Shown here: positions 1 through 64,000 of the stretch, piece by piece
Layout of the letters: every line of letters starts with the position of its first letter
How positions within the stretch are numbered: the first letter of the stretch is position 1
DNA from: Candidatus Heimdallarchaeota archaeon
Lineage (GTDB): Archaea; Asgardarchaeota; Heimdallarchaeia; Heimdallarchaeales; Heimdallarchaeaceae
NCBI GenBank assembly: GCA_019057815.1
Contig: JAHLWR010000001.1
Span: 240,233 to 304,232, forward strand
DNA: 64,000 bases
Direction of reading: 5' to 3'
The notes under the pieces: generated by a model
Database searches by the model: none
The model's input: only the letters and a program-made list of their open reading frames with translations
What the model was told of the DNA's origin: nothing
Program-made: the position numbers and the translations under genes

Positions 1-197
1 AAGAACGTCTACATAAAGAAATAACTGAACTCGTTCCTGAGACTATAGAAATAAAGATCATTGCCCCACCCGAGAGAAGATATTCAGTCTGGATAGGTGG
101 AAGTATTCTTAGCAGCCTTAAGACATTCACAAAGTTGTGGGTAACCAAGAAAGAGTACCAAGAAAGTGGACCAACTGCAGTTTATCGTTGCATTTAA
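1..197 (+). CDS. Actin (Asgard/Lokiactin-type), 3' end only, truncated by window edge
   Basis: Frame from nt 3 reads [64 protein letters not shown], closely matching the eukaryotic actin C-terminus ([23 protein letters not shown]...WISKQEYDESGP). Not in ORF track. Confidence 0.96.
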
Positions 198-205
198 GGT
201 GCATA

Positions 206-275
206 ATTTCTTTCTTTTTTCTTTTATTTTTTATTAATCTAAATGTTAAATTGTTTTTTTGTACATTGTTTTTCG
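206..275 (+). terminator. T-rich archaeal terminator region after actin
   Basis: Multiple T-tracts (tttctttttttcttttattttt) immediately after the stop codon. Confidence 0.55.
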
Positions 276-486
276 AAAAACAGAATATACAAAGCCTTAT
301 GGGAGAATTTTTGCCTTTAAAGGTGTTTTCACTACTTTCTTTGTAATTATTAAAAAGGTTTTACGCATTCTTCCATCCTGATTTGGTTTTATTAGAAATT
401 ACAAGTAATTAGTAAAGTGTAAAACACCAAAAGACTTATTTTATTTCTCCATTTGCATGTTTTAATAATAAAAATGAGGTTTTCTA

Positions 487-831
487 ATGTCCACACCACA
501 ACAACTTACTCCTGAACAGCAACAAGATGTTCAACGTTTTAATCAGTTAGTTCAACAACTAGAGATTCTAAAGATGCAGATTCAGCAACTAGAAGTTGAA
601 AAACGCGACGTTGATATTGCTCTAAAAGAAACTGAAACTATGGCTTCCGATGCTGTTATTTATCGTTCAGTTGGCAGGCTTTTATTCAAAGACAGCCTAG
701 AAAATGTAAAGAAAAACTTGGTTTCTCAACAGGAAAAGGGAGAAGTAAGGATTTCATCATTACGCAATCGTGAACAAAAAATCACAAAATCTGTAAATGA
801 ACTCAAAGAGAAACTTATGACGAAGAGCTAG
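487..831 (+). CDS. pfdB: Prefoldin subunit beta
   Basis: Coiled coil - beta hairpin (VIYRSVGRLLF) - coiled coil, 114 aa; GAGGT SD upstream. Confidence 0.9.
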   Translation: MSTPQQLTPEQQQDVQRFNQLVQQLEILKMQIQQLEVEKRDVDIALKETETMASDAVIYRSVGRLLFKDSLENVKKNLVSQQEKGEVRISSLRNREQKITKSVNELKEKLMTKS

Positions 832-883
832 TTTTAAGAAGAAATTATATCTTTTTTTCTCATAGCTTTAGAGTTGATGTTTA

Positions 884-1198
884 ATGACGTCTGATATAAT
901 AGATATTGGGATAGGTCAATTAGATGATGAACGGTTAGAAGAACTTGCTATCAAAATAGAGACACAACTCCATAAATATCTTAGAAAGCATCCTCAATGG
1001 GATCTATTATCAGATTTCTCAATTCTTATTAAACTCTCACAAGACGAAGATAATGTTCTCACACTTGATTTGGAGTATAACACGACAGGAGCACTTACAT
1101 CCTCTCAACATGAACAAATACATGAAAATCTTGCAATTCAAGCTGAAGAAATTTTGAAAGAGGCGCTTATTTGTCTGAAGAATTCCAAAAAATCATAA
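884..1198 (+). CDS. Conserved archaeal protein, DUF3194-like
   Basis: Acidic 104-aa ORF in the usual position between pfdB and a DHH phosphoesterase. Confidence 0.55.
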   Translation: MTSDIIDIGIGQLDDERLEELAIKIETQLHKYLRKHPQWDLLSDFSILIKLSQDEDNVLTLDLEYNTTGALTSSQHEQIHENLAIQAEEILKEALICLKNSKKS

Positions 1199-2190
1199 AT
1201 TATGTACAAGAACATAAGTGTCAACACATAGGTATTTTTGCTCACCAAAATGCCGACCCCGATGCAATAGCTAGCGCCATCGGGTTAAAATATTTGATTC
1301 TATCTTACTTTCCCTTGATTCATGTAACTCTTTATGCTTCTTCCCTTAGTTTGCTCTCCCAGAAAATCCTATCAAATTATGATGAGAAATTTGAAGATAA
1401 TATTGTACAGAATAATCTAGATGCTATTTTTCTGTGTGATACAAATAATTTGATCCAATTGGGTGATATATCAATAGACGAATATATTTCCAACAATGTT
1501 CCTGTTTTTATTATTGATCATCATTCTTATCATGAATTCACAAAACAAGCTATTGTATCAATTGTCAAACCTATTACTTCAACAGCTGAAATTATTGCAC
1601 AAATATATAAGGAAACAGCAATTCAATTACCTGAAAACGTTGGAACAATTTTACTTTCAGGAGTGCTTTTTGATACTAGGAGATTTATCCATACCTCACC
1701 TGCAACGTTTGAATTAACACAGTTTTTGATAGCGAATGGAGGAAACTATGACACAGCACTCTCTATCTTACAAAAACCATTTACAAAGTCTGAACGTATA
1801 GCTCATCTTAAAGGAGCAAAGCGAATGATTATTCATTATGAGGATAGGGGAATTGTTGTTGTTTCACATGTTGGCTCTTACGAATCCTCTGTTGCTAGAT
1901 CCCTTGTAAATTTAGGTTCAGATTTTGCTGTAGTTTTTGCTTTAACCTCCTCGGACGAATTGCGAATTAGTTTTCGTTGCTCTAATAATTATGCTTCTAA
2001 AACCGCTATAAATCTTGGAGAACTTGCTAATAAGATTGCCACAAAATTTGGTGGCACGGGAGGAGGACACAAAACTGCAGCAGGAGCGAATATTAAAGAT
2101 ATTAAAGAATTTCCCAAGAATAAAGATAAAATCGCTAAATTCTTGCTAAACATATTACTTGAAGAATTAGAGTTGCTGAAAGAAACTTAG
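1171..2190 (+). CDS. DHH/DHHA1 phosphoesterase (NrnA-like)
   Basis: HQNADPDA, IIDHH, GVLFDT and GGGH motifs. Confidence 0.9.
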   Translation: MSEEFQKIINYVQEHKCQHIGIFAHQNADPDAIASAIGLKYLILSYFPLIHVTLYASSLSLLSQKILSNYDEKFEDNIVQNNLDAIFLCDTNNLIQLGDISIDEYISNNVPVFIIDHHSYHEFTKQAIVSIVKPITSTAEIIAQIYKETAIQLPENVGTILLSGVLFDTRRFIHTSPATFELTQFLIANGGNYDTALSILQKPFTKSERIAHLKGAKRMIIHYEDRGIVVVSHVGSYESSVARSLVNLGSDFAVVFALTSSDELRISFRCSNNYASKTAINLGELANKIATKFGGTGGGHKTAAGANIKDIKEFPKNKDKIAKFLLNILLEELELLKET

Positions 2191-2200
2191 AGGTTTTTAA

Positions 2201-3697
2201 GTGATGAATGAGTTCATTTCTTTTCGAAATTTTAGTTTTCGTTATTACTTGAGGAAGGAATGGTCTTTAAAATCAGTGGACCTTAATATAAAAAAAGGGG
2301 AACTTATTATTCTTACAGGACCTAGTGGTTCTGGAAAAACCTCAGTATGCTATTCAATAAATGGTCTCATTCCTCATTTTTATGCTGGGGAAGTTAAAGG
2401 AAATGTATTTGTAGCGGAAAAAAAGGTAAGTAAAAGACCAGTCTCAGAATTAAGTAAAAAAATTGGTTATATTCCCCAAAGAGCTGAAAATTCTTTCGTC
2501 ACGCCATATGTTTTCAGTGAATTAGCTTTTCCTCTTGAATATCGAAGTTTCTCTAAAGAGAGTATAAAAAACAAAATTCTTGAACTTGCAAATTATTTGG
2601 ATCTTACAAAACTCTTGAAGAGAAACCCAAATGAATTATCTGAAGGTGAAAAACAGAAATTGGCAATTGGGTGCGCTTTAGTTACAGAACCCGAAATTAT
2701 TGTAGCTGACGAGCCTTTAGCAAATCTGGATTATTCTAACCAACAAAAGATTATTACAATTTTCAAATCACTTCAACAGAAAGGAAAAACGATTATCATA
2801 GCGACACACGAGTATTTCAAATATAGAGAGCTCAACCCAAGATTCATACAGATTGAAAAAGGACAAATAACGGGGAATCTTATAGAAAATGGGGAAGGAA
2901 GTAAAAAGGAATTCGAAATCATCAAAAAGAAATTATGTCTCAACGATATCAAAAGTGAAAAAGAAAGCGAAGTTTCAAAAAGTGAGGTAGAAGTGAAAAA
3001 TCTTAGCTTTAAATTTTCGAATGGTTTTTCTATTTCAGATATTAATTTCACAACAAATCGTGGCAAAGTAATAGGGTTGATTGGTGACAATGGTTCTGGA
3101 AAAACCACTCTTTTTAGACTACTTTGTGGATTTTTAAAACCTGATTCTGGTTCAATAAAACTGTCTGGAAAAGACCTGAAAGATTGGAATTGGTCGGAAT
3201 TAGCAGCGTATTTAGGGGTTATTTTTCAGGATCCAGATAAACAGTTTTTTGAAGAAGAAATTGGGAAAGAGGCAGTTTTTATTTCAAAAAACTTAGACTT
3301 GAATCTTATAGACACTAATAAAATTGAGAACGAATTATCCAGTTGTCATTTAGAGAATTATGTGTTATATAATCCCCATTCTTTATCACATGGGGAGAAG
3401 AGACGATTAGCATTTGTTTCCTCAACGTTTCACAAACCAGAACTTATCTTAATTGATGAAGTAACTAATGGACTCGATAGAGAAAATAAAGAATGGGTAT
3501 CTAATCAAATATTAAAACTTAAACAAGAAAATAAAATGTTAATTATTGTATCTCATGATTGGCATTGGTTATCAAAATTTGTAGATGAGATTATTTACCT
3601 TAAGAACGGAAGAATTGAACAAGTATTAAATAAAGACCAATTTTACAGCATTCTTCAGAAAGCTACAAAGGGTGAAACTATTCTTTTGGAGAGATGA
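2201..3697 (+). CDS. ECF transporter ATPase, fused tandem ABC domains (EcfA-A')
   Basis: Two Walker A (GPSGSGKT, GDNGSGKT), two signature (LSEGEKQ, LSHGEKR) and two Walker B motifs; followed by EcfT. Confidence 0.88.
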   Translation: MMNEFISFRNFSFRYYLRKEWSLKSVDLNIKKGELIILTGPSGSGKTSVCYSINGLIPHFYAGEVKGNVFVAEKKVSKRPVSELSKKIGYIPQRAENSFVTPYVFSELAFPLEYRSFSKESIKNKILELANYLDLTKLLKRNPNELSEGEKQKLAIGCALVTEPEIIVADEPLANLDYSNQQKIITIFKSLQQKGKTIIIATHEYFKYRELNPRFIQIEKGQITGNLIENGEGSKKEFEIIKKKLCLNDIKSEKESEVSKSEVEVKNLSFKFSNGFSISDINFTTNRGKVIGLIGDNGSGKTTLFRLLCGFLKPDSGSIKLSGKDLKDWNWSELAAYLGVIFQDPDKQFFEEEIGKEAVFISKNLDLNLIDTNKIENELSSCHLENYVLYNPHSLSHGEKRRLAFVSSTFHKPELILIDEVTNGLDRENKEWVSNQILKLKQENKMLIIVSHDWHWLSKFVDEIIYLKNGRIEQVLNKDQFYSILQKATKGETILLER

Positions 3698-3700
3698 ATA

Positions 3701-4438
3701 TTGAGTATAGAAAACTATTCCGACGATAAAACCTTCTTTCATTTGTCTAAGAAATACTCAATTGATTCCCGTACAAAACTAGTAATCTTATCCTTAATGC
3801 TTTTTTCCATTTTCTTTTTCAGAGATTGGATAGTCCTATTGTCTTTAACTGCTACTTCTGTGCTATTTGTAATTCTAGTGAAACCTAAAATTGTTTTCTT
3901 GATTAGATTTATAGTATTCTTACTTGTTTTTTCATGTTTAGCAACCTTTTTTGCGTATCGTTCTAATTCAACTATTGATCCGTTTGAAATTTTTGCTATT
4001 ATCAGTAGTAGATTTTTGACCACGTTTTTTATCATTACATGGTTCTTTAGCTCAGTACAACCTTATGAACTCGCGGTTGTTCTTGAAAAGATGTATGTAC
4101 CCACCAGAATCACTTGGTTTCTTACAACTATTTATCAATTTATTCCAATTCTTACAAAAGAAGCTCAAACCATAAACGAGATTAGAAAATTAAAAGGTTT
4201 AACAGCAAAAATGTGGCAATTCAAGAAACAAGTTATTATAATAAAAAGTACGTTGAAGCCGTTAATAAGCGGAACAATGAATAAAGCAATAGATTTAGCA
4301 GAAGCAATGACAATAAAGGGATTTCAACCAAATATTAGAAGAGAGCACATAGTTAACATGAATTTAAGAATATACGATTTAATTCTAATATTGGTTATGG
4401 GAACCTCTCTAATATGTCTAATTATATTTGTAAGATAA
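3701..4438 (+). CDS. ecfT: ECF transporter transmembrane component T (CbiQ family)
   Basis: DSRTKL start, TM helices, FIPIL, LAEAMTIKGF. Confidence 0.85.
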   Translation: MSIENYSDDKTFFHLSKKYSIDSRTKLVILSLMLFSIFFFRDWIVLLSLTATSVLFVILVKPKIVFLIRFIVFLLVFSCLATFFAYRSNSTIDPFEIFAIISSRFLTTFFIITWFFSSVQPYELAVVLEKMYVPTRITWFLTTIYQFIPILTKEAQTINEIRKLKGLTAKMWQFKKQVIIIKSTLKPLISGTMNKAIDLAEAMTIKGFQPNIRREHIVNMNLRIYDLILILVMGTSLICLIIFVR

Positions 4439-4450
4439 CTATCAACACAA

Positions 4451-5077
4451 CTATTTTTTAATCCTTTCTAGAATAATTTTGAGAATGTCTCTATGTACAT
4501 CTTCTTTTTCTCGTGAAACATTTATGAGAAAGAATAAGTCGGGAAATTCATTAACAAGTTCTAAGTAGATATTTCTCACTCGTTGAAGACTTTCATGCTT
4601 TTCAAAAGTATTGGTTCCATGTGTTCTTTCTTTAGATATCCTTTCTACTGCCTCATCGACACTTAAATCTAGTAAAATAACGATTTTTGGTTCAATTGCA
4701 ATTTTCATATTTTCGTTGAGAATATATTTCCAATTTAACCCTCTAGAACCTTGGTAAGCTACAGATGAGAAATAATAACGATCTGTAACAATTATCTTAC
4801 CTTGATGAAGTAATGGAATAACTTCCTCTTTTAAATGGAGTTTTCTATCCTCTAGAAACAGTTTAAATTCCTCTTCAACCGATAAACGTGTCGGAGCAAA
4901 AAAGCTTTCACGTAGTTTTTTTCCTTGTTCTGACCACTTTGTAGGTTCAGTTGTATATTCTGCATCATAACTCAACGAACAGAGACGTTCAACAAGTAAC
5001 TTTGAATGAGTAGTTTTTCCAGAACCATCAATTCCTTCCAAACAGATAAGAAAACCAGCAGAGGTTGAATCAGACAT
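4451..5077 (-). CDS. tmk: Thymidylate kinase
   Basis: EGIDGSGKTT, DRYYFSSVAYQG; start refined to ATG at 5077. Confidence 0.93.
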   Translation of the reverse strand: MSDSTSAGFLICLEGIDGSGKTTHSKLLVERLCSLSYDAEYTTEPTKWSEQGKKLRESFFAPTRLSVEEEFKLFLEDRKLHLKEEVIPLLHQGKIIVTDRYYFSSVAYQGSRGLNWKYILNENMKIAIEPKIVILLDLSVDEAVERISKERTHGTNTFEKHESLQRVRNIYLELVNEFPDLFFLINVSREKEDVHRDILKIILERIKK

Positions 5078-5224
5078 GGTGTCAAATGTATGCTCAATAA
5101 ATAAAATACTTGTGGTCAACAACTTCTCAAAAACAATAAAATATAAAATCATCCCTTTTTAGGAAAGCTTTAAATTCCTACTTTTCCCGTTTGATTTAAC
5201 CTAGAGGCCATATCTCTGGTTGAT

Positions 5225-6598
5225 GTGAGTGGTACTATGTTTTCACAAAACTTTGCAGAATTAATAGATTATGCAATTAAAAAGTTTGAAATTAACTTTT
5301 TTGATTCTTTTGAAATTAGCTGTGTTGACAGATTGCACGCATTAACACGGTTTACAAAATCAACTATACACCAAAATGTTTCAAATCATACAAACCACTT
5401 TTTATTTAGAGTTTCAAAGGGTAAACGAATATGTTCAACATCTCTTACTTCTCTAACTCCCAAATCCATAGATGATACGATTTCAGAACTAAAAAACATG
5501 GTTTCACATTTGCCTGAAATACCTTTCTTTGAAGGTTTCATAGAACATCCAACAGCTACTGTTCCTTCTGTTCAGGTAACAGATTCATTGTTAGATGAAT
5601 ACCAGCGAGCTGATATAGTAGAAGAAGCAGTAAATGCTGCAGAAGAAGTAGATCCCAATGTAAGACTTGCTGGTTCAGTATTTATTACGGATTTGCGTTT
5701 TTGTATAATTAATTCAAATGATATTGATTTTTCCCATCATTTGACTTATAATGGTTTAATAGTCAACGCACTCACTGAACGTGAAAATAAGGGTTATGCT
5801 AAAGAAGAACAATACGTTAGAGATCCATTAGAACTCAATCCATCTGATATTGCAAGAAAAGCAACAGAATTATCAGTTAATACTTGTTTTGCTAGAAGTT
5901 ATGATCAAGGCGAGTATGAAGTAATTCTCTCTCCTTCTGCAGCAGGAACATTGTTACGATTTCTTTCATTTGGTTTCAATGGTACGAGTTATCATGAATC
6001 GCAGAGTTTCATTTCTGATGAAATTGGAAGCCAATTATTTGATACTAAATTGACGTTGGTTGATGACCCTCTTAATGAAGAAACAATGCTATCCTCACCT
6101 ATTGATGGTGAAGGAGCCCTAAAAAAGCAACTTTGCTTAATAGAAAATGGAATACCTAAAACAATCCTCTACGACAGTTTTTTAGCATCAAAATATCTTG
6201 GAGATAAATCTAAAACTACAGCCCATAAAGTAGTTCCCTATTCAGACTATATTTTTGGAGGAGCTTTACCACTTAATCTTGTTCTTCAACCAGGCAACTC
6301 AAATCTAGAAGAAATGTTTGAAGAAACTAAAAAAGGATTTTTCATAAATCGGTTACATTATACAAATTTTGTTAACAGGCGCTTAGGAGCTATTACTGGT
6401 CTCACAAGGGATGGTTTGCAATATATTGAAAATGGAGAAATAGTTTCCGCAGCCAAGAATTTCAGATTCACAGATAGTCTTACAAGGATTCTAAAAAACG
6501 TTTCACTAATAGGAAAGAAACTTCATACAAGTGCGACAATAAAATGCCCTGCAATTAAACTCCCATCATTCAAATTCACTGGAAAAAGTAAGCATTAG
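5225..6598 (+). CDS. TldE/PmbA family protein
   Basis: TRFTKSTIHQN, LVDDP, DGEG, TGLTRDG..IENG; no HExxH. Confidence 0.85.
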   Translation: MSGTMFSQNFAELIDYAIKKFEINFFDSFEISCVDRLHALTRFTKSTIHQNVSNHTNHFLFRVSKGKRICSTSLTSLTPKSIDDTISELKNMVSHLPEIPFFEGFIEHPTATVPSVQVTDSLLDEYQRADIVEEAVNAAEEVDPNVRLAGSVFITDLRFCIINSNDIDFSHHLTYNGLIVNALTERENKGYAKEEQYVRDPLELNPSDIARKATELSVNTCFARSYDQGEYEVILSPSAAGTLLRFLSFGFNGTSYHESQSFISDEIGSQLFDTKLTLVDDPLNEETMLSSPIDGEGALKKQLCLIENGIPKTILYDSFLASKYLGDKSKTTAHKVVPYSDYIFGGALPLNLVLQPGNSNLEEMFEETKKGFFINRLHYTNFVNRRLGAITGLTRDGLQYIENGEIVSAAKNFRFTDSLTRILKNVSLIGKKLHTSATIKCPAIKLPSFKFTGKSKH

Positions 6599-6643
6599 CC
6601 AAATAAGTTGTTACTAACGTAGAATACTAACCTGGTTGTCAAG

Positions 6644-7603
6644 ATGTTTAAAGAAGTAGAATTAACTTATCAAAGAATACAAAAAATTGCTAATCACACG
6701 CCTGTAATGACTTCAACTACATTAAATAAGAAAGTAAACGCAGAATGTTATATTAAATGCGAAAATTTTCAAAAAACAGGATCATTCAAATTTAGGGGAG
6801 CGTTAAATAGCTTATCACTTTTGTCTCCCGAAAACAAAAAAAGGGGTGTTATCACTCATTCTTCGGGAAATCATGCTCAAGCTCTAGCATTAGCTGCAAA
6901 ACTAATTGGAGTGAAAGCTGTTATTGTTATGCCAAAAAATGCTCCAAAAGTGAAAGTTAAAGCAACAAAAGGGTATGGAGCAGAAATTATTTTTTGTGGA
7001 AATAAACCTGGAGATAGAGAAAAAGCTGTTGACCTATTAATAGAACAATATAGTTACAAATTAATTCATCCTTCAAACGATTTAGAAATTATTTATGGGC
7101 AAGGTACTGCAGCTTATGAACTCATAAGAGAAGTAGGAGATCAGGATTTTGTTTTCGCTCCTTGTGGTGGTGGTGGTCTTTTATCAGGAACATCAATTGC
7201 ATCAAAAGGATTGTGTCCCAATGTAAAAGTAATAGGTGTAGAACCAAAGAACGCTGATGATGCCTATCGATCTTTTAGAGATGGAAAAATATATCCTTCG
7301 CTTAACCCTAATACAATAGCTGATGGTTTAAGAACATCCCTCGGTACAAATACTTTCAAAATAATCAGAAAACAAGTTGATAAAATCATCACAGTAACAG
7401 AACAAGAAATAGTTAACGCAATGAAGTTTTACTGGACAAGAATGAAACTAATTGTAGAGCCTTCAGGTGCAGTTTCACTAGCTGGCGTATTGTCAAATAA
7501 AATTAATCTAACTTCTAAAAAAGTGGGCATAATCATTTCTGGTGGAAATGTTGATTTAACAGATTTTTTCAATAAAATTATAGAAGAACTAAATCACGAA
7601 TAG
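6644..7603 (+). CDS. PLP-dependent Ser/Thr dehydratase / serine racemase-like ammonia-lyase
   Basis: KCENFQKTGSFKFRGA, SSGNHAQ, GGGGLLSG, ISGGNVD; no regulatory domain. Confidence 0.9.
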   Translation: MFKEVELTYQRIQKIANHTPVMTSTTLNKKVNAECYIKCENFQKTGSFKFRGALNSLSLLSPENKKRGVITHSSGNHAQALALAAKLIGVKAVIVMPKNAPKVKVKATKGYGAEIIFCGNKPGDREKAVDLLIEQYSYKLIHPSNDLEIIYGQGTAAYELIREVGDQDFVFAPCGGGGLLSGTSIASKGLCPNVKVIGVEPKNADDAYRSFRDGKIYPSLNPNTIADGLRTSLGTNTFKIIRKQVDKIITVTEQEIVNAMKFYWTRMKLIVEPSGAVSLAGVLSNKINLTSKKVGIIISGGNVDLTDFFNKIIEELNHE

Positions 7604-7698
7604 AAGAAAATAAGTGGTGATTACCAGTCCGTATTTTAATCTATGTAACCTTTGAAATTCTAGCAGGTTTTGATGAAGTATTTCTACAAAACGTGATA

Positions 7699-9147
7699 TT
7701 AGGATGTAAGTGTTAAGGTTGTAGTTGGTTTAGAAGCAAAGCGATAGCACTTAGTAAGAATAGCAATAAGGATTGTTGTTACCAATAAAAATACTCCTGA
7801 GCCCACCATTGTAGCAATTATTCCGACATTGTCTGCTGTAAACCCTGATAATGAAAGACAAATTACACTTAGTATCTGAATATACGAGTTGACAGCTCCA
7901 TAAGCTCGCCCTCTAACTTCATTAGGAATAGATTCAGCAAAAATTGCGTTAATAGATAAACTAAACATCCCATTAACTATTCCAAATATTGAATTGAAAA
8001 CTACAAGTAGAACAAATGATGGTCCAAAAATAAAAATTATATAAAAAGCTGCCATTGCAAAGGAGCCCATAAAAATTGCTCTTCCTCTACCTATTTTTTT
8101 TTCATATTTTCCAAAGGCTAAATTTCCCATTATTGCGCCTGCAGCTCCAAAAGCTCCAAGTATTCCATATTCTGTTTGAGCAGCTTTTTCAATCAAATTT
8201 AGATTGATGAGTGAATCATATCTATTGATTGTTTTTAGTAAAGTTATCATTTTCGCAGATAAGGCTTGATAAGCTGGGGTTTGGCCATGTACAATCTCAA
8301 AAAGATATGGGAAGAGCAAGGGACCTGCAAAGGCTGTACCTAGAATTAAGAAACTAAATAAGATAATAAGAATTCGAACTGTCTTGTGCTTAAACAGGTA
8401 TTTGTACCCCTCTTTCATATCGCTAAATACTGTTTTTACTGTAATCTTACCTGTTTTATCTCTTGAGGCAGAAGGAATTTTTGTAAAAGAAAGAATTACT
8501 GCGGAAATAAAGTAACAACTTGCAATTATCCAAAAAGTATTGGATCCTAATAAGGGATAGATTGGCGCAGCAATAAGGGGACCAAGAACTGCTAAAGTTT
8601 GAAAGACTAGCTGACTTAAACTAATCGCTTTCACATATAAACGTAATCCTGTGATTTCAGGAATTGCAGCAGAACGTGGAGCAACAAACGAAGCTGATGC
8701 TAACCCTATAAAAAAGGAAATGATGACGATGCCAGATATGCTGGTCATAAAAGGCAGCAATATAATAGAGACTCCACGAAGAATATCTGAGCTTATCATC
8801 ATTGTCTTACGATTAACACGATCTGCAAAAACTCCCGCAATTGGAGCTATTATGACCCACGGAATTGTTTGCGCTGCTAAAACTAGAGTCATCTGTGTTT
8901 TTGATCCAGTTATAGAGTAAACATACATTATTATTGCAATTCGAAAAATAGCATCCCCAAAATTACTGAAGAATTGACCTGAAAGGAGTCTCATAAAATC
9001 TTTGTTTTTGAATACATCCCTGTAGCTTGGTTCACTTCCCTCAACAGATGCAGAATCAGATTGGTGCTCTTCATGACCATTTGATTCTAACTCGTTATTA
9101 GGATGATTCTCAGAATTTGTGGGGTCATTCATAAAATCTACTTTCAC
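7699..9147 (-). CDS. MFS transporter (macrolide-efflux/DHA3-like)
   Basis: GVFADRVNRK motif A, about 12 TM segments. Confidence 0.88.
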   Translation of the reverse strand: MKVDFMNDPTNSENHPNNELESNGHEEHQSDSASVEGSEPSYRDVFKNKDFMRLLSGQFFSNFGDAIFRIAIIMYVYSITGSKTQMTLVLAAQTIPWVIIAPIAGVFADRVNRKTMMISSDILRGVSIILLPFMTSISGIVIISFFIGLASASFVAPRSAAIPEITGLRLYVKAISLSQLVFQTLAVLGPLIAAPIYPLLGSNTFWIIASCYFISAVILSFTKIPSASRDKTGKITVKTVFSDMKEGYKYLFKHKTVRILIILFSFLILGTAFAGPLLFPYLFEIVHGQTPAYQALSAKMITLLKTINRYDSLINLNLIEKAAQTEYGILGAFGAAGAIMGNLAFGKYEKKIGRGRAIFMGSFAMAAFYIIFIFGPSFVLLVVFNSIFGIVNGMFSLSINAIFAESIPNEVRGRAYGAVNSYIQILSVICLSLSGFTADNVGIIATMVGSGVFLLVTTILIAILTKCYRFASKPTTTLTLTS

Positions 9148-9224
9148 AATTTCTTTTTAACGAAGAAGATTTTCGTGTAATAATAACTTTTTCTTTCCTA
9201 TATTTCGTTATTAACTGCTTGTTA

Positions 9225-10685
9225 TCATTTCAAGAGTCCTGTTTTCTCATTGAATTCAACGATTAACTCATCTATATCTTTACTCAACAGTGGAATAGTT
9301 CTCCAGTAATCATCGTCATACCATTGATTGTTAAGCTCTTCCAGTTCTCGATTTTGTTGCTCAATCCAAGTAAAATACTTCAGATTATGAATTCTTTTTT
9401 TCTCCATGTAATCTAATTCTAGCATATTATCAATTTTTTGTCCTTGTAAATGAGCATAAAAGTCACGTATAGAGTCTTCTCGAGTATATGGACCAATTTT
9501 TTGATTCAATTCTTGTAACCGTGATTGATACAATTCCATTGAATCTGTAAAAACAGTAACTATCACATCATTTTTTGTTAATTCAAAGTATTTTGCGAAT
9601 TTAATAGACATAAGCATATTTGCAATGCTAGAGATGCCTAGGAGTGGAAGTTTCTCTATTACTTCCTCAGTTATTCCCATTTCTTTAAGATATTTTTGAC
9701 CTTCTTTTTCATTAAATAAACGCATTATTCTCACTGTATCAACATCATCAATTGCAATTACCATATCTGTATTTTTGATGTTGTGAATCCAGGGTATATG
9801 CTTGTCTCCTATTCCTTCAATTTTATGTGCGCCATATCCAGTTAATAACATGGTAGGACATTGTAAGGCTTCTCCTGCAACAATTTTCATACTAGGGTAT
9901 ATTTGTTTAAGATAATCACCACACCCAAGTGTTCCAGCTGATCCTGAGGTTAATGTTAGACCTCTAAACTTGTTGTTACCTAACTCTTTATCTAGAACTT
10001 CTTCGATGGCAGGCCCAGAAACTTGATGATGCCACAAATAGTTACCAAATTCTTCGAATTGATTAAAAATGAAGAGATTTTCACGAGTTCTTTTTAATTC
10101 CCAAACTTTGTCAAAAATCTCTTTCACATTGCTTTCGCTTCCAGGTGTTTTTATAATCTCTCCTGCAACTGATTGCAACCACTTAAACCGCTCTGAAGAC
10201 ATTTCTTCAGGTAAGATAGCTATTGATTCACAAGCAAGTAAAGTTGAATCGTAAGCACCCCCTCGACAATAGTTTCCGGTACTAGGCCAGACAGCTTTGT
10301 GAATAACAGGATTAAATTGTCCAGTAACTAAACGAGGAATAAGACAGCCAAAAGTGGCGCCGACCTTATGAGAACCAGTAGGAAAATATTTGCCAACCAA
10401 ACCAATAATACGTGCTTCCACTCCCGTTATCTCAGGAGGTAATTCAAGATAGTTAACATTATTGAAACCACCGCCGTCAGGAACAGGATCATTCTTCCAG
10501 TTAATCCTAAAGAGATTTCGAGAGTGAATATCCCAAAGACCAATAGATTGTAATTCTTCTGTAATGGAAGGAGGAATTAATGTTGGATCTCTTTGCTGTG
10601 CAAAAGTGGGTATGATAATATTTCTCTCACGAGCGCGTTGGATAGCACTTTCCAATCCCTTATCATTTATTGTTAAATCAATCAT
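9225..10685 (-). CDS. Fold-type II PLP-dependent enzyme (uncharacterised cysteine-synthase-like family)
   Basis: FPTGSHKVGA (PLP lysine), STGNY, GSAGT, HKIEGIG; start refined to ATG at 10685. Confidence 0.8.
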   Translation of the reverse strand: MIDLTINDKGLESAIQRARERNIIIPTFAQQRDPTLIPPSITEELQSIGLWDIHSRNLFRINWKNDPVPDGGGFNNVNYLELPPEITGVEARIIGLVGKYFPTGSHKVGATFGCLIPRLVTGQFNPVIHKAVWPSTGNYCRGGAYDSTLLACESIAILPEEMSSERFKWLQSVAGEIIKTPGSESNVKEIFDKVWELKRTRENLFIFNQFEEFGNYLWHHQVSGPAIEEVLDKELGNNKFRGLTLTSGSAGTLGCGDYLKQIYPSMKIVAGEALQCPTMLLTGYGAHKIEGIGDKHIPWIHNIKNTDMVIAIDDVDTVRIMRLFNEKEGQKYLKEMGITEEVIEKLPLLGISSIANMLMSIKFAKYFELTKNDVIVTVFTDSMELYQSRLQELNQKIGPYTREDSIRDFYAHLQGQKIDNMLELDYMEKKRIHNLKYFTWIEQQNRELEELNNQWYDDDYWRTIPLLSKDIDELIVEFNEKTGLLK

Positions 10686-10807
10686 TAGTAAACCTTCAAT
10701 TACCAAGTTTCTTTAATTTTGTGTATTAATAGAGAATAAGCTTTGTGGATTTTATTTAAAAATAAACCAAGAATGCTAAAAATCAGATTTATAGAAGACG
10801 GGGAAAA

Positions 10808-12271
10808 TTAATTCAATATCCCAACACGAACATTCTCAAATCTAGTGGGAGCAATTCCATGACCTACATAAGCTGCTTGTCCTGGTTCTCCCTTTCCACA
10901 ATTGGGTGTACCAAATACTCTCCACTCTTTTTCTTTGCATATCCCACTCACACTTCCCCAAAATTCAGGTGTTATTCCCGTGTAAGTTGCATTTTTTACC
11001 ATTTCTGTCATTTCACCATTTTTTATTCTGTAGCAAATCTCACTACCAAATTGGAAATTCATTCTTATATCATCTATACTCCAGCTTCTATTTGTGTCAA
11101 GGAAGTAGCCTTCCTTTGTATCAGCTATTAATTCATCAAAATCCCAATCCCCTGGTTTTAAATTCACATTAGTCATTCTAATGATGGGTATTTTATCATA
11201 TCCCATTGATCTTGCTGCGCCTGAACTTCTTTCTAGACCCGCTGTTTTAGCTGTTTCGCGTGATGATAAATATCCCACAAATATTCCTTTATCTACCAAT
11301 AAGTTGCTTTGAGCTTTTACTCCTTCATGATCATAAAAGAATGTCCCCAAACCTCCAGGCACAGTTGCATCAGCAACCATTGTTACTAATTCATTTCCAT
11401 ACTTGAAATTCTTATTTAAGAGATCAGGAGTTAGAAAACTTGTTCCTGCATATGCTGCCTCGTAACCTAAAGCCCTGTCAAGTTCTGTAGGGTGACCACA
11501 ACTCTCATGAACTTGTAAAGCCAGTTGAGAATGTCCCAAGATAATAGTTGATTTTTCTTGAACCATCTTTTTAGCTGTTAGTAGTTCTATCGCTTCTTTT
11601 GCAGTCTTTTCAGCTGCTTCAAGTAGATTCAATTCTTCAAAGTGCTCATATCCTCTAGTCTGAAAATCACCTCTGAAGCTAGCAGGTAAACTTCGTGTTT
11701 GTACTTCTCCACTTTCTATTGCAGTTGAAGCTACCCCCCCTCCACACCAAGTCGTTAGTTGATCTATTCTTGTTCCTTCTGTTGTATGAAGAACTAGATG
11801 ATCTTTTCTCGCTATAAAATTACTCGTTGCCACCTTTATTGTTTCAGAATGTGATTTTGCCCGTTTCGTGCATTCTTGTAAAACACCTATTTTTTCATCG
11901 ATTCCAACCTCGAAAGGATCCTTTTTGACCGGTGTTTTTACAGTATCTTCATAAATTGGTTCATCAGCTAATTCAATTTCAAACTTCCTTACTAGTGATG
12001 AAGCTTTCGCTATTTTTACAGCGCTTTCAGCAAGTTCTGTTATTTTATCTCTTGTTAATTCATTTGTTGATGCAAAACCCCATGAGCCATTTTTCAGAAC
12101 TCTTATCCCCAATCCTCTCTTTTCTGTCCTATTCATAGACTCTAAAGATTCATTCTTGAAAGAGATTGATTCTATATGGGTGTCCATAAATCTCGCATCA
12201 GCGTAATCTGCTCTCCTTAATTCACAACATTTTAATGCATAGGTTACTAAATCAGCTAGATTTCCGGACAT
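10808..12271 (-). CDS. tldD: TldD metalloprotease
   Basis: HESCGH, DHEG, RMTN, CGKG motifs. Confidence 0.9.
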   Translation of the reverse strand: MSGNLADLVTYALKCCELRRADYADARFMDTHIESISFKNESLESMNRTEKRGLGIRVLKNGSWGFASTNELTRDKITELAESAVKIAKASSLVRKFEIELADEPIYEDTVKTPVKKDPFEVGIDEKIGVLQECTKRAKSHSETIKVATSNFIARKDHLVLHTTEGTRIDQLTTWCGGGVASTAIESGEVQTRSLPASFRGDFQTRGYEHFEELNLLEAAEKTAKEAIELLTAKKMVQEKSTIILGHSQLALQVHESCGHPTELDRALGYEAAYAGTSFLTPDLLNKNFKYGNELVTMVADATVPGGLGTFFYDHEGVKAQSNLLVDKGIFVGYLSSRETAKTAGLERSSGAARSMGYDKIPIIRMTNVNLKPGDWDFDELIADTKEGYFLDTNRSWSIDDIRMNFQFGSEICYRIKNGEMTEMVKNATYTGITPEFWGSVSGICKEKEWRVFGTPNCGKGEPGQAAYVGHGIAPTRFENVRVGILN

Positions 12272-12429
12272 ATTTCTCAGAGGAATCTAATCATTCTACT
12301 TTAAAACATTTTTCGAACTAATTAAATTCTACAAAAAGAACATTCATGTAATCATAATTCCAGATATAATGTTTTAAATAATTGACTCTTTTAATATATT
12401 TCTAGATATTATTGGTGATGTGAGAAATA

Positions 12430-13233
12430 ATGAGAACGAAAACTGAGATTTTTGTGTTTTGGTGTATTATTGGGTTATTAATAACATCCCTGAACGTATC
12501 TTCAATGCAAGAAATTCCTGAAATTGATTCTATCACTTTTCATGAATCCGTGGTGAAAGAAGCTGTCTTTGATTGGAAAGTAGAGAAACATAGATTTGAA
12601 GGAGGAGATATTATCGATACAATGTCTTACCACACTCTTCATTATCAAGAAGGTGACACTTTATCCATCAAAATAGTAAAAGACCCATCTGAATCTTCTC
12701 CTGAAGAAGTAGGTTTTGGAATTTTTGAATATCAACTGAACGGAACACCGTTTTCATTTGAAGATTCACTATTTATGATGAGCGATACTCTTCGAACATT
12801 TTATTATATATTACTGTATCCAATTCAATACAGTAATAACACTGGTACACATGACTTTTTCGAATTATACTATGAGTATTTATTATTGCGGAAAGAGTCG
12901 AAAGAATCAATGAGCGAAGATATAACAATAACTGTTGAATTTGGTAATAAATATCTGTCTTATGAACAAGATATTTTAACAGAAATAGAAGGTATGTCAC
13001 TAGAAAGCCATGATAAAGCAATTTGGAACATAGAAACCGGATTTCTGGAAAAATCTGAAACTTATACTGAGGTTAATAATGATGGAAACATATCATCTTA
13101 TGAGTCATTAATAGAGCTTCAAAATGGCAGTATCAGTATACCATTCAACTGGATTTATAGCTTGTATGGGCTAATTTTCATTAGTATATCTGTGTTAGTA
13201 TTCAGAAAAAGAAAGAAAATTCTTGATAAATAG
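12430..13233 (+). CDS. Secreted/surface protein with C-terminal membrane anchor
   Basis: N-terminal signal peptide, acidic body, C-terminal IPFNW-TM helix-RKRKK; GGTGA SD. Confidence 0.7.
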   Translation: MRTKTEIFVFWCIIGLLITSLNVSSMQEIPEIDSITFHESVVKEAVFDWKVEKHRFEGGDIIDTMSYHTLHYQEGDTLSIKIVKDPSESSPEEVGFGIFEYQLNGTPFSFEDSLFMMSDTLRTFYYILLYPIQYSNNTGTHDFFELYYEYLLLRKESKESMSEDITITVEFGNKYLSYEQDILTEIEGMSLESHDKAIWNIETGFLEKSETYTEVNNDGNISSYESLIELQNGSISIPFNWIYSLYGLIFISISVLVFRKRKKILDK

Positions 13234-13309
13234 TTCAAACTTTTTTTTTCTTTTTTCAGTTTAACATAGAATAACAGAGAGTTCTTGTCCTTTATGTGGT
13301 GGTAGTTCC

Positions 13310-14060
13310 TCAATCTGTTTCCCGAAATTCTTGAAGATAACAGTCAATTAACGCTTCAAGTAGGATATTTGAATAAGATATAACTACCTTCTTCTCTATA
13401 AACTCATCTGTAACATGTAATTTATCCATTCTTCCAGGACCAAAAATCACGAAGGGTGTGTTTTTAGGAGGGATTAAAATCCCTGCGTCAGTTCCGTAAG
13501 CTAACCGATTTTTTCCCCCCCACCCATCTTATGTGCTTTTTCTTTCAAGGATGTAATGAAATCTGATTGTTCATTATACTCAATTGCAGGGATGGTGAAA
13601 ATATATTCTAGTTCAGCTTTTGCTTTATTTTCGCGATTAAACTGTGAAATAGTTTCTTCAAACTTAGATCTAATCTGATTATCATCAATACTAGATGGTA
13701 ATCTATAAATGCTGCAACAGCACCTTTCATATCAGTTGAGCCTCGACCATAGATATTATCATCATATTCCTCTCCGCTAAGAGGAGGATAAGTCCATCGC
13801 TTTTTATCCCCTGAAATAACAGTATCAATATGGCCAGTTAGAATAATAGATTTTTCACCCTCACCATATTCAGCTATTAGATTAGCATGGTCTTCTTTAT
13901 ATTCTTGGATTTCACATTTGATACCTCCTGATTTGAGAATGTTTGCAATAAATTTTACAGCCTCAATAGTTCTACCAGGAGGGTTTTCAGTGTTGAACTG
14001 TATTAATTTTCTAAGTAAAGGAATAACATCATTTTCAGTAATTGTTCCTTCGTACATCAT
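13310..14060 (-). pseudogene. Degenerate M20 (ArgE/DapE-like) metallohydrolase, tandem paralog of 14141-15274
   Basis: N-terminus aligns with paralog to MKGAVAAF, then jumps out of frame to YRLPSSIDD (paralog DYRIIP, about 139 codons later). A second frameshift near 13505-13525 precedes AYGTDAG...FGPGRMDKLHVTDE, stop at 13310. Confidence 0.85.
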
Positions 14061-14140
14061 TTCTCAAATTAATTTAAAAAAAAGAGAATTAAAGGTGTTT
14101 CGGGAAGAAATCTTTCTTCTAATATCCTCTTTTAATGCTT

Positions 14141-15274
14141 TCATTTGTAGTGTTTTAGAATTGTATCGAGTATGATATTTGAATATAATACCACTTCTTC
14201 TTTCAAAGTATATTCATCAGTAACGTGCAACTTGTCTAACCTTCCAGGTCCAAATATTGCAAAAGCTGTGTTATTCTCAGGAACGAGGATAGCTCCATCA
14301 GTCCCAAAAGTTACTCCAAAGATTGAACCGTAGTTATCTTTTTCAGCTCTTCTTTTGAGAAGGTCTAAGAATCTTGACTCTTGGGTCATATCAATTGAAG
14401 GTGTATCCTGCATAATTTCCATTTCTGTTTGAGATTTATTGTTTTTATTGAAATCACTTATAATGGTTTGAATTGATTCTTTAATGGTTTCACGGTCTAT
14501 ATTGGGTATAATGCGATAATCCAATGTGAATTCACAATACTCTGGTACAACATTTGGGGCCGTTCCCCCCTTTATTTGACCAATGTTCAATGTGGATTTA
14601 CCAAGAAGATGATGATTGAGATTAGGAACTATTTCTTTCATTTTAGGTATAAGTTCAGTAGCAGCTTCAATTGAATTAACTCCTAAATGAGGTGTAGAAC
14701 CATGAGCTGATTCTCCTGTAATTTTTATTTTAATCCATAGTACTCCTTTTTGAGCTTTGGCAATTTTTAACTCAGTTGGTTCGCCAATAAGAATGAAATG
14801 GCAGTTTTCCATCACACCCGCTTTCTGTGATACTTTAGCCCCTTCCATCCCTATTTCTTCATCAGAAGTAATCAAGAGTTTTATTTTACCATTCAATTTT
14901 ACATTCTGTTGCTTGAGATATTTGATTACAGCCATGAAAGAGGCAACAGCACCTTTCATATCAGTAGAACCACGTCCATAGATTTTTCCGTCATGTTCTT
15001 CGCCACTAAATGGAGGGTATGACCATTTAGATTCATCTCCAGCTGGAACTACATCAATATGTCCACATAATATAACGCTCTCTTCTCCTTCTCCATATTC
15101 AGCTATTAAATTTGCATGGCCTTCTTTATATTCTTGGATTTTACATTTTATACCTAAGTTTTCAAACATTTCTGCCAAATATTTTATAGCTTCAATTGTT
15201 TTGCCTGGAGGGTTAACTGTTCTAAATTTAATTAATTCTTTTAATATAGGAATTACATCATTTTCTAGAATCAT
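14141..15274 (-). CDS. M20 family metallohydrolase (ArgE/DapE-like)
   Basis: GHIDVV, GRGSTDMKG, DEE, GEPT, HGS, LHVTDE. Confidence 0.9.
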   Translation of the reverse strand: MILENDVIPILKELIKFRTVNPPGKTIEAIKYLAEMFENLGIKCKIQEYKEGHANLIAEYGEGEESVILCGHIDVVPAGDESKWSYPPFSGEEHDGKIYGRGSTDMKGAVASFMAVIKYLKQQNVKLNGKIKLLITSDEEIGMEGAKVSQKAGVMENCHFILIGEPTELKIAKAQKGVLWIKIKITGESAHGSTPHLGVNSIEAATELIPKMKEIVPNLNHHLLGKSTLNIGQIKGGTAPNVVPEYCEFTLDYRIIPNIDRETIKESIQTIISDFNKNNKSQTEMEIMQDTPSIDMTQESRFLDLLKRRAEKDNYGSIFGVTFGTDGAILVPENNTAFAIFGPGRLDKLHVTDEYTLKEEVVLYSNIILDTILKHYK

Positions 15275-15319
15275 TTTATCACCAAAACTCTTTGATTGTA
15301 AGAAATTCTTTTATTGACA

Positions 15320-16927
15320 TTAAATCACTTCTTCTGAAATATGTTTTCTTAATTTAAATTGCTTATAATTACTTGGTCGAAGGAAGAGATACGCAATAAT
15401 ACCTATAACAGCTATTAATGCAGCTATATAAAAAGTGATAATATATGCATATGCATCTAAACCAAAATCAGTTACTGAAGCCATAACACTATTCGCATAT
15501 GAAGATAGAGAAGAAAGATAGAGATTAGGATCAGATATTCTAGAAACAATTATAGCATTTGTAATTGGTTTTGTGAGAAAAGCTATTCCAGTACTCAATA
15601 GAATAATATATCCTATCAACCATGAGAGATTTAGATACTTCTTTTTTTTCACTGGAAGTACTTTTTTTGAAAGTAAATATATCAACAACCCAACAATTAC
15701 AAGAACCATAATTGTGTAAATCATAATTATTACAGAATTAGAGGCAACAATGGCATCAGCTACTGGTCCTGTTAGAATTGTTCCACCCAATCCCCATGCT
15801 AAAAAGAAAGCAGCGTTATAATATCCCATCATTCTCCCCCTTCTTTCTAGAGGAACGACTCTTGTTACCATGGCATAAGAAGTTGTTTGTATCCAAACTC
15901 GCGATGTACCTTTAAGAGCCATATAAATGAAATAAATAACTATACTAGAAGCGAAAGGAAGGGAAATAGTAGCTATAAATACTAACGAAAAACCAATAAG
16001 TAACATACGGTCATCACCGAAACGAGTAGTGAAAAATCCAATAGCTAAACCTGCTATAATCATTGCAATGCTACTTGTGTTTCTTAATTGCGCTATCACA
16101 ATATCAGAAGCTGCAAATGTGTCTGGTAAGCGAGTATAAATTTGAATCATTTGACCTATGCTGTTTCCACCGATGTTTACAATAGCTACAATAATGATTA
16201 ACCAAACAAACAGTTTCCAGTTCCAGATAGATGAAGGCTTCTTACGATTTTTCAATGCTAAATCTGAATTAATTTCTTGTTTTACATTATTTTCTTCTAT
16301 CTGTTCTTCTAAATCAGCATATGATTCAGGAATTAAAAACAAGGCAACTATGCTAAAAACCATAATCCCAGATGAGATATAGAAGAGAGAACCATCCCAA
16401 AACCCTAATCCGCTATTGTAGAGAAATCCACTAGCAGTAACGCCCAAAACATTTCCTATCCCACCAACAAATTGTAACCTACCCATGACTTTGCTTCTTT
16501 CTGTATCTTTAGTTAAATCAGCAATTAGAGTTGACCAACCTAAATTGCTACTACTCCATCCTGCTTCAATGACGGTAAAACCTATAATTATTACAAAAGC
16601 TGCAGCTCTTAAACTGTTATTCGCTCCAACACGTTTATGTATCCAGAACACCACAAGATACCCAATTGCTGCGTATGTTTCACCAAAGATAATTAGTAGC
16701 CTTCTTTTCTTGAATCGATCAGAAATTCTACCCCACAATGTTGATTGAGCAACAATATTTACGACCATTGGCAATGTTGCAAAAAGAGTCATCTCGGTGT
16801 TTGATACTCCAAGAAATTCTTTCAAGTAGATACTAAGAAAAAAATAGAAAATACCACGTCTAAACATTGTCATGACTTGAAATATTGATAAGCTCACAAA
16901 GTGTTTAGTCTTCAATTGGTAAAGCAC
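15320..16927 (-). CDS. MFS transporter
   Basis: WGRISDRFKKRR motif A, 12+ TM segments. Confidence 0.85.
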   Translation of the reverse strand: MLYQLKTKHFVSLSIFQVMTMFRRGIFYFFLSIYLKEFLGVSNTEMTLFATLPMVVNIVAQSTLWGRISDRFKKRRLLIIFGETYAAIGYLVVFWIHKRVGANNSLRAAAFVIIIGFTVIEAGWSSSNLGWSTLIADLTKDTERSKVMGRLQFVGGIGNVLGVTASGFLYNSGLGFWDGSLFYISSGIMVFSIVALFLIPESYADLEEQIEENNVKQEINSDLALKNRKKPSSIWNWKLFVWLIIIVAIVNIGGNSIGQMIQIYTRLPDTFAASDIVIAQLRNTSSIAMIIAGLAIGFFTTRFGDDRMLLIGFSLVFIATISLPFASSIVIYFIYMALKGTSRVWIQTTSYAMVTRVVPLERRGRMMGYYNAAFFLAWGLGGTILTGPVADAIVASNSVIIMIYTIMVLVIVGLLIYLLSKKVLPVKKKKYLNLSWLIGYIILLSTGIAFLTKPITNAIIVSRISDPNLYLSSLSSYANSVMASVTDFGLDAYAYIITFYIAALIAVIGIIAYLFLRPSNYKQFKLRKHISEEVI

Positions 16928-17140
16928 CTTTCTTTAGTTTTTTAAATCAATAGACTCTTTTTTGCTTCTGTTTCAAAAAAAATACAAACGGGTTATTAAG
17001 ATTATGTTTTGGATTATTTTGCGTTTTTCACTTATGAAAAAACCATTAATAGGATAGTGTATACATAACTTAAGTATCATTAATAAGTGTCCAAATTACA
17101 AAAAGTAATAATTCTCATCAAAAGATAGGATAGGATTTAT

Positions 17141-17476
17141 GTGTCTGTTTCTACAAAAACATCTTTTACCTACAGAAGTATACTTTCTATTGGATTAGTG
17201 ATACTTGGGTTATCCTTAATAATAGTTAGAATTTGGATTGATAGCTCTTTATGGAAAATAGTACTTATTGCTGTTGGAGCATCTATTGCATTATTTGGAT
17301 ATTTATCAACAAGAACCATTTCTCAATTAAATGACCATAAGTGTCCTATTTGCAAAGGTACAGGAAGCACTTGTTCAAGAGCTTGTATTAGTTGTTCAAT
17401 TAAATCTTCTAAATGTACATATTGTAATGGTACTGGTAGAATAGTAAAAGAAAGCAAAGAAAGGACGAATCTTTAG
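17141..17476 (+). CDS. Small membrane protein with DnaJ-type CxxCxGxG zinc finger
   Basis: Two TM helices, then CPICKGTG...CTYCNGTG. Confidence 0.6.
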   Translation: MSVSTKTSFTYRSILSIGLVILGLSLIIVRIWIDSSLWKIVLIAVGASIALFGYLSTRTISQLNDHKCPICKGTGSTCSRACISCSIKSSKCTYCNGTGRIVKESKERTNL

Positions 17477-17657
17477 GCTGTTCTTTTGCAGGTTTCTTCT
17501 CTTTTATTTGAAAAATCTTTTATATGCTTTGATTCTTCCTTTATTTGAGGACAATGAATAAAGGTGAATGCGAAACAAACAGATAAAGATTTTATTGTGC
17601 CTTTATTTAGTAATTATGTACTCTTTGATCCTAATAGTAAAGTTTTGAGGTGTTTAC

Positions 17658-19583
17658 ATGTCAATGGTAGAAGTTACTTTGCCTGATGGTAGTAAAATAG
17701 AGATAAAAAAAGGTAAAACGGTCTTAGATGTAGCTGAAAACATAGGACCAGGTTTAGCAAAAGCTGCTATTGCTGGTAGGTTGAATGATGACTTTGTAGA
17801 TTTAACTTGTAAAATCGTAGATAATTGTAATCTTGAGATTATTACACTAAAATCTGATGATGCTTTTCATATCCTCAATCATAGCGCAGCTCATATCATG
17901 GCAAGTGCGGTTGTAAAAATATTCCCAAATGCCCGTCCAACCATCGGACCTGCAGTTGATGAGGGATTTTACTATGATTTTGCAATTGACGAACCCTTTT
18001 CTCAGGAGGATTTAGAGAATATCGAATCTCAGATGAAGGAATTCATAGAAGCTGATACACCCTTTGTAAGGGAGGATATCTCCATTAAAGAAGCGATAGA
18101 ATACTATAAATTAACTGAAGATAACAAATTCAAGGTAGAAATACTTGAAGAAATTGATGATAGTAACTCAATATCATTTTATAGTCATAATAATGGGGAT
18201 TTCAAAGATTTATGCCGAGGACCGCACGTTCCCTCCACAAAGAGAGTGACAACTGTTAAACTACTTAGTGTTTCCTCAGCTTTCTGGAGAGGTGATGCTA
18301 AACGTGAGTCACTTCAACGAATTTATGGGATAGCTTTTCCAACAGAAAAGGATCTTAAGAAGCATCTTAGGATGCTTGAAGAAGCTAAAAAACGCGACCA
18401 TAGAATTCTTGGCCCACAACTTGATCTTTTCGACACTGCAGACGAATGGGGGCCTGGAATGCCTTTAATCTTTCCCAAAGGTCGAGTTATTCTAGAAACT
18501 ATGAGAAACTTTTGGGAAAAAGAACACAAGAAAGCTGGATATGAGATAGTACAAACACCTCACATATTCAAAGAAATAGTATGGCAAACAAGCGGTCATA
18601 CTGAATATTTCATCGAAAATATGTTTCCTGTAGATTTACGAGGAGAACTTTGGTATGTAAAACCAATGAACTGTCCAGGACACATGATGATCTACAACAG
18701 ACGTGCTTATTCATACAAAGAATTACCTGTACGTATTGGAGAAATGGGAACTGTTTATCGATATGAATTATCTGGAGTTTTGCATGGTCTATTTAGAATA
18801 CGTAGTTTTACTCAAGATGATGCACATATATTCATGCTACCTTCCCAACTAGAAGATGAAATTGTCAATGTAATAAACATGGTTAATCATTTCTACAAGA
18901 CTTTTGGGTTTAAGGAATGGGAATATTTCATAAGTACTAAACCTGCAAAAGCTATTGGAACAGAAGAAGGTTGGGAACATGCAACTAATGCACTGATAAA
19001 TGCCATGAAACGTGTTGATATACCTTTTAAAATTAAGAAGGGTGATGGAGCTTTTTATGGTCCTAAAATTGATGTTGATGTCAAAGATGCAATAGGGCGA
19101 AAATGGCAACTATCAACCATTCAAGTTGATTTCAACTTACCTGAAAGATTTGACATTAATTATTTAGGAGAAGACAGTCAAAAGCATAGACCGTATGTTA
19201 TTCATAGAGTAATATATGGTGCAACGGAGAGGTTCTTAGCAATACTAGTCGAACACTATGAAGGTAAAATGCCTGTTTGGTTGAGTCCTATACAAGTTGT
19301 AGTTATTCCAATTACTGACAATCATGTAAATTATGCTAAAAAAGTAGTTGAAGAATTCAGTAAAGCAGAAATTCGCGCAGAAGCAGATACGAGCGGTGAA
19401 AGAATGGAATATAAAATCCGTCAAGCTACTTTAAACAAAATCCCATATATACTAAATGTTGGTGATAAAGAACTTGAATCTAAGACAATAGCAGTGAGAT
19501 CCAGGGGAAATAAAGTAGAATTTGGGGTAAACATTCCAGACTTTATCAATAAAATACTAAAGGAAATTGAAAATTATCAATAA
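17658..19583 (+). CDS. thrS: Threonine--tRNA ligase (bacterial/eukaryal architecture)
   Basis: TGS domain (TLPDGS), HSAAH/DLCRGPH editing domain, KPMNCPGH, FTQDDAH, GAFYGPK; GAGGTG SD. Confidence 0.97.
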   Translation: MSMVEVTLPDGSKIEIKKGKTVLDVAENIGPGLAKAAIAGRLNDDFVDLTCKIVDNCNLEIITLKSDDAFHILNHSAAHIMASAVVKIFPNARPTIGPAVDEGFYYDFAIDEPFSQEDLENIESQMKEFIEADTPFVREDISIKEAIEYYKLTEDNKFKVEILEEIDDSNSISFYSHNNGDFKDLCRGPHVPSTKRVTTVKLLSVSSAFWRGDAKRESLQRIYGIAFPTEKDLKKHLRMLEEAKKRDHRILGPQLDLFDTADEWGPGMPLIFPKGRVILETMRNFWEKEHKKAGYEIVQTPHIFKEIVWQTSGHTEYFIENMFPVDLRGELWYVKPMNCPGHMMIYNRRAYSYKELPVRIGEMGTVYRYELSGVLHGLFRIRSFTQDDAHIFMLPSQLEDEIVNVINMVNHFYKTFGFKEWEYFISTKPAKAIGTEEGWEHATNALINAMKRVDIPFKIKKGDGAFYGPKIDVDVKDAIGRKWQLSTIQVDFNLPERFDINYLGEDSQKHRPYVIHRVIYGATERFLAILVEHYEGKMPVWLSPIQVVVIPITDNHVNYAKKVVEEFSKAEIRAEADTSGERMEYKIRQATLNKIPYILNVGDKELESKTIAVRSRGNKVEFGVNIPDFINKILKEIENYQ

Positions 19584-19662
19584 CCTTTCTCCATTTTTCT
19601 TTTAACTGATTTTAAAAATTATTAGAAAACAGGATATTATAAATAAAAGAAAAAGAGAGAGA

Positions 19663-20340
19663 TTACTTTTGCATTTTAGCAAACTCTTCTTCAATATGAG
19701 CAATTTTTATACCTAAACTGTCCATAAGCTGGAAACACCAACCTAACCAGACATTAACAAAACCTTTAGCTCCTGCATCAACTACTCCAGCTTCTTTTAA
19801 AACAGGCAATAGATTAGGAGTATTTTCTAACGAAGAAACAGCCTCTTTATATGATTCTATTATCATTTCTGACCAACCTCCGTCCCCATCAACGATTTCT
19901 CGAGCCTTATTAGCGGTATCCTTCATAACTGTTAAAATCGTACCTTCCGCAGGATTTAAAACAGCTTCATAAGCCCATTCAGAGCCAGTTTGAAGAGCTT
20001 TAGCAAATTCTTTAACTGTAACTTCATCATATTCTTCGATTTCAGCGCTAAAACCTTGGAAGAATTGGGAGATAATAACTCCAGAATTTCCTTTAGCTCC
20101 CATAAAACTCCCTTTTGTTAATAATTCTGCAGCTTCACGAACTGAACTGGGTTCAACATCATTAAATTGTTCCACAACAGTACGCATGGTCAAAAACATA
20201 TTAACGCCTGTGTCACCGTCTGGTATAGGGAAGACATTTATAGCGTTTATTTCTTCTTTTGTTTGTTCTAGATTATTTGCAGCAGATATGACCATTTTTT
20301 TCAGTGTTATTCCGTCTAACTTTGAACTGTTTAACATCAT
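19663..20340 (-). CDS. DAK2 domain protein (FakA/YloV N-terminal-like)
   Basis: INVFPIPDGDTGVNM, GNSGVI, EGTILTV, VVDAGAKG; start after GGTGA SD. Confidence 0.85.
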   Translation of the reverse strand: MMLNSSKLDGITLKKMVISAANNLEQTKEEINAINVFPIPDGDTGVNMFLTMRTVVEQFNDVEPSSVREAAELLTKGSFMGAKGNSGVIISQFFQGFSAEIEEYDEVTVKEFAKALQTGSEWAYEAVLNPAEGTILTVMKDTANKAREIVDGDGGWSEMIIESYKEAVSSLENTPNLLPVLKEAGVVDAGAKGFVNVWLGWCFQLMDSLGIKIAHIEEEFAKMQK

Positions 20341-20594
20341 AATTTTCACCCATCTTGTGGGTTAGATACCTTCGCTTTTAACATATTTGATGCCTTATTT
20401 AATATTTACGTGCTTTTCCCGTCATATAATATGGCTTCATATGCTCTTCATGAGAGTGCGTCTATCAAAGATGGTTACAAAGTCTTTATAAAATTATTCA
20501 TATTTCAATATTATACGCGTGGAGAATAGTGTTTTCGTAATTAATGAAAAAAGAAAGATAAATTATGCTTTAAATTATTTAGTCCTTAATTGCA

Positions 20595-23528
20595 CTATTC
20601 TAGAAGTAATGCAGGTTTCATTGGTCTGGCTTTTTGGGCTTTCTTTTGTGGATCATAAATCTCTTTTTCGTCAGCCATATGAATTAGGATTTTAGCTTTG
20701 TTGTATTTATCACTTATGAATTCTGTATATCCTTCTATTGCATTTTTTTGGTTTTTGGTAGATAGTATTTTGATCCGAAAAATTGTTGGATCTTTCAGCA
20801 TTAATTTTGCTTCATTTGCAATTTCCTTCATGTATTTACTTAGTTCATTATTATCTTTAGATGCTGACATTACTTTTCCTATTTGTACTGCTTCTTCCTC
20901 AAATATTTTTTTTGCTAATTCATATAATACATTCTTCCATTCTGCGTTGATGTAAATATGAATCTTCTTTGGCTTAGTTTTAACCAATTTAACTATCTGT
21001 TCAATATCTTCCATTAAATCAGTCATATATTTAGATTGCAGAGCATATAGTAAATCTTCATTAGTAATAACAATATCTGGAATTAGTTTCAACGAAACAT
21101 AGTCTGTATACCCCATTCTCTCATTCAACTCTTCACAGATATGAGGAATTGCTGGTGCCATAATAATGACTATCTTCTCAATAATGTCTCTTAAAACAGC
21201 TTTTTTCTCGGTTTTTGGTAGATGTTCCGCTATTTTATAATATTCATCAATCGCTCTTATATTTGCATAGAATCCATCTAAAATATAGTCTCTTGCATTG
21301 AACTTCTCAATTGCTTCTAGTGCACTTTTTAGGTTGGTTTTTACAGAAGAATGCAATATTTTTGATGGGAATGAGTAGGCAATGTTTTTCTTTCCAGTGG
21401 TATCTGTTACACTTAAAGCATATTCCCAGAATTTCCTCAACCTTTGTTTAGCATAATTCACTTCTGTATCTTTCCATTCTAACACAGTCTCTGGTGTTGC
21501 AACAGATGCTAGATGTAATCTTGTTAGGTCAACACTGTATTTCTCCGGAACAAGGGCTATTGGAATAACATTTCCTTTACTCTTACTCATCGCTTCTCCG
21601 AAACGACTTACCATATCGTTTAATGAGAAAGCAGGTAACCAGTATTTTTCAGGGAATATCGCTACATGGTGAAAGATTGCGAATGATAAATGATTAGAGA
21701 TATGATGAATAGCTGTATGTCTAAGATCATTAGGATACCAATACTCAAATTCTTCTTTCATTTGTTTTATAATATGTTCTGATAATTCTGTTTTCTTACT
21801 TACTTCCTTAATGTCACCTTCATCTAGAAGGATATAATCAAACAGCATAGGTTTCAGTTGATTAGCTTTTATATTGTTCTTTTTTATGTGTTTAACAATT
21901 GTGTAATATGCCATATAAATCACTGAATCACTCAGTGACTCAATTATCCATCCTTCTCCTTTTGTTAATGGAAATTCTGTTCCTAGTCCTCTTCTTCTCA
22001 CACAAGGTCTTTTATCTAACCAATTGAAAGTATTTTCAAAACTTTGTCTATATTTTTCTGGAATGATTGTCATTTTATTTAATGCTTCGAATGCTTTTTT
22101 ATTCCATTCAGCATCTCCATAATTTAGGAAATATTGGTTCTGAATAATTGCTACAATAATTTGACCACCACATCTACAAGAAGCTTTAGCAGATGTCTCA
22201 TAAATAGGTGCTGCTAAATTAATATCAAATAGAACATCTGCGATTCTATCTTTTGCCTCTTCAATTTTTAATCCTTCGAAGTCTCCTGTATTATCCTTCA
22301 TAATCCCAGAGTAATATTCATCCTTGTAAATCGTTTGAGTAGCCTTTTCTAATTTTCCAGTATCTTCTTGCGATTTAACACCCAATTTCTGACATAACTC
22401 TACTGCTGGAAAATCACCATAGTCTTTTACTTTAATCATGGATATAGGATTTATTTGTTTCAGCTTTTCAGAATTTAAAGCATATTTTTCAATTGTTTTT
22501 TCATCTTTCTGCAAATCAACTAAAGCAGTATAATCATAAGGAGCATGCCCAGGAACACTATAAACGATACCAGTAGCATGATCAGTATCAATAAAATTAG
22601 CTGGGTAAACAGGAATTTTACTTTTTGTTATTGGAACTTCAACAATCTTGTCTAAGATTTCTTCACCCTTCAGCTCTCTAATTATGGTGATTTTATGATC
22701 TTGTTCCATTAGCTTCATAGTTGCTTCTTTAGAAATTATCCATGTTTCATCATCGATGGAGATTTCATTATAGAAACCATCAGGATGTATCCAAACATTG
22801 GTTGCTCCGAATATTGTTTCGGGTCGAAGTGTAGCTGCAACTAAAAAGGAGTTATTTTCAAGAATGAATTTAATACCAACAAACTCAGTAACTTCTACTT
22901 TAATCTCATCTCCTGCTTGAATGTCATCTTCACCAACAGCGTTTTTATCGTTTATGCACCATAAAATAGGGTGATTTCCTTTAGTAATAAGGTTTTTATT
23001 GTTTAGCTTGATGTATTGCCATTCAATGAATTTGTTGTATTCTGAATCTCCTGTAGTGAATTGTCTAGTAGTATCAAGTGAATATCCCATTTTTAGAAAA
23101 TCTTGAATTATTTTCTTTGCAAAATAACTAGCAACATTTTCTGGTTTTGTAAAAGAAGAGATTACTTCCTCAATTCTTTTTGTATCCTTTTCATATATTG
23201 AAATGTATTCACGATATTTTTTCCATTCATCTTCATCGTTATTCCGAATTTTCCAGGATACAGCGAGAACTGGAGTACCAGTTATATGAAAACCCATTGG
23301 CCACAAAACATTGTATCCTTGTTGTCTTTTGTATCTGGCAAATATATCACCTAAACCATAAGTTCTACTATGACCTATGTGAAGAGGAGCAGTAGCATAA
23401 GGATAAGACACTGTTAGAAACCATTTTGGTTTGCTCTTATCAATAACACCTACGAAAACATTATCTTCTTGCCATTTCTTTTGCCATTTCTTTTCGATCT
23501 CACGTATTACTTCGAGAAAATTCGTCAT
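20595..23528 (-). CDS. leuS: Leucine--tRNA ligase (archaeal/eukaryal type)
   Basis: LHIGH, ATLRPET, SVPGHAPYD, ESLSDS, MSKSKGN; start refined to ATG at 23528. Confidence 0.96.
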   Translation of the reverse strand: MTNFLEVIREIEKKWQKKWQEDNVFVGVIDKSKPKWFLTVSYPYATAPLHIGHSRTYGLGDIFARYKRQQGYNVLWPMGFHITGTPVLAVSWKIRNNDEDEWKKYREYISIYEKDTKRIEEVISSFTKPENVASYFAKKIIQDFLKMGYSLDTTRQFTTGDSEYNKFIEWQYIKLNNKNLITKGNHPILWCINDKNAVGEDDIQAGDEIKVEVTEFVGIKFILENNSFLVAATLRPETIFGATNVWIHPDGFYNEISIDDETWIISKEATMKLMEQDHKITIIRELKGEEILDKIVEVPITKSKIPVYPANFIDTDHATGIVYSVPGHAPYDYTALVDLQKDEKTIEKYALNSEKLKQINPISMIKVKDYGDFPAVELCQKLGVKSQEDTGKLEKATQTIYKDEYYSGIMKDNTGDFEGLKIEEAKDRIADVLFDINLAAPIYETSAKASCRCGGQIIVAIIQNQYFLNYGDAEWNKKAFEALNKMTIIPEKYRQSFENTFNWLDKRPCVRRRGLGTEFPLTKGEGWIIESLSDSVIYMAYYTIVKHIKKNNIKANQLKPMLFDYILLDEGDIKEVSKKTELSEHIIKQMKEEFEYWYPNDLRHTAIHHISNHLSFAIFHHVAIFPEKYWLPAFSLNDMVSRFGEAMSKSKGNVIPIALVPEKYSVDLTRLHLASVATPETVLEWKDTEVNYAKQRLRKFWEYALSVTDTTGKKNIAYSFPSKILHSSVKTNLKSALEAIEKFNARDYILDGFYANIRAIDEYYKIAEHLPKTEKKAVLRDIIEKIVIIMAPAIPHICEELNERMGYTDYVSLKLIPDIVITNEDLLYALQSKYMTDLMEDIEQIVKLVKTKPKKIHIYINAEWKNVLYELAKKIFEEEAVQIGKVMSASKDNNELSKYMKEIANEAKLMLKDPTIFRIKILSTKNQKNAIEGYTEFISDKYNKAKILIHMADEKEIYDPQKKAQKARPMKPALLLE

Positions 23529-24028
23529 AATAATCACTTTGTTTCTCCTTTTGTCTATAGTTCACTGATGATTCCATACAACGCTTTGAATTGTAGAGCC
23601 AAAACGCTAAATTAAAAGCTTTACTTCCAATCATTAGAATAGATTTTCCTAAGAATAAAATCTGGAAACCACTAAATTTCAAAGGTAGAGCTTCAAATGG
23701 GAAGAACACATTCACCAGTCATTATATTATTCTCCGTGTAGTTTCCTAAAGAATCAAGAATTCTTTACATTTTTAAATTTTATGAAGAAGAAGAAGAAGT
23801 TGGCGTAATTGGGCTGTTTGGTGCTCACACACTAGTAAACAAGCGTATTAGAAATTGTTTTATCATCGTTCACACCTTTTGAAACATAACTTGCATTCTT
23901 GAAGAATGAAATAACAAGAATTTGTTATTTATTTTTATGTTCATTTATTCAGTTTAATGAACTGTCGTTATATCATTGACTTTTTAAGTTGCTAAAAAAC
24001 GACCACATAGGAATATCGAGGTTATATA

Positions 24029-24841
24029 ATGCAAGCTAATATCCAAACAGAAGAGGACAAAATAATTGAGGGAATACTAAGCAAGTTTAAGCATAAATTT
24101 GCTGTTTTAAGTGGAAAAGGTGGTACAGGAAAAACTACCATAACAGTAAACATTGCACAAACATTAGCCAATCTAGGTTATAAAGTAGGAGTTTTAGATT
24201 CAGATATAACAGGACCTAATATCCCATTAATGTTTGGGGTTGAGCACGCAACTTTACAATCAAAAGACAATAAAATCCTTCCAATAGAAGTCGGCAATAT
24301 AAAAATCGTTTCAATCGAATTCTTACTTGAGGATAAAAGCAAAGCTATAATTTGGCGAGGTCCTATGAAAATTAAGGCTTTAAAACAGCTTATAAAAGAT
24401 GTTGAATGGGGAGAGTTAGACTTTTTCATAGTAGATTTACCTCCTGGAAGCAGTGACGAACCATTAAGCATAGTACAAACAATAAAAGATCTGGATGGAA
24501 TGGTTATAGTTACCACACCACAAGAAGTATCGCTACTAGATGTTAAGAAATCAATCAACTTTGCTGAAGTTACCAATGTTCCAATTATAGGTATCATAGA
24601 AAACATGAGTGGTTTTAAGTGTCAACACTGTAATGAAATAACATACATCTTCAAAAAAGACGGTGGAAAAAATATTGCTAAAGATCTTTCTCTCGATTTT
24701 CTAGGAGTCATTCCTATAATACCTGAAATCTGTGAGGCTGGCGATATAGGTGAACCCGCTGTAAATACTAATGATGCGACGAAAAATGTATTCCTTGAAA
24801 TAGTTAATAAAATAATTAACAAGACTTCAAATAAGGCTTAA
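24029..24841 (+). CDS. Mrp/ApbC/NBP35 Fe-S cluster carrier ATPase
   Basis: SGKGGTGKT, WRGP, DLPPG, ENMS..CQHC. Confidence 0.92.
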   Translation: MQANIQTEEDKIIEGILSKFKHKFAVLSGKGGTGKTTITVNIAQTLANLGYKVGVLDSDITGPNIPLMFGVEHATLQSKDNKILPIEVGNIKIVSIEFLLEDKSKAIIWRGPMKIKALKQLIKDVEWGELDFFIVDLPPGSSDEPLSIVQTIKDLDGMVIVTTPQEVSLLDVKKSINFAEVTNVPIIGIIENMSGFKCQHCNEITYIFKKDGGKNIAKDLSLDFLGVIPIIPEICEAGDIGEPAVNTNDATKNVFLEIVNKIINKTSNKA

Positions 24842-24868
24842 TCCTTATTTTTCTCATTTTTCTAGAAA

Positions 24869-25387
24869 TCATTCTTTGAACATAGCATTTTCTTGTCTAA
24901 GCATTCGTTTTTTCATCGGGTGGTTACTTTTTCCTGCAAATTTACCTATTTTACCACTAGAAAGAATTACTCTATGACAAGGAACTATTGGCCCAAATCT
25001 GTTTTTCATCATAACATTGCCAACAAAACGAGCGCCATACGGAACGCCAACTCTTTTGGCTAGTTCTCCATAGGAAACAACTTCTCCTGCAGGTACTTTT
25101 AGAAGTTCATTTAAAACATCAATTTCTTTTTCCGTAAATCCACTAAAATCAAAATTAATTTTTGGTAAATCAAAAGATGTGCCATTCACAATATCATTGA
25201 TAGCATCTAAAATTGGATGATCTCTTTCTTCAATTTCCACTTCTTCTTTTGCTATTTTTGATAAATATGCAACAGCTTCTTTTTTGTTTTTGAAAGAATA
25301 AGAAGTATAATATAATTTTTCTTCATTAAGAAGTATACCTGTCCATGAATCCTTATTTTTTGATACAATAATCTTCATCTTATACAC
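24869..25387 (-). CDS. ogt: Methylated-DNA--protein-cysteine methyltransferase
   Basis: SYGELA, ARFVG, PCHRV active site. Confidence 0.9.
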   Translation of the reverse strand: MYKMKIIVSKNKDSWTGILLNEEKLYYTSYSFKNKKEAVAYLSKIAKEEVEIEERDHPILDAINDIVNGTSFDLPKINFDFSGFTEKEIDVLNELLKVPAGEVVSYGELAKRVGVPYGARFVGNVMMKNRFGPIVPCHRVILSSGKIGKFAGKSNHPMKKRMLRQENAMFKE

Positions 25388-25440
25388 AACATTTTTCTAT
25401 TATTTCACTATATAAAACTTACATCAGAAAAAGGGTAATA

Positions 25441-26490
25441 GTGAAACAGCTGAAAGAGAAGATGCTCAAATACCTTAAAAAGGCGTGTCCAAACAAAAAA
25501 GATTTACAAATCAACGAATTTTGCAATATTACTACTGGATGGGAGACAGAGATATTTTCGTTTACACTAGTATTTCAGGAAAATGGAAACGAAAAGCAAG
25601 AAGAGTTAATCTTAAGGATGTATTTAGGTAATTTAGCAGAAAATAAAGCTGTGAAAGAATACAAATCTATGAAAAAACTTTTTGAAGCAAAATATCCAGT
25701 TCCTGAACCCTTGTTGGTTGAAAAAGATTCATCTATTCTAGGAAAACCTTTCATGATGATGGAGAAAATTGATGGAGAAAACATGGGAAAAAGGTTTCTT
25801 ATAGCACTTGAAACTAGCGATCAAGAAATAATTGACAACATGATAATACCCAAGTTTTGTGAACTTTTTATTAATCTTCATGATTTGGATTGGGTGTCTA
25901 TTTCTGATGAAAGAATCAAGCATGTATACTCAAATCCATACAGTTTCATAGTAAACCATCTATCCAATTTTGAAAAGAAACTTGATTATTTCAATAAGGG
26001 GGAGCTAAGACCGATTACCAAATGGTTAGCAGATAGAATAATAAATGTTCCTTGTTATAAAATGTCAGTTATACACCAAGATTTTCACCCTCATAACATA
26101 CTAATAACTAAAAACGAAAGATATTATGTTATAGATTGGTCAAGTTGTAGTATTGGAGATTTTAGATTAGATTTGGGGTGGACATTACTACTAACATATG
26201 CTTTCACATCAAAAGAAATTCGAGATAAAATCTTATCGACATATGAAAATCTATCTGGGTGGAAAGTAGAAGAGATTGAATTCTTTGAAGTTTTAGCTAT
26301 TTGTAGAAGATTATTTGACATATCTATCTCATTTAATCAGGGAGCTGAAGAGCTAGGAATGCGTAAACAAGCAGTAGAAAAAATGAAAGAGAGTGGTTTT
26401 CATATAAAGAGGGTTTATTCTTTATTGCAAGAAAAAACTGGTATCTCAATAAAAGAGATAGAAAACCTAATTAGAGAAATATCAGAATAG
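25441..26490 (+). CDS. APH/choline-kinase-like phosphotransferase
   Basis: HQDFHPHN (Brenner motif), IDW, GD..DL. Confidence 0.85.
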   Translation: MKQLKEKMLKYLKKACPNKKDLQINEFCNITTGWETEIFSFTLVFQENGNEKQEELILRMYLGNLAENKAVKEYKSMKKLFEAKYPVPEPLLVEKDSSILGKPFMMMEKIDGENMGKRFLIALETSDQEIIDNMIIPKFCELFINLHDLDWVSISDERIKHVYSNPYSFIVNHLSNFEKKLDYFNKGELRPITKWLADRIINVPCYKMSVIHQDFHPHNILITKNERYYVIDWSSCSIGDFRLDLGWTLLLTYAFTSKEIRDKILSTYENLSGWKVEEIEFFEVLAICRRLFDISISFNQGAEELGMRKQAVEKMKESGFHIKRVYSLLQEKTGISIKEIENLIREISE

Positions 26491-26646
26491 AAAAACGTTC
26501 TATCTTGATATTTGGCAATTTTTAGTTGCCAAATGAGCATTTTCCATTTTCTGTAAAATCTATTAATCATTATGTAACCTCAAAAAAATCTCGAAAAAAG
26601 ACAATAAAATATAAATAAAAAGTCTACAAAGATAAATGGGATAAAA

Positions 26647-27168
26647 ATGTCAGATAATAGTAAAACTGGTAACTGGACAAAAATCATTAAAGCAGTCAGA
26701 ACACCTATTGCTTATTTCACTCTTTTGGCACTTATTATTGAATCAACCCTTATTGCTTTAGGAAAAGACCATATTGAAGTTGTAATTGGTGGATTGGCGC
26801 TAATAGGTTTACTCATAGTTGTTGTTGGACTTATTTTATGGAAGAAACCTGAAGTCTTCAATCCTAAAACACCGTTTATCATTGGTTTTGATTTTCCTAA
26901 TATTGTAGATCTCAATGTTGATCAATGTACAATGCTAGTTCGTGACAACGTGCAAGAAAATAAATATAAGGGAAGGGCTAATATTACAGACGACTTTGGA
27001 AACTGGGTTCTTTCGTTGAATCATCCAAATTCCCCTTTGACTGTTGATTATTCAGACTCAATTGATATTACACTTGTTGAAATGCCGGATGATAATGGTA
27101 ATATAAAAAAGTGGACAACACGTCCATTTAAAGTCAATAAAATTCTAAAAAAGGTGAAAAAGCTATGA
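26647..27168 (+). CDS. Hypothetical protein, two N-terminal TM helices + beta-rich soluble domain
   Basis: Hydrophobic segments at about residues 20-38 and 44-65; stop overlaps next start (ATGA at 27165-27168). Confidence 0.75.
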   Translation: MSDNSKTGNWTKIIKAVRTPIAYFTLLALIIESTLIALGKDHIEVVIGGLALIGLLIVVVGLILWKKPEVFNPKTPFIIGFDFPNIVDLNVDQCTMLVRDNVQENKYKGRANITDDFGNWVLSLNHPNSPLTVDYSDSIDITLVEMPDDNGNIKKWTTRPFKVNKILKKVKKL

Positions 27169-27467
27169 ATAAACAAATAGAATTCAAATTTAACAATGAT
27201 GCAAAATCCTTGCCTAACATCTCTAGAGGAAACTACACATGGTATGAATGGACAATTTATATGGACGAAGACGATTCTAAACTGGATTCAGTTGATAAAG
27301 TCGAGTACCACTTACATCCAAGTTTTCCTGATCCGATTCAAGTTGTAACAAACCGTGACACAAAGTTTGCTTTTAGTGCAAGAGGATGGGGAACATTTCG
27401 AATTGATATCGTAATCTACCTCAAAGATGGTACAGAAGCACATGCTCATCACAATCTTAAGTTCTAG
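27165..27467 (+). CDS. Stand-alone YEATS-domain protein (prokaryotic YEATS)
   Basis: YEWTIY...VDKVEYHLHPSFPDP...FSARGWGTFRIDIVI matches the YEATS pattern (HxWxVY...V.KV.F.LH.SF..P...F.....GWGEF); AAGGTGA SD. Confidence 0.88.
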   Translation: MNKQIEFKFNNDAKSLPNISRGNYTWYEWTIYMDEDDSKLDSVDKVEYHLHPSFPDPIQVVTNRDTKFAFSARGWGTFRIDIVIYLKDGTEAHAHHNLKF

Positions 27468-27610
27468 ATAGCTTAAGAAAACAAATACTATTTCACCGCT
27501 AATAGAATCGGAAAATTGGCAGAAAAATCACTAAAGAATATATTACTAGGAAATTACAGACATTAATAGCAAGGAAAGCACTACTTCTCACATAAGGATA
27601 TAGATAAACT

Positions 27611-28303
27611 ATGGATTCGGAAAAAAAAGTTAGTTTTCCTTATAGAGGAGAGCACATTGAAGGGATAATCAAACGATTGAATCGGAAAACAGTAACAGTC
27701 ATTGTCAATGATCAGATTCTATTTAGAGTACCTTACCAATTATTAACTCCAATAATTAAACCTCCTCTGAAAAAAAACATGAAAAAGAATGCTTATACAA
27801 ATAAAAAATGGACAAAAGAGCAGAACAGAGATTATAAAAAGTCCAATAATGCGGAAATTTATTTACCATCTAAGAACACGTTAATATCATTAAAAACAAA
27901 TGTAAAAATGCTTGCAAAGACGTTAAAAAATGAAGACAATATCATGATAAAACAATACTCAAATAGTATTATAGAGGAACTAAATACTGAATATAAACTT
28001 CCCTCATTGCCAGTATTTACTGGTGGAAAACGAAGATTAACAAGAAGTGGGAACCAATATTATGGTGTTCATAGAACAAGAGGAGGAGAAAATAAACATT
28101 CATCAATTTCGGTATATAGTAGAACAGCTAAAACGCAAAAATATGTAGCTCCTAAGACCTTTTTGAGAACGCTAATTCATGAGTGGTCTCATTCTTTCGA
28201 TAGGTATAAGTTGAAATTATCAAGCACTTATCATACAAAAGGATTTTACGAACGAGTTAACTTAATTTACAACGAGCTAAAAAAGCCTTTAGAAAAAAAT
28301 TGA
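27611..28303 (+). CDS. Zincin metalloprotease, SprT/WLM-like, with N-terminal SH3-like barrel
   Basis: FLRTLIHEWSH...YHTKGFY (HExxH plus downstream H...F); very basic. Confidence 0.65.
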   Translation: MDSEKKVSFPYRGEHIEGIIKRLNRKTVTVIVNDQILFRVPYQLLTPIIKPPLKKNMKKNAYTNKKWTKEQNRDYKKSNNAEIYLPSKNTLISLKTNVKMLAKTLKNEDNIMIKQYSNSIIEELNTEYKLPSLPVFTGGKRRLTRSGNQYYGVHRTRGGENKHSSISVYSRTAKTQKYVAPKTFLRTLIHEWSHSFDRYKLKLSSTYHTKGFYERVNLIYNELKKPLEKN

Positions 28304-28424
28304 CACAGTAACCTTTTCTTTAAGTTTCTAAGACACGTTGAAATAGTGTTTTGGATAGCAGGTTTTTAAGGTGAAATAAGGTTTTTGCGGGTTTTAAATA
28401 GTTTGGAATTAAATAATTTATGAA

Positions 28425-29453
28425 ATGAGTATAGAGCTTCGCAATGTTTCCAAGTCATTCAATAAACGGGGGAGAAAAATACATGCTTTAGATGATATAT
28501 CTCTCAAAATTAAGCAAGGCGAATTTCTTGGACTGCTTGGACCAAATGGAGCTGGAAAAACGACACTTACTAAAATCCTCTCAACATTACTTTTACCAAC
28601 CTCTGGAGAAGCTTACATCAACGATATTCCGATAACAGAGGATAAAAAAATAAGAAAAATAATCAGTACAGCTTTTGGTGAAAGTGGCGGAAGGAGTCTT
28701 TACTACAGATTATCTATTGAGGATAATCTAAGATTTTATGCTACTCTAGCTGGTGTTCAAAAAAAAGAAGCTCAAAATAGAATTGCTGCTTTGTTAAAGT
28801 ATTTTGATTTAGAAGAAAAAAGAAAAACGCTTGTAATGAAACTTAGTACGGGAATGAAGGCAAAAGTGGTACTCATTAGATCGCTAATTCCTTTACCTCA
28901 AGTTCTTTTATTGGATGAACCCACACTAGGGTTTGATGCTATTTCTTCTGAAAAAGCTAAAAATTTACTTGCAGATTTTAATAAAGAGTTTGGGACTACA
29001 ATTCTATTAACTAGTCATAATTTTTCAGAAATTGATGCGCTAACAAGAAGAATCATATTAATCGATCAAGGGAAAATGGTTGAAGATTGTGCCCCCTTTG
29101 CATTTAAGAAAGTAGCATCTCAAGAACTTGTAGATGTTATTTTTTCCGTACCTAATTTTCAAAAAGAAATATTTAGTGAAATAATTCGTCAAGTAGCCCA
29201 TGCCAAAATTATCCGTCTAGTTGAGAGCACAAATTACGTAAATTCATATGAAGCTCAAATACAAGCCGAACGTTATCCTTTGAATGAAACCATTTCCTTA
29301 ATTACAGTTTTAATTTTAGAACGTGGAGGGAAAGTTTTCAAGATAGCTCCCTTCATACCAAGCTTGAAGGAGTCTTTTCTTGCTTTTCTTAAAATCAAAG
29401 AGGAACAAGAGAAAGAGACTATTCTTTCGATCCCTATTGAAATGGTGGAGTAA
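28425..29453 (+). CDS. ABC-2 exporter ATPase
   Basis: GPNGAGKT, LSTGM, LLLDEPT. Confidence 0.9.
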   Translation: MSIELRNVSKSFNKRGRKIHALDDISLKIKQGEFLGLLGPNGAGKTTLTKILSTLLLPTSGEAYINDIPITEDKKIRKIISTAFGESGGRSLYYRLSIEDNLRFYATLAGVQKKEAQNRIAALLKYFDLEEKRKTLVMKLSTGMKAKVVLIRSLIPLPQVLLLDEPTLGFDAISSEKAKNLLADFNKEFGTTILLTSHNFSEIDALTRRIILIDQGKMVEDCAPFAFKKVASQELVDVIFSVPNFQKEIFSEIIRQVAHAKIIRLVESTNYVNSYEAQIQAERYPLNETISLITVLILERGGKVFKIAPFIPSLKESFLAFLKIKEEQEKETILSIPIEMVE

Positions 29454-29455
29454 TA

Positions 29456-30316
29456 ATGGCAACTATTAATCAGGTTTTGAACTCTTTCAGTCATCCTACA
29501 GCTTATAGCTCCTTTTTCACACGAATTAAAGCAATTTTTATCACCAGAGTTAAAATGGCTTTAAATTACAAAAGCAGCTACTTAATGGTAGTTCTTCTTA
29601 ACCTGGTTACTATTTTTATTTACTTTTTTTATGGTAAACTAAATCCAAATCTAAGTGTTTTTGGTATTAATGCAGCTTATTTTGAATTTGTGTTTATTGG
29701 TCTCTCGTTACAAATGCTGATAGGAACTACACTATCAACTGTAAACGGAGGTATCCACCAAGAAATACTTACAGGAACGTGGTCACATACTTTATTGCAC
29801 TTCAATTTTATTGAATATGCGATTGGTACAGCTCTGGCAGGTGCTTTTCTTTCCTCCTTTTCTATTTTAGCAGCACTTATTGTATCACAAATTTTTCTTG
29901 GATTGCAAATAGTTTTTTCTTTGTTTCAAATAATTATGATTTTCCTTCTTCTAATCTTATTAATAATCTCCCACATAACAATTTCGATGCTTTTTAGTGC
30001 TTTCATAATTTGGTACAAAAAAGATAATGGTCTTGTTTCGTTGATCTATCAATTGACAAAAACTTTTTCTGGAGTTGTTTTCCCGATAGCACTTCTAAGT
30101 GGGTTCCCATTATTTATTTCGAAAATCCTTCCCTTGACTTATGGGCTTCAATCTATGCAAATGGTGATTTTCAATCCGGGAGAAGACTTTACGATAGTTC
30201 TTCTAAATGCCTTATTCTTGTTAGGTTTTACTATAATAGTTGGATATATATCTTGGATTCTGACTAAAATTAGTATAAGAAATTCAAAAATCAAAGGAAC
30301 AGTGGATGATTATTAG
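29456..30316 (+). CDS. ABC-2 permease
   Basis: 6 TM, SGVVFP, LPLTY. Confidence 0.85.
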   Translation: MATINQVLNSFSHPTAYSSFFTRIKAIFITRVKMALNYKSSYLMVVLLNLVTIFIYFFYGKLNPNLSVFGINAAYFEFVFIGLSLQMLIGTTLSTVNGGIHQEILTGTWSHTLLHFNFIEYAIGTALAGAFLSSFSILAALIVSQIFLGLQIVFSLFQIIMIFLLLILLIISHITISMLFSAFIIWYKKDNGLVSLIYQLTKTFSGVVFPIALLSGFPLFISKILPLTYGLQSMQMVIFNPGEDFTIVLLNALFLLGFTIIVGYISWILTKISIRNSKIKGTVDDY

Positions 30317-31206
30317 TGAGCACTAAAATCATACAACAAGTTAGAAAAACGTTTGATTCTACGATTCCCAACTCTTCAAACTCATTTTTTTGTGGATTCC
30401 TTCAGACATTAAAACGAAATATTAAAATCATCTGGCAGTATAGATTCCTGCTGATTAAAGGATTTCTTAGCACATTAACAGTTGTGTCTCTATACTACTT
30501 TATTTCTTTACTTATAGAAAGTGGAATAATAGAAAATGATGGATATAGAATCTCCAGTGTGTCTTTTATTTTTGTTGGTATAATTATTGTTGAAATAACC
30601 GCTAAAACAATCACAAGTACTCTAGGTTCCTTTCAAAACGAAATGAGACAAGGTACCTTTGAAGCTTTAATCACAACACAGTTTGGTTTGAAGAAGTATA
30701 TATATGCGGAAACCTTTGCAGAGGTAGTCTACACTCTTGTTTTAAACATTATTTATTATATACCAGTTTTTTTCATTTTTCCACTTTTAAGAGACGTTTC
30801 AGTAACATTATCTTCATCATTAACAATTTTATTATTACTGTTTTTCACATTTGTTTTTTTTACTTCTTTAGCACTTGTAGGAGCAAATTTTACTGTTTTA
30901 ATTAAAAAAGGAAGGGAGATCTCCATGGTTATTGTTGGTTTTTTATTGTTATTAAGTGGAAGTTTGTTTCCTTTGAGCGTTTTTCCAAATTGGTTGAGAA
31001 TGATAGCACAAATTTCTCCTCTTACACAAGTAGTCAAGGCTATCCGTTTCTGTTTATTTGGGCAAGGAATAATAACTGATTCCATAGTATGGATTGCTCT
31101 ATTGGTTCTTGTAGCAGGTTCATTAATTCTCTTTGTAGTTTTCCAAATATTATTCAAATCAATCTACAAGAGGATACAACATAAAGGAACATTTCATGAA
31201 TACTGA
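30316..31206 (+). CDS. ABC-2 permease
   Basis: EMRQGTFE, SGSLFP..FP.W, SPLT. Confidence 0.85.
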   Translation: MSTKIIQQVRKTFDSTIPNSSNSFFCGFLQTLKRNIKIIWQYRFLLIKGFLSTLTVVSLYYFISLLIESGIIENDGYRISSVSFIFVGIIIVEITAKTITSTLGSFQNEMRQGTFEALITTQFGLKKYIYAETFAEVVYTLVLNIIYYIPVFFIFPLLRDVSVTLSSSLTILLLLFFTFVFFTSLALVGANFTVLIKKGREISMVIVGFLLLLSGSLFPLSVFPNWLRMIAQISPLTQVVKAIRFCLFGQGIITDSIVWIALLVLVAGSLILFVVFQILFKSIYKRIQHKGTFHEY

Positions 31207-31262
31207 AGAAAAAATGGTATCTTCTACTCCCCACAAATTCTATAAGTTAATAATTAATTGAA

Positions 31263-32126
31263 TTAATAATCAAATGATAATTGCGTGCCGACATGGCATG
31301 GTTTAACAATATTTTCTCCAAAGCGCGCTTTCAACTGTTCAATAATGTGGTTTCCTGTACAGTGATTTAGGTAGAGTTGGGGAGTCCCATAACGCGATTC
31401 AAGAATGTCACCAACATGAGTTACTTCATCTCCAGTAAAAGCTACCATATGTGTTCCACCTAAAATGGAATGGATTTTTTCGTCTTTATGGTTTTCAGCG
31501 ACTTGTTTGAGAACATTCAACAAACCTGCATGACAACAACCACAGATAAGAACTAAACCTTTTTTTGTTTTCAACACCAAAGAAAGATCATCTAACATTG
31601 GATCACGAACCCATTTTCTTCCCTCTTTGTGGATTAAACGTTCACTAGTTCCATCTCTTTCCTCTCTATTAAGAACAACTCCTGAAGTGTATAACCAAGG
31701 TGTTATTTGATAAGGTGTCTCAACAAATTTGAATTTAAGTTTTTTAAGTGGTTTTTTTTCAATTTTCGGCATCCCTATATCGTATTTATAAGAAAACCAG
31801 AACTTTTTTCCTCTTGCTTTTTTACTTTCCAAGATGGAGGGATGAGCAATGGTTAGCAGGGGATTCTGAGATTTCCTTAATCTTAATAATTCTTCTAAAC
31901 CACCAGTGTGGTCATAATGTCCATGACTAAAGACTAAGTAATCGATTGTACTGGAACTAATGTTCATCAAAGCAAAATTATGAAATAAGTCTTTACCATT
32001 CAATCCTGTATCATAAAGGATTTTTGTGCTTTCAGTTTCAATAAAAAATGACTGACCATGACCTTTTTTCAAGTTTGAACCTTGCATAGCAGTGTTGTTG
32101 TAAACGTTAGTAACAGTAATTTTCAT
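31263..32126 (-). CDS. MBL-fold metallo-hydrolase
   Basis: SHGHYDHTGG, GCCHAG, GGTH, HCTG. Confidence 0.88.
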   Translation of the reverse strand: MKITVTNVYNNTAMQGSNLKKGHGQSFFIETESTKILYDTGLNGKDLFHNFALMNISSSTIDYLVFSHGHYDHTGGLEELLRLRKSQNPLLTIAHPSILESKKARGKKFWFSYKYDIGMPKIEKKPLKKLKFKFVETPYQITPWLYTSGVVLNREERDGTSERLIHKEGRKWVRDPMLDDLSLVLKTKKGLVLICGCCHAGLLNVLKQVAENHKDEKIHSILGGTHMVAFTGDEVTHVGDILESRYGTPQLYLNHCTGNHIIEQLKARFGENIVKPCHVGTQLSFDY

Positions 32127-32326
32127 TGTTAAAACATTTTTTACTCATAATATTTAATTATATGCTACTATTTAGAATTTCAGAATGAGAAAGAACTGGA
32201 AAACTTTTGTCTGTTAATTAGGATTGATTATCATTTTTTCGTGGACTCTATCAACATTGCTACCATTAGGATAAAGGAAACTTCCTTCTTATTCTTCTAG
32301 AATAAACATTTATTTTTAGCAAATAA

Positions 32327-33040
32327 CTAAAAAGAGCTTGCAACTGCTATGTATATTGCTGTATAATGCAGTGAACCACCAAGTAAAACAAATAAATGCC
32401 ATATATCGTGGAATTCAAAAATGCCAGGTAAAGGCTTATTCTTGTTAAAGCTATGAATAATTGCACCTATTGTAAAAGAAAGACCACCTGCCAATACTAG
32501 CATAAGAGAAGAAATGGGTATATTAGCTATTAGCTGTTTGAAGGGTAAAACCGCCATCCATCCCATTGAAATATACATCCCCACTTCTACCCATCTAGGG
32601 AAATCTAAAACAAAAGGAGTCAGAATCAAACCCAAACCTACAATAGACCACTGTGCTATGATAATTCCCCATTTCCAAGCGCCATCTAAATAGATGTAAG
32701 CGATAGGAGTGTATGTTCCAGCAATCATAAAAAAAATAGCAATATGGTCAAATATCCGCCATAAATTGTATTCATCTTCCTTTTTCTTCAAAGAATGATA
32801 AAAAAAACTTGCAGCAAACAGTAAACAAATGGAGAAACCATAGACATATGTGACAATCATATTTGGAGTATTTCTTGCTAACCAAACTAACACAACAGAA
32901 CCTACTATAGAAGCAATCAAACCAACTAGGTGAGAGTATGCAGAGAATCTTTCCTTTTTTAGCAATGTTGTGTCAACTCTTTCTTTTCTAATATCAATGA
33001 GAGTGAAACCCTTATTCTTAAAGATTTCAATGAAACCCAT
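32327..33040 (-). CDS. Hemolysin III/PAQR family membrane protein
   Basis: SFFYH, DHIAIF..IAGTYTP, HDIWHLFV. Confidence 0.9.
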   Translation of the reverse strand: MGFIEIFKNKGFTLIDIRKERVDTTLLKKERFSAYSHLVGLIASIVGSVVLVWLARNTPNMIVTYVYGFSICLLFAASFFYHSLKKKEDEYNLWRIFDHIAIFFMIAGTYTPIAYIYLDGAWKWGIIIAQWSIVGLGLILTPFVLDFPRWVEVGMYISMGWMAVLPFKQLIANIPISSLMLVLAGGLSFTIGAIIHSFNKNKPLPGIFEFHDIWHLFVLLGGSLHYTAIYIAVASSF

Positions 33041-33099
33041 AAAAAAAGGTTTACAGTTTTTAAGCGCGCATTTTTCTAGAAATATTGCGATGCGATAGG

Positions 33100-33160
33100 T
33101 TTATATATCAGATTAAAGAATATACTATTGAACAAAAAGTTCAATACTCATAGTTCAATA
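33100..33160 (+). promoter_or_regulatory. Promoter with palindromic operator of heat-shock operon
   Basis: TATA (tttatata 33100-33107), perfect TATTGAAC-N5-GTTCAATA (33126-33146), extra half-site GTTCAATA (33153-33160). Confidence 0.7.
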
Positions 33161-33238
33161 CGAAACACTTCGGATAATTTGCTATAAACTTTTGGAAAAA
33201 AGGGGTTTATAGCAGAAAATTGAGATTGGTGATAATAT

Positions 33239-33901
33239 ATGAAAAAGAAGAAAAATATTGATAGTAATGGTTCCCCTGAAGGTTTTTATGAAGAAAGCAG
33301 GAGTGTAAGATTTTACTCCAATTTGAATGGGGGAGAAAATGAATATGGTTATGATTACAAACGTTCAGCTGATGGTAAGGAAGAATTTACAGAAATAGGT
33401 GACATACCAGCTGATTTCGGTATTGATTTTAATGAAAGAGTTAACAATCTTGATAGACAGTTTAGTGAATTTGGAAATATTTTAGCTAAATCTATTAACT
33501 CCGTGACAGGTCTTTTTCCAAGTTTTGCTGAATTCATGGGTAATATGGATTTACCTCGTCTTTTAATCGGTAAAGAACCTATTTTGAAACCTAGAAGTGA
33601 AGAACCATCTGTTTCTGATATCCCTTATGATATTCAACTAGATGATAATAAAAACGAATTATATGTTCTTGTGGAATTACCTGGTTTCTCAAAAGAAGAC
33701 GTTAAGATCAAATTAACAAAGAAAGGATTGTACCTTACTGGTGCTAATAGTAGTAAGCAAATTGAAACTACAATTCCCTTAGATAATGGGATAGACCCAA
33801 CTAGAAAGATTTCTGCTAGTCTAAGAAATGGGATTCTTGAAGTCAAAATGAAACTTCTCAATTCACAACACAAGGAAGGATTTGATATTTCTATTAACTA
33901 G
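33239..33901 (+). CDS. Small heat-shock protein Hsp20
   Basis: ELPGFSKEDV, ASLRNGILEV alpha-crystallin motifs. Confidence 0.88.
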   Translation: MKKKKNIDSNGSPEGFYEESRSVRFYSNLNGGENEYGYDYKRSADGKEEFTEIGDIPADFGIDFNERVNNLDRQFSEFGNILAKSINSVTGLFPSFAEFMGNMDLPRLLIGKEPILKPRSEEPSVSDIPYDIQLDDNKNELYVLVELPGFSKEDVKIKLTKKGLYLTGANSSKQIETTIPLDNGIDPTRKISASLRNGILEVKMKLLNSQHKEGFDISIN

Positions 33902-33927
33902 GTTTTCTAAAGTAAAGGTGAGTAATT

Positions 33928-36156
33928 ATGTCAACAGAAGAAGAAACTGGAAAACAACTCAGAGTAAAAGAATCACTACAAAGAGATGTAGGACGAGGCA
34001 TTGTGCGCATTTCCCAAGATGTTGCTGATGATTTACGCATTGGTAGTGGAGATATTATATGCATAAAAGGTTCTAAGAAAACATTCGCTCGTGCATGGAG
34101 AGGTATTCCTGAGGATTTTGGTAAAAACACTGTGCGTCTTGATCGTGTGATTAGAATGAATGCTGGCGTGGGGTTAGATGATAGAGTTACTGTCTTTAAA
34201 ACAGAAGCAAAAAAAGCCAAACGCTTAGTCTTTGCATTTACAGAAAGAGTTCAAGTTGCAGGAATTGAAAGTTGGTTAAAACAGAATCTTGAAGATCGTG
34301 TTTTATCGATTGGAGATGTTATACCAATCAGTCTAGGGATGGGACGGAGATTATATATTGGCGTAGCAAATATTGCTCCTGCTGTTGAAGTTGTGATTAT
34401 GACTTCTGAAACAGTCGTACAAATTAGCGATAAACCTCTAGAAGATGCCCAAGCAGTAGGTATTGAAAAGATTAGTTATGAAGATATTGGAGGTTTATCC
34501 GAAGAAATTAGTCGTGTTCGCGAAATGATTGAATTGCCTTTGCGCCATCCTGAACTCTTCAAACGTCTGGGTATAGAGCCACCAAAAGGAGTTCTTTTAC
34601 ATGGTCCTCCGGGAACAGGAAAAACGCTACTTGCTCGTGCTGTAGCTAATGAAACAGAAACTAGTTTCTATAACATTTCAGGTCCAGAAATTATGTCCAA
34701 ATTTTACGGAGAATCAGAGCAAAAATTGAGAGATCTTTTCAAAGAGGCTCAACAGAATGCTCCAAGCATCATTTTCATTGATGAAATCGATTCAATAGCT
34801 CCAAAACGAGAAGAAGTTACAGGAGAAGTTGAACGAAGAGTAGTTGCACAACTTTTATCCTTGATGGATGGTTTGGAATCTCGTGGAGAAGTTATTGTTA
34901 TAGGTGCCACTAATAGACAAAATGCACTAGATCCAGCCCTTCGTCGACCTGGAAGATTCGATAGAGAAATTGAAATTGGAATCCCAGATCGTGACGGTAG
35001 ATATGAGGTTCTACTTATTCATACTCGTGGTATGCCATTGGCGGAAGATGTTGATTTAGGTATATTTGCTGATAAAACTCATGGTTTTGTTGGAGCCGAC
35101 CTTTCAGCCTTAGTAAAAGAAGCTGCTATGCAATCTCTTCGACGTGTTTTGCCAGAAATTAATCTAGAGGATGATGAGGTACCCTTAGAGATACTTCAAA
35201 AAATTGATGTTCAAAAACAGGATTTTCTAACTGCTTTAAGAACTATTGAACCATCTGCATTAAGGGAGGTTTTTGTTGAGATTCCAGATGTCGAATGGGG
35301 AGATATTGGAGGTTTGGATGAAGTCAAGGCTGAATTGAGACGAGCAGTTGAATGGCCTTTAAAATATAAGGATTTATACTCTACTATGAAAGCTGAATCA
35401 CCTAAAGGAATCCTTCTATACGGTGCTCCAGGAACTGGAAAAACTCTGCTTGCAAAAGCTGTTGCTAACGAATCAGAGGCTAATTTCATAAGTGTTAAGG
35501 GACCGGAGATTTTATCGAAGTGGGTTGGAGAGAGTGAAAAAGCTATAAGAGAAATTTTCCGTAAAGCACGACAAGCAGCCCCATGTATAATATTCTTAGA
35601 TGAAATTGATTCTATAACTCCAGTGAGAGGTAGAAGTACAGATTCAGGAGTTACAGAGAGAGTAATAAGTCAACTCTTAACTGAGTTGGATGGATTAGAA
35701 GAATTAAGAGGAGTTATAGTTATAGGTGCAACTAATAGGCCAGATATGGTCGATACCGCACTTTTGCGACCTGGAAGATTTGATAGACTTGTTCTCGTTC
35801 CTAATCCAAACTTCAAGGCTAGAAAGCAGATTTTCGAAATACATTTACAAGATGTACCAAGAGCTGATGACGTTAATATTGAAGAGTTAGCTAAGGAAAC
35901 AGAAGGGTTTAATGGTGCGGATATAGCGGCTATAAGCAGTGAAGCTAAATTAAGTGCAATAAAGAAATATGTTGAAAAACATTCTACAGAGCTTGAAAAA
36001 GGAGGTACTATAGATCCTGAAGAATGTGACTGCAAGATTAATCAACAAATTCTTCTAGAATCATTAGAACAAGTTAAACCCGCAGACAAAAGAGCTAAGG
36101 CTATTAAAAAGGATATTCATAAAAAATCAGAGGATGAAGATTTGGGATTCGTATAA
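33928..36156 (+). CDS. cdc48: Cdc48/VAT/p97 AAA+ ATPase
   Basis: N-domain plus two AAA modules ([23 protein letters not shown] x2). Confidence 0.96.
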
Positions 36157-36177
36157 AATCCCAACTAGGTGATACTA

Positions 36178-36900
36178 ATGTCAAGAGCGAGTGGTGATAA
36201 CAATCTTGATTTCGACGCAATTTTGGATATTTTATCCAGTACAACTAGAAGAAAAATACTTCAATTGTTAACGACTGAAGACTTATATCCATTTCAAATT
36301 TCAAGGATTCTCGATATTTCACCTCGGATAATTGGAAAATATATTGATGAGCTTGTAGAACTTGGTATAGTTGAGACTTATGAAAGTGAAAGAATAAAAG
36401 GTCCTTCTCGCAGATATGCAAAACTCAACAAATCTTTTTCCTTTATTATTGATATCAGTCCTAGCAATTTTTCATGGAAGATTGTTCCAATTGATAATAT
36501 TGTAGTAGAAACAATTGAGGAAGAGAAAGAAATAATTGTTAGTAAAGAAACCAGTAACGAAATACTGGAAATAAGAGATTGCATTAGAACAAAAATAGAA
36601 GACATAGAATTAATAAATGAAAAGCGTAAAAAGCTAGTTCGCGAAGTTAATGAGGCTTATAGTCGTTTTAATAAGATACTTGACTCTATTGTTAGTGATT
36701 ATTATGATAGAGAGATTATGAGAGCTCTCTTTAAAGTCATTGTAAATAAATCTAGTAATGAAATTTCACTAGTTGAACTTGCAAATGAAACACGAATGTG
36801 GCAAGGAACACTAGTAGAAAGAATTACTATCCTTGCTAGAGAAACAAAACTTGTTAAAATTGTTCAAGACAAAAAAGGTGTGATTTGGTTTTCAATCTAA
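36178..36900 (+). CDS. wHTH transcriptional regulator, HSR1/Phr-like heat-shock repressor
   Basis: TRRKILQLL HTH, GPSRRYA wing, coiled-coil C-terminus; operonic with hsp20 and cdc48. Confidence 0.75.
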   Translation: MSRASGDNNLDFDAILDILSSTTRRKILQLLTTEDLYPFQISRILDISPRIIGKYIDELVELGIVETYESERIKGPSRRYAKLNKSFSFIIDISPSNFSWKIVPIDNIVVETIEEEKEIIVSKETSNEILEIRDCIRTKIEDIELINEKRKKLVREVNEAYSRFNKILDSIVSDYYDREIMRALFKVIVNKSSNEISLVELANETRMWQGTLVERITILARETKLVKIVQDKKGVIWFSI

Positions 36901-36930
36901 TATCTTAAATTCTCTTTCGGAATTTTTTAT

Positions 36931-38301
36931 TTGGCTATCAACTTGAAAACGCATCATATTAAGATACTACATATTGGGTTTGATGACACTGACTCTCTTA
37001 AAGGGAGCTGTACAACTCATTTAGCTGTGCTTATTATTGAAAAAATTTCAAGAAATGTTACATTCAAAGATTATCCAAGATTAATCCGTAATAATCCCAA
37101 TATTCCTTGGAAAACCAGAGGAAATGCGGGAATATGTTTATCATTAGAAGTAGAAGAAGAGCTAATAGATTCAATCATTGAAACGGCAATTGAAACTTTG
37201 GAAAAGTACTACCAAAAAGATCCAAAAACTAATCCAGGTTTTGTAGTCATTACTGGTCAAATTCCAGAAATACTCAAAGAATTCTCAATTAGAGCTTTAA
37301 CAGATGTTATTTCCATTTCTGAAGCTAAAAAAATAGCGAAACAATATTGTTATGCTTCATATTTTATTGGTAATGGTCGAGGGTTGATTGGAGCTCTTGC
37401 AGTAGTAGGAAACCAACTTAAGCCCTTTGAAGAAGACTACACTTACGAATTGCTTACTTATAGAAAATTAGAATTCATTGGTACTAAAAGGCAAATAGAT
37501 GAAGAATCAGTTAAGATGATGGATGCAAAGTTAGCTCCTTTCGTTTTTAATAATATCGATGAAGAAAAAGGCAAGGTTCTTATTTCTCCAACAGGATTAG
37601 ATCCTGTTTTTTATGGGGTTAGAGGTGAAGATCCTTCTATTTTGTTAGAAGCAAAAAATTTAATCAAATCTAAAGAAATAATTGAAAAATATTGCATTTT
37701 TCGTACCAATCAAGGAACAGATCAACATTTCAAATATGCAGATCATTCAATCAGGAATTTCAATGTCTTCAGTGGAGAAATCGAAGTAATAGATTATCCC
37801 AAAACAGAAGTAGGAGGGCATGTTTTTTTCAAGGCAAAAGTACTTCTCAGCAGCAAAACGGTAAATGTAACAGCCTTTGAACCGACTAAAAGCTTTCGAA
37901 GAGTTATTCGTCAATTAATCCCTGGAGACAGGTTAAAAGCTTATGGTGGGTTAAGATATTTTAGCAAGAAGGGTGAAAAATTCAATTTACAACTAGAAAA
38001 ATGCGAAGTTACTTTTCTTGCAGAACATTTTCATGAGGAAAGTCCACTTTGTCAACAATGTGGTAAAAGAATGACTAGTAATGGACTAAATAAGGGGTAC
38101 AAATGTCGGAATTGTGGATTAAAAAACCGTACCATTAAAAAAAGTTTAGTGCCAATTGAAAGGAAAATCTCAGAAGGCATGTATATTCCTCCAGCACAAG
38201 CTCAGAGACACTTAGTCAAACCTTTAAGGAGATATGAAATCCAAGAGAAAGAAGGTTTTGAGATTATTCAAAATTTTTGGGGAAAAAGGAGATCTCAATG
38301 A
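36931..38301 (+). CDS. tiaS: tRNA(Ile2) agmatidine synthetase
   Basis: GFDDTDS..G.CTT, NPNIPWKTRGN, TNQGTD.H, AFEPTK, CxxC...CxxC, RHL.KP. Confidence 0.93.
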   Translation: MAINLKTHHIKILHIGFDDTDSLKGSCTTHLAVLIIEKISRNVTFKDYPRLIRNNPNIPWKTRGNAGICLSLEVEEELIDSIIETAIETLEKYYQKDPKTNPGFVVITGQIPEILKEFSIRALTDVISISEAKKIAKQYCYASYFIGNGRGLIGALAVVGNQLKPFEEDYTYELLTYRKLEFIGTKRQIDEESVKMMDAKLAPFVFNNIDEEKGKVLISPTGLDPVFYGVRGEDPSILLEAKNLIKSKEIIEKYCIFRTNQGTDQHFKYADHSIRNFNVFSGEIEVIDYPKTEVGGHVFFKAKVLLSSKTVNVTAFEPTKSFRRVIRQLIPGDRLKAYGGLRYFSKKGEKFNLQLEKCEVTFLAEHFHEESPLCQQCGKRMTSNGLNKGYKCRNCGLKNRTIKKSLVPIERKISEGMYIPPAQAQRHLVKPLRRYEIQEKEGFEIIQNFWGKRRSQ

Positions 38302-38312
38302 GTTGAAAGATT

Positions 38313-38390
38313 CTCTCCCCCCAGGAGCGTGTTTGAACTAGCTGAGCTTGGTTGTAAGAAATAGTACTCAGCCAAGACAATAAGGGAGAG
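38313..38390 (-). ncRNA. Putative structured RNA / 3' UTR hairpin downstream of infB
   Basis: On the minus strand CUCUCCCUU pairs with GGGGGAGAG and UUGGCUGAG with CUCAGCUAG (G-U wobbles work only on this strand); GC-rich relative to flanks. Confidence 0.45.
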
Positions 38391-38416
38391 GAGATATATA
38401 AATGTAACGTGGTAAC

Positions 38417-40225
38417 TTACCATCCCCAGTACTTACTTGTAGTTTCACGTTTTATTTTTGCCAATTCTTCTAGAACTAGTATGTCATCAGATGATATCAT
38501 ATCCTTATACCTTACCATGAGTAAAACAGCATGCTTTTCAGGCACATCGATGTATAAAGTGTCCCCTTCTCTTATTTGTCTTCCTACAGTTGGTCCTCTT
38601 AGTGAAATCGCTACTTGCTTTCCTTTAGTTGCTTCTTGTGTCGATTCCCTATTGTCTTGTATTTGTTGAATTCTTCCAACTCTTCTATTATCTTCTCTAA
38701 TAAGCATTAATTTAGTTTTAATTCTTCCACCCAGAACTTCAACTCCAACTATAGCCGGTTTATTCGCCCTAAAAGTGTGATTTGGTAAAAGGATTATTTT
38801 TCCGGGCAGGATGAGATCTTTCAACGATTCAGCTTTGATTGCTTCTTTTTGATCTATCATCCATCTCTCATAATCATCGATTAAATTGTAAATCACATCG
38901 TCTTTGAAGACTTTTAAATCGTTCACTTCTATCTCTTCGCTAGCATCTGGGAGAATGTCAACATTGAAGCAGAGTAAAGCTCCGTGTTCGGGTGTTTTAT
39001 CTGCTACTATTGCTGCATCTATTGCATCTTTCTTTGTTACATCTCCAACATCAGCTTTTTGAATAGGAATATTTCTTTCTTTTAACATATCGACAATTGC
39101 TTCTAGACTGCCAAGAGTGTCAACTTTTACTATAATACCACTATCTTTTGTCTCGATTCTAAAGCTTTCAAGTTCCTCAGCAACTTCATTTAAAATGGTT
39201 TGCTCTTCTCCAGGAGGGGCAACACGTACAGGTGCTCCTGATAACGAATCCTCCAACCCAGGAGCACTGATTTTCAAACCAGCAGAAGCAAAAACATAAT
39301 CAACTGGCTTAAATTTATCTCGAGGATCTCTCATTTCATCCAACTCTTTTGGCTGAAGAAGAGCTCTAATATTCAGAAGTTTAGGTTCTTGCCTTCCCCC
39401 AACTACTATTTTATCTTTTTTTCGAATAACACCGTCATAAAGAATGACATCAATTGTTGTACCTAATCCCTCTACTTCTTTAACTTCTAAAACAGTGCCT
39501 TTTCCAGGTCCTTCGCTATACTCAAGTCGTTGCATCATAAATTGTTGAGTGATTCCTGCAAGAACTAAAAATAAATCAGGAATCCCTTCTCCTGTTTTGG
39601 CACTGGTTGGAATAATTGCTACTTTTTTTCTAAAATCTTCGATTTTATCATATCTGTCAGATTCATAACCAAGCTCAGCTAGTTCACCCATTATCTCATA
39701 TATTCGATTATCCAAATCTTCAGCAGCTTTAGGAATCTGTTTTCTGTAGGTTTCGCTAAAAGAAGCCCCATTAACACTCTTCCAAGCAGATATACGATCA
39801 ATTTTATTAGCTGCTATAATAAAAGGAACTTTACGCACTTTTAATATATCCATACTCTCATAAGTTTGAGCTTGAAAACCACGAGTTAGGTCAACAACAA
39901 GAATAGCAATATCAGCTACTGATGCTCCCCGTTTGCGTAAATTAGTAAATACTTGATGACCAGGAGTATCAACAATCAATATACCAGGAAGACCAAGTTC
40001 AATATTTGCCTTTTGAAGCAGGTTTCCACAGGCTTCCAAAACAGTCTCTGCAGGAAAGTAAGATGCTCCAACATGTTGAGTGATTCCAGCAGCTTCACGT
40101 GCTTGAACAGCAGTACCACGAACCTTGTCTAGCAAACTTGTTTTGCCAGAATCAACATGCCCAAGAATAACTGAAATCGGGCTTCTTAGTCTTTTACCTG
40201 TTTTTTCATCTATTACCTTTGACAT
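38417..40225 (-). CDS. infB: Translation initiation factor aIF5B (IF-2)
   Basis: GHVDSGKT, GITQHVGA, DTPGH, NKID. Confidence 0.96.
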   Translation of the reverse strand: MSKVIDEKTGKRLRSPISVILGHVDSGKTSLLDKVRGTAVQAREAAGITQHVGASYFPAETVLEACGNLLQKANIELGLPGILIVDTPGHQVFTNLRKRGASVADIAILVVDLTRGFQAQTYESMDILKVRKVPFIIAANKIDRISAWKSVNGASFSETYRKQIPKAAEDLDNRIYEIMGELAELGYESDRYDKIEDFRKKVAIIPTSAKTGEGIPDLFLVLAGITQQFMMQRLEYSEGPGKGTVLEVKEVEGLGTTIDVILYDGVIRKKDKIVVGGRQEPKLLNIRALLQPKELDEMRDPRDKFKPVDYVFASAGLKISAPGLEDSLSGAPVRVAPPGEEQTILNEVAEELESFRIETKDSGIIVKVDTLGSLEAIVDMLKERNIPIQKADVGDVTKKDAIDAAIVADKTPEHGALLCFNVDILPDASEEIEVNDLKVFKDDVIYNLIDDYERWMIDQKEAIKAESLKDLILPGKIILLPNHTFRANKPAIVGVEVLGGRIKTKLMLIREDNRRVGRIQQIQDNRESTQEATKGKQVAISLRGPTVGRQIREGDTLYIDVPEKHAVLLMVRYKDMISSDDILVLEELAKIKRETTSKYWGW

Positions 40226-40555
40226 AATTATCCCTTTGATCTTCTCAGTTTGTTATTATTGAGTTCCAGTCATATTTACAACATTCTCACACTCTTTCGA
40301 GAGGATTGAAATAAAAAGAAATTGGTTCAATAGAGAAAAACTTCAACAAAAAACTAAGGGTTTCAGTATTTTTTTCCCAGAAAAGTGAATTAAATATAAT
40401 TTTTTTCAAGACCCAAAAGACTTTTTTAAATTCCAGAATTATCTATAGGAGAATCAGTTTTGTTATTGGAGAATTAATAGCTACAATCATTCTACTGAAA
40501 AAGTGTAAAATATTTGCAAAGAAGAAGTAAGTAAAATAGTGAAATAAAAAAGGGT

Positions 40556-41005
40556 TTATTCGTAAAGCCATTCTTCATCTATTTTATTATACTCTACAAA
40601 TTCCTTTTCACTAAAATAGATTTTATATTCATAAATAGCATTTTCTGGGGAATCACCAGCATGAATAATATTTCTACCAATTTCTAATGCAAGGTCTCCT
40701 CGAATAGAGCCGGGGACTGCATCAGTAGGATTAGTAGCTCCAACAATTTTTCTTGTAACCCTAACCGCATCCTTACCCTCAACAACAATTGCAACAACAG
40801 GACCACACGTTATGTGTTCTAATAAACCATCATAGAATGGTTTCCCTTTATGAATCGCATAATGTTGTTTAGCTTGCGCTAAAGATACTTTAAGCAGTTT
40901 CAGTCCAATTATTTTAAAACCCACATTTTCGATTCTTTTCACAACTTCTCCAATTAATCCTCTTTGGACACCATCAGGTTTTATCATTATAAATTCTCTT
41001 TCCAT
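40556..41005 (-). CDS. ndk: Nucleoside diphosphate kinase
   Basis: IKPDGVQR, PGSIRGD, NIIHAGDS. Confidence 0.96.
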   Translation of the reverse strand: MEREFIMIKPDGVQRGLIGEVVKRIENVGFKIIGLKLLKVSLAQAKQHYAIHKGKPFYDGLLEHITCGPVVAIVVEGKDAVRVTRKIVGATNPTDAVPGSIRGDLALEIGRNIIHAGDSPENAIYEYKIYFSEKEFVEYNKIDEEWLYE

Positions 41006-41046
41006 TTATATCACCATAAAAATAAAATATTGAAAAAAGGGAGTGT

Positions 41047-41235
41047 TTACAAAATTTTTCTCTCGTATTTAGCACTCCACTTCAACTTCTTTGGATCGCG
41101 TTTTAATTTTAATTGAGATTTTTTGCATTTATTTGAACAGAAGTTCAATACTGAGCCTGATCTTTGAACATAAATCATACCGTAACCTTGGTTGTATTCT
41201 TTTCCACAAAATGAGCATTTTCGTACAATAACCAT
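41047..41235 (-). CDS. rpl24e: 50S ribosomal protein L24e
   Basis: CSFCG...FCSNKC...W. Confidence 0.95.
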   Translation of the reverse strand: MVIVRKCSFCGKEYNQGYGMIYVQRSGSVLNFCSNKCKKSQLKLKRDPKKLKWSAKYERKIL

Positions 41236-41247
41236 TTTTTCATCACC

Positions 41248-41472
41248 TTAACGTTTTCTAATTTTCTTAGCTTCCCGCTCTGTTTCTCTTAGCATTATGA
41301 TATCCCCTTTTCGCACGGGACCTTTCAAGTTTCTCGTTAAGATACGATTTTTATCTCTACCTTCGAGAACCTTAACTCTTGCTTGAATAACTTCTCCAAC
41401 GCTACCTGTACGGTTGAGTACTTGAATTACTTCAGCGGGAGTAGCTTCATCACCATAAGACGCTTTGCTCAT
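41248..41472 (-). CDS. rps28e: 30S ribosomal protein S28e
   Basis: [24 protein letters not shown]. Confidence 0.96.
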
Positions 41473-41485
41473 TATTCTTCACCAG

Positions 41486-41845
41486 TTATTTCTTTAGTTC
41501 TTCTATTTTTTTTGTTAAGTTTGTGAGAGATATTTTCGCTTCTCCTGCGTCTACAATTGCTATTGATGCAGAACCTATCTTTAATCCAGCAGCATCTCCA
41601 AGTCCATCTTTTGATGGGACAAAAGTATAGGAGATTTTTTTCTCTTCACATAAAAGTGGTAAATGCATAACGATTTCAGGAGGGGAAACATCTTCAGCAA
41701 TATAAACTAAAAGGGCTGTTTGCCGTTCTATTGCTTTAGTAACTTCATTTGTTCCTTTCCTAATTTTACCTGTTCTAATAGAAGATTCTAAAACATTTAG
41801 TGACTCCTTAACGAGCTCTTCGGGTAAATCGATTTTTTTGTACAT
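41486..41845 (-). CDS. rpl7ae: 50S ribosomal protein L7Ae
   Basis: KGTNEVTKAIER, AEDVSPPEIV.HLP.LC. Confidence 0.96.
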   Translation of the reverse strand: MYKKIDLPEELVKESLNVLESSIRTGKIRKGTNEVTKAIERQTALLVYIAEDVSPPEIVMHLPLLCEEKKISYTFVPSKDGLGDAAGLKIGSASIAIVDAGEAKISLTNLTKKIEELKK

Positions 41846-41852
41846 GTTTTTT

Positions 41853-41891
41853 TCACCTCAGGAATTCGAAAAGAATTCCATCATAAGGTCA
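41853..41891 (-). promoter_or_regulatory. Box C/D-like K-turn overlapping the rpl7ae Shine-Dalgarno (autoregulatory leader)
   Basis: Minus strand reads ACCUU-AUGAUG-GAAUUC-UUUUC-GAAUUC-CUGA-GGUGA-N7-AUG. Confidence 0.75.
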
Positions 41892-41958
41892 TTATTAAGA
41901 GACGAGAATTTGTTGAATTTAAAAGAATTACCTTTAACGAGTTCTTCATTGGTTTTTT

Positions 41959-42756
41959 TTACTCTTTTGTCAATGTTGTACACTTTGTTTCTTCGTTATT
42001 TAATAACCTCAATAGTCGATTCTTAACCAATCCATTGACAATCTGAACCCTTTCCACATTATTTAGTATATGAAAGATAGAAGAGATTTTTCCTATCATA
42101 TTTCCTGTTACATCTATGGTTTGATTGTTTATAATCTCGACAAATTTTAAGTCTTGAAGCTCGGATATTGTTGCTTTTTCAATTAAAAATGTTTCATTTG
42201 ATTCAGGTTTTTCTCCCCACAAACCATCTACATCAGTCACAAAGATTACTCGATTTATAGACAATCTTTGAGATAAAAAATCTATCAATGTATCACCACT
42301 AAGAATTGTGAAAGAATTGTTTTTCTCAAAGCAAATATCACCGTATAATACAGGGGTTAAACCAAGAGAAAAAGCCTTTTCGATGGGCTGTAAGAAAAAT
42401 TCTTGGTGTTTTTTTTCTGAATCCAAATAAGCTAAAGCACTAGTTTGAAAACTTAATGCTTGTACGCCCTGATCACGTAAATTTTCTACTACACTTCGAT
42501 TAAGCTTTAGCATATCTTCCCGAATCTGGAGCAAACCTTTAAGCTGGGATTCATTTCTATATCCTGAAATTATATCATGTTTCTCTGCAATTATATGACC
42601 AAAAGAACCAGCACCATGAACTATAATACATTTTTTCCCCCATCTTCCAATTTCAGTACAAATTTGTTTCAAAGCTTCGTCTTTGAGAGTTGCATATTCA
42701 GATTTATTTGTAATTACAGACCCACCTATCTTTATTACGTCAATCTTTTTAGTCAT
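41959..42756 (-). CDS. ipk: Isopentenyl phosphate kinase
   Basis: KIGGSVIT, HGAGSFGH, SGD, DVTGNM..K; adjacent to mvk. Confidence 0.9.
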   Translation of the reverse strand: MTKKIDVIKIGGSVITNKSEYATLKDEALKQICTEIGRWGKKCIIVHGAGSFGHIIAEKHDIISGYRNESQLKGLLQIREDMLKLNRSVVENLRDQGVQALSFQTSALAYLDSEKKHQEFFLQPIEKAFSLGLTPVLYGDICFEKNNSFTILSGDTLIDFLSQRLSINRVIFVTDVDGLWGEKPESNETFLIEKATISELQDLKFVEIINNQTIDVTGNMIGKISSIFHILNNVERVQIVNGLVKNRLLRLLNNEETKCTTLTKE

Positions 42757-43720
42757 CTATTGTCACACCAATTTTTGTATAATTTGCAGTAAAAGCTTGA
42801 TATCCTTTTTTCTTAATATTTTTTATAGCTGAATGAGCATCTTTAATGTTGTCAAATAACCCAACAACACATCCACCAACACCAGCACCTGTGAGTTTTT
42901 CGCCCACAGAACCATTTTTCTTAAGTATTAACAATAAGTCTGTCACTTTGGAATGACCCACACCTAATTGTTCTAAGAGGGTCTGATTTTCTTTCATTAG
43001 TTCACCGATTTCATCAAGCTTATTATTTTTGATACATTCCTTTCCCCTAATAACAATGCTATGAATTAAGTGGAAAATTTCTTCGGTTTTTTCTTGTTTT
43101 CTTTTGTAGTTTTTTTGAACATTTGCAACTATATCTTTGGTATTTCTTTCTATCATACTATTTGCAATAACCCAGAATCCAGAAAAATCATCAATGGTTA
43201 TTTGTTCCATTAATCCATTTTGATAAAGAATAGATCCACCATAAGTTGAGATGTTATTGTCAATACCACTTGGTTGCCCATGTTGGATTTTTTCAGCTTC
43301 AAAAGCTATTTTGTTTACATCTTCTAAAGAGTAGTTTCCTCCCAAGAAAGTTGAAAGAGAATTAGTTAAAGCCACAGAAACAGCTGCACTTGAACCTAAA
43401 CCTGATGAAGAAGGTATTGAAGAGCTTATATCAATTTGTAGTGGGAGATTAGATTGGAAGTTGTCAATTAGTTTTTTTATTAAAAAAAGAATAGCTTGTA
43501 AAGAAGAGGGAAAAGATTCTTTACATGAGACTAAAAACGTCTTACCTGGATAAAGATTTGTTGATAACACAACATCTTCATCTGATGAGTAGCTCGAAAC
43601 AGTGCATTTCGCTCTTCTATCAATTGCTATAGCTAATGCAGGATAACCATAAACAACTGCATGCTCCCCAAATAAGATTATCTTACCTGGAGCAGTATAA
43701 GTTATTCTGCTACTATTCAT
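42749..43720 (-). CDS. mvk: Mevalonate kinase
   Basis: PGKIILFGEHAVVYG, GLGSSAA, SGID, KLTGAG.GG. Confidence 0.93.
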   Translation of the reverse strand: MNSSRITYTAPGKIILFGEHAVVYGYPALAIAIDRRAKCTVSSYSSDEDVVLSTNLYPGKTFLVSCKESFPSSLQAILFLIKKLIDNFQSNLPLQIDISSSIPSSSGLGSSAAVSVALTNSLSTFLGGNYSLEDVNKIAFEAEKIQHGQPSGIDNNISTYGGSILYQNGLMEQITIDDFSGFWVIANSMIERNTKDIVANVQKNYKRKQEKTEEIFHLIHSIVIRGKECIKNNKLDEIGELMKENQTLLEQLGVGHSKVTDLLLILKKNGSVGEKLTGAGVGGCVVGLFDNIKDAHSAIKNIKKKGYQAFTANYTKIGVTIDD

Positions 43721-43796
43721 ATGAAAACAAAAACATTAACCATTATAAAAAAATTGGTTTGAATTAAATAAAATAAGAAGCAAAAAGGATAAAATA

Positions 43797-44435
43797 TCAG
43801 CTTTTCAACAATTTGAAAGAGAAATCTTCAACAGTTTCTTTCAGATCCTCTGTTTCACCTAATTCTCCACGTTCTCTTAATATTTGTCTAGTTAGAAGGT
43901 AATACACTTGAGCTAAAGATTTTCGTCCTTTGTTATTAACTGGGACAACAAAATCAACATAGGTTGTGATATTATCTGTATCACATAAAGCAACTGTAGG
44001 AATACCTCTAGAAGCAGCCTCGGTTAAAGCTTGTTTGTCTGCTCTTGGATCTGTGAGAATTACAGCATCAGGTTCGATATATTTCTCATAAGAAGGATTA
44101 GTGAGAGTCCCTGGTATGAAACGCCCGGGAACAACAGTAAAACCGCAAAGACGAGCCATTTTAGTGCTTGGAACAGAAGCATATTGTCTAGTTGCAAAAA
44201 CTGCAACCTTAGAAGACTCGAAACGAGCTAAAAATTTTGCTGCTATTCTGACTCTATCATCTGTTGCATTTACATCTAAAACATAAATTCCATCAGATCT
44301 AATTCTGTATTGAAAAGGTAACATAAAGCTTGTGCACACGCTTGTACCAATGTGGATACCACTTACTAAATATTCATCTCTGGGTATCAGCAGTTGTTTT
44401 TCTTCTTCTTGAGTTACTTCAGTTTCATCAGACAT
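43797..44435 (-). CDS. rps2: 30S ribosomal protein S2 (archaeal uS2)
   Basis: SGIHIG, GRFIPGTLTNP, P.NNKGRKSL. Confidence 0.96.
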   Translation of the reverse strand: MSDETEVTQEEEKQLLIPRDEYLVSGIHIGTSVCTSFMLPFQYRIRSDGIYVLDVNATDDRVRIAAKFLARFESSKVAVFATRQYASVPSTKMARLCGFTVVPGRFIPGTLTNPSYEKYIEPDAVILTDPRADKQALTEAASRGIPTVALCDTDNITTYVDFVVPVNNKGRKSLAQVYYLLTRQILRERGELGETEDLKETVEDFSFKLLKS

Positions 44436-44548
44436 TTTTAATCCTCATATACTTAGATGGATATTATTTACCTCATTATGGGCAGTAAGAGCTCAAACAA
44501 TTTCAATAAAAACCTTCTGTTCTTTCAGTTCGTTGAAGAAAATCCTCA

Positions 44549-44740
44549 TTATGTAAAGGGGAGGAATTCGTCAATTAGGTCAATATGAGAGATTATCATT
44601 CGGCGACAGCACCATCTTTTAACATGTAAATCATCCAACACTTTGTTGGGTTTTTCTCCTTCTTCTACACGTTTACTAAAAACTTCAAACTTATCTCCAA
44701 TCAATGCACCACAAGAGAAACAGCGAACGGGTATTAGTAT
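44549..44740 (-). CDS. rpoN: RNA polymerase subunit N (Rpo10)
   Basis: IPVRCFSCG...RWCCRRM; start uncertain (ATA 44740 behind SD, or upstream ATG 44776). Confidence 0.93.
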
Positions 44741-44797
44741 CTTGAGCACCTCACTCTCAAAATCCTTCTTGAGCATTTAACATTTGTGTTTATGTAT

Positions 44798-45967
44798 CTA
44801 AAATCCCCAATCACGAGCGATTTTGAATCCCCTATACATATAAAATAAGCCAACAGGATGAAACAATAAGGAAGGTTTCATGGAAATTTTTGCTAGAGTT
44901 TTCAGAATTCTTATACCTTCAATGCGGTTGATATACTGTCTATTAAAAACTTGACCTATCTTTGCTAAAACAGCATTCGAACAGCTATAAAAGAACTCAT
45001 GACATTTCAAATTTAGTGTGCTCATAAATTTATATTTCTGAAGATTTTTTTGATAATCTCCAGAATCAGGAATTGGCTCTTTTTCGCCACGTAAAAGTAC
45101 AGCAGATAAGAATTCCCCTGCAACTCTACCACTGGTCATTCCTAAACGAATACCGCCATAAAAAAGAGGGTTAACCATCCCTGCTGTATCACCTACTAAT
45201 AATATTCTGTCACCTTGTAATTTGCTAACAGGTCCCTTCATTGGAATAGTACCACCAACTTTTTTAAGAATATCTCCTGCTATATTACATTCTTTGAGAA
45301 AATTGTCCAATCGCTCCTTCCTGTTTTGAGCGGTTGTTACAATTCCAACGTTAGTTTCATTATCTCGAGGAAAAATCCAACAGTACCCATAAGGGCTTCT
45401 TTTTGCATCAAAATAGAACTTCACATCTTCTCCCCATTCACCCTTAATTTTGTACTCAAACGCTCTAATTGAGATAGGTGTGTCAAAGCCCATACTTCTA
45501 GCTAAGTTAGCTCTTGATCCTTCCGCTAATATGACATGCTCACATTCATAATGCTCCTTACTATTTCCTGAAACGATCAATTCAATGTGTTCTTTTTTTC
45601 TTCTAAGCTCAGTAATTTTGCTTGATAGTCGAATTTCACCCCCATTTTCAATGGCTTTCTCTGCTAAATAATTATCAAACTCATCTCTCTTAATCATAAA
45701 CGAATGAATATCTCCAAAAATTTGGGTGTTAGAGGGAAAGTGTATTTTGGTGTCTTTGAAATCTCTAATCACAAAATCGCATTTCTCAGGAGAAAGTGAC
45801 AAATCTTCAAAAACACCAATACTGACTCCTTCACCACATTGAATTGGTCGCCCTATAGAAGAATGTTCTTCAAAAACGACAGGAGAAATTCCACTCTTTG
45901 AAAGAGTTAAAGCTGCTGTCAAACCTGCTGGTCCTCCCCCTACGATTGCAACTTCTATTCTTTTCAT
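44798..45967 (-). CDS. Geranylgeranyl reductase family FAD oxidoreductase
   Basis: VGGGPAG, CGEG, PYGYCWIFP, GDTAG..NP...GGI. Confidence 0.85.
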   Translation of the reverse strand: MKRIEVAIVGGGPAGLTAALTLSKSGISPVVFEEHSSIGRPIQCGEGVSIGVFEDLSLSPEKCDFVIRDFKDTKIHFPSNTQIFGDIHSFMIKRDEFDNYLAEKAIENGGEIRLSSKITELRRKKEHIELIVSGNSKEHYECEHVILAEGSRANLARSMGFDTPISIRAFEYKIKGEWGEDVKFYFDAKRSPYGYCWIFPRDNETNVGIVTTAQNRKERLDNFLKECNIAGDILKKVGGTIPMKGPVSKLQGDRILLVGDTAGMVNPLFYGGIRLGMTSGRVAGEFLSAVLLRGEKEPIPDSGDYQKNLQKYKFMSTLNLKCHEFFYSCSNAVLAKIGQVFNRQYINRIEGIRILKTLAKISMKPSLLFHPVGLFYMYRGFKIARDWGF

Positions 45968-46094
45968 AAGTGCTTGTTATTCTGAAAATACAAAAATATA
46001 TCGGATTCCTATATCGGTTGCGAAAGTTTTTTAGATAAACTTTCTTTCTCTAGCACAATTGAAGCAGAAATAAAAAATTAGGAGAGTTTATTAA

Positions 46095-47372
46095 ATGGAC
46101 CCAATAAGAACGATGTTAGCTGAATGGACAAGTGAAGTACCAGAAAGTGAAATTAGAAAACTCTTGAAGCAAAAAACAAAATATTACCTCGCAGGAGGAC
46201 TTCCAGGAAACTTACCCACTAAAATTTTCCCGGAGATATTAAGGGAACTAGCAGAATATTATGATTCAGATGAGCAAAATGTAATCAATGAGTTTCAATA
46301 TGGCCCTACCGCTGGTCACCCTGGTCTTCAAAAAGTTTTAGCAGAAAGACTAGCAAAAAGAGATAAAATCCCAGGTATAAGTGGCGAACAAGACTATGAA
46401 AAAGTGTTTATCTCAACAGGATCTCAACAAGGTACATATCTTGTCCTTGACATTCTTATTAACAAAGGAGATATAATCATAACACCTAGCCCAGCATATT
46501 TAGGGTTTGTAACAGCTTGTGTAAAAGTAGGAGGACATGTTGTGACCGCACCTACTGATGAATATGGTTTAATCCCAGAATATGTTGAAAATACCATAGT
46601 TAAAGCTGAAGAAGGGTTTGGAAAGAAGGTTAAACTCCTTTATGTTGTAAGCGATAGCGATAATCCAAAAGGAACAACCCTACCTGTTAAGAGGAGAGAA
46701 GCCTTGTTTAATATTGCAGAACAGTATAACGTGATGATTTTAGAAGATCAAGCCTATAAAGAAATACAATTCGAAGAAAAAAGACCGCCAATCAAATCAT
46801 TTGATAAAGATAACACTCGCGTAATTTATGCTTCGACAACATCTAAAGAAGCAGCACCAATAAGAATTGGATATAATATTTTACCGGATGAATTATTTAA
46901 AGAGGCAGAAAAAGCGAAAGGGTATATAGATCTATGCACACCAACGTTAACGCAAAGACTGGTGGAAATATATTACAGAAAATACATTGATGAAGAGCTA
47001 CCAAAAATAGTCCAAAAATATAAAGAACAAAAAGGAATAGCATATAAGGCACTAGTAGAAACATTTCCGGAAGGGGAATATACAAACCCAACAGGAGGGT
47101 TTTTCATCTGGTTCCAAGCAAAAGGAGAAAAAGCATACACATTCGATGTAGACAAGTTTAACCAAGAAGTGTTATACCCAAATGAGGTACTAATAGTACC
47201 AGGAGGAGCATTCTATCCACCAAAAGGGTCATCATATGATGAGGAAGCAAGAGAAATAAAACCTCTAAAAGTAATAAAAGGAGGGATGAGGATAGGATAT
47301 TCATTCCTAAAAAAAGAGCTAATAGATGAAGGAGTAAGAAGACTAGGAAAACTACTCTCAGAGCAGCTATAA
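46095..47372 (+). CDS. Class I PLP aminotransferase (2-aminoadipate/aromatic type)
   Basis: LAGGLP, QYG, TGSQQG, NPKG, ILEDQAY, TSK...RIG, GGFFIW. Confidence 0.88.
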   Translation: MDPIRTMLAEWTSEVPESEIRKLLKQKTKYYLAGGLPGNLPTKIFPEILRELAEYYDSDEQNVINEFQYGPTAGHPGLQKVLAERLAKRDKIPGISGEQDYEKVFISTGSQQGTYLVLDILINKGDIIITPSPAYLGFVTACVKVGGHVVTAPTDEYGLIPEYVENTIVKAEEGFGKKVKLLYVVSDSDNPKGTTLPVKRREALFNIAEQYNVMILEDQAYKEIQFEEKRPPIKSFDKDNTRVIYASTTSKEAAPIRIGYNILPDELFKEAEKAKGYIDLCTPTLTQRLVEIYYRKYIDEELPKIVQKYKEQKGIAYKALVETFPEGEYTNPTGGFFIWFQAKGEKAYTFDVDKFNQEVLYPNEVLIVPGGAFYPPKGSSYDEEAREIKPLKVIKGGMRIGYSFLKKELIDEGVRRLGKLLSEQL

Positions 47373-47826
47373 CTTGAGTTTCTACAAATTTGCAATTATA
47401 GACAATTATGGAAGAGAAGAAGTATCAAAAATACAAAAATAAGATAATTACCAGAATAAACAAGAAACAAAAAAGCTCAATAATCAAATTAAGAACTATA
47501 TATACTTCTGGGCAAGAGGAGGAATATGGACAGAATAACAAGAAAAAACAAAGGATTAAGAATGAAAATATAAAAACAATTTATCCTATATAAAAAGATA
47601 TTATTTGTAGAGAAAACATTAATGTCCAACCGTTAAACAAAGGAATTGAACGAGAGGACGAAAAAGAGGAGAATACAAGGGTTTGGAGGGGGGTAGAATA
47701 GCAAAAGGTATGCAGAAGGGTTGTAATAAGGAAAAAAAAGAGCACAACCGAAAAGGTTTTTAATAGACTAAGAGGTATTGTTGATAGACTTGTCAAGAAA
47801 ACAAGTTAAATAAAGGTGTAAAACAC

Positions 47827-47997
47827 ATGATGATAGTACAGTCCAAGGTTAGGGAATATATCAAAGAGCTCGGCGACTATAAAGTTGGCGGAGACTTACT
47901 TAAAGCTCTTGATGAGAAACTCGCTATAATCGTTAAGGCTGCAGCTGGTCGTGCTAAAGCTAATGGTCGTAAGACTGTTTCCGCACGTGACCTCTAA
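47827..47997 (+). CDS. Histone-fold protein, short alpha3 / face-to-face type (56 aa)
   Basis: MMIVQSKVREYIKELGDYKVGGDLLKALDEKLAIIVKAAAGRAKANGRKTVSARDL with RKTV...D histone L2 motif; AAGGTG SD; T-rich terminator after; below ORF-track cutoff. Confidence 0.9.
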   Translation: MMIVQSKVREYIKELGDYKVGGDLLKALDEKLAIIVKAAAGRAKANGRKTVSARDL

Positions 47998-48091
47998 GGT
48001 CTTATCCTAAGCTGTTAAACCTCTAAGAACATAAGCAAAAGTTCAATCTTTCTTTCTTTTTTTCTTTTCTTTTGACTTTCTTCATACCGAC

Positions 48092-48649
48092 CTAGAAGCT
48101 AAATTCATCTTCATCTCTTTCTTTTTGGTATATTGTTAGTGGTAGTTCAGCCATTTTTGACACTGTCATATATGTCCATTTTCCTACAATTTCTACTATT
48201 ACATACACATCTGGATTCTCCATTTTCACTTTTCCTTCTTTTATTTCACTTGCTACCGCGCTGATTATATCATCTCTTTTAAGCTGTGTATGTCTTCTTC
48301 TTAGATTTATTTTCCAAGTATCTTCACTTTTTATTCTAGGTGCTAGACTTATTGCTGCTACTCTTATTTCTTCTATGCTGGTTTCAATTCTGTACTCTAT
48401 AGGTACGAGTTTTAATGTCACTTGTAACACTGCGTTATCTTCCTCAACTACTTCTTCTATTTTCTTTAGTGTTATAATTGGGTTTTCTTCGAACTTTGCT
48501 ATTGATAATCCTGATATCTCTTTTATTGGATACACCTCTACATTGGTACATTCCAGTATTTCTGTCAGTAAAAAGAAAACCTCGCTTGAAGCATTTCGTT
48601 CAAGTGTTCTTGAACTTGATATCATTAAACCGTGGAATATTTGCATCAC
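48092..48649 (-). CDS. THUMP domain RNA-binding protein
   Basis: LKLVPI, TWKINLRRR, KVKMENPD..V.VEI. Confidence 0.8.
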   Translation of the reverse strand: MMQIFHGLMISSSRTLERNASSEVFFLLTEILECTNVEVYPIKEISGLSIAKFEENPIITLKKIEEVVEEDNAVLQVTLKLVPIEYRIETSIEEIRVAAISLAPRIKSEDTWKINLRRRHTQLKRDDIISAVASEIKEGKVKMENPDVYVIVEIVGKWTYMTVSKMAELPLTIYQKERDEDEFSF

Positions 48650-48714
48650 AATAGCTTTAATTTAATATAAAAAGAATTTTTCCCTTTTGTACATTACAAC
48701 GCTTCAAGTTTTTT

Positions 48715-49521
48715 TTATTCACTAGATGATTGGTGTACTACCATTCTTGTTATTCTCTTTACTAATATCACTACAATTGATATTCCAAATAACAGATATA
48801 GTCCTCCATCAAATAGTAAAAACGCTGTAGCACCGTAAATAAAACTCACAATTCCCTTAGTTGTTGTTAAACCATCTAGCAGATATGGAATTCTTATAAT
48901 TAACGTAGCACCAATTATGTATAATAGAGGAGCCATTGTAAGGGATATCCATTTTGTTCTAATTGTTATCCCTCTATCCCAGTTTGGAATCTCAGGATTG
49001 AACGCGCTAGGTTTCTTATCATATTTCGACAGCAAGATGGGGAATGGATGTGAGAGACGTTTCATCTTATTTGATCTAACTGTTTCAAACATTATTCCCG
49101 CTTTCTCAAATTTGTTCATAATTTCATATGCTTGTTCAAAACCCAATTTTATGTCTATAGTAAGGAGTCTTTTTGGTCTTATTCTCAGAATATATCGATC
49201 TTCTTGTGCAAGTAAATAAACACCTAACAATTTTGAAAATAGCCATTCTCTGGTCCTTTTAAATTCAATAAAGACTATTTTTTGGCCCTCAAAATTTATG
49301 ATTACATCTCCTTTGACAAAAAGATAGACTAAGAGAATTAAGATGCCATTAAGGGCACCAAAGTAGAACCATAAGGAAATACCAAACAAATTCCCAATAA
49401 GGACATGATTCCGATAAGGAACAAAATAAATAAGAGCGTTCAGAGAGAGCAACAGGAATATCGTTCCTATTTTTCTATGAACCTTGTGCTCATATTGGGA
49501 ATCCTTATCTCCACTAGACAT
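48715..49521 (-). CDS. Hypothetical membrane protein (4 TM)
   Basis: Two TM pairs flanking a soluble domain. Confidence 0.65.
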   Translation of the reverse strand: MSSGDKDSQYEHKVHRKIGTIFLLLSLNALIYFVPYRNHVLIGNLFGISLWFYFGALNGILILLVYLFVKGDVIINFEGQKIVFIEFKRTREWLFSKLLGVYLLAQEDRYILRIRPKRLLTIDIKLGFEQAYEIMNKFEKAGIMFETVRSNKMKRLSHPFPILLSKYDKKPSAFNPEIPNWDRGITIRTKWISLTMAPLLYIIGATLIIRIPYLLDGLTTTKGIVSFIYGATAFLLFDGGLYLLFGISIVVILVKRITRMVVHQSSSE

Positions 49522-49601
49522 GTTAAACTAGAATCAGCTGAAAAACATATGAAGTTTTCGTTAAAACAGTTGAAAATGTTTGAGATTAGAAGCACAATCA
49601 C

Positions 49602-51434
49602 TCATTTCTCTTTTTTCAAAATGGTAAACCAGTCAGGAAAGTCAGGGGCTTTTTTTTCTTCAAAATTATACTCCCACAAAACAGAATCTCCTTTTGTTTC
49701 TACCTTATCAAAATTTGATTCTGTAAATAACCTCTCAATGGCTTCATTACGCTCTGTTTTCCGGTATTTACCTACTAATACCTTCGCTTTATCCTTTTTT
49801 GCTTCCGTCATTAAATAAGAAAGAAAAGTTTGTTCAACCGTTTTACCCATTGCTCGGCACGAAAAAGTCAAAATATCCATTATCCACTTTTCATCAGCTT
49901 TTCGTATAACTGTAACACCTATTAATCCATACTCTCCATATCTATCATATAGGTTTACAACATAGATTTTTTCATTATCTGATTGATGAAATTGAAGAAT
50001 CTGTTCTTTGGAATACCTAACTGCTGTGGCGTTTAATTGGTTTGTTCTCTGGATTAGCTCAGTCACACGTCCTAAATTCACATCTTTTGCTTCTCGCATC
50101 CAGAGTTCCAAATTACATGAACGTAAAAAACCCTCTTTATCTAATGCAAGCTTCTTTTCATCACCTTCGCGCTTTCTTTGATGCACATACATCTGTGTTC
50201 TCTTTGCGCTTTCATCTGTTAGTTTACCTATGGGTTCAAATTCTATTCTGTTAAGAGAATGAAGTATTCCTGTTTCAGGCAAAACCAATACATCAGGCAA
50301 GAATATTTTAATCTGATCTCTTTCGTATGGATTATCATCAAAAAAGGCAAGGGAGTCAATACCTATATTGAGTTCTTGAGCTATTTCTACTATACTTTGA
50401 GCTTTATCATTCCAATTAATTTTCTTAACCGAAAATAATTCAGATATTGTTCCTAGTACTTTGTCTACGAGTGGCTCAATATTACTATCATTTTTACTTG
50501 CAATAGCTAGTAAGATACCACGTTTTGTTAATAGTTTAAGTATCGTTAATCGATTGTAATAGACATTAATACCTTCGACACCATCATCTCGTAGAATTCC
50601 GTCCCATAGAGTATTATCTAAATCAACTACCACACATTTGATTCTCTTACCAAAACCTCTAATTGTTTTTATGTGATTAAGTAACTCATTTCCTATGGTG
50701 ACTGCTCCTTCTCTGCTGATGTGCTCATATATACCATCAGCATCATTTTCTCGAAGCTGATAACCAACACCTGCTTTGATGAATGACTCATTAACCGATA
50801 AAATATAAACATCGTCTTCTTTTTTAGCTAAATCATAAAATGCTAGTTCTAAAAGACCCAAAAATTCTCTTAAACTAAACGAATTTGGAAGATTCTTGTA
50901 ATCAAAACGCCCCAATGATGGTCGGATAACTAAAGGATAGGTCATAACAAAAAATGTTCCCTCAATTTTTGTTCTTGCTTGTTCAATACCATTTAGAATT
51001 CTTTGTCTTATGAAGTTAACTTGGTCATTTTGAGATTCTATGTTGGCTTTATTGTGTTGTATATTACTAATCTCATTACGTACGAATTGCGCATCACTTA
51101 TTACAACTATATTAGGTTTGAACTTAAATACTCCACCGTCAAAGTCGCTGAGTGCTAAATTTGGGTCTGATGCTTCATTATGATCAAAAGTGTGGTAACA
51201 TGCTGCACCATTAGCTTCTAAATATTCCTTTAAGAATGATATTTCACACCCTCCAACAAAAGCAATTCTCAAAGTTTTAAGTAATTCTTTCTCAGGTGTA
51301 GCGAGTTGGGTTGCTATATTTACAGGTTTTGCTACTTGTCTGACTTCTTGAGTTAATCTATTGATAACCATATTTCTAAATTTTTTATCAACAAGCATTC
51401 GTTTCAAGATTTTGAGGATACGCTTTAGACTCAT
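49602..51434 (-). CDS. FkbH-like HAD-IIIC phosphatase/glyceryl transferase with N-terminal SGNH-like and C-terminal GNAT-like domains
   Basis: DLDNTLWDG, ASKN, INWNDK, F.DDNPYER, L.QRTNQLN, DRYGEYG, SCRAMG. Confidence 0.88.
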   Translation of the reverse strand: MSLKRILKILKRMLVDKKFRNMVINRLTQEVRQVAKPVNIATQLATPEKELLKTLRIAFVGGCEISFLKEYLEANGAACYHTFDHNEASDPNLALSDFDGGVFKFKPNIVVISDAQFVRNEISNIQHNKANIESQNDQVNFIRQRILNGIEQARTKIEGTFFVMTYPLVIRPSLGRFDYKNLPNSFSLREFLGLLELAFYDLAKKEDDVYILSVNESFIKAGVGYQLRENDADGIYEHISREGAVTIGNELLNHIKTIRGFGKRIKCVVVDLDNTLWDGILRDDGVEGINVYYNRLTILKLLTKRGILLAIASKNDSNIEPLVDKVLGTISELFSVKKINWNDKAQSIVEIAQELNIGIDSLAFFDDNPYERDQIKIFLPDVLVLPETGILHSLNRIEFEPIGKLTDESAKRTQMYVHQRKREGDEKKLALDKEGFLRSCNLELWMREAKDVNLGRVTELIQRTNQLNATAVRYSKEQILQFHQSDNEKIYVVNLYDRYGEYGLIGVTVIRKADEKWIMDILTFSCRAMGKTVEQTFLSYLMTEAKKDKAKVLVGKYRKTERNEAIERLFTESNFDKVETKGDSVLWEYNFEEKKAPDFPDWFTILKKEK

Positions 51435-51454
51435 CGTTTACCACTTAACCTCTA

Positions 51455-52342
51455 TTAATACCACCAATCAGCATGAATTAGAATTTGAACAATATCTCCA
51501 GGTTTAACCTGATCAAGTTTTGCGAAGATATGGTGTCTATGTTGTCTAACCATATCGTTGCCACCAGTATCAGTAAGGTACTTATCCCATTTCATGTCAT
51601 AAGCAGACCAAATTTTGAGTGATTTTTTATCAACTATTGGCCAAAGAGTATGGTTATCATACTTATCACCATGATGAGCTACGACAGATACAGGGGCGAT
51701 TTTGCGAAGTTGGTTTAGTTCCTCTGTAAACAAAACTACAGCTTCATCTTTATTACCTTTCGTTTGACTCAGTGATTCATAATGAAATCCAATTTCAAAG
51801 CCATCTGCAGTTAACTGTTTGATTAATGGTACTGCTTGTTCGAATGAGTATTTCTCTGAATGAAGGCGGAAAAAAGAAGTAGAAAATAAGCCTTTGAACT
51901 TCTCTAACTCTACCATTTTGCTCAACCTTTTTAGTGATAAATCTACATCATGACGAATAAAAACATGAACTTTATCAGAGGAAAAATTATTAGTATTTTG
52001 ATAATCATTAAAAGTATGAACAAGATATTGGGGGTTTTTGAGCTCATCTAGAAAAGAAGCATATAGAGATAATGTGTAACATTTCCTCCATCTACGAATC
52101 AAGTAAGCATAGAGTATAAGAACAAATATGCCTATAGAAAGGATAAGGAACCATAAAGGAAGGGATATCCAAACAAGTATCCCTGCAACGTATGAAATGA
52201 ATCCCAAGATAGAGAGAGGGAAATAAAAAGGTAAAAAGTCAAAAATTAGAGTTGCATAACGGTACTGCTTGTAAATGGAAAAACCAACAAATAACCAGAT
52301 TAGGAAGGAGGTAACTAGCAGCGTTACAGTAATTGGACACAT
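51455..52342 (-). CDS. Membrane-anchored polysaccharide deacetylase-like (NodB/CE4 fold) protein
   Basis: 3 N-terminal TM; RHDVD, STSFFR, EIGFHYE, HHG, LIHADWW. Confidence 0.7.
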   Translation of the reverse strand: MCPITVTLLVTSFLIWLFVGFSIYKQYRYATLIFDFLPFYFPLSILGFISYVAGILVWISLPLWFLILSIGIFVLILYAYLIRRWRKCYTLSLYASFLDELKNPQYLVHTFNDYQNTNNFSSDKVHVFIRHDVDLSLKRLSKMVELEKFKGLFSTSFFRLHSEKYSFEQAVPLIKQLTADGFEIGFHYESLSQTKGNKDEAVVLFTEELNQLRKIAPVSVVAHHGDKYDNHTLWPIVDKKSLKIWSAYDMKWDKYLTDTGGNDMVRQHRHHIFAKLDQVKPGDIVQILIHADWWY

Positions 52343-52435
52343 ATCAGATGAGAGACCATGTAATGAGGTTAAAAAAATATTGCGATAGAAACTTAAAAAC
52401 GCAAAAAAGATCAAAAAGGACTAGAAGAAAAAAGT

Positions 52436-52554
52436 TGGTAGCGAAGGGTAGATTTGAACTACCGACCTCCGGGTATCTCAACCTAGAAGTAGTTTAAACT
52501 GCGTCTAGAATGGTTTATGAGCCCAGCGGGATTTCCAAGCTTCCCCACTTCGCT
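52436..52554 (-). tRNA. Initiator tRNA-Met(CAT) with 41-nt BHB intron at 37/38 (intron 52475-52515), CCA encoded
   Basis: Acceptor AGCGAAG/CTTCGCT (A1:U72), anticodon stem with three G-C pairs, T-loop TTCAAAT; CTCA/TGAG helix flanked by two 3-nt bulges. Confidence 0.95.
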
Positions 52555-52693
52555 ATGTTACTCTGTTCTATATGAACCTTTTTTAAAAAGATTCATGTTG
52601 TTGTTCATTCTTAACTAGCAGTTTTTAAGTCTTTTTAAGTAATGAATCCCATACCAATTGTATTTGTTTCTGTGCTTGCTCTTTCTAATTTGC

Positions 52694-52758
52694 TCAAGAA
52701 AATTATTTGTTTATAATATGTCAAATCTGGAAAATGGGTAATTTATGTAAAAAATGAA
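52694..52758 (+). repeat. Imperfect ~65-bp direct repeat, copy 1
   Basis: tcaagaaaattatttgtttataatatgtcaaatctggaaaatgggtaatttatgtaaaaaatgaa; near-identical copy at 53986-54048. Confidence 0.85.
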
Positions 52759-52948
52759 GGGAAAAACCGTCATGCTTTGATTGCAGTCATTCTTAGTTTC
52801 AAATGTGCCTATCCGGAATATTCTTAAATTCGAAAAGAGAAATTTAAGTCGTATTGGAAATTTTTCACAGTATTATAGAGATAAAGGTATTCTCTGAATG
52901 TATGAAAGATATTAAATCAATTATCTAATTAAGGAGGAGTCTAAGAAA

Positions 52949-53785
52949 TTGCATATTACAGTTAATGGAAGAAAAATATATTATGAAATTGAAGGAAATG
53001 GTGTACCTTGTATAATTTTGAACGGGTTAAATCCTTTTAATAAACTTACCTTCTCAACTAACATTAGAAGCTACTTGCAGCTAATTTTCGTTGATCTAGG
53101 ATTCTGTGGTTACTCTGAATTTGGAGAAGTGGAGGATATGACTATTGATTCAATGATCAATGATCTTGATTCATTCGTTCAGAGATTAAATCTTAAAACC
53201 TTTGCATTGTTTGGGGGTTCTGCAATGGTACTTCTTGGACTTGAATACGTCAGAAGATTTCCAGATAAAGTTTCTCATCTCATTCTAATTGGGCTTGGAC
53301 CAAAGTGGTGGTTATTAGAAGATTACACCAAGAAACAGCAATATTATTGGGACGAAAATGCGTCTGTCGAGAGAAAAGCGATTTATGACTCCAACTTCGA
53401 AACTCTTTCGAATATTAAACTTAATACCGGTGAAGATTTTGTGAAATGGTATGTTGCTATTGGATCAAAGTTTTGGTATGATCCACAATTTGATTCATCA
53501 CCTCTTTGGGAAGATCATAGGATCAACATGGAATATATCAATTATTTTTTCAATGAAGTACTGAAGAACTATGATGCCACACCTTTCCTGTCCGAGATTT
53601 CCTGTCCTGTTTTTATAGCGATGGGGAAGTATGATTTTCTTAATCCACCTACTCTTTGGGATGGGGAGAAAGAAAAGTTTGCAAATTATAATTACCATTT
53701 ATTTGAGAAAAGTGGTCATACTCCCCAATATGAGGAACAGGTTTTATTCGACAGGATGTTAATTGACTGGATTATAGGGCAATAA
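52949..53785 (+). CDS. Alpha/beta hydrolase (proline iminopeptidase-like)
   Basis: GGSA nucleophile elbow, GKYD, SGHTPQYEE; AGGAGGAG SD before TTG. Confidence 0.85.
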   Translation: MHITVNGRKIYYEIEGNGVPCIILNGLNPFNKLTFSTNIRSYLQLIFVDLGFCGYSEFGEVEDMTIDSMINDLDSFVQRLNLKTFALFGGSAMVLLGLEYVRRFPDKVSHLILIGLGPKWWLLEDYTKKQQYYWDENASVERKAIYDSNFETLSNIKLNTGEDFVKWYVAIGSKFWYDPQFDSSPLWEDHRINMEYINYFFNEVLKNYDATPFLSEISCPVFIAMGKYDFLNPPTLWDGEKEKFANYNYHLFEKSGHTPQYEEQVLFDRMLIDWIIGQ

Positions 53786-53985
53786 CTTGCCCATACGAAC
53801 AGGGGGGATAATAGAAGTTCACTTTTTAATCTTTTTTTAAATTCTGAAATATTAATTAAAAATTGATTTCTTTTTACTCGTTATGTTATCAAAACCTTAT
53901 ATGATAACAATCTAACAGGACCTTGAATGTTATCTGTTCCTTTTAGTCTATAACTTTTTGAACATTCCAAATTATGAACCACGAA

Positions 53986-54048
53986 TCAAGAAATTTTTTT
54001 GTTTACAATATGTCAAATCTGGAAAGGGGTAATTTACGTTAAAATGAA
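53986..54048 (+). repeat. Imperfect ~65-bp direct repeat, copy 2
   Basis: tcaagaaatttttttgtttacaatatgtcaaatctggaaaggggtaatttacgttaaaatgaa. Confidence 0.85.
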
Positions 54049-54153
54049 CCTTTCTTTAACCATTAAAGATTAAGAAAAATATCTTGACTAGCAAGTGAAT
54101 GAGATTCCTTGATAAAATAACATATTTCCATTGCTGTGTGTAATAAAAAATAC

Positions 54154-54327
54154 CTAATAGCTTGCTCTTCGCTTCACTCTCTTAGGCACTTTAAATTCCA
54201 AATCCATTTCATGTTTTAACTCATTTAGTTTTAAAGCAATATAATCGATATTCTCTCTATTCAAACCTGGTTTTCGTATAATACCATCCTTCATGTTTAG
54301 TTTCTCGTTGTTGGAGTATTTATCCAT
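54154..54327 (-). CDS. Small hypothetical protein (57 aa)
   Basis: GAGTGA-N4-ATG; MDKYSNNEKLNMKDGIIRKPGLNRENIDYIALKLNELKHEMDLEFKVPKRVKRRASY; below ORF-track cutoff. Confidence 0.45.
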   Translation of the reverse strand: MDKYSNNEKLNMKDGIIRKPGLNRENIDYIALKLNELKHEMDLEFKVPKRVKRRASY

Positions 54328-54500
54328 AAAATCACTCTATCAGTAGTGGTCTCAATTCATGTGTGTACTATCTTTCACTACAGATACCAATTTATTAATG
54401 TTATGTATTCCTAGAAAGATATGTTTAACATTTTTTACAAAAAATAGTTGTGTGAAGAACTTATTCATTATGTGATGATCTTGTGTCTCAGAGCTTTACA

Positions 54501-55142
54501 TCATTTTTTCGCTAAAAATTGTTCCATCTGCTTTCTAACTAATTTTTTTACAAAAGATTGAAATTCTTTTGCTGTTCCAAATTGAGCTAGTTTTGCTTCC
54601 GGTGAAAAAAGTGTTGTATTAGATACTAATGTTGTTCCATGCACCAGTGACCAAAAGTAAAGAGCTAATTTCTGAACATCCAAAGGAATTAATTCCCCAG
54701 TTTCAACTGCTTTTTGAACAATTTTCATTAAAATGATTATAGATCCTGGTTCATAGACTATCGCATCTGATTCCTCCTTTTCTGCTAGAGGAGGAGGAAA
54801 TACAAACATCATCTGATAACGACGGAAGTTTGATTTAGCAAAAGTGAAGTAATAGTCTGCTAGTTTATCTGTTAGATTGATAAATAGTCCGTTATGCTCT
54901 TGAACTATAGCTTCCATACCTTCCTCAAAATCTTTGAAATCAGCCTTTATAATTGCATACCATAGTTCTCTTTTACTAGACCAATAATTGTAAAGATTCC
55001 CTTGAGACATTCCCAACTTGCGAGCTACAGTTCGCATCGTGAAATGCTTTCTATCGCTAAGATACAAATCTCTTGCAGTATCTATTATTTTCTTAATTTG
55101 AACAGCCTTATCTTCTTCTGATCTAGCTCTTTTTTGTTTCAC
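54501..55142 (-). CDS. TetR/AcrR family transcriptional regulator
   Basis: TMRTVARKLGMSQGNLYNYWSSKREL HTH; FWSLVHG. Confidence 0.9.
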   Translation of the reverse strand: MKQKRARSEEDKAVQIKKIIDTARDLYLSDRKHFTMRTVARKLGMSQGNLYNYWSSKRELWYAIIKADFKDFEEGMEAIVQEHNGLFINLTDKLADYYFTFAKSNFRRYQMMFVFPPPLAEKEESDAIVYEPGSIIILMKIVQKAVETGELIPLDVQKLALYFWSLVHGTTLVSNTTLFSPEAKLAQFGTAKEFQSFVKKLVRKQMEQFLAKK

Positions 55143-55177
55143 GAGCTACAATTTGACGCAACTATATTAATATTATT

Positions 55178-55243
55178 AATGAACGATGTTCATTTAGGAA
55201 TATTTATATACACAATGGGTTCGATAAATAAACGTTGTTCATT
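55178..55243. promoter_or_regulatory. Paired TetR-type operators flanking a TATA box
   Basis: AATGAAC-gat-GTTCATT (55178-55194) and AATAAAC-gtt-GTTCATT (55227-55243) around TTTATATA (55203-55210). Confidence 0.7.
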
Positions 55244-55259
55244 TAGGAAGGAGAACGAT

Positions 55260-55613
55260 ATGAAAGCAATACACCTAGAGCAAATGCACGCAAAATTGAG
55301 ATTGAAGGAAGAAGGAACATTGGAAGTATCATGGGCAGAAAAAAAACTAAAGCAAGCGAATGAGATCTACATTGAATTACTGAAACTCAAAAAAGGGCGT
55401 TCAAAATATCAATGTCAGGTAAGGAATTTACTGCATATTTTCGGAGGAGATATGGAAATTAACTATATGGAAGTTAAAGAAGAAACTAAAACAATTGCGA
55501 GCATTTTAGATGAGGGAATATCATCTTTGAATTGGTATAAAATCGATGATGTAATGACAAGTATTTATGGAAAAATCTTGAAATATTGTGGCAAAGAGGA
55601 ACTATCAGAATAG
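55260..55613 (+). CDS. Hypothetical protein (117 aa), divergent from TetR
   Basis: ATG at 55260 preceded by AGGAG SD. Confidence 0.6.
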   Translation: MKAIHLEQMHAKLRLKEEGTLEVSWAEKKLKQANEIYIELLKLKKGRSKYQCQVRNLLHIFGGDMEINYMEVKEETKTIASILDEGISSLNWYKIDDVMTSIYGKILKYCGKEELSE

Positions 55614-55905
55614 AAATAAAGAATTTAGGTAGAAGGTATTATTTGAAGTATTATGTTTCTTTTCTATTAATACAAAAACTAGTGATTTCTTGTGAGGTAT
55701 TGTCATTTTCCCACAATTTCATTGAATTCTGGAACAACTTATAATTAGGTGCCTTATTAGATACATCTCCTTTTTAGAAGGGTAGTATATGTATCATCAA
55801 GCAAAGATTTATCAGATTCTTTGAAAGGTTTAAAAAATTGCACCAACTCCTCGACAATGGCAAGTCTCTGATTTAATAAGGAAAAAACAAGTGTAACCTC
55901 AGTTA

Positions 55906-56826
55906 TTAATCCCCATTCTTTATCGTTTTTGACATATCTTTTCTTATTAAGAAACGCACATATTTTCCCCAATTCTTTGGACGAATAATTAGAGAAGGGA
56001 CACTTTTTTGGTATTTTTTAAACTCTTCTCCAAATCTTTCTGCTAGTTCCTTATCTTCAATACAGCGGATGTGATATTGAAAACCTAATACTAAAATCAA
56101 ATAAATACCAATAGAATAAATCGAAAAATTGCTAACCAATGCGCTAATACCTAACAGGTTTACACTCACATAAAGTGGATGACGAACAATCGAATATATT
56201 TCATTTTTAACTATTTTTGATTCTTCAGGATAGTATACATAAAGCATAGAAGCAGTATCTATTCCAAAAACCATTATTGTTCGACGCATATTTACTATTG
56301 CAATTATCAATATTAGAACACTAAATATTATTCTGGCTATCATATCGTTATAATTAGGATTACCAACAGCATTCATTATTAGCTTTCCAACAGATGTTTC
56401 TAGAAAACTGGTTACTGGATTTTGAGAAGAAGAAAGCGAAAAAATCTTATCAGCTAACCAACTAAAAGGTAAAAAACCATGAATTGCACCTGCCATAGCA
56501 ATAGGAATACCCGTAAAGGTATATTTTACCGATTTCTCGAATGCTAATTTCCTGTCTTCAGCGATTAACTTATCTCTTTTTCTCCATGTTAAATGAACAA
56601 TGGTTAGTCCTCCAAAAACAGCAAAAATAGATCCAAGAAAGGGTATATATGGTTCGACAGATATGAGCCAATTAATAGAAAAAAAACGTGGTAGTAAATC
56701 GAATATGAATAGAATTGATACTGTACACAATGTGATAAGAATTACTTGAAATAAATATATCTTAAGTATGTATTTAGGACGATTCGGTAAATGTTTCAAT
56801 ATTTCTTCTTTACCTGTTAGTTTCAT
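55906..56826 (-). CDS. ICMT/phospholipid methyltransferase family membrane protein
   Basis: YSIVRHPLY, ED.EL..RFGEEF..Y...VP. Confidence 0.8.
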   Translation of the reverse strand: MKLTGKEEILKHLPNRPKYILKIYLFQVILITLCTVSILFIFDLLPRFFSINWLISVEPYIPFLGSIFAVFGGLTIVHLTWRKRDKLIAEDRKLAFEKSVKYTFTGIPIAMAGAIHGFLPFSWLADKIFSLSSSQNPVTSFLETSVGKLIMNAVGNPNYNDMIARIIFSVLILIIAIVNMRRTIMVFGIDTASMLYVYYPEESKIVKNEIYSIVRHPLYVSVNLLGISALVSNFSIYSIGIYLILVLGFQYHIRCIEDKELAERFGEEFKKYQKSVPSLIIRPKNWGKYVRFLIRKDMSKTIKNGD

Positions 56827-56944
56827 CACAATCACTTACTCTATTCAATATACAATAAACGGGCTAACGTTTAGCGTTTGGATAAAAAGTTTTGTTTAAG
56901 TCCAAAACAATATAAAACTATAATTGAACCAAGTTTTGGTTTTA

Positions 56945-57757
56945 ATGGAACAAAATAACACTCTAATTAATAGGCTTCCTTCTGATTTGAAAAAAATTTT
57001 AGGAGATTTCAAGTGGGATATTATAACTATTGGTTGCTCAAAGACTGAGGTATATAAATTAGTAAAAGACAACGAAACACTATACCTTAAGATAAACAGA
57101 CCACTTTCCGAATTTACTCTTGAAAAAGAAAAAAAGATACTTGAGTGGCTTAATGATAGTTTACCAGTTCCAAACATGTTCTACTTCCGTTATTTTAAAC
57201 GCGAGGAATTTTTACTCCTCTCTGAAATTAAAGGCAAAGTTTCCTATGAAACTACTTCTGAGGACGCAAAGCGCACCCACATCTCTATTTTAGCTGAAGG
57301 ATTGAAAACAATTCATTCTATAGATTTTTCCAATTGTCCTGTTGATAACACACCAGATAATCTTATCAATATTGCTAAATCGAGAATGGATAGAGGACTA
57401 ATCGACAGTAAAAATTTTGATGAAAGATGGACAGTTAATACTCCTGAAGAGCTGTTTGACAAAATTCTTGAAAACAAACCAAAGAGATATGACATAGTTT
57501 TTTGTCATGGAGATTACTGTTTACCAAATATACTAATTAAAGACAGAAAATTATGTGGTTTTGTTGATTGGAGTTATGGTGGATTGAATGACAGATATTT
57601 CGACTTAGTAGCTGTAGCTTGGAGTATTGGGTATAATTTTGGTCAACAATGGGTTAAGTATTTTTTTGAAGATTATGGTTTAAAGGACATAGATTGTGAG
57701 AAGTTCAAGTTTTTTCAGATGTTAAATGCATTCTTTCCACTATCATACCTGGATTAG
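56945..57757 (+). CDS. Aminoglycoside 3'-phosphotransferase-like kinase
   Basis: GCS, LYLK, LEWL...LPVP, HGDYCLPNIL, DW, DRYFDL. Confidence 0.82.
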   Translation: MEQNNTLINRLPSDLKKILGDFKWDIITIGCSKTEVYKLVKDNETLYLKINRPLSEFTLEKEKKILEWLNDSLPVPNMFYFRYFKREEFLLLSEIKGKVSYETTSEDAKRTHISILAEGLKTIHSIDFSNCPVDNTPDNLINIAKSRMDRGLIDSKNFDERWTVNTPEELFDKILENKPKRYDIVFCHGDYCLPNILIKDRKLCGFVDWSYGGLNDRYFDLVAVAWSIGYNFGQQWVKYFFEDYGLKDIDCEKFKFFQMLNAFFPLSYLD

Positions 57758-57795
57758 ACCATTAGGTTTATTTTATCAAGATTTTATTTATTTCT

Positions 57796-59403
57796 ATGTA
57801 TTTTAATTCACGTCGATCTCCAGTTTATGCAACAAGAGGTATGGTTACCTCTAGTCAACCTCTAGCTTCAGAAGCAGGAATGAGAATTTTACAGAGGGGA
57901 GGTAATGCTGCTGATGCAGCTGTGGCTGTGGCTGCAGCGCTTAATGTAACAGAACCATGTTCTACAGGTATTGGAGGAGATTGTTTTTGCTTATTTTTTA
58001 ATAATTCGACAAAAAAAGTACATGGAGTCAATGCTAGTGGCAGAGCTCCAGCAGAACTGTCTCTTGAGAAACTTTCCGAATTAGGTTTTCAAAATGAGCT
58101 TCCACGCTATAATGTAAACACAGTTACTGTTCCTGGAGCTGCTGCAGGGTGGTTAGACACACTTGAGAAATTTGGTACAATGACCACAAAAGAAGTTTTA
58201 ACGCCAGCTATCGAACTAGCAGAAAATGGTTTTCCTGTAGCACCTCTTACATCTATAGCTTGGGCTAGAGGAACAAGACAATTACGAATGGGGCCTTATG
58301 CTGATGAAATGTTATTGAATGGAGAAGCTCCCAAAGAGGGAGAAATAATGAGGAATATTACTCTAGCCCAAACTTTTAGAGAATTAGCAGAACATGGAAA
58401 AAGTGGTTTTTATGAAGGTAGAATAGCAACATCTATCATAGACCTAGTGCAAGCATTAGGGGGAGTTATGACAACAGATGATTTAAAAAACCATTGCAAC
58501 ACTTTTGATGATCCAATATCCGTTAATTATCATGGTGTTGATGTTTTTGAGATACCTCCAAATGGTCAAGGAATAACAGCTTTGATAGCGTTAAATATTT
58601 TAGAAGAGTTTAATATCAGTGAAATTGAACATTTATCTGTTCAATATTTACATACTCTAATAGAGGCAATGAGAATAGCATTTGCGGATACGAGGTGGTA
58701 TGTTGCAGATCCTAGTGTGGTACATGTTCCAATCAATGAGTTGTTGTCTAAAGAATATGCTTCTGAACGGCGTAAACTAATTGATCCAACAAGAGCTTCT
58801 GTCAACGTGATAAAAGGTTCACCCTTTGCTTCATCGGATACGGTTTATTTTACAGTAGCAGATAAAGAAGGAAATGCATGTAGTTTCATCAATTCAAATT
58901 ATAATGGATTTGGAACAGGATTAATCCCAAAAGGATGTGGTTTTACTCTACAAAATCGTGGCAGTGGTTTTTCTCTTGAACCTGGACACCCAAATGTCTT
59001 GGCACCAAATAAACGCCCCTATCATACTATTATTCCAGGAATGGCCACAAAAGATAATGAACTCTATGCAAGTTTTGGTGTAATGGCCGGATTTAATCAA
59101 CCACAAGCTCATGTCCAAGTTCTAGTTAATATGATAGATCATGGAATGAATCCTCAACAAGCACTTAATAGACCAAGATTTTGTATTATGGATGGAACAA
59201 GTGGTGGAAAGGTTGCTATTGAAGAGGGTATTTCCGTTCCAATTATGAGTACTTTGAGCAGAATGGGTCATACAGTTGTACCAACATCAGGAACAGCTAG
59301 AGCTGTTTTTGGTAAAGGACAAATAATAAAACGAAACCCAAAAAATGGCGTGTTATGTGGAGGAACCAGCCCTCGTGCCGATGGAATTGCTATAGGATGG
59401 TAA
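57796..59403 (+). CDS. ggt: Gamma-glutamyltransferase
   Basis: GGNAADAA, GIGGD, SDTVYF (Thr nucleophile), LQNRG, KRPYHTIIPG. Confidence 0.93.
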   Translation: MYFNSRRSPVYATRGMVTSSQPLASEAGMRILQRGGNAADAAVAVAAALNVTEPCSTGIGGDCFCLFFNNSTKKVHGVNASGRAPAELSLEKLSELGFQNELPRYNVNTVTVPGAAAGWLDTLEKFGTMTTKEVLTPAIELAENGFPVAPLTSIAWARGTRQLRMGPYADEMLLNGEAPKEGEIMRNITLAQTFRELAEHGKSGFYEGRIATSIIDLVQALGGVMTTDDLKNHCNTFDDPISVNYHGVDVFEIPPNGQGITALIALNILEEFNISEIEHLSVQYLHTLIEAMRIAFADTRWYVADPSVVHVPINELLSKEYASERRKLIDPTRASVNVIKGSPFASSDTVYFTVADKEGNACSFINSNYNGFGTGLIPKGCGFTLQNRGSGFSLEPGHPNVLAPNKRPYHTIIPGMATKDNELYASFGVMAGFNQPQAHVQVLVNMIDHGMNPQQALNRPRFCIMDGTSGGKVAIEEGISVPIMSTLSRMGHTVVPTSGTARAVFGKGQIIKRNPKNGVLCGGTSPRADGIAIGW

Positions 59404-59431
59404 AGAATCGTTTAATCTAAATTTGAGACAA

Positions 59432-60865
59432 TCAATTAGAAAAAACCAAATTTTTTACTACAACAGGAACTACTAAACCTCCTGCTTTTGGTTTATCTAT
59501 ATCTATGAAATCGCCTTCATTTACATTTATTTCGTCAACAGAAATTATATTCTTTTCAGCTTCAGTTTCTCTTCGCATAACATTACCAACAGAATTACCT
59601 ATGTCTCTATCAAACACCAAGATAATTGGGAGTTCTCTCTCAATTGTTTTGGGAATAGCATTTACTACACCTTTTACAAATCTTGTTAAACTAGCATAAG
59701 AACCACCAATCGCTCCTTTAAATAGCAGAGCTATTGGTTCATCTCCTTCATTAATATCAAAAACGTTGAAACTTTTCTTAATTGCTCTAGAAATATTTTC
59801 TTCAGTTAATTCTTTTTCTTTAATTTTTGGCTCAATTACTAGTATGTTATGTATAGGAAGTAAATCAATATCAGAAATATGAGTTGTTACACCAGATACT
59901 TGTAAAGTGTATTGTCCTGCCCCTATCACAGTTGCACGAATTAATTCATTTGGTTTGTAAAGGGATATTTTTCTTTTTGTAACAATTCTCCTTATTTCGT
60001 CCCCGAGATATTTCCCCAAATCGTTGAAATATTTATCGGTTTTCTGGTAAATATATTCCGCAATACCTCCAGAAAATGAGAATTCATCTATTTCTTCTGA
60101 AAATTCTATTGGTGGTGTCATTAATAATACATTTGCTAATTTAGATTCGATTGATTTTTCAAGAACTTCAAATAAGCTTTCAGCCAGAAGTTTCGCAATT
60201 TTACGCTTCTGATCATCTGATATTTTCATGCCAAAATCAAATTTGACACCAATAAGTTGCTCTAAATTTCTTATAGGAGGTTCTATGCGTACAATTCTAT
60301 CATCATCATCAAAAGCAAGTAATCTTCCACCAACATTAACACATCCACTGTCTACTATTTCTCCATCCTTAATTATTGCAATGTTTGAAGTTCCCCCTCC
60401 AACATCTATATTCATTATAACTTTGTTATTCTTTTTAGAGTATTGAACAGCCCCAGAACCCATAGCAGATATGACTGACTCAAAATTGGGACCTGCTGTT
60501 GCACAAACAAAATTGCCTGCTTTGTGAGCTAGAGCAATAACAAGCTCTTCAGCATTTTGCTTTTTAGCGCTTTCTCCAGTAATAATTACAGCTCCTGTAT
60601 CGATGTCATCAATAGACATATTTGCTTTCTTATATTCTTCCTTCAGATACTCAACTAATTTTATATAATCAATCTGTTGCCCATCTATAAGGGGTGTAAA
60701 AATTATATCGCCCTTGTAAAGAATTTCACGCTCTGTAACTTCAAATTTCAAACTGCGGTTAGTATAAACTTTTTCTAGTTTAAGTCTCGAAAAAATTATA
60801 TGACTAGTTGTTGTACCAACATCTATTCCTGCACTAATCAGAGACAATGAATGTTCTTCGCTCAT
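59432..60865 (-). CDS. eutA: EutA-like ethanolamine ammonia-lyase reactivating factor
   Basis: GIDVGTTTS, TGAVIITGE, FVCATAGP..ES, DVGGGTSN, IRATVIGAG, VPVVVK.L.F. Confidence 0.85.
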   Translation of the reverse strand: MSEEHSLSLISAGIDVGTTTSHIIFSRLKLEKVYTNRSLKFEVTEREILYKGDIIFTPLIDGQQIDYIKLVEYLKEEYKKANMSIDDIDTGAVIITGESAKKQNAEELVIALAHKAGNFVCATAGPNFESVISAMGSGAVQYSKKNNKVIMNIDVGGGTSNIAIIKDGEIVDSGCVNVGGRLLAFDDDDRIVRIEPPIRNLEQLIGVKFDFGMKISDDQKRKIAKLLAESLFEVLEKSIESKLANVLLMTPPIEFSEEIDEFSFSGGIAEYIYQKTDKYFNDLGKYLGDEIRRIVTKRKISLYKPNELIRATVIGAGQYTLQVSGVTTHISDIDLLPIHNILVIEPKIKEKELTEENISRAIKKSFNVFDINEGDEPIALLFKGAIGGSYASLTRFVKGVVNAIPKTIERELPIILVFDRDIGNSVGNVMRRETEAEKNIISVDEINVNEGDFIDIDKPKAGGLVVPVVVKNLVFSN

Positions 60866-61086
60866 AACACTACCTTATTTCTCAAATCTAAAATGCAAGA
60901 AAACATCTAATCCTTAAAGATTTATGGTTGAAGCTTTTTTTAAATATGTTTTAATCAGAATAAAAGTAGAAGAATAAATCAGCATTCTTCTCTTTTGAAA
61001 TATTCCATTATTTTCAAACCTTGCGAATTCTAAGTCACATTCCACCTCAATATATACACATGCAAAGGTAAAACCATTGTGGTTGC

Positions 61087-61122
61087 AGTAAACATCGAGT
61101 AAACATCAAGTAATCATCAAGT
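61087..61122 (+). repeat. Three tandem 11-bp repeats in divergent promoter region
   Basis: agtaaacatcg agtaaacatca agtaatcatca agt. Confidence 0.6.
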
Positions 61123-61160
61123 GATGGAAAAGATTTAAAATGTTTGAGTAAAACACAAAC

Positions 61161-62153
61161 GTGGCTAGTCAAATGTCAGCAGAAAAAACAGAAGAGACAG
61201 AAATAAGTAATGTTTCAACCGAGATGAGACCGCGTAGCTTTGTTGAGGTATGGAGTGATTGGGTTATAGCATTTTTAAAATATGTTTGGAAAAAAATCCA
61301 TTCGCCCTTAGGAGTGTGGATGATAGTGATTTGGGTTTCAAGCATTCTGATTATGGGGTTCACAGCAATGTCAACAGCGGAGGAAATCACATTTACAGAT
61401 GGTCCAAGTTATTGGTTAAACGTTTTCCTTACTTTTGGACTAAATGGAGGTCAAGATGTTACTTTGCGTTTAGTGGCTAAACCGTTCTTAAAGTGGATCT
61501 TTGCACCTATGGTATCTATAGTTTTAGGGATAATACTTTTCATTCTGCCTGAAAGTGGATTTTTCAGAAATGGTCTTTTCCCAACAGAGGAGTTGGATTT
61601 CGAACTTACACACAAATTTTTTAGTATCACTGACATTTGGGGATCGGATTTAAATGCTGCATATCCAAAATGGACAAATATGTATTTATGGATAGTTTTT
61701 ATGCCTATAATAATTGGAACAGTTGTTGCTGGCTTCTATAATTTTATAATGTTTAAACTAGTTCTCAAAAGGAAGCATTTACCTAAAGCTAAAAATATGT
61801 TGATATGGAATCTTATTGCAACACTAATTGCAGGTGTTCAAATGGCGTTGATGACAGGAGATATAGTCTTACGCTTCACTGGAATACTCCGGTCGTTATT
61901 TGTCGAACGCAAGACCAATAATTTCATAGAATATGGTTTAGTATATGGTGGAGAAGGGCAATATCATCCGATTGGACTTGCGTTTACGATGTGGCTAGTT
62001 AATATGATACCATTTCTGTTAGTATACTTTGTACTAATGTTTATTGGCAACTTAGATGTATATTGGCAAAGAAGAGATTACTTCTATCGCAAAGCTAAGC
62101 AATTCATCAATGAAAGGAAAACCATCAAATTCGATACTTCTGAACAATTGTAG
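61161..62153 (+). CDS. Hypothetical polytopic membrane protein
   Basis: 5-6 hydrophobic helices; no recognisable motif. Confidence 0.65.
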   Translation: MASQMSAEKTEETEISNVSTEMRPRSFVEVWSDWVIAFLKYVWKKIHSPLGVWMIVIWVSSILIMGFTAMSTAEEITFTDGPSYWLNVFLTFGLNGGQDVTLRLVAKPFLKWIFAPMVSIVLGIILFILPESGFFRNGLFPTEELDFELTHKFFSITDIWGSDLNAAYPKWTNMYLWIVFMPIIIGTVVAGFYNFIMFKLVLKRKHLPKAKNMLIWNLIATLIAGVQMALMTGDIVLRFTGILRSLFVERKTNNFIEYGLVYGGEGQYHPIGLAFTMWLVNMIPFLLVYFVLMFIGNLDVYWQRRDYFYRKAKQFINERKTIKFDTSEQL

Positions 62154-62268
62154 AAAGCTTTATTTCATTTCTTTTATCTATTTTTTTACATGTATCTAGT
62201 TTTGCAAAGGGAAGTCTTTGATGAGGAACTTTTATTAGTTTCTATATAAGAATACAAAACAGTTAAAC

Positions 62269-63276
62269 ATGAACAATTTTAGCTCTGATGAAATATATCA
62301 GTCAGAAAAAAGTAGTAGTTTACCTATTTTAGTAGCTGAGGATATAATAAAAATTTATAGAACAGGAAAAATTGAAACTCAAGCTCTTAGAGGAGTTTCT
62401 TTCACTATCTATGAAAGAGAAAAACTGTTTTTGATAGGTCCAAGTGGTTCAGGTAAAACAACACTCGTAAACATAGTTGCAGGAAATGTAAAACCAACAT
62501 CTGGAAAGGTTTTTTGGAAAGATTTGTTAAAAGATATTACACGTTCTTCATTTGAAGAAATTATAAAAGCACGACGTTCTTTTGCAGGATTGATATCGCA
62601 AGATACAAGACTTATCTCCCATCTAACAGTAAAAGAGAATGTCGAACTTGTGGGATATTATGCAAATCTTCCATCTAGCGTGATAAAACAACGTTCAGAG
62701 TTTTTACTGAAATTTCTAGGTATTTGGGAGAAAAGAAACAAAAAGGGGGATACTTTATCAGGAGGAGAGAAGAAAAGAGCAGATATTGCAGCAACTCTTG
62801 TGACGAATCCAAAAGTAATTATTGCAGACGAGCCAACAGGAGACTTAGATGTAATAACAGCAAACAATATACTAGACCTATTCGATAAAATAAACATGGA
62901 ATTACATGTTGCAATTCTTTTATGTACTCACTCACAGCATGTAACAACAAGAGCAAATAGAGTTTTGGAGATACAAGATGGAATAATTATAGGGCAACAT
63001 GAAAGCAATTTACATCTAAGAAAACTTGAACAAAGTCGACTACTTGAAGTTGATCGCCAAGAGAGGATAAAAATACCAACATCAATACTAGATAAATTAG
63101 ATAACCCAAAACATTTTGAGATTCAGTTAATGGATGGAAAAATTGTACTTAGCCCCATCTACAAATCTAAACACTTTGAAAATAAGGTTAAAAAAGTAAT
63201 TACATGTACAATTTGTGGGAAATTAGCAAAGGATAATTTAAGCTTCTGCAAATACTGTGGCGCAACTATCAGTTAA
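62269..63276 (+). CDS. LolD/MacB-type ABC ATPase with C-terminal AbrB-like and zinc-ribbon extension
   Basis: GPSGSGKT, LSGGE, ADEPTGDLD; VDRQERIKIP; CTICG...CKYCG. Confidence 0.85.
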   Translation: MNNFSSDEIYQSEKSSSLPILVAEDIIKIYRTGKIETQALRGVSFTIYEREKLFLIGPSGSGKTTLVNIVAGNVKPTSGKVFWKDLLKDITRSSFEEIIKARRSFAGLISQDTRLISHLTVKENVELVGYYANLPSSVIKQRSEFLLKFLGIWEKRNKKGDTLSGGEKKRADIAATLVTNPKVIIADEPTGDLDVITANNILDLFDKINMELHVAILLCTHSQHVTTRANRVLEIQDGIIIGQHESNLHLRKLEQSRLLEVDRQERIKIPTSILDKLDNPKHFEIQLMDGKIVLSPIYKSKHFENKVKKVITCTICGKLAKDNLSFCKYCGATIS

Positions 63277-63742
63277 CTTAGGTGAAATATTAATAAAAAA
63301 GGGTAAAAAAGAGATGAAAGAAAAAGATTTAGGAGATAGTTCAGAGAAAAATGTGGTGAAAATCAAGGTTAACTGGGTTAGAGTGTTAACTTTGGGATTC
63401 TTGACATCACTAGCGTTTCTCCTTATAAATATTACAGTGGTACTAATAGGAGTGCTAGGATTTGATTACGATTTAAATCTATTTCTGAATCTCATCATGC
63501 AATGGGTGTTCTTTGGAGAGGTAGGGTTAATAGTCTTTTGGGGAGGGTGCCTAGGAAACATTGGTCAATCAGCGTTTATAGGTAATATTCAAGAAAGATT
63601 TTTTGGTTCAAAACCTTTTAATGCGTATTCATTTAAACATGCAACATTTAACTCTTTTAGCTATTATTTCGCAGGTGGATTTCTATTGTTGTATCTTATG
63701 ATAATGGTTCAGATTTTAAAAATAATACGAATTTATAGCTGA
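63257..63742 (+). CDS. Hypothetical membrane protein
   Basis: Three hydrophobic helices; start uncertain. Confidence 0.6.
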   Translation: MAQLSVNLGEILIKKGKKEMKEKDLGDSSEKNVVKIKVNWVRVLTLGFLTSLAFLLINITVVLIGVLGFDYDLNLFLNLIMQWVFFGEVGLIVFWGGCLGNIGQSAFIGNIQERFFGSKPFNAYSFKHATFNSFSYYFAGGFLLLYLMIMVQILKIIRIYS

Positions 63743-64000
63743 AATAAGGGGGGGAGAGTGATTACATAGTATGAAATATAAAAGAACAAAATTATTTTTT
63801 GGAACTTTTCAGTTATTAGAAACTTTATAATGTTAAATAACGATTCTACTTACATATATAGGGATAAAAGTCTCAATTAGATTCTCTGTTACTAGCTAAC
63901 TAAAAAATTAAAAATAATATGTATTTTTACAGCGAATCCTTAACCTGTTAACTCAACAGACATGGGTTACACTTGAGGGTAAATGGAGAGTCAAGGGGAC

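Follow-up and report, generated by a model that had tools for sequence, protein, structure and literature searches.

Does a YEATS gene in an Asgard genome testify to the reading of histone marks in Archaea, or does it belong to something else? YEATS domains are one main type of acyl-lysine reader in eukaryotic chromatin, and a copy in Heimdallarchaeota has been taken to hint at a reading of histone marks in Asgard archaea; such a histone-reader role was proposed for HeimC3_47440 of Heimdallarchaeota LC_3 (Henneman et al. 2018, PMC6136690). The stretch of Heimdallarchaeota DNA analyzed here (64,000 nt in total, hereafter the window) carries a stand-alone gene of this kind that is coupled to the gene of a small membrane protein. 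Burroughs and Aravind (2020, J Bacteriol 202:e00365-20) reportedly predicted conflict systems in which prokaryotic YEATS domains (pYEATS) occur together with TIR domains or with a three-TM partner named YLATT. That pYEATS comes with TM or TIR partners is therefore already known as a computational prediction; what is new here are a beta-sandwich adaptor, the two-TM (2TM) module that goes with it, a documented effector swap, the insertion of the pair in an Asgard genome, and the consequence that these have for the idea of an archaeal histone reader. The literature that we searched contained no description of a pair of this type, and the word "pYEATS" is absent from the text and supplement of Kaur et al. 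2020. In a further study, pYEATS is taken to be a sensor domain of conflict systems that binds a ligand (bioRxiv 10.64898/2026.10.19.760177). As laid out below, the pair is most likely a sensor-plus-effector conflict module, with a predicted function, and not a chromatin reader.

Two overlapping genes on one strand

The upstream gene, ORF A (26647..27168, + strand), encodes a 173-aa protein composed of a 2TM hairpin and a presumably cytoplasmic beta-sandwich, and the downstream gene, ORF B (27165..27467, + strand), encodes a stand-alone pYEATS domain of 100 aa. Together, they form a compact two-protein system of 270 residues in which the pocket of the reader may govern a putative membrane effector. 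The stop of ORF A and the start of ORF B share an ATGA (27165..27168, + strand) that points to translational coupling, and the 3' end of ORF A contains a Shine-Dalgarno-like AAGGTGA for ORF B (27151..27157, + strand), with the GGTGA located 7 nt ahead of the ORF B ATG as read from the sequence. Both features had been reported in the preliminary description of the locus and are confirmed here, as are the two TM helices and beta-rich domain of ORF A (by an AlphaFold2 model) and the single 100-aa YEATS domain of ORF B (by a match to PF20305 and a model with YEATS fold). The coupling is not a chance arrangement, because the gene order and a short junction (-11 to +16 nt, with negative values for overlaps and positive values for gaps, always on the same strand) recur in every related locus examined. 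A TATA-box-like element (TATAAATA, 26610..26617, + strand) can be read from the sequence ~30 nt 5' of the ORF A start, and given this element, the ORF A mRNA would be leaderless or have a very short leader. The 95%-complete genome of 3.7 Mb has one copy each of ORF A and ORF B.

ORF B has the fold and the aromatic cage of YEATS readers

ORF B matches the Pfam family pYEATS (PF20305) across the entire profile (positions 1-73 of 73) with an E of 3.7e-23 and 81.6 bits (cut-off 26.9), and it also matches the eukaryotic YEATS family (PF03366) with an E of 5.4e-16 and 58.7 bits (cut-off 22). The best 50 Foldseek matches of its model (pLDDT 91) in the PDB are all YEATS domains, with Taf14 on top (TM 0.77, 30% identity) and GAS41 and Yaf9 present as well, at identities of 24-30%. 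A profile of the paired pYEATS proteins, in turn, matches Yaf9, GAS41, AF9, YEATS2, and Taf14 at E of 3e-13 to 1e-8. Two other matches of ORF B, one to Ribonuclease (E 0.085) and one to PtuA in PADLOC-DB 2.0 (26 residues, E 0.0086), were discarded as chance.

The cage residues of ORF B are Y32, H51, S53, F54, W75, G76, and F78, six of which lie in two motifs, L-H-P-S-F (H51, S53, and F54) and G-W-G-T-F (W75, G76, and F78). These are variants of the motifs L-H-x-(S/T)-F and G-W-G-x-F that, together with the fold, are shared with the eukaryotic readers AF9, ENL, GAS41, YEATS2, Taf14, and Yaf9. Y32, H51, S53, F54, W75, and F78 align to the acyl-lysine cage positions of the eukaryotic proteins, which we take to be F28, H56, S58, F59, Y78, and F81 for the acyl-amide cage of AF9, and F54, W75, G76, and F78 are invariant in all of the paired pYEATS domains compared (15/15). 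Judged from these alignments, the YEATS pocket of ORF B is intact.

This likeness makes the case for ORF B as a chromatin reader that recognizes acylated lysines on histone tails, next to an upstream gene that is there only incidentally: ORF B has the cage of the eukaryotic readers, its score on the eukaryotic Pfam family lies well above the cut-off, and no structures match it better than those of solved YEATS domains. Unlike these readers, ORF B is a stand-alone protein of 100 aa that comes without the partner domains of chromatin complexes and is coupled to a membrane protein. Furthermore, PF00808 and PF00125 matched no histone-fold gene in the 95%-complete genome while the controls were matched, an absence that holds for these queries only.

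ORF A joins a membrane hairpin to a beta-sandwich

The AlphaFold2 model of ORF A (based on an alignment of 50 sequences; pLDDT 87) starts with a short N-terminal helix (residues 8-16), which is followed by a pair of long helices (20-37 and 42-66) with a loop of four residues between them (38-41) and by an all-beta domain (77-169). Based on this model and the alignment of homologs, we distinguish an N-terminal membrane module (aa 1-70; 26647..26856, + strand) from a C-terminal beta-sandwich (aa 72-173; 26860..27165, + strand), the pYEATS-linked adaptor domain. Lysine and arginine residues are clustered ahead of TM1 and behind TM2, and following the positive-inside rule, both ends of ORF A and its beta domain would therefore lie in the cytoplasm alongside pYEATS. 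The membrane module runs from an amphipathic helix over a (T/S)PLGFF-type motif (TPIAYF in ORF A), TM1, a loop of 4-6 residues, and TM2 to a K-P-x-(L/F) motif. TM1 carries an acidic residue in mid-membrane (E32 in ORF A) that is D or E in 43/50 homologs, an unusual degree of conservation that would be more than expected of a mere anchor. The conserved residues of the beta-sandwich are W120, D137, W156 (in 50/50 sequences), and F161.

A profile search with ORF A gave 549 matches at E<=1e-3, of which 57 reached E<=1e-10, with ~50 full-length proteins of 160-190 aa. ORF A itself has no match to any Pfam family at E<=1 or to any PADLOC-DB 2.0 model; YLATT was found in none of its 50 homologs, and the SLATT and CyanoTRADDas_TM profiles matched neither ORF A nor its homologs. 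PF20303 (YLATT) has no match in this genome, as is also the case for the control genomes. No library has a name for either of the two domain families, the conserved 2TM module and the beta adaptor.

Fold searches with the beta domain gave only generic Ig-like sandwiches with a best Z of ~6 (Z<=6; DUF4876, CBMs, and pilins), a list from which a Cap15-like beta-barrel is absent without this excluding that fold. Searches of the ESM Atlas returned generic fimbrial or Ig-like folds by shape, all with TM<0.45, and no usable match for ORF A by features. The top Foldseek rows are Kir and KirBac channels, which share with ORF A a layout in which an Ig-like beta domain in the cytoplasm comes after two TM helices. 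Homology to these channels was rejected (E>=7e-3, rmsd 17-19 A, neither pore helix nor selectivity filter, and a TM1-TM2 loop of 4-6 residues), and because there is no pore loop, we regard the likeness as one of layout.

The preliminary description had likened ORF A to membrane-disrupting effectors of the Cap15 type from CBASS systems. In general terms, the pair does resemble the TM effectors of CBASS, Pycsar, and Thoeris systems (Cap15, Cap14, and SLATT-type proteins), given a small 2TM protein with a cytoplasmic beta domain for binding a ligand or partner and an interchange of TM and TIR parts on a common sensing part (see below). The specific analogy to Cap15 and CBASS, however, is not supported on several accounts: Fold searches relate the soluble domain to generic Ig-like sandwiches, PADLOC and Pfam are blank for ORF A, there is no sequence match to SLATT or Cap15, and no cyclase or nucleotide synthase is found in the flanks of the window or in any annotated related locus. 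In addition, the sandwich of ORF A appears to dock a protein, pYEATS, and not a nucleotide.

The two genes are inherited as a unit

Whether the two genes belong together had been left to a survey of related neighborhoods, in which the pair proved to be strictly co-conserved. Across ~26 distinct loci from Heimdall, Thor, Hod, and Bathy archaea as well as bacteria, pYEATS comes after every beta-domain gene that has room downstream. Counted from the beta-domain gene, these loci comprise the window, G157, L012, L013, L014, and L015; L016-L022, L024-L032, L038, and the contigs of P0007 and P0024; and the bacterial contigs L047, L049, and L050, with most metagenomic loci being counted without assigned taxonomy. 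ATGA-type overlaps of 4 nt were found at six junctions, and the overlap seen in the window recurs in L012, L016, L018, L073, and L074. Counted from pYEATS, a beta-domain gene is located directly upstream of all stand-alone or short pYEATS genes that we looked up (6/6), including the "YEATS family protein" of Bathyarchaeota BA1. One bacterial contig with the pair carries YajC, YbeY, L21/L27/L31, and GatC, and a second one carries a TonB-dependent receptor. A third conserved gene was not found in an all-against-all BLASTP comparison of the neighbors.

Among 301 sampled Asgard species genomes, ten encode pYEATS, and in five of these, a homolog of ORF A with 22-35% identity lies directly upstream (G157 from the same genus, G199 from the same family, and three Thorarchaeota). 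The beta domain occurs in 6/400 Asgard species genomes from two families, which is the pattern of an accessory, horizontally spread gene. Over 20 loci, the distance matrices of both proteins are correlated with a Mantel r of 0.78 that was not reached in any of 5000 permutations; therefore, both proteins have been inherited as a unit, a correlation that by itself does not show physical contact. None of the 151 profile matches retrieved is a natural fusion of beta domain and pYEATS. A complex prediction for the beta domain (residues 68-173) with pYEATS, run without controls, gave a score of 0.00 that counts neither for nor against binding.

The survey speaks directly to the proposed reading of histone tails. 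The coupling to a membrane protein is kept in bacteria, which have no histones, the pYEATS gene is missing from most relatives of the host, and the Bathyarchaeota BA1 homolog named in PMC6136690 has a TM-beta gene 5 nt upstream. All of this argues against a chromatin reader, a role that we consider very improbable for ORF B.

pYEATS tracks the beta-sandwich, and a TIR domain can take the place of the hairpin

More than half of the retrieved proteins with the N-terminal membrane module (82/151) have no beta domain. Partners of the module include NUDIX, 2H phosphoesterase (DUF1045), nucleoside-deoxyribosyltransferase-like, HEAT, and CyanoTRADDas_TM domains as well as weak PLD-like and CHAT-like regions; in P0074, a relative of this module, CyanoTRADDas_TM is a separate domain elsewhere in the chain. 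No pYEATS neighbor was found at any of 13 metagenomic loci whose protein has the N-terminal TM module only, and in Bathyarchaeota BA1, the beta domain (E 1e-28) sits behind a different TM segment. It is therefore the beta-sandwich that pYEATS tracks, and we propose that this domain is an adaptor predicted to dock pYEATS. In other words, pYEATS is partnered with a membrane (or TIR) protein through an adaptor domain that has so far been unnamed.

The TIR version of this arrangement was found on the Hodarchaeota contig L065, where the gene of a 293-aa TIR_2 protein shares an overlap with that of a pYEATS domain, and HSDR_N is encoded upstream. Residues 163-285 of the TIR_2 protein align with the beta domains of the 2TM-beta proteins from L073 (BLASTP, 31% over 123 aa, E 8e-18) and L075 (E 4e-9) as well as with the family profile (hhalign, E 1.9e-5, probability 78%), and the assembly with this TIR-beta gene also carries a 2TM-beta/pYEATS pair (L075). 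Thus, TIR and 2TM hairpin share a position on a common adaptor beside the same partner. In CBASS, Pycsar, and Thoeris-type systems, effector positions are typically where TM and TIR domains replace each other, and going by these alignments, the replacement of 2TM by TIR is an effector swap of the kind known from conflict systems. The fusions of pYEATS to an NTPase and to other modules and its extended forms (see below) point in the same direction.

The pair from the window therefore resembles TIR-pYEATS cassettes in its beta adaptor and pYEATS partner but has 2TM where L065 has TIR_2. With predicted pYEATS conflict systems in general, it shares the combination of a prokaryotic YEATS with a TM or TIR protein, a small mobile operon, and a YEATS domain read as putative sensor. 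It differs from them in that ORF A is not YLATT but a 2TM hairpin with a distinct beta-sandwich adaptor, in its Asgard host, and in the lack of a linked TIR or other enzyme that would make a signal in this genome, whose sole TIR_2 match, a marginal one of 28.4 bits, is located on another contig.

A putative sensor coupled to a putative membrane effector

We read the two-gene cassette as a sensor-plus-effector conflict module with pYEATS as sensor, the beta-sandwich as adaptor, and the hairpin as membrane effector, and we give this reading a probability of about one half. In such a module, the beta-sandwich would dock pYEATS, which would be made in step with the first gene product by translational coupling. 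The ligand in the cage of pYEATS could be a protein-borne amide similar to acyl-lysine or else a small planar molecule, for instance a derivative of a nucleotide, and the signal would pass via the adaptor to the N-terminal module. Its hairpins may then oligomerize in the membrane, as TIR domains would assemble in the sister system, and the assembled hairpins might depolarize or permeabilize the membrane, which would lead to abortive infection or dormancy as the putative role in defense.

A two-part system of YEATS and membrane effector had already been suggested in the preliminary description. The dedicated, co-inherited pair, the intact pocket, and the 2TM hairpin at the position of the TIR domain (L065) fit this suggestion, while the argument from local context (see below) and the analogy to Cap15 and CBASS found no support. 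Against a conflict module stand the gene contexts, which are mostly of the housekeeping kind and not defense islands, the blank PADLOC result for ORF A, and the lack of a cyclase or, in this genome, of a linked TIR as the source of a signal. Moreover, the TM module could be an anchor only, because enzymes such as NUDIX and 2H, which are themselves potential active parts, carry it as well.

A tight unit of two translationally coupled genes that is autonomously mobile and has no third component would also suit a toxin-antitoxin-like system. In this case, ORF A would be a toxic pore or holin-like membrane protein and pYEATS its stoichiometric inhibitor, with no external ligand being involved, and HicAB and ParE genes indeed lie near one bacterial copy. 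A role as inhibitor only would, however, leave the strict conservation of the cage (F54, W75, G76, and F78) unexplained, and the same is true for the fusions of pYEATS to sensor-type modules: In the bacterial pair at L016, pYEATS forms one protein with an NTPase of the nSTAND2/AAA_22 type, and a TIR-AAA protein is encoded two genes upstream; other fusions involve PG_binding_1 and HEAT. In addition, an order of toxin first and antidote second, as the pair would have it, is atypical of type II systems. Taken together, we find a toxin-antitoxin role quite improbable.

The main rival to the conflict module is a membrane-tethered reader for ordinary regulation, in which the 2TM-beta protein would hold pYEATS like an anti-sigma factor holds its sigma factor until a change in protein acylation or in metabolism releases or recruits it; forms of ~185 aa would then act on DNA via an HTH-like extension. 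A subfamily of paired pYEATS proteins with 182-188 aa does have a conserved C-terminal extension with weak matches to TrmB/Cmi2-type wHTH domains (E ~2e-3, below cut-off). The mostly housekeeping contexts, the use of the TM module like a general anchor on many enzymes, and, in Bathyarchaeota BA1, a gene for a deacetylase of class I/II type (PF00850) 480 nt downstream fit a regulatory role, too, although the deacetylase neighbor is a single case. Such a role is harder to reconcile with the patchy, insertion-like distribution of the pair, with the same adaptor on a TIR domain near a restriction-type gene, and with the existence of STAND and TIR variants, and the pYEATS of the window has no DNA-binding part. 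We therefore see the regulatory tether as unlikely.

A mobile cassette inserted into a conserved block of genes

The argument from context in the preliminary description was that the pair sits among non-core genes, between a kinase and a zincin. The gene of an APH-type kinase ends at 26490, and the gene of a 230-aa HExxH (zincin-like) protein starts at 27611. In all sister-genus loci examined (8/8 genomes), the gene order is MGMT-like, APH kinase, and 230-aa protein, with the latter two ~55-75 bp apart and no gene between them, and the 230-aa protein is present in 24/31 genomes of the family. Far from being non-core, the flanking genes thus form a conserved syntenic block of the family into which the pair has been inserted. 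Because kinase and zincin are directly adjacent in relatives without the pair, the two-gene cassette with its flanking spacers (26491..27610, + strand, from the synteny comparison) is an insertion and the two flanking genes are not its partners; the locus in this genome is not a defense island, and its context does not argue for defense. The same-genus genome G157 has the same cassette insertion.

The cassette is autonomous and horizontally mobile, and it is also found in bacteria. Viral contigs that were scanned for the TM and YEATS motifs contained no relative, which ties the cassette to viruses neither way. What looked like an archaeal reader gene is hence one half of a mobile cassette that is common to bacteria, and this changes what the Asgard YEATS gene is evidence for. 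A wider idea would be that pYEATS cassettes serve as switches in immunity or stress, which would recognize a mark of the acyl-lysine type (e.g., on an invader protein) and trigger their membrane or TIR effector via the adaptor, and that eukaryotic YEATS domains descended from such an Asgard-carried sensor and not from an archaeal histone reader. We put this idea forward as a speculation that is unlikely to hold in full.

The cassette shows neither a GC anomaly nor a convincing terminal repeat as insertion scars. The only repeats seen were an imperfect inverted pair of 12 nt and a direct repeat of 14 nt that resembles the start of the next gene.

Variants of the paired system

The putative beta-sandwich adaptor also occurs behind a TIR domain. 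At a Hodarchaeota locus (L065:3130-4567, JBHLJW010000081.1), a gene for a TIR_2 domain fused to the beta adaptor overlaps by 11 nt with the gene of a 188-aa pYEATS protein that carries a wHTH-like C-terminal extension; upstream of this pair is a gene of the type I restriction family HSDR_N. The same assembly has a 2TM-beta/pYEATS pair, too (L075). At a bacterial variant locus (L016:1359-6093, GCA_016178185.1), the gene of a TIR-AAA_16 protein of 679 aa is followed by one for an unknown 155-aa product, then by those of a 2TM-beta protein and of a 460-aa fusion of pYEATS to an nSTAND2/AAA_22 NTPase, in which the histidine of the YEATS aromatic cage is substituted (L-P-P-S-F). In the source genome of the window, the sole TIR_2 match is marginal (28.4 bits vs a cut-off of 28; G000:C46:74817-75092, L076) and lies within a 978-aa open frame on a contig other than that of the cassette.

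Some Asgard pYEATS forms have no beta-domain partner (L004:1453-1800, L008:1417-1761, L009:1468-2052). One type, of 114 to 115 aa, ends in a C-terminal Y-D-L-P-K-D-D-G tail and adjoins unrelated TM proteins, while another is a 194-aa protein in which a single TM helix is fused to pYEATS. Several bacteria carry PG_binding_1 at the N-terminus of a paired pYEATS (P0169, P0171, P0172, P0179, P0198; L066:4001-4522; L027), yet these proteins lack a signal peptide; this is an odd cytoplasmic employment of a peptidoglycan-binding module.

The membrane part of the cassette is likewise found in other combinations. Its 70-residue 2TM module with a (T/S)PLGFF motif is widespread and unnamed (profile matches P0050, P0085, P0094, P0135, P0146, P0074 and P0039), is fused to NUDIX, 2H phosphoesterase, NDT-like, HEAT or CyanoTRADDas_TM partners, and stands in tandem in some proteins (P0039, P0050). 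We think that it deserves a family definition of its own.

Possible acyl-lysine link and site of insertion

A single case bears on a possible acyl-lysine ligand for pYEATS: in Bathyarchaeota BA1 (LIHJ01000022.1), a histone-deacetylase-family gene (PF00850) lies 480 nt downstream of a TM-beta/pYEATS pair (L064:4782-5606). Searches with PF00808 and PF00125, which matched in control genomes, found no histone-fold gene in the 95%-complete, Heimdall-group source genome.

The cassette interrupts a block of genes for an MGMT-like DNA-binding protein (-), an APH-type kinase (+) and a 230-aa HExxH protein (+), whose order and spacing are kept across the family (window 24869-28303; L054-L063). The HExxH protein, present in 24 of the 31 family genomes and assigned to no Pfam family, looks like a conserved, lineage-specific, metalloprotease-like protein. 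In the spacer 3' of pYEATS, the 14-nt motif ATAGAATCGGAAAA (window 27502-27515) has two further copies, one at the start codon of the gene that follows (27611-27624, 86%) and one 65 nt beyond that copy (27676-27689, 93%); these repeats may be the remnant of a target duplication from the insertion or have arisen by chance in AT-rich DNA.

Follow-up and report, generated by a model that had tools for sequence, protein, structure and literature searches.

The gene under study lies in a stretch of 64,000 nucleotides (here denoted the window) from the 95%-complete, ~32% GC genome of a Heimdall-group Asgard archaeon. It occupies positions 27165..27467 of the plus strand and encodes a protein of 100 amino acids, which Pfam, a search of PDB sequences, AlphaFold2 and Foldseek all identify as a stand-alone prokaryotic YEATS domain (pYEATS). 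Directly upstream, at 26647..27168 (+), we noticed an ORF encoding a 173-aa protein with two putative transmembrane helices (2-TM; here denoted the partner), recognised by its hydropathy and by homologues that lie beside pYEATS. The ATG of pYEATS and the TGA stop codon of the partner overlap by 4 nt in the sequence ATGA (27165..27168, +), suggesting translational coupling, and the same 4-nt overlap is present at loci L002/L003-L006, L007 and L035/L036. Within the 3' end of the partner, 7 nt ahead of the pYEATS ATG, is a putative Shine-Dalgarno-like GGTGA (27153..27157, +). An A/T-rich, TATA-like box, AAAATATAAATA (26606..26617, +), located ~30-40 nt before the partner ATG, is a candidate archaeal promoter from which the two genes may be transcribed as an operon.

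The surroundings of the pair in the window include an MGMT-like gene, an APH kinase and an ABC transporter. The first two are found upstream of the operon (24869-26490), where a divergent MGMT-like DNA-binding-domain protein (172 aa, -) is encoded next to an APH/RIO-like phosphotransferase (349 aa, +). The locus comparison revealed no link of this MGMT-like/APH gene pair to the pYEATS pair. Synteny with an APH kinase, considered for the window and the Heimdall locus L002, was dropped because a comparison of the two APH genes with each other yielded nothing at E 1e-5. Just 3' of the pair, at 27611-28303 (+), is an ORF of 230 aa that carries HEWSH, an HExxH-like motif, close to the C-terminus and matches nothing in Pfam, NCBIfam or PADLOC. 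This ORF is 90% identical in a same-genus MAG and is not beside the pair at other loci.

The window protein matches the Pfam model of pYEATS (PF20305) along its entire length (model 1-73/73) with 81.6 bits and E 3.7e-23, where the gathering cut-off is 26.9 bits, and it matches the YEATS model (PF03366) with 58.7 bits and E 5.4e-16. A reciprocal calibration gave the opposite order for the fungal Taf14 YEATS domains, which scored 88-96 bits with YEATS and 38-50 bits with pYEATS. Pfam detected no second domain in the 100 residues. Likeness to PF20305 extends to the domain size of ~100 aa and the conserved pocket, and by these sequence comparisons the window protein is a member of the prokaryotic pYEATS family, in its short prokaryotic form. 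The trees described below place it among pYEATS sequences, subject to the AU test given there. Hydropathy analysis found no hydrophobic segment in pYEATS, which is therefore probably cytosolic. The same-genus MAG Candidatus Heimdallarchaeota archaeon 8H_bin2 carries a copy 96% identical to it.

Eukaryotic YEATS domains (Taf14, Yaf9, GAS41/YEATS4, YEATS2, AF9 and ENL) read histone lysine acetylation and crotonylation. When PDB sequences were searched with phmmer, the YEATS domain of Taf14 matched the window protein at E 1.4e-8, followed by GAS41, YEATS2, AF9, Yaf9 and ENL, and a profile matched eukaryotic YEATS at E 3.7e-15. The phmmer alignment pairs H51, S53 and F54 with Taf14 H59, T61 and F62, and G74, W75 and G76 with Taf14 G80, W81 and G82 (numbering of the full-length chain 5sva_n). 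These six pocket residues are identical or conservative relative to Taf14, and the H-x-S/T-F and G-W-G motifs are aligned exactly. The first three belong to the pocket loop H49-L-H51-P-S53-F54 (HLHPSF, aa 49-54; codons at 27309..27326, +) and the last three form the pocket strand G74-W75-G76 (GWG, aa 74-76; codons at 27384..27392, +), in agreement with the original prediction, which had described intact LHPSF and GWG motifs. The motif match is far beyond chance. In Taf14 and AF9 complexes, the acyl-amide is sandwiched and hydrogen-bonded by the H/S/F and G/W/G residues aligned here.

An AlphaFold2 model built from an alignment of 72 homologous domains (pLDDT 94.7, pTM 0.85) is a beta-sandwich of seven strands; it superseded a poorer model from the single sequence (pLDDT 60.6). 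The top 50 Foldseek matches of this model in the PDB are all eukaryotic YEATS domains, ranging in TMq from 0.69 to 0.78 and including GAS41, AF9 and Yaf9, with Taf14 the best (TMq 0.78, probability 1.00). The window protein is thus predicted to adopt the Ig-like YEATS sandwich with a complete His / Ser-Thr / Phe plus Gly-Trp-Gly pocket, and the proposed kinship with eukaryotic YEATS readers was confirmed as homology.

Several features set the window protein apart from its eukaryotic relatives. It is about 30-35 residues shorter at the C-terminus: its end (...NLKF) aligns with Taf14 residues 104-107, where the alignment stops, and an end point after the last conserved L-x-L/F strand is common to the homologue alignment. 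It has no BET, AHD or coiled-coil partner domain and is paired with a membrane protein. The equivalent of Taf14 D104, a residue that presumably holds the arginine preceding the acyl-lysine in Taf14 and AF9 structures, is N97 in the window protein and is variable among prokaryotic domains; hence recognition of the flanking sequence is probably different in pYEATS. A profile search of PDB sequences found no prokaryotic YEATS structure among PDB entries. The seven modelled strands compare with eight reported for eukaryotic YEATS domains (PMC8556138).

The original prediction had further read the intact pocket as a eukaryote-like trait retained in an Asgard genome. We therefore place the pocket in the context of the whole family. 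Across 254 prokaryotic domains, H51 is conserved at 91%, S/T53 at 93%, F54 at 89%, G74 at 90%, W75 at 88% and G76 at 93%, indicating that an intact pocket is a trait of the family and not an Asgard peculiarity, and that the pocket is a selected function of pYEATS as a whole. Together with the higher score of the window protein against pYEATS than against YEATS, and with the distribution, profile ranking and trees given below, this conservation leaves the idea of a special retention unsupported.

An exhaustive HMMER search of 1.84 billion representatives returned 1524 pYEATS clusters at E<=1e-3, of which 425 reached E<=1e-10; tandem arrays of two or three domains are frequent among them. The 150 best hits all matched both Pfam models (150/150), and the extra domains found in them are TIR_2 (12), papain-like Peptidase_C1 (8), M10 matrixin, C39, caspase, patatin and TPR. 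In closer clade members the domain is joined to pentapeptide repeats, TPR or PG_binding_1. These fusion partners are the repertoire of prokaryotic conflict systems. A 2026 preprint counts pYEATS among the ligand-binding domains already reported in conflict-system contexts and predicts that sensor domains of this kind respond to soluble metabolites; pYEATS goes without mention in the text and supplement of the eLife 2020 conflict-systems paper. The phage collection that we searched contained no pYEATS-like sequence. An annotated pYEATS gene is present on a conjugative cyanobacterial plasmid, Stanieria cyanosphaera pSTA7437.01 (L039, 263453-263887), flanked by transposases/IS, a HigA antitoxin (toxin-antitoxin), an integrase and a thermonuclease fragment.

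In the TIR-, caspase-, peptidase- and ParA-linked proteins of conflict systems, PF20305 domains are linked to an effector or NTPase, whereas the window domain stands alone. We found no TIR, caspase, peptidase, patatin or STAND gene joined to it or beside it, and neither pYEATS nor its partner has a match in PADLOC. In contrast to the catalogued PF20305 proteins of conflict systems, its coupled gene product is a 2-TM protein that falls outside known families.

The partner, on which the original prediction was silent, has two strongly hydrophobic helices at ~aa 21-39 and 45-63, seen by hydropathy in 9/9 homologues, followed by a C-terminal domain of ~105 aa with conserved G-W and W-x-x-x-P-F motifs. 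Its charge bias is weak and gives no clear indication of the orientation in the membrane. Searches of Pfam, NCBIfam, PADLOC, PDB sequences and the ESM Atlas gave no match to the partner protein. The possibility that its C-terminal domain is a divergent YEATS domain was ruled out (hhalign probability 0.2%). Cap15-type 2TM-beta-barrel effectors of CBASS and PycTM of Pycsar are small two-TM effectors of bacterial defence. The partner resembles them by analogy, in its size, in its layout (two-helix hairpin at the N-terminus, small soluble domain after it) and in a gene position beside a sensor-type protein, but PADLOC detected no sequence relationship, the only signal being a match of one partner homologue to PycTM at E 0.073. 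A complex prediction for partner residues 66-173 with pYEATS gave a score of 0.02, which is below the mark, was obtained without controls and counts neither way.

pYEATS is rare among the relatives of the source organism. A match is present in 12/400 genomes of the phylum, in 2/30 genomes of the window's family besides the window's own and in 1/25 of a neighbouring genus; two closed genomes of the family carry neither pYEATS nor the partner gene. A profile of the partner matches exactly 3/41 relatives, the same 3 that carry pYEATS. Among GTDB species representatives, scanned with an alignment of 12 sequences, the closest homologues (39-48% identity) belong to Heimdallarchaeota, Thorarchaeota and a Thermoplasmata MAG; remoter ones belong to Thermodesulfobacteriota, Gemmatimonadota, Acidimicrobiia, Myxococcota, Halobacteriales, Zixibacteria and Acidobacteria.

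Two maximum-likelihood trees were computed from ~100 alignment columns, a quick one of 185 rows and a careful one of 77 rows under LG+C20+F+G4; their eukaryotic rows are of the fungal Taf14 family only, AF9/ENL, GAS41/Yaf9 and YEATS2 being left out. In both trees the eukaryotic rows split from all prokaryotic rows at 100/99, and the window protein falls inside a 95/95 clade of 19-20 rows, made up of Heimdall, Thor, Thermoplasmata and Halobacteriales sequences and 11-12 metagenomic sequences without taxonomic label. Phylogeny had been proposed as one check that would distinguish a prokaryotic relative of eukaryotic readers from a recent transfer nested among bacterial domains. In the trees the protein stands apart from eukaryotes, in a clade that is archaeal and metagenomic, and with a short domain and Taf14 as the sole eukaryotic paralogue an AU test did not reject a forced Asgard+eukaryote clade (delta lnL 12.06, p 0.247). 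A recent transfer was neither fully borne out nor rejected by these results, and the trees by themselves do not decide against the original prediction. When the 254 domains were ranked by a Taf14-derived profile, the window protein came 25th and the Heimdall proteins 21st to 31st at 44 bits (median 35.8, best 57.1), with the Thor proteins near rank 150; ~20 non-Asgard prokaryotic domains are more Taf14-like than the window protein. In these comparisons the Asgard pYEATS sequences appear to show no special affinity to eukaryotes.

Two Asgard genomes of other families, at loci L009 (G102) and L014 (G372), encode a stand-alone pYEATS with no 2-TM partner upstream. Their sequences group together at 100/100, apart from the clade of the window protein; therefore the phylum holds at least two pYEATS lineages, and the separation suggests independent acquisitions.

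Within the clade of the window protein, the partner gene immediately precedes pYEATS wherever DNA 5' of pYEATS is available. The loci come from three Heimdall and three Thor genomes, a Thermoplasmata MAG, a Halobacteriales MAG, a genome of Asgard family f20 and the metagenomic contigs L034, L035, L037 and L038, the contigs having GC contents of 32-63%. At L034 (187-718) the partner is split into ORFs of 134 aa and 52 aa that both match the partner profile, reflecting either a frameshifted, decaying copy or an assembly error. The partner was not found at any of the bacterial pYEATS loci examined (8/8). An all-against-all comparison showed that the partner and pYEATS are the only genes common to the loci. 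Some neighbours are of a defence or mobility type, namely a PLD-like nuclease and a DNA methylase at the Thor locus L022 and an RHS protein at the Halobacteriales locus L030, as are the genes around pYEATS on the Stanieria plasmid; an Obg-like GTPase and a flavoprotein, a housekeeping-like setting, are found at the Thor locus L024. In the Heimdall relative CR1378_bin_8 (L002) the pair is followed immediately by an Arf-family small GTPase gene (L002:6675-7259, -), with genes for GNAT acetyltransferases at a distance of 2-6 kb; at other loci neither of these accompanies the pair. The pair is an apparently translationally coupled two-gene cassette that occurs sporadically and independently of context across distant archaea, and, given its different neighbourhood each time and its sporadic occurrence, it behaves as a horizontally moving accessory module. 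We found no earlier description of the pYEATS/2-TM pairing in that part of the defining pYEATS literature which we covered, and we do not assert with confidence that the observation is novel.

We propose that the two genes form a self-contained operon in which pYEATS comes second, after the gene for a membrane protein composed of a two-helix hairpin and a novel soluble domain of ~105 aa. Through its conserved pocket the pYEATS subunit would sense an acyl-amide ligand; a protein lysine carrying an N-epsilon acyl group is the simplest candidate, another small acylated or planar metabolite the alternative. pYEATS would then work with or on the membrane partner, which may be an anchor or a membrane-active output, in the manner of small two-component modules for stress or against invaders. 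Ligand binding by the pocket and joint action with the partner are inferred steps; the scheme resembles small sensor-plus-2TM modules of prokaryotic defence and agrees with the effector fusions seen in relatives. Since pYEATS, in its clade, always lies just after the 2-TM gene and belongs to a widespread prokaryotic family, a mobile sensing module is likelier than a chromatin reader. With a confidence little above even, we favour the reading that stand-alone pYEATS and the 2-TM protein constitute a mobile two-gene ligand-sensing membrane module and are neither a reader of chromatin tails nor specifically an ancestor of eukaryotic readers. A more specific version would make the cassette a signalling or anti-invader system of archaea that has not been described before, whose pYEATS reads acyl-lysine (or a related acyl-amide) and thereby switches a membrane-active partner; we regard it as tentative and unlikely. 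Because the neighbourhoods in the window and at L024 are housekeeping-like, the defence reading rests mainly on analogy with the fused relatives.

These same two neighbourhoods, the conserved pocket and the GNAT genes 2-6 kb from the pair in L002 would also fit a housekeeping acetyl-lysine reader outside any conflict, in which pYEATS would recruit acetylated proteins of the cytosol to the membrane partner, or the membrane partner to them, within routine acetylation-based regulation. The very patchy distribution, with the gene missing from close relatives including closed genomes, argues against a core regulatory role, and nothing but the pair itself is conserved nearby. We consider this explanation unlikely.

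The pocket may instead hold a ligand other than acyl-lysine, such as an N-acetylated sugar, a cell-wall fragment or a nucleotide-derived signal, and the module would then be a small-molecule receptor. A close clade member (P0027) is fused to a peptidoglycan-binding domain, the position of Taf14 D104 varies in prokaryotes, and the response to soluble metabolites predicted in the 2026 preprint points the same way. All residues that contact the acyl-amide in eukaryotic complexes are kept, however, which makes an acyl-amide on a lysine-like chain the simplest ligand to expect, and we judge a different ligand to be distinctly improbable.

For a link to chromatin, the histone content of the genome matters. 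The original prediction had placed a tail-less histone in the window, probably the 56-aa ORF at 47827..47997 (+). This ORF does encode a short histone-fold protein, similar to three solved ones of bacterial type (9f2c, 8fvx and 8cmp; E 5e-6 to 2e-5), but it scores 14.8 bits against PF00808, below the cut-off of 21.4 bits. It also matches the DUF1931 protein 9qt0, the whole set ranging from E 5e-6 to 4.5e-5. A search of the entire 95%-complete genome gave nothing above the PF00808 cut-off either, an unusual result in an Asgard archaeon. With only a minimal 56-aa histone-fold protein and no canonical histone found, the chromatin link is weaker. A histone tail is probably not the ligand, and the suggestion that the ligand may be non-histone stands. 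The features looked for in a chromatin-complex subunit were likewise missing from the window pYEATS: it has no second domain, no tailed histone was found in its genome and its partner is a membrane protein.

A YEATS protein with a conserved pocket was already published for the Heimdall group in 2018, and pYEATS is a curated Pfam family in annotation use, the product name 'pYEATS domain-containing protein' being current in RefSeq. The published protein, HeimC3_47440 of Heimdallarchaeota LC_3, was described as having a 'strictly conserved' acyl-lysine site, and a role as 'reader' of the tailed histones of archaea was suggested for it (Henneman et al. 2018, PLoS Genet, PMC6136690). Compared by its published description only, it resembles the window protein as a YEATS protein of a Heimdall-group genome with a conserved pocket. 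HeimC3_47440 was linked to tailed histones with no mention of a membrane partner, whereas tailed histones were not found in the genome of the window. That earlier claim, the six pocket residues kept relative to Taf14, the fold match, the Heimdall scores of 58.7-63.6 bits against the eukaryotic Pfam model (30-55 in other pYEATS checked) and the unrejected Asgard+eukaryote clade are what a vertically inherited Asgard relative of eukaryotic chromatin readers, close to the YEATS ancestor and reading acetyl- or crotonyl-lysine on chromatin or nuclear-type proteins, has in its favour; we hold it to be very improbable, given that eukaryotes are placed elsewhere in the trees, that ~20 non-Asgard domains are more Taf14-like and the Thor members rank far lower, that few genomes of the phylum have the gene, that the short 100-aa prokaryotic architecture has no chromatin-complex domain, that pairing with a membrane protein is obligate and that a canonical tailed histone was not found in the genome.

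The mobile ligand-sensing membrane module that we favour bears on two questions. With regard to eukaryogenesis, the Asgard YEATS is a sporadic accessory gene common to other archaea and related to bacterial conflict-system domains, and phylogenetic evidence would have to be much stronger before it could be ranked among vertically inherited eukaryotic signature proteins. As to lysine acylation, the existence of prokaryotic reader domains was called an open question in a 2021 review (Lammers 2021, PMC8556138). If the more specific acyl-lysine version of our proposal were true, the cassette would contain the first functional acyl-lysine 'reader' outside eukaryotes. pYEATS keeps the full eukaryotic pocket under strong conservation, and both the 100-aa window protein and the homologue from a haloarchaeon lend themselves to testing. 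The role of pYEATS in prokaryotes can be approached concretely through its conserved association with a novel 2-TM protein.
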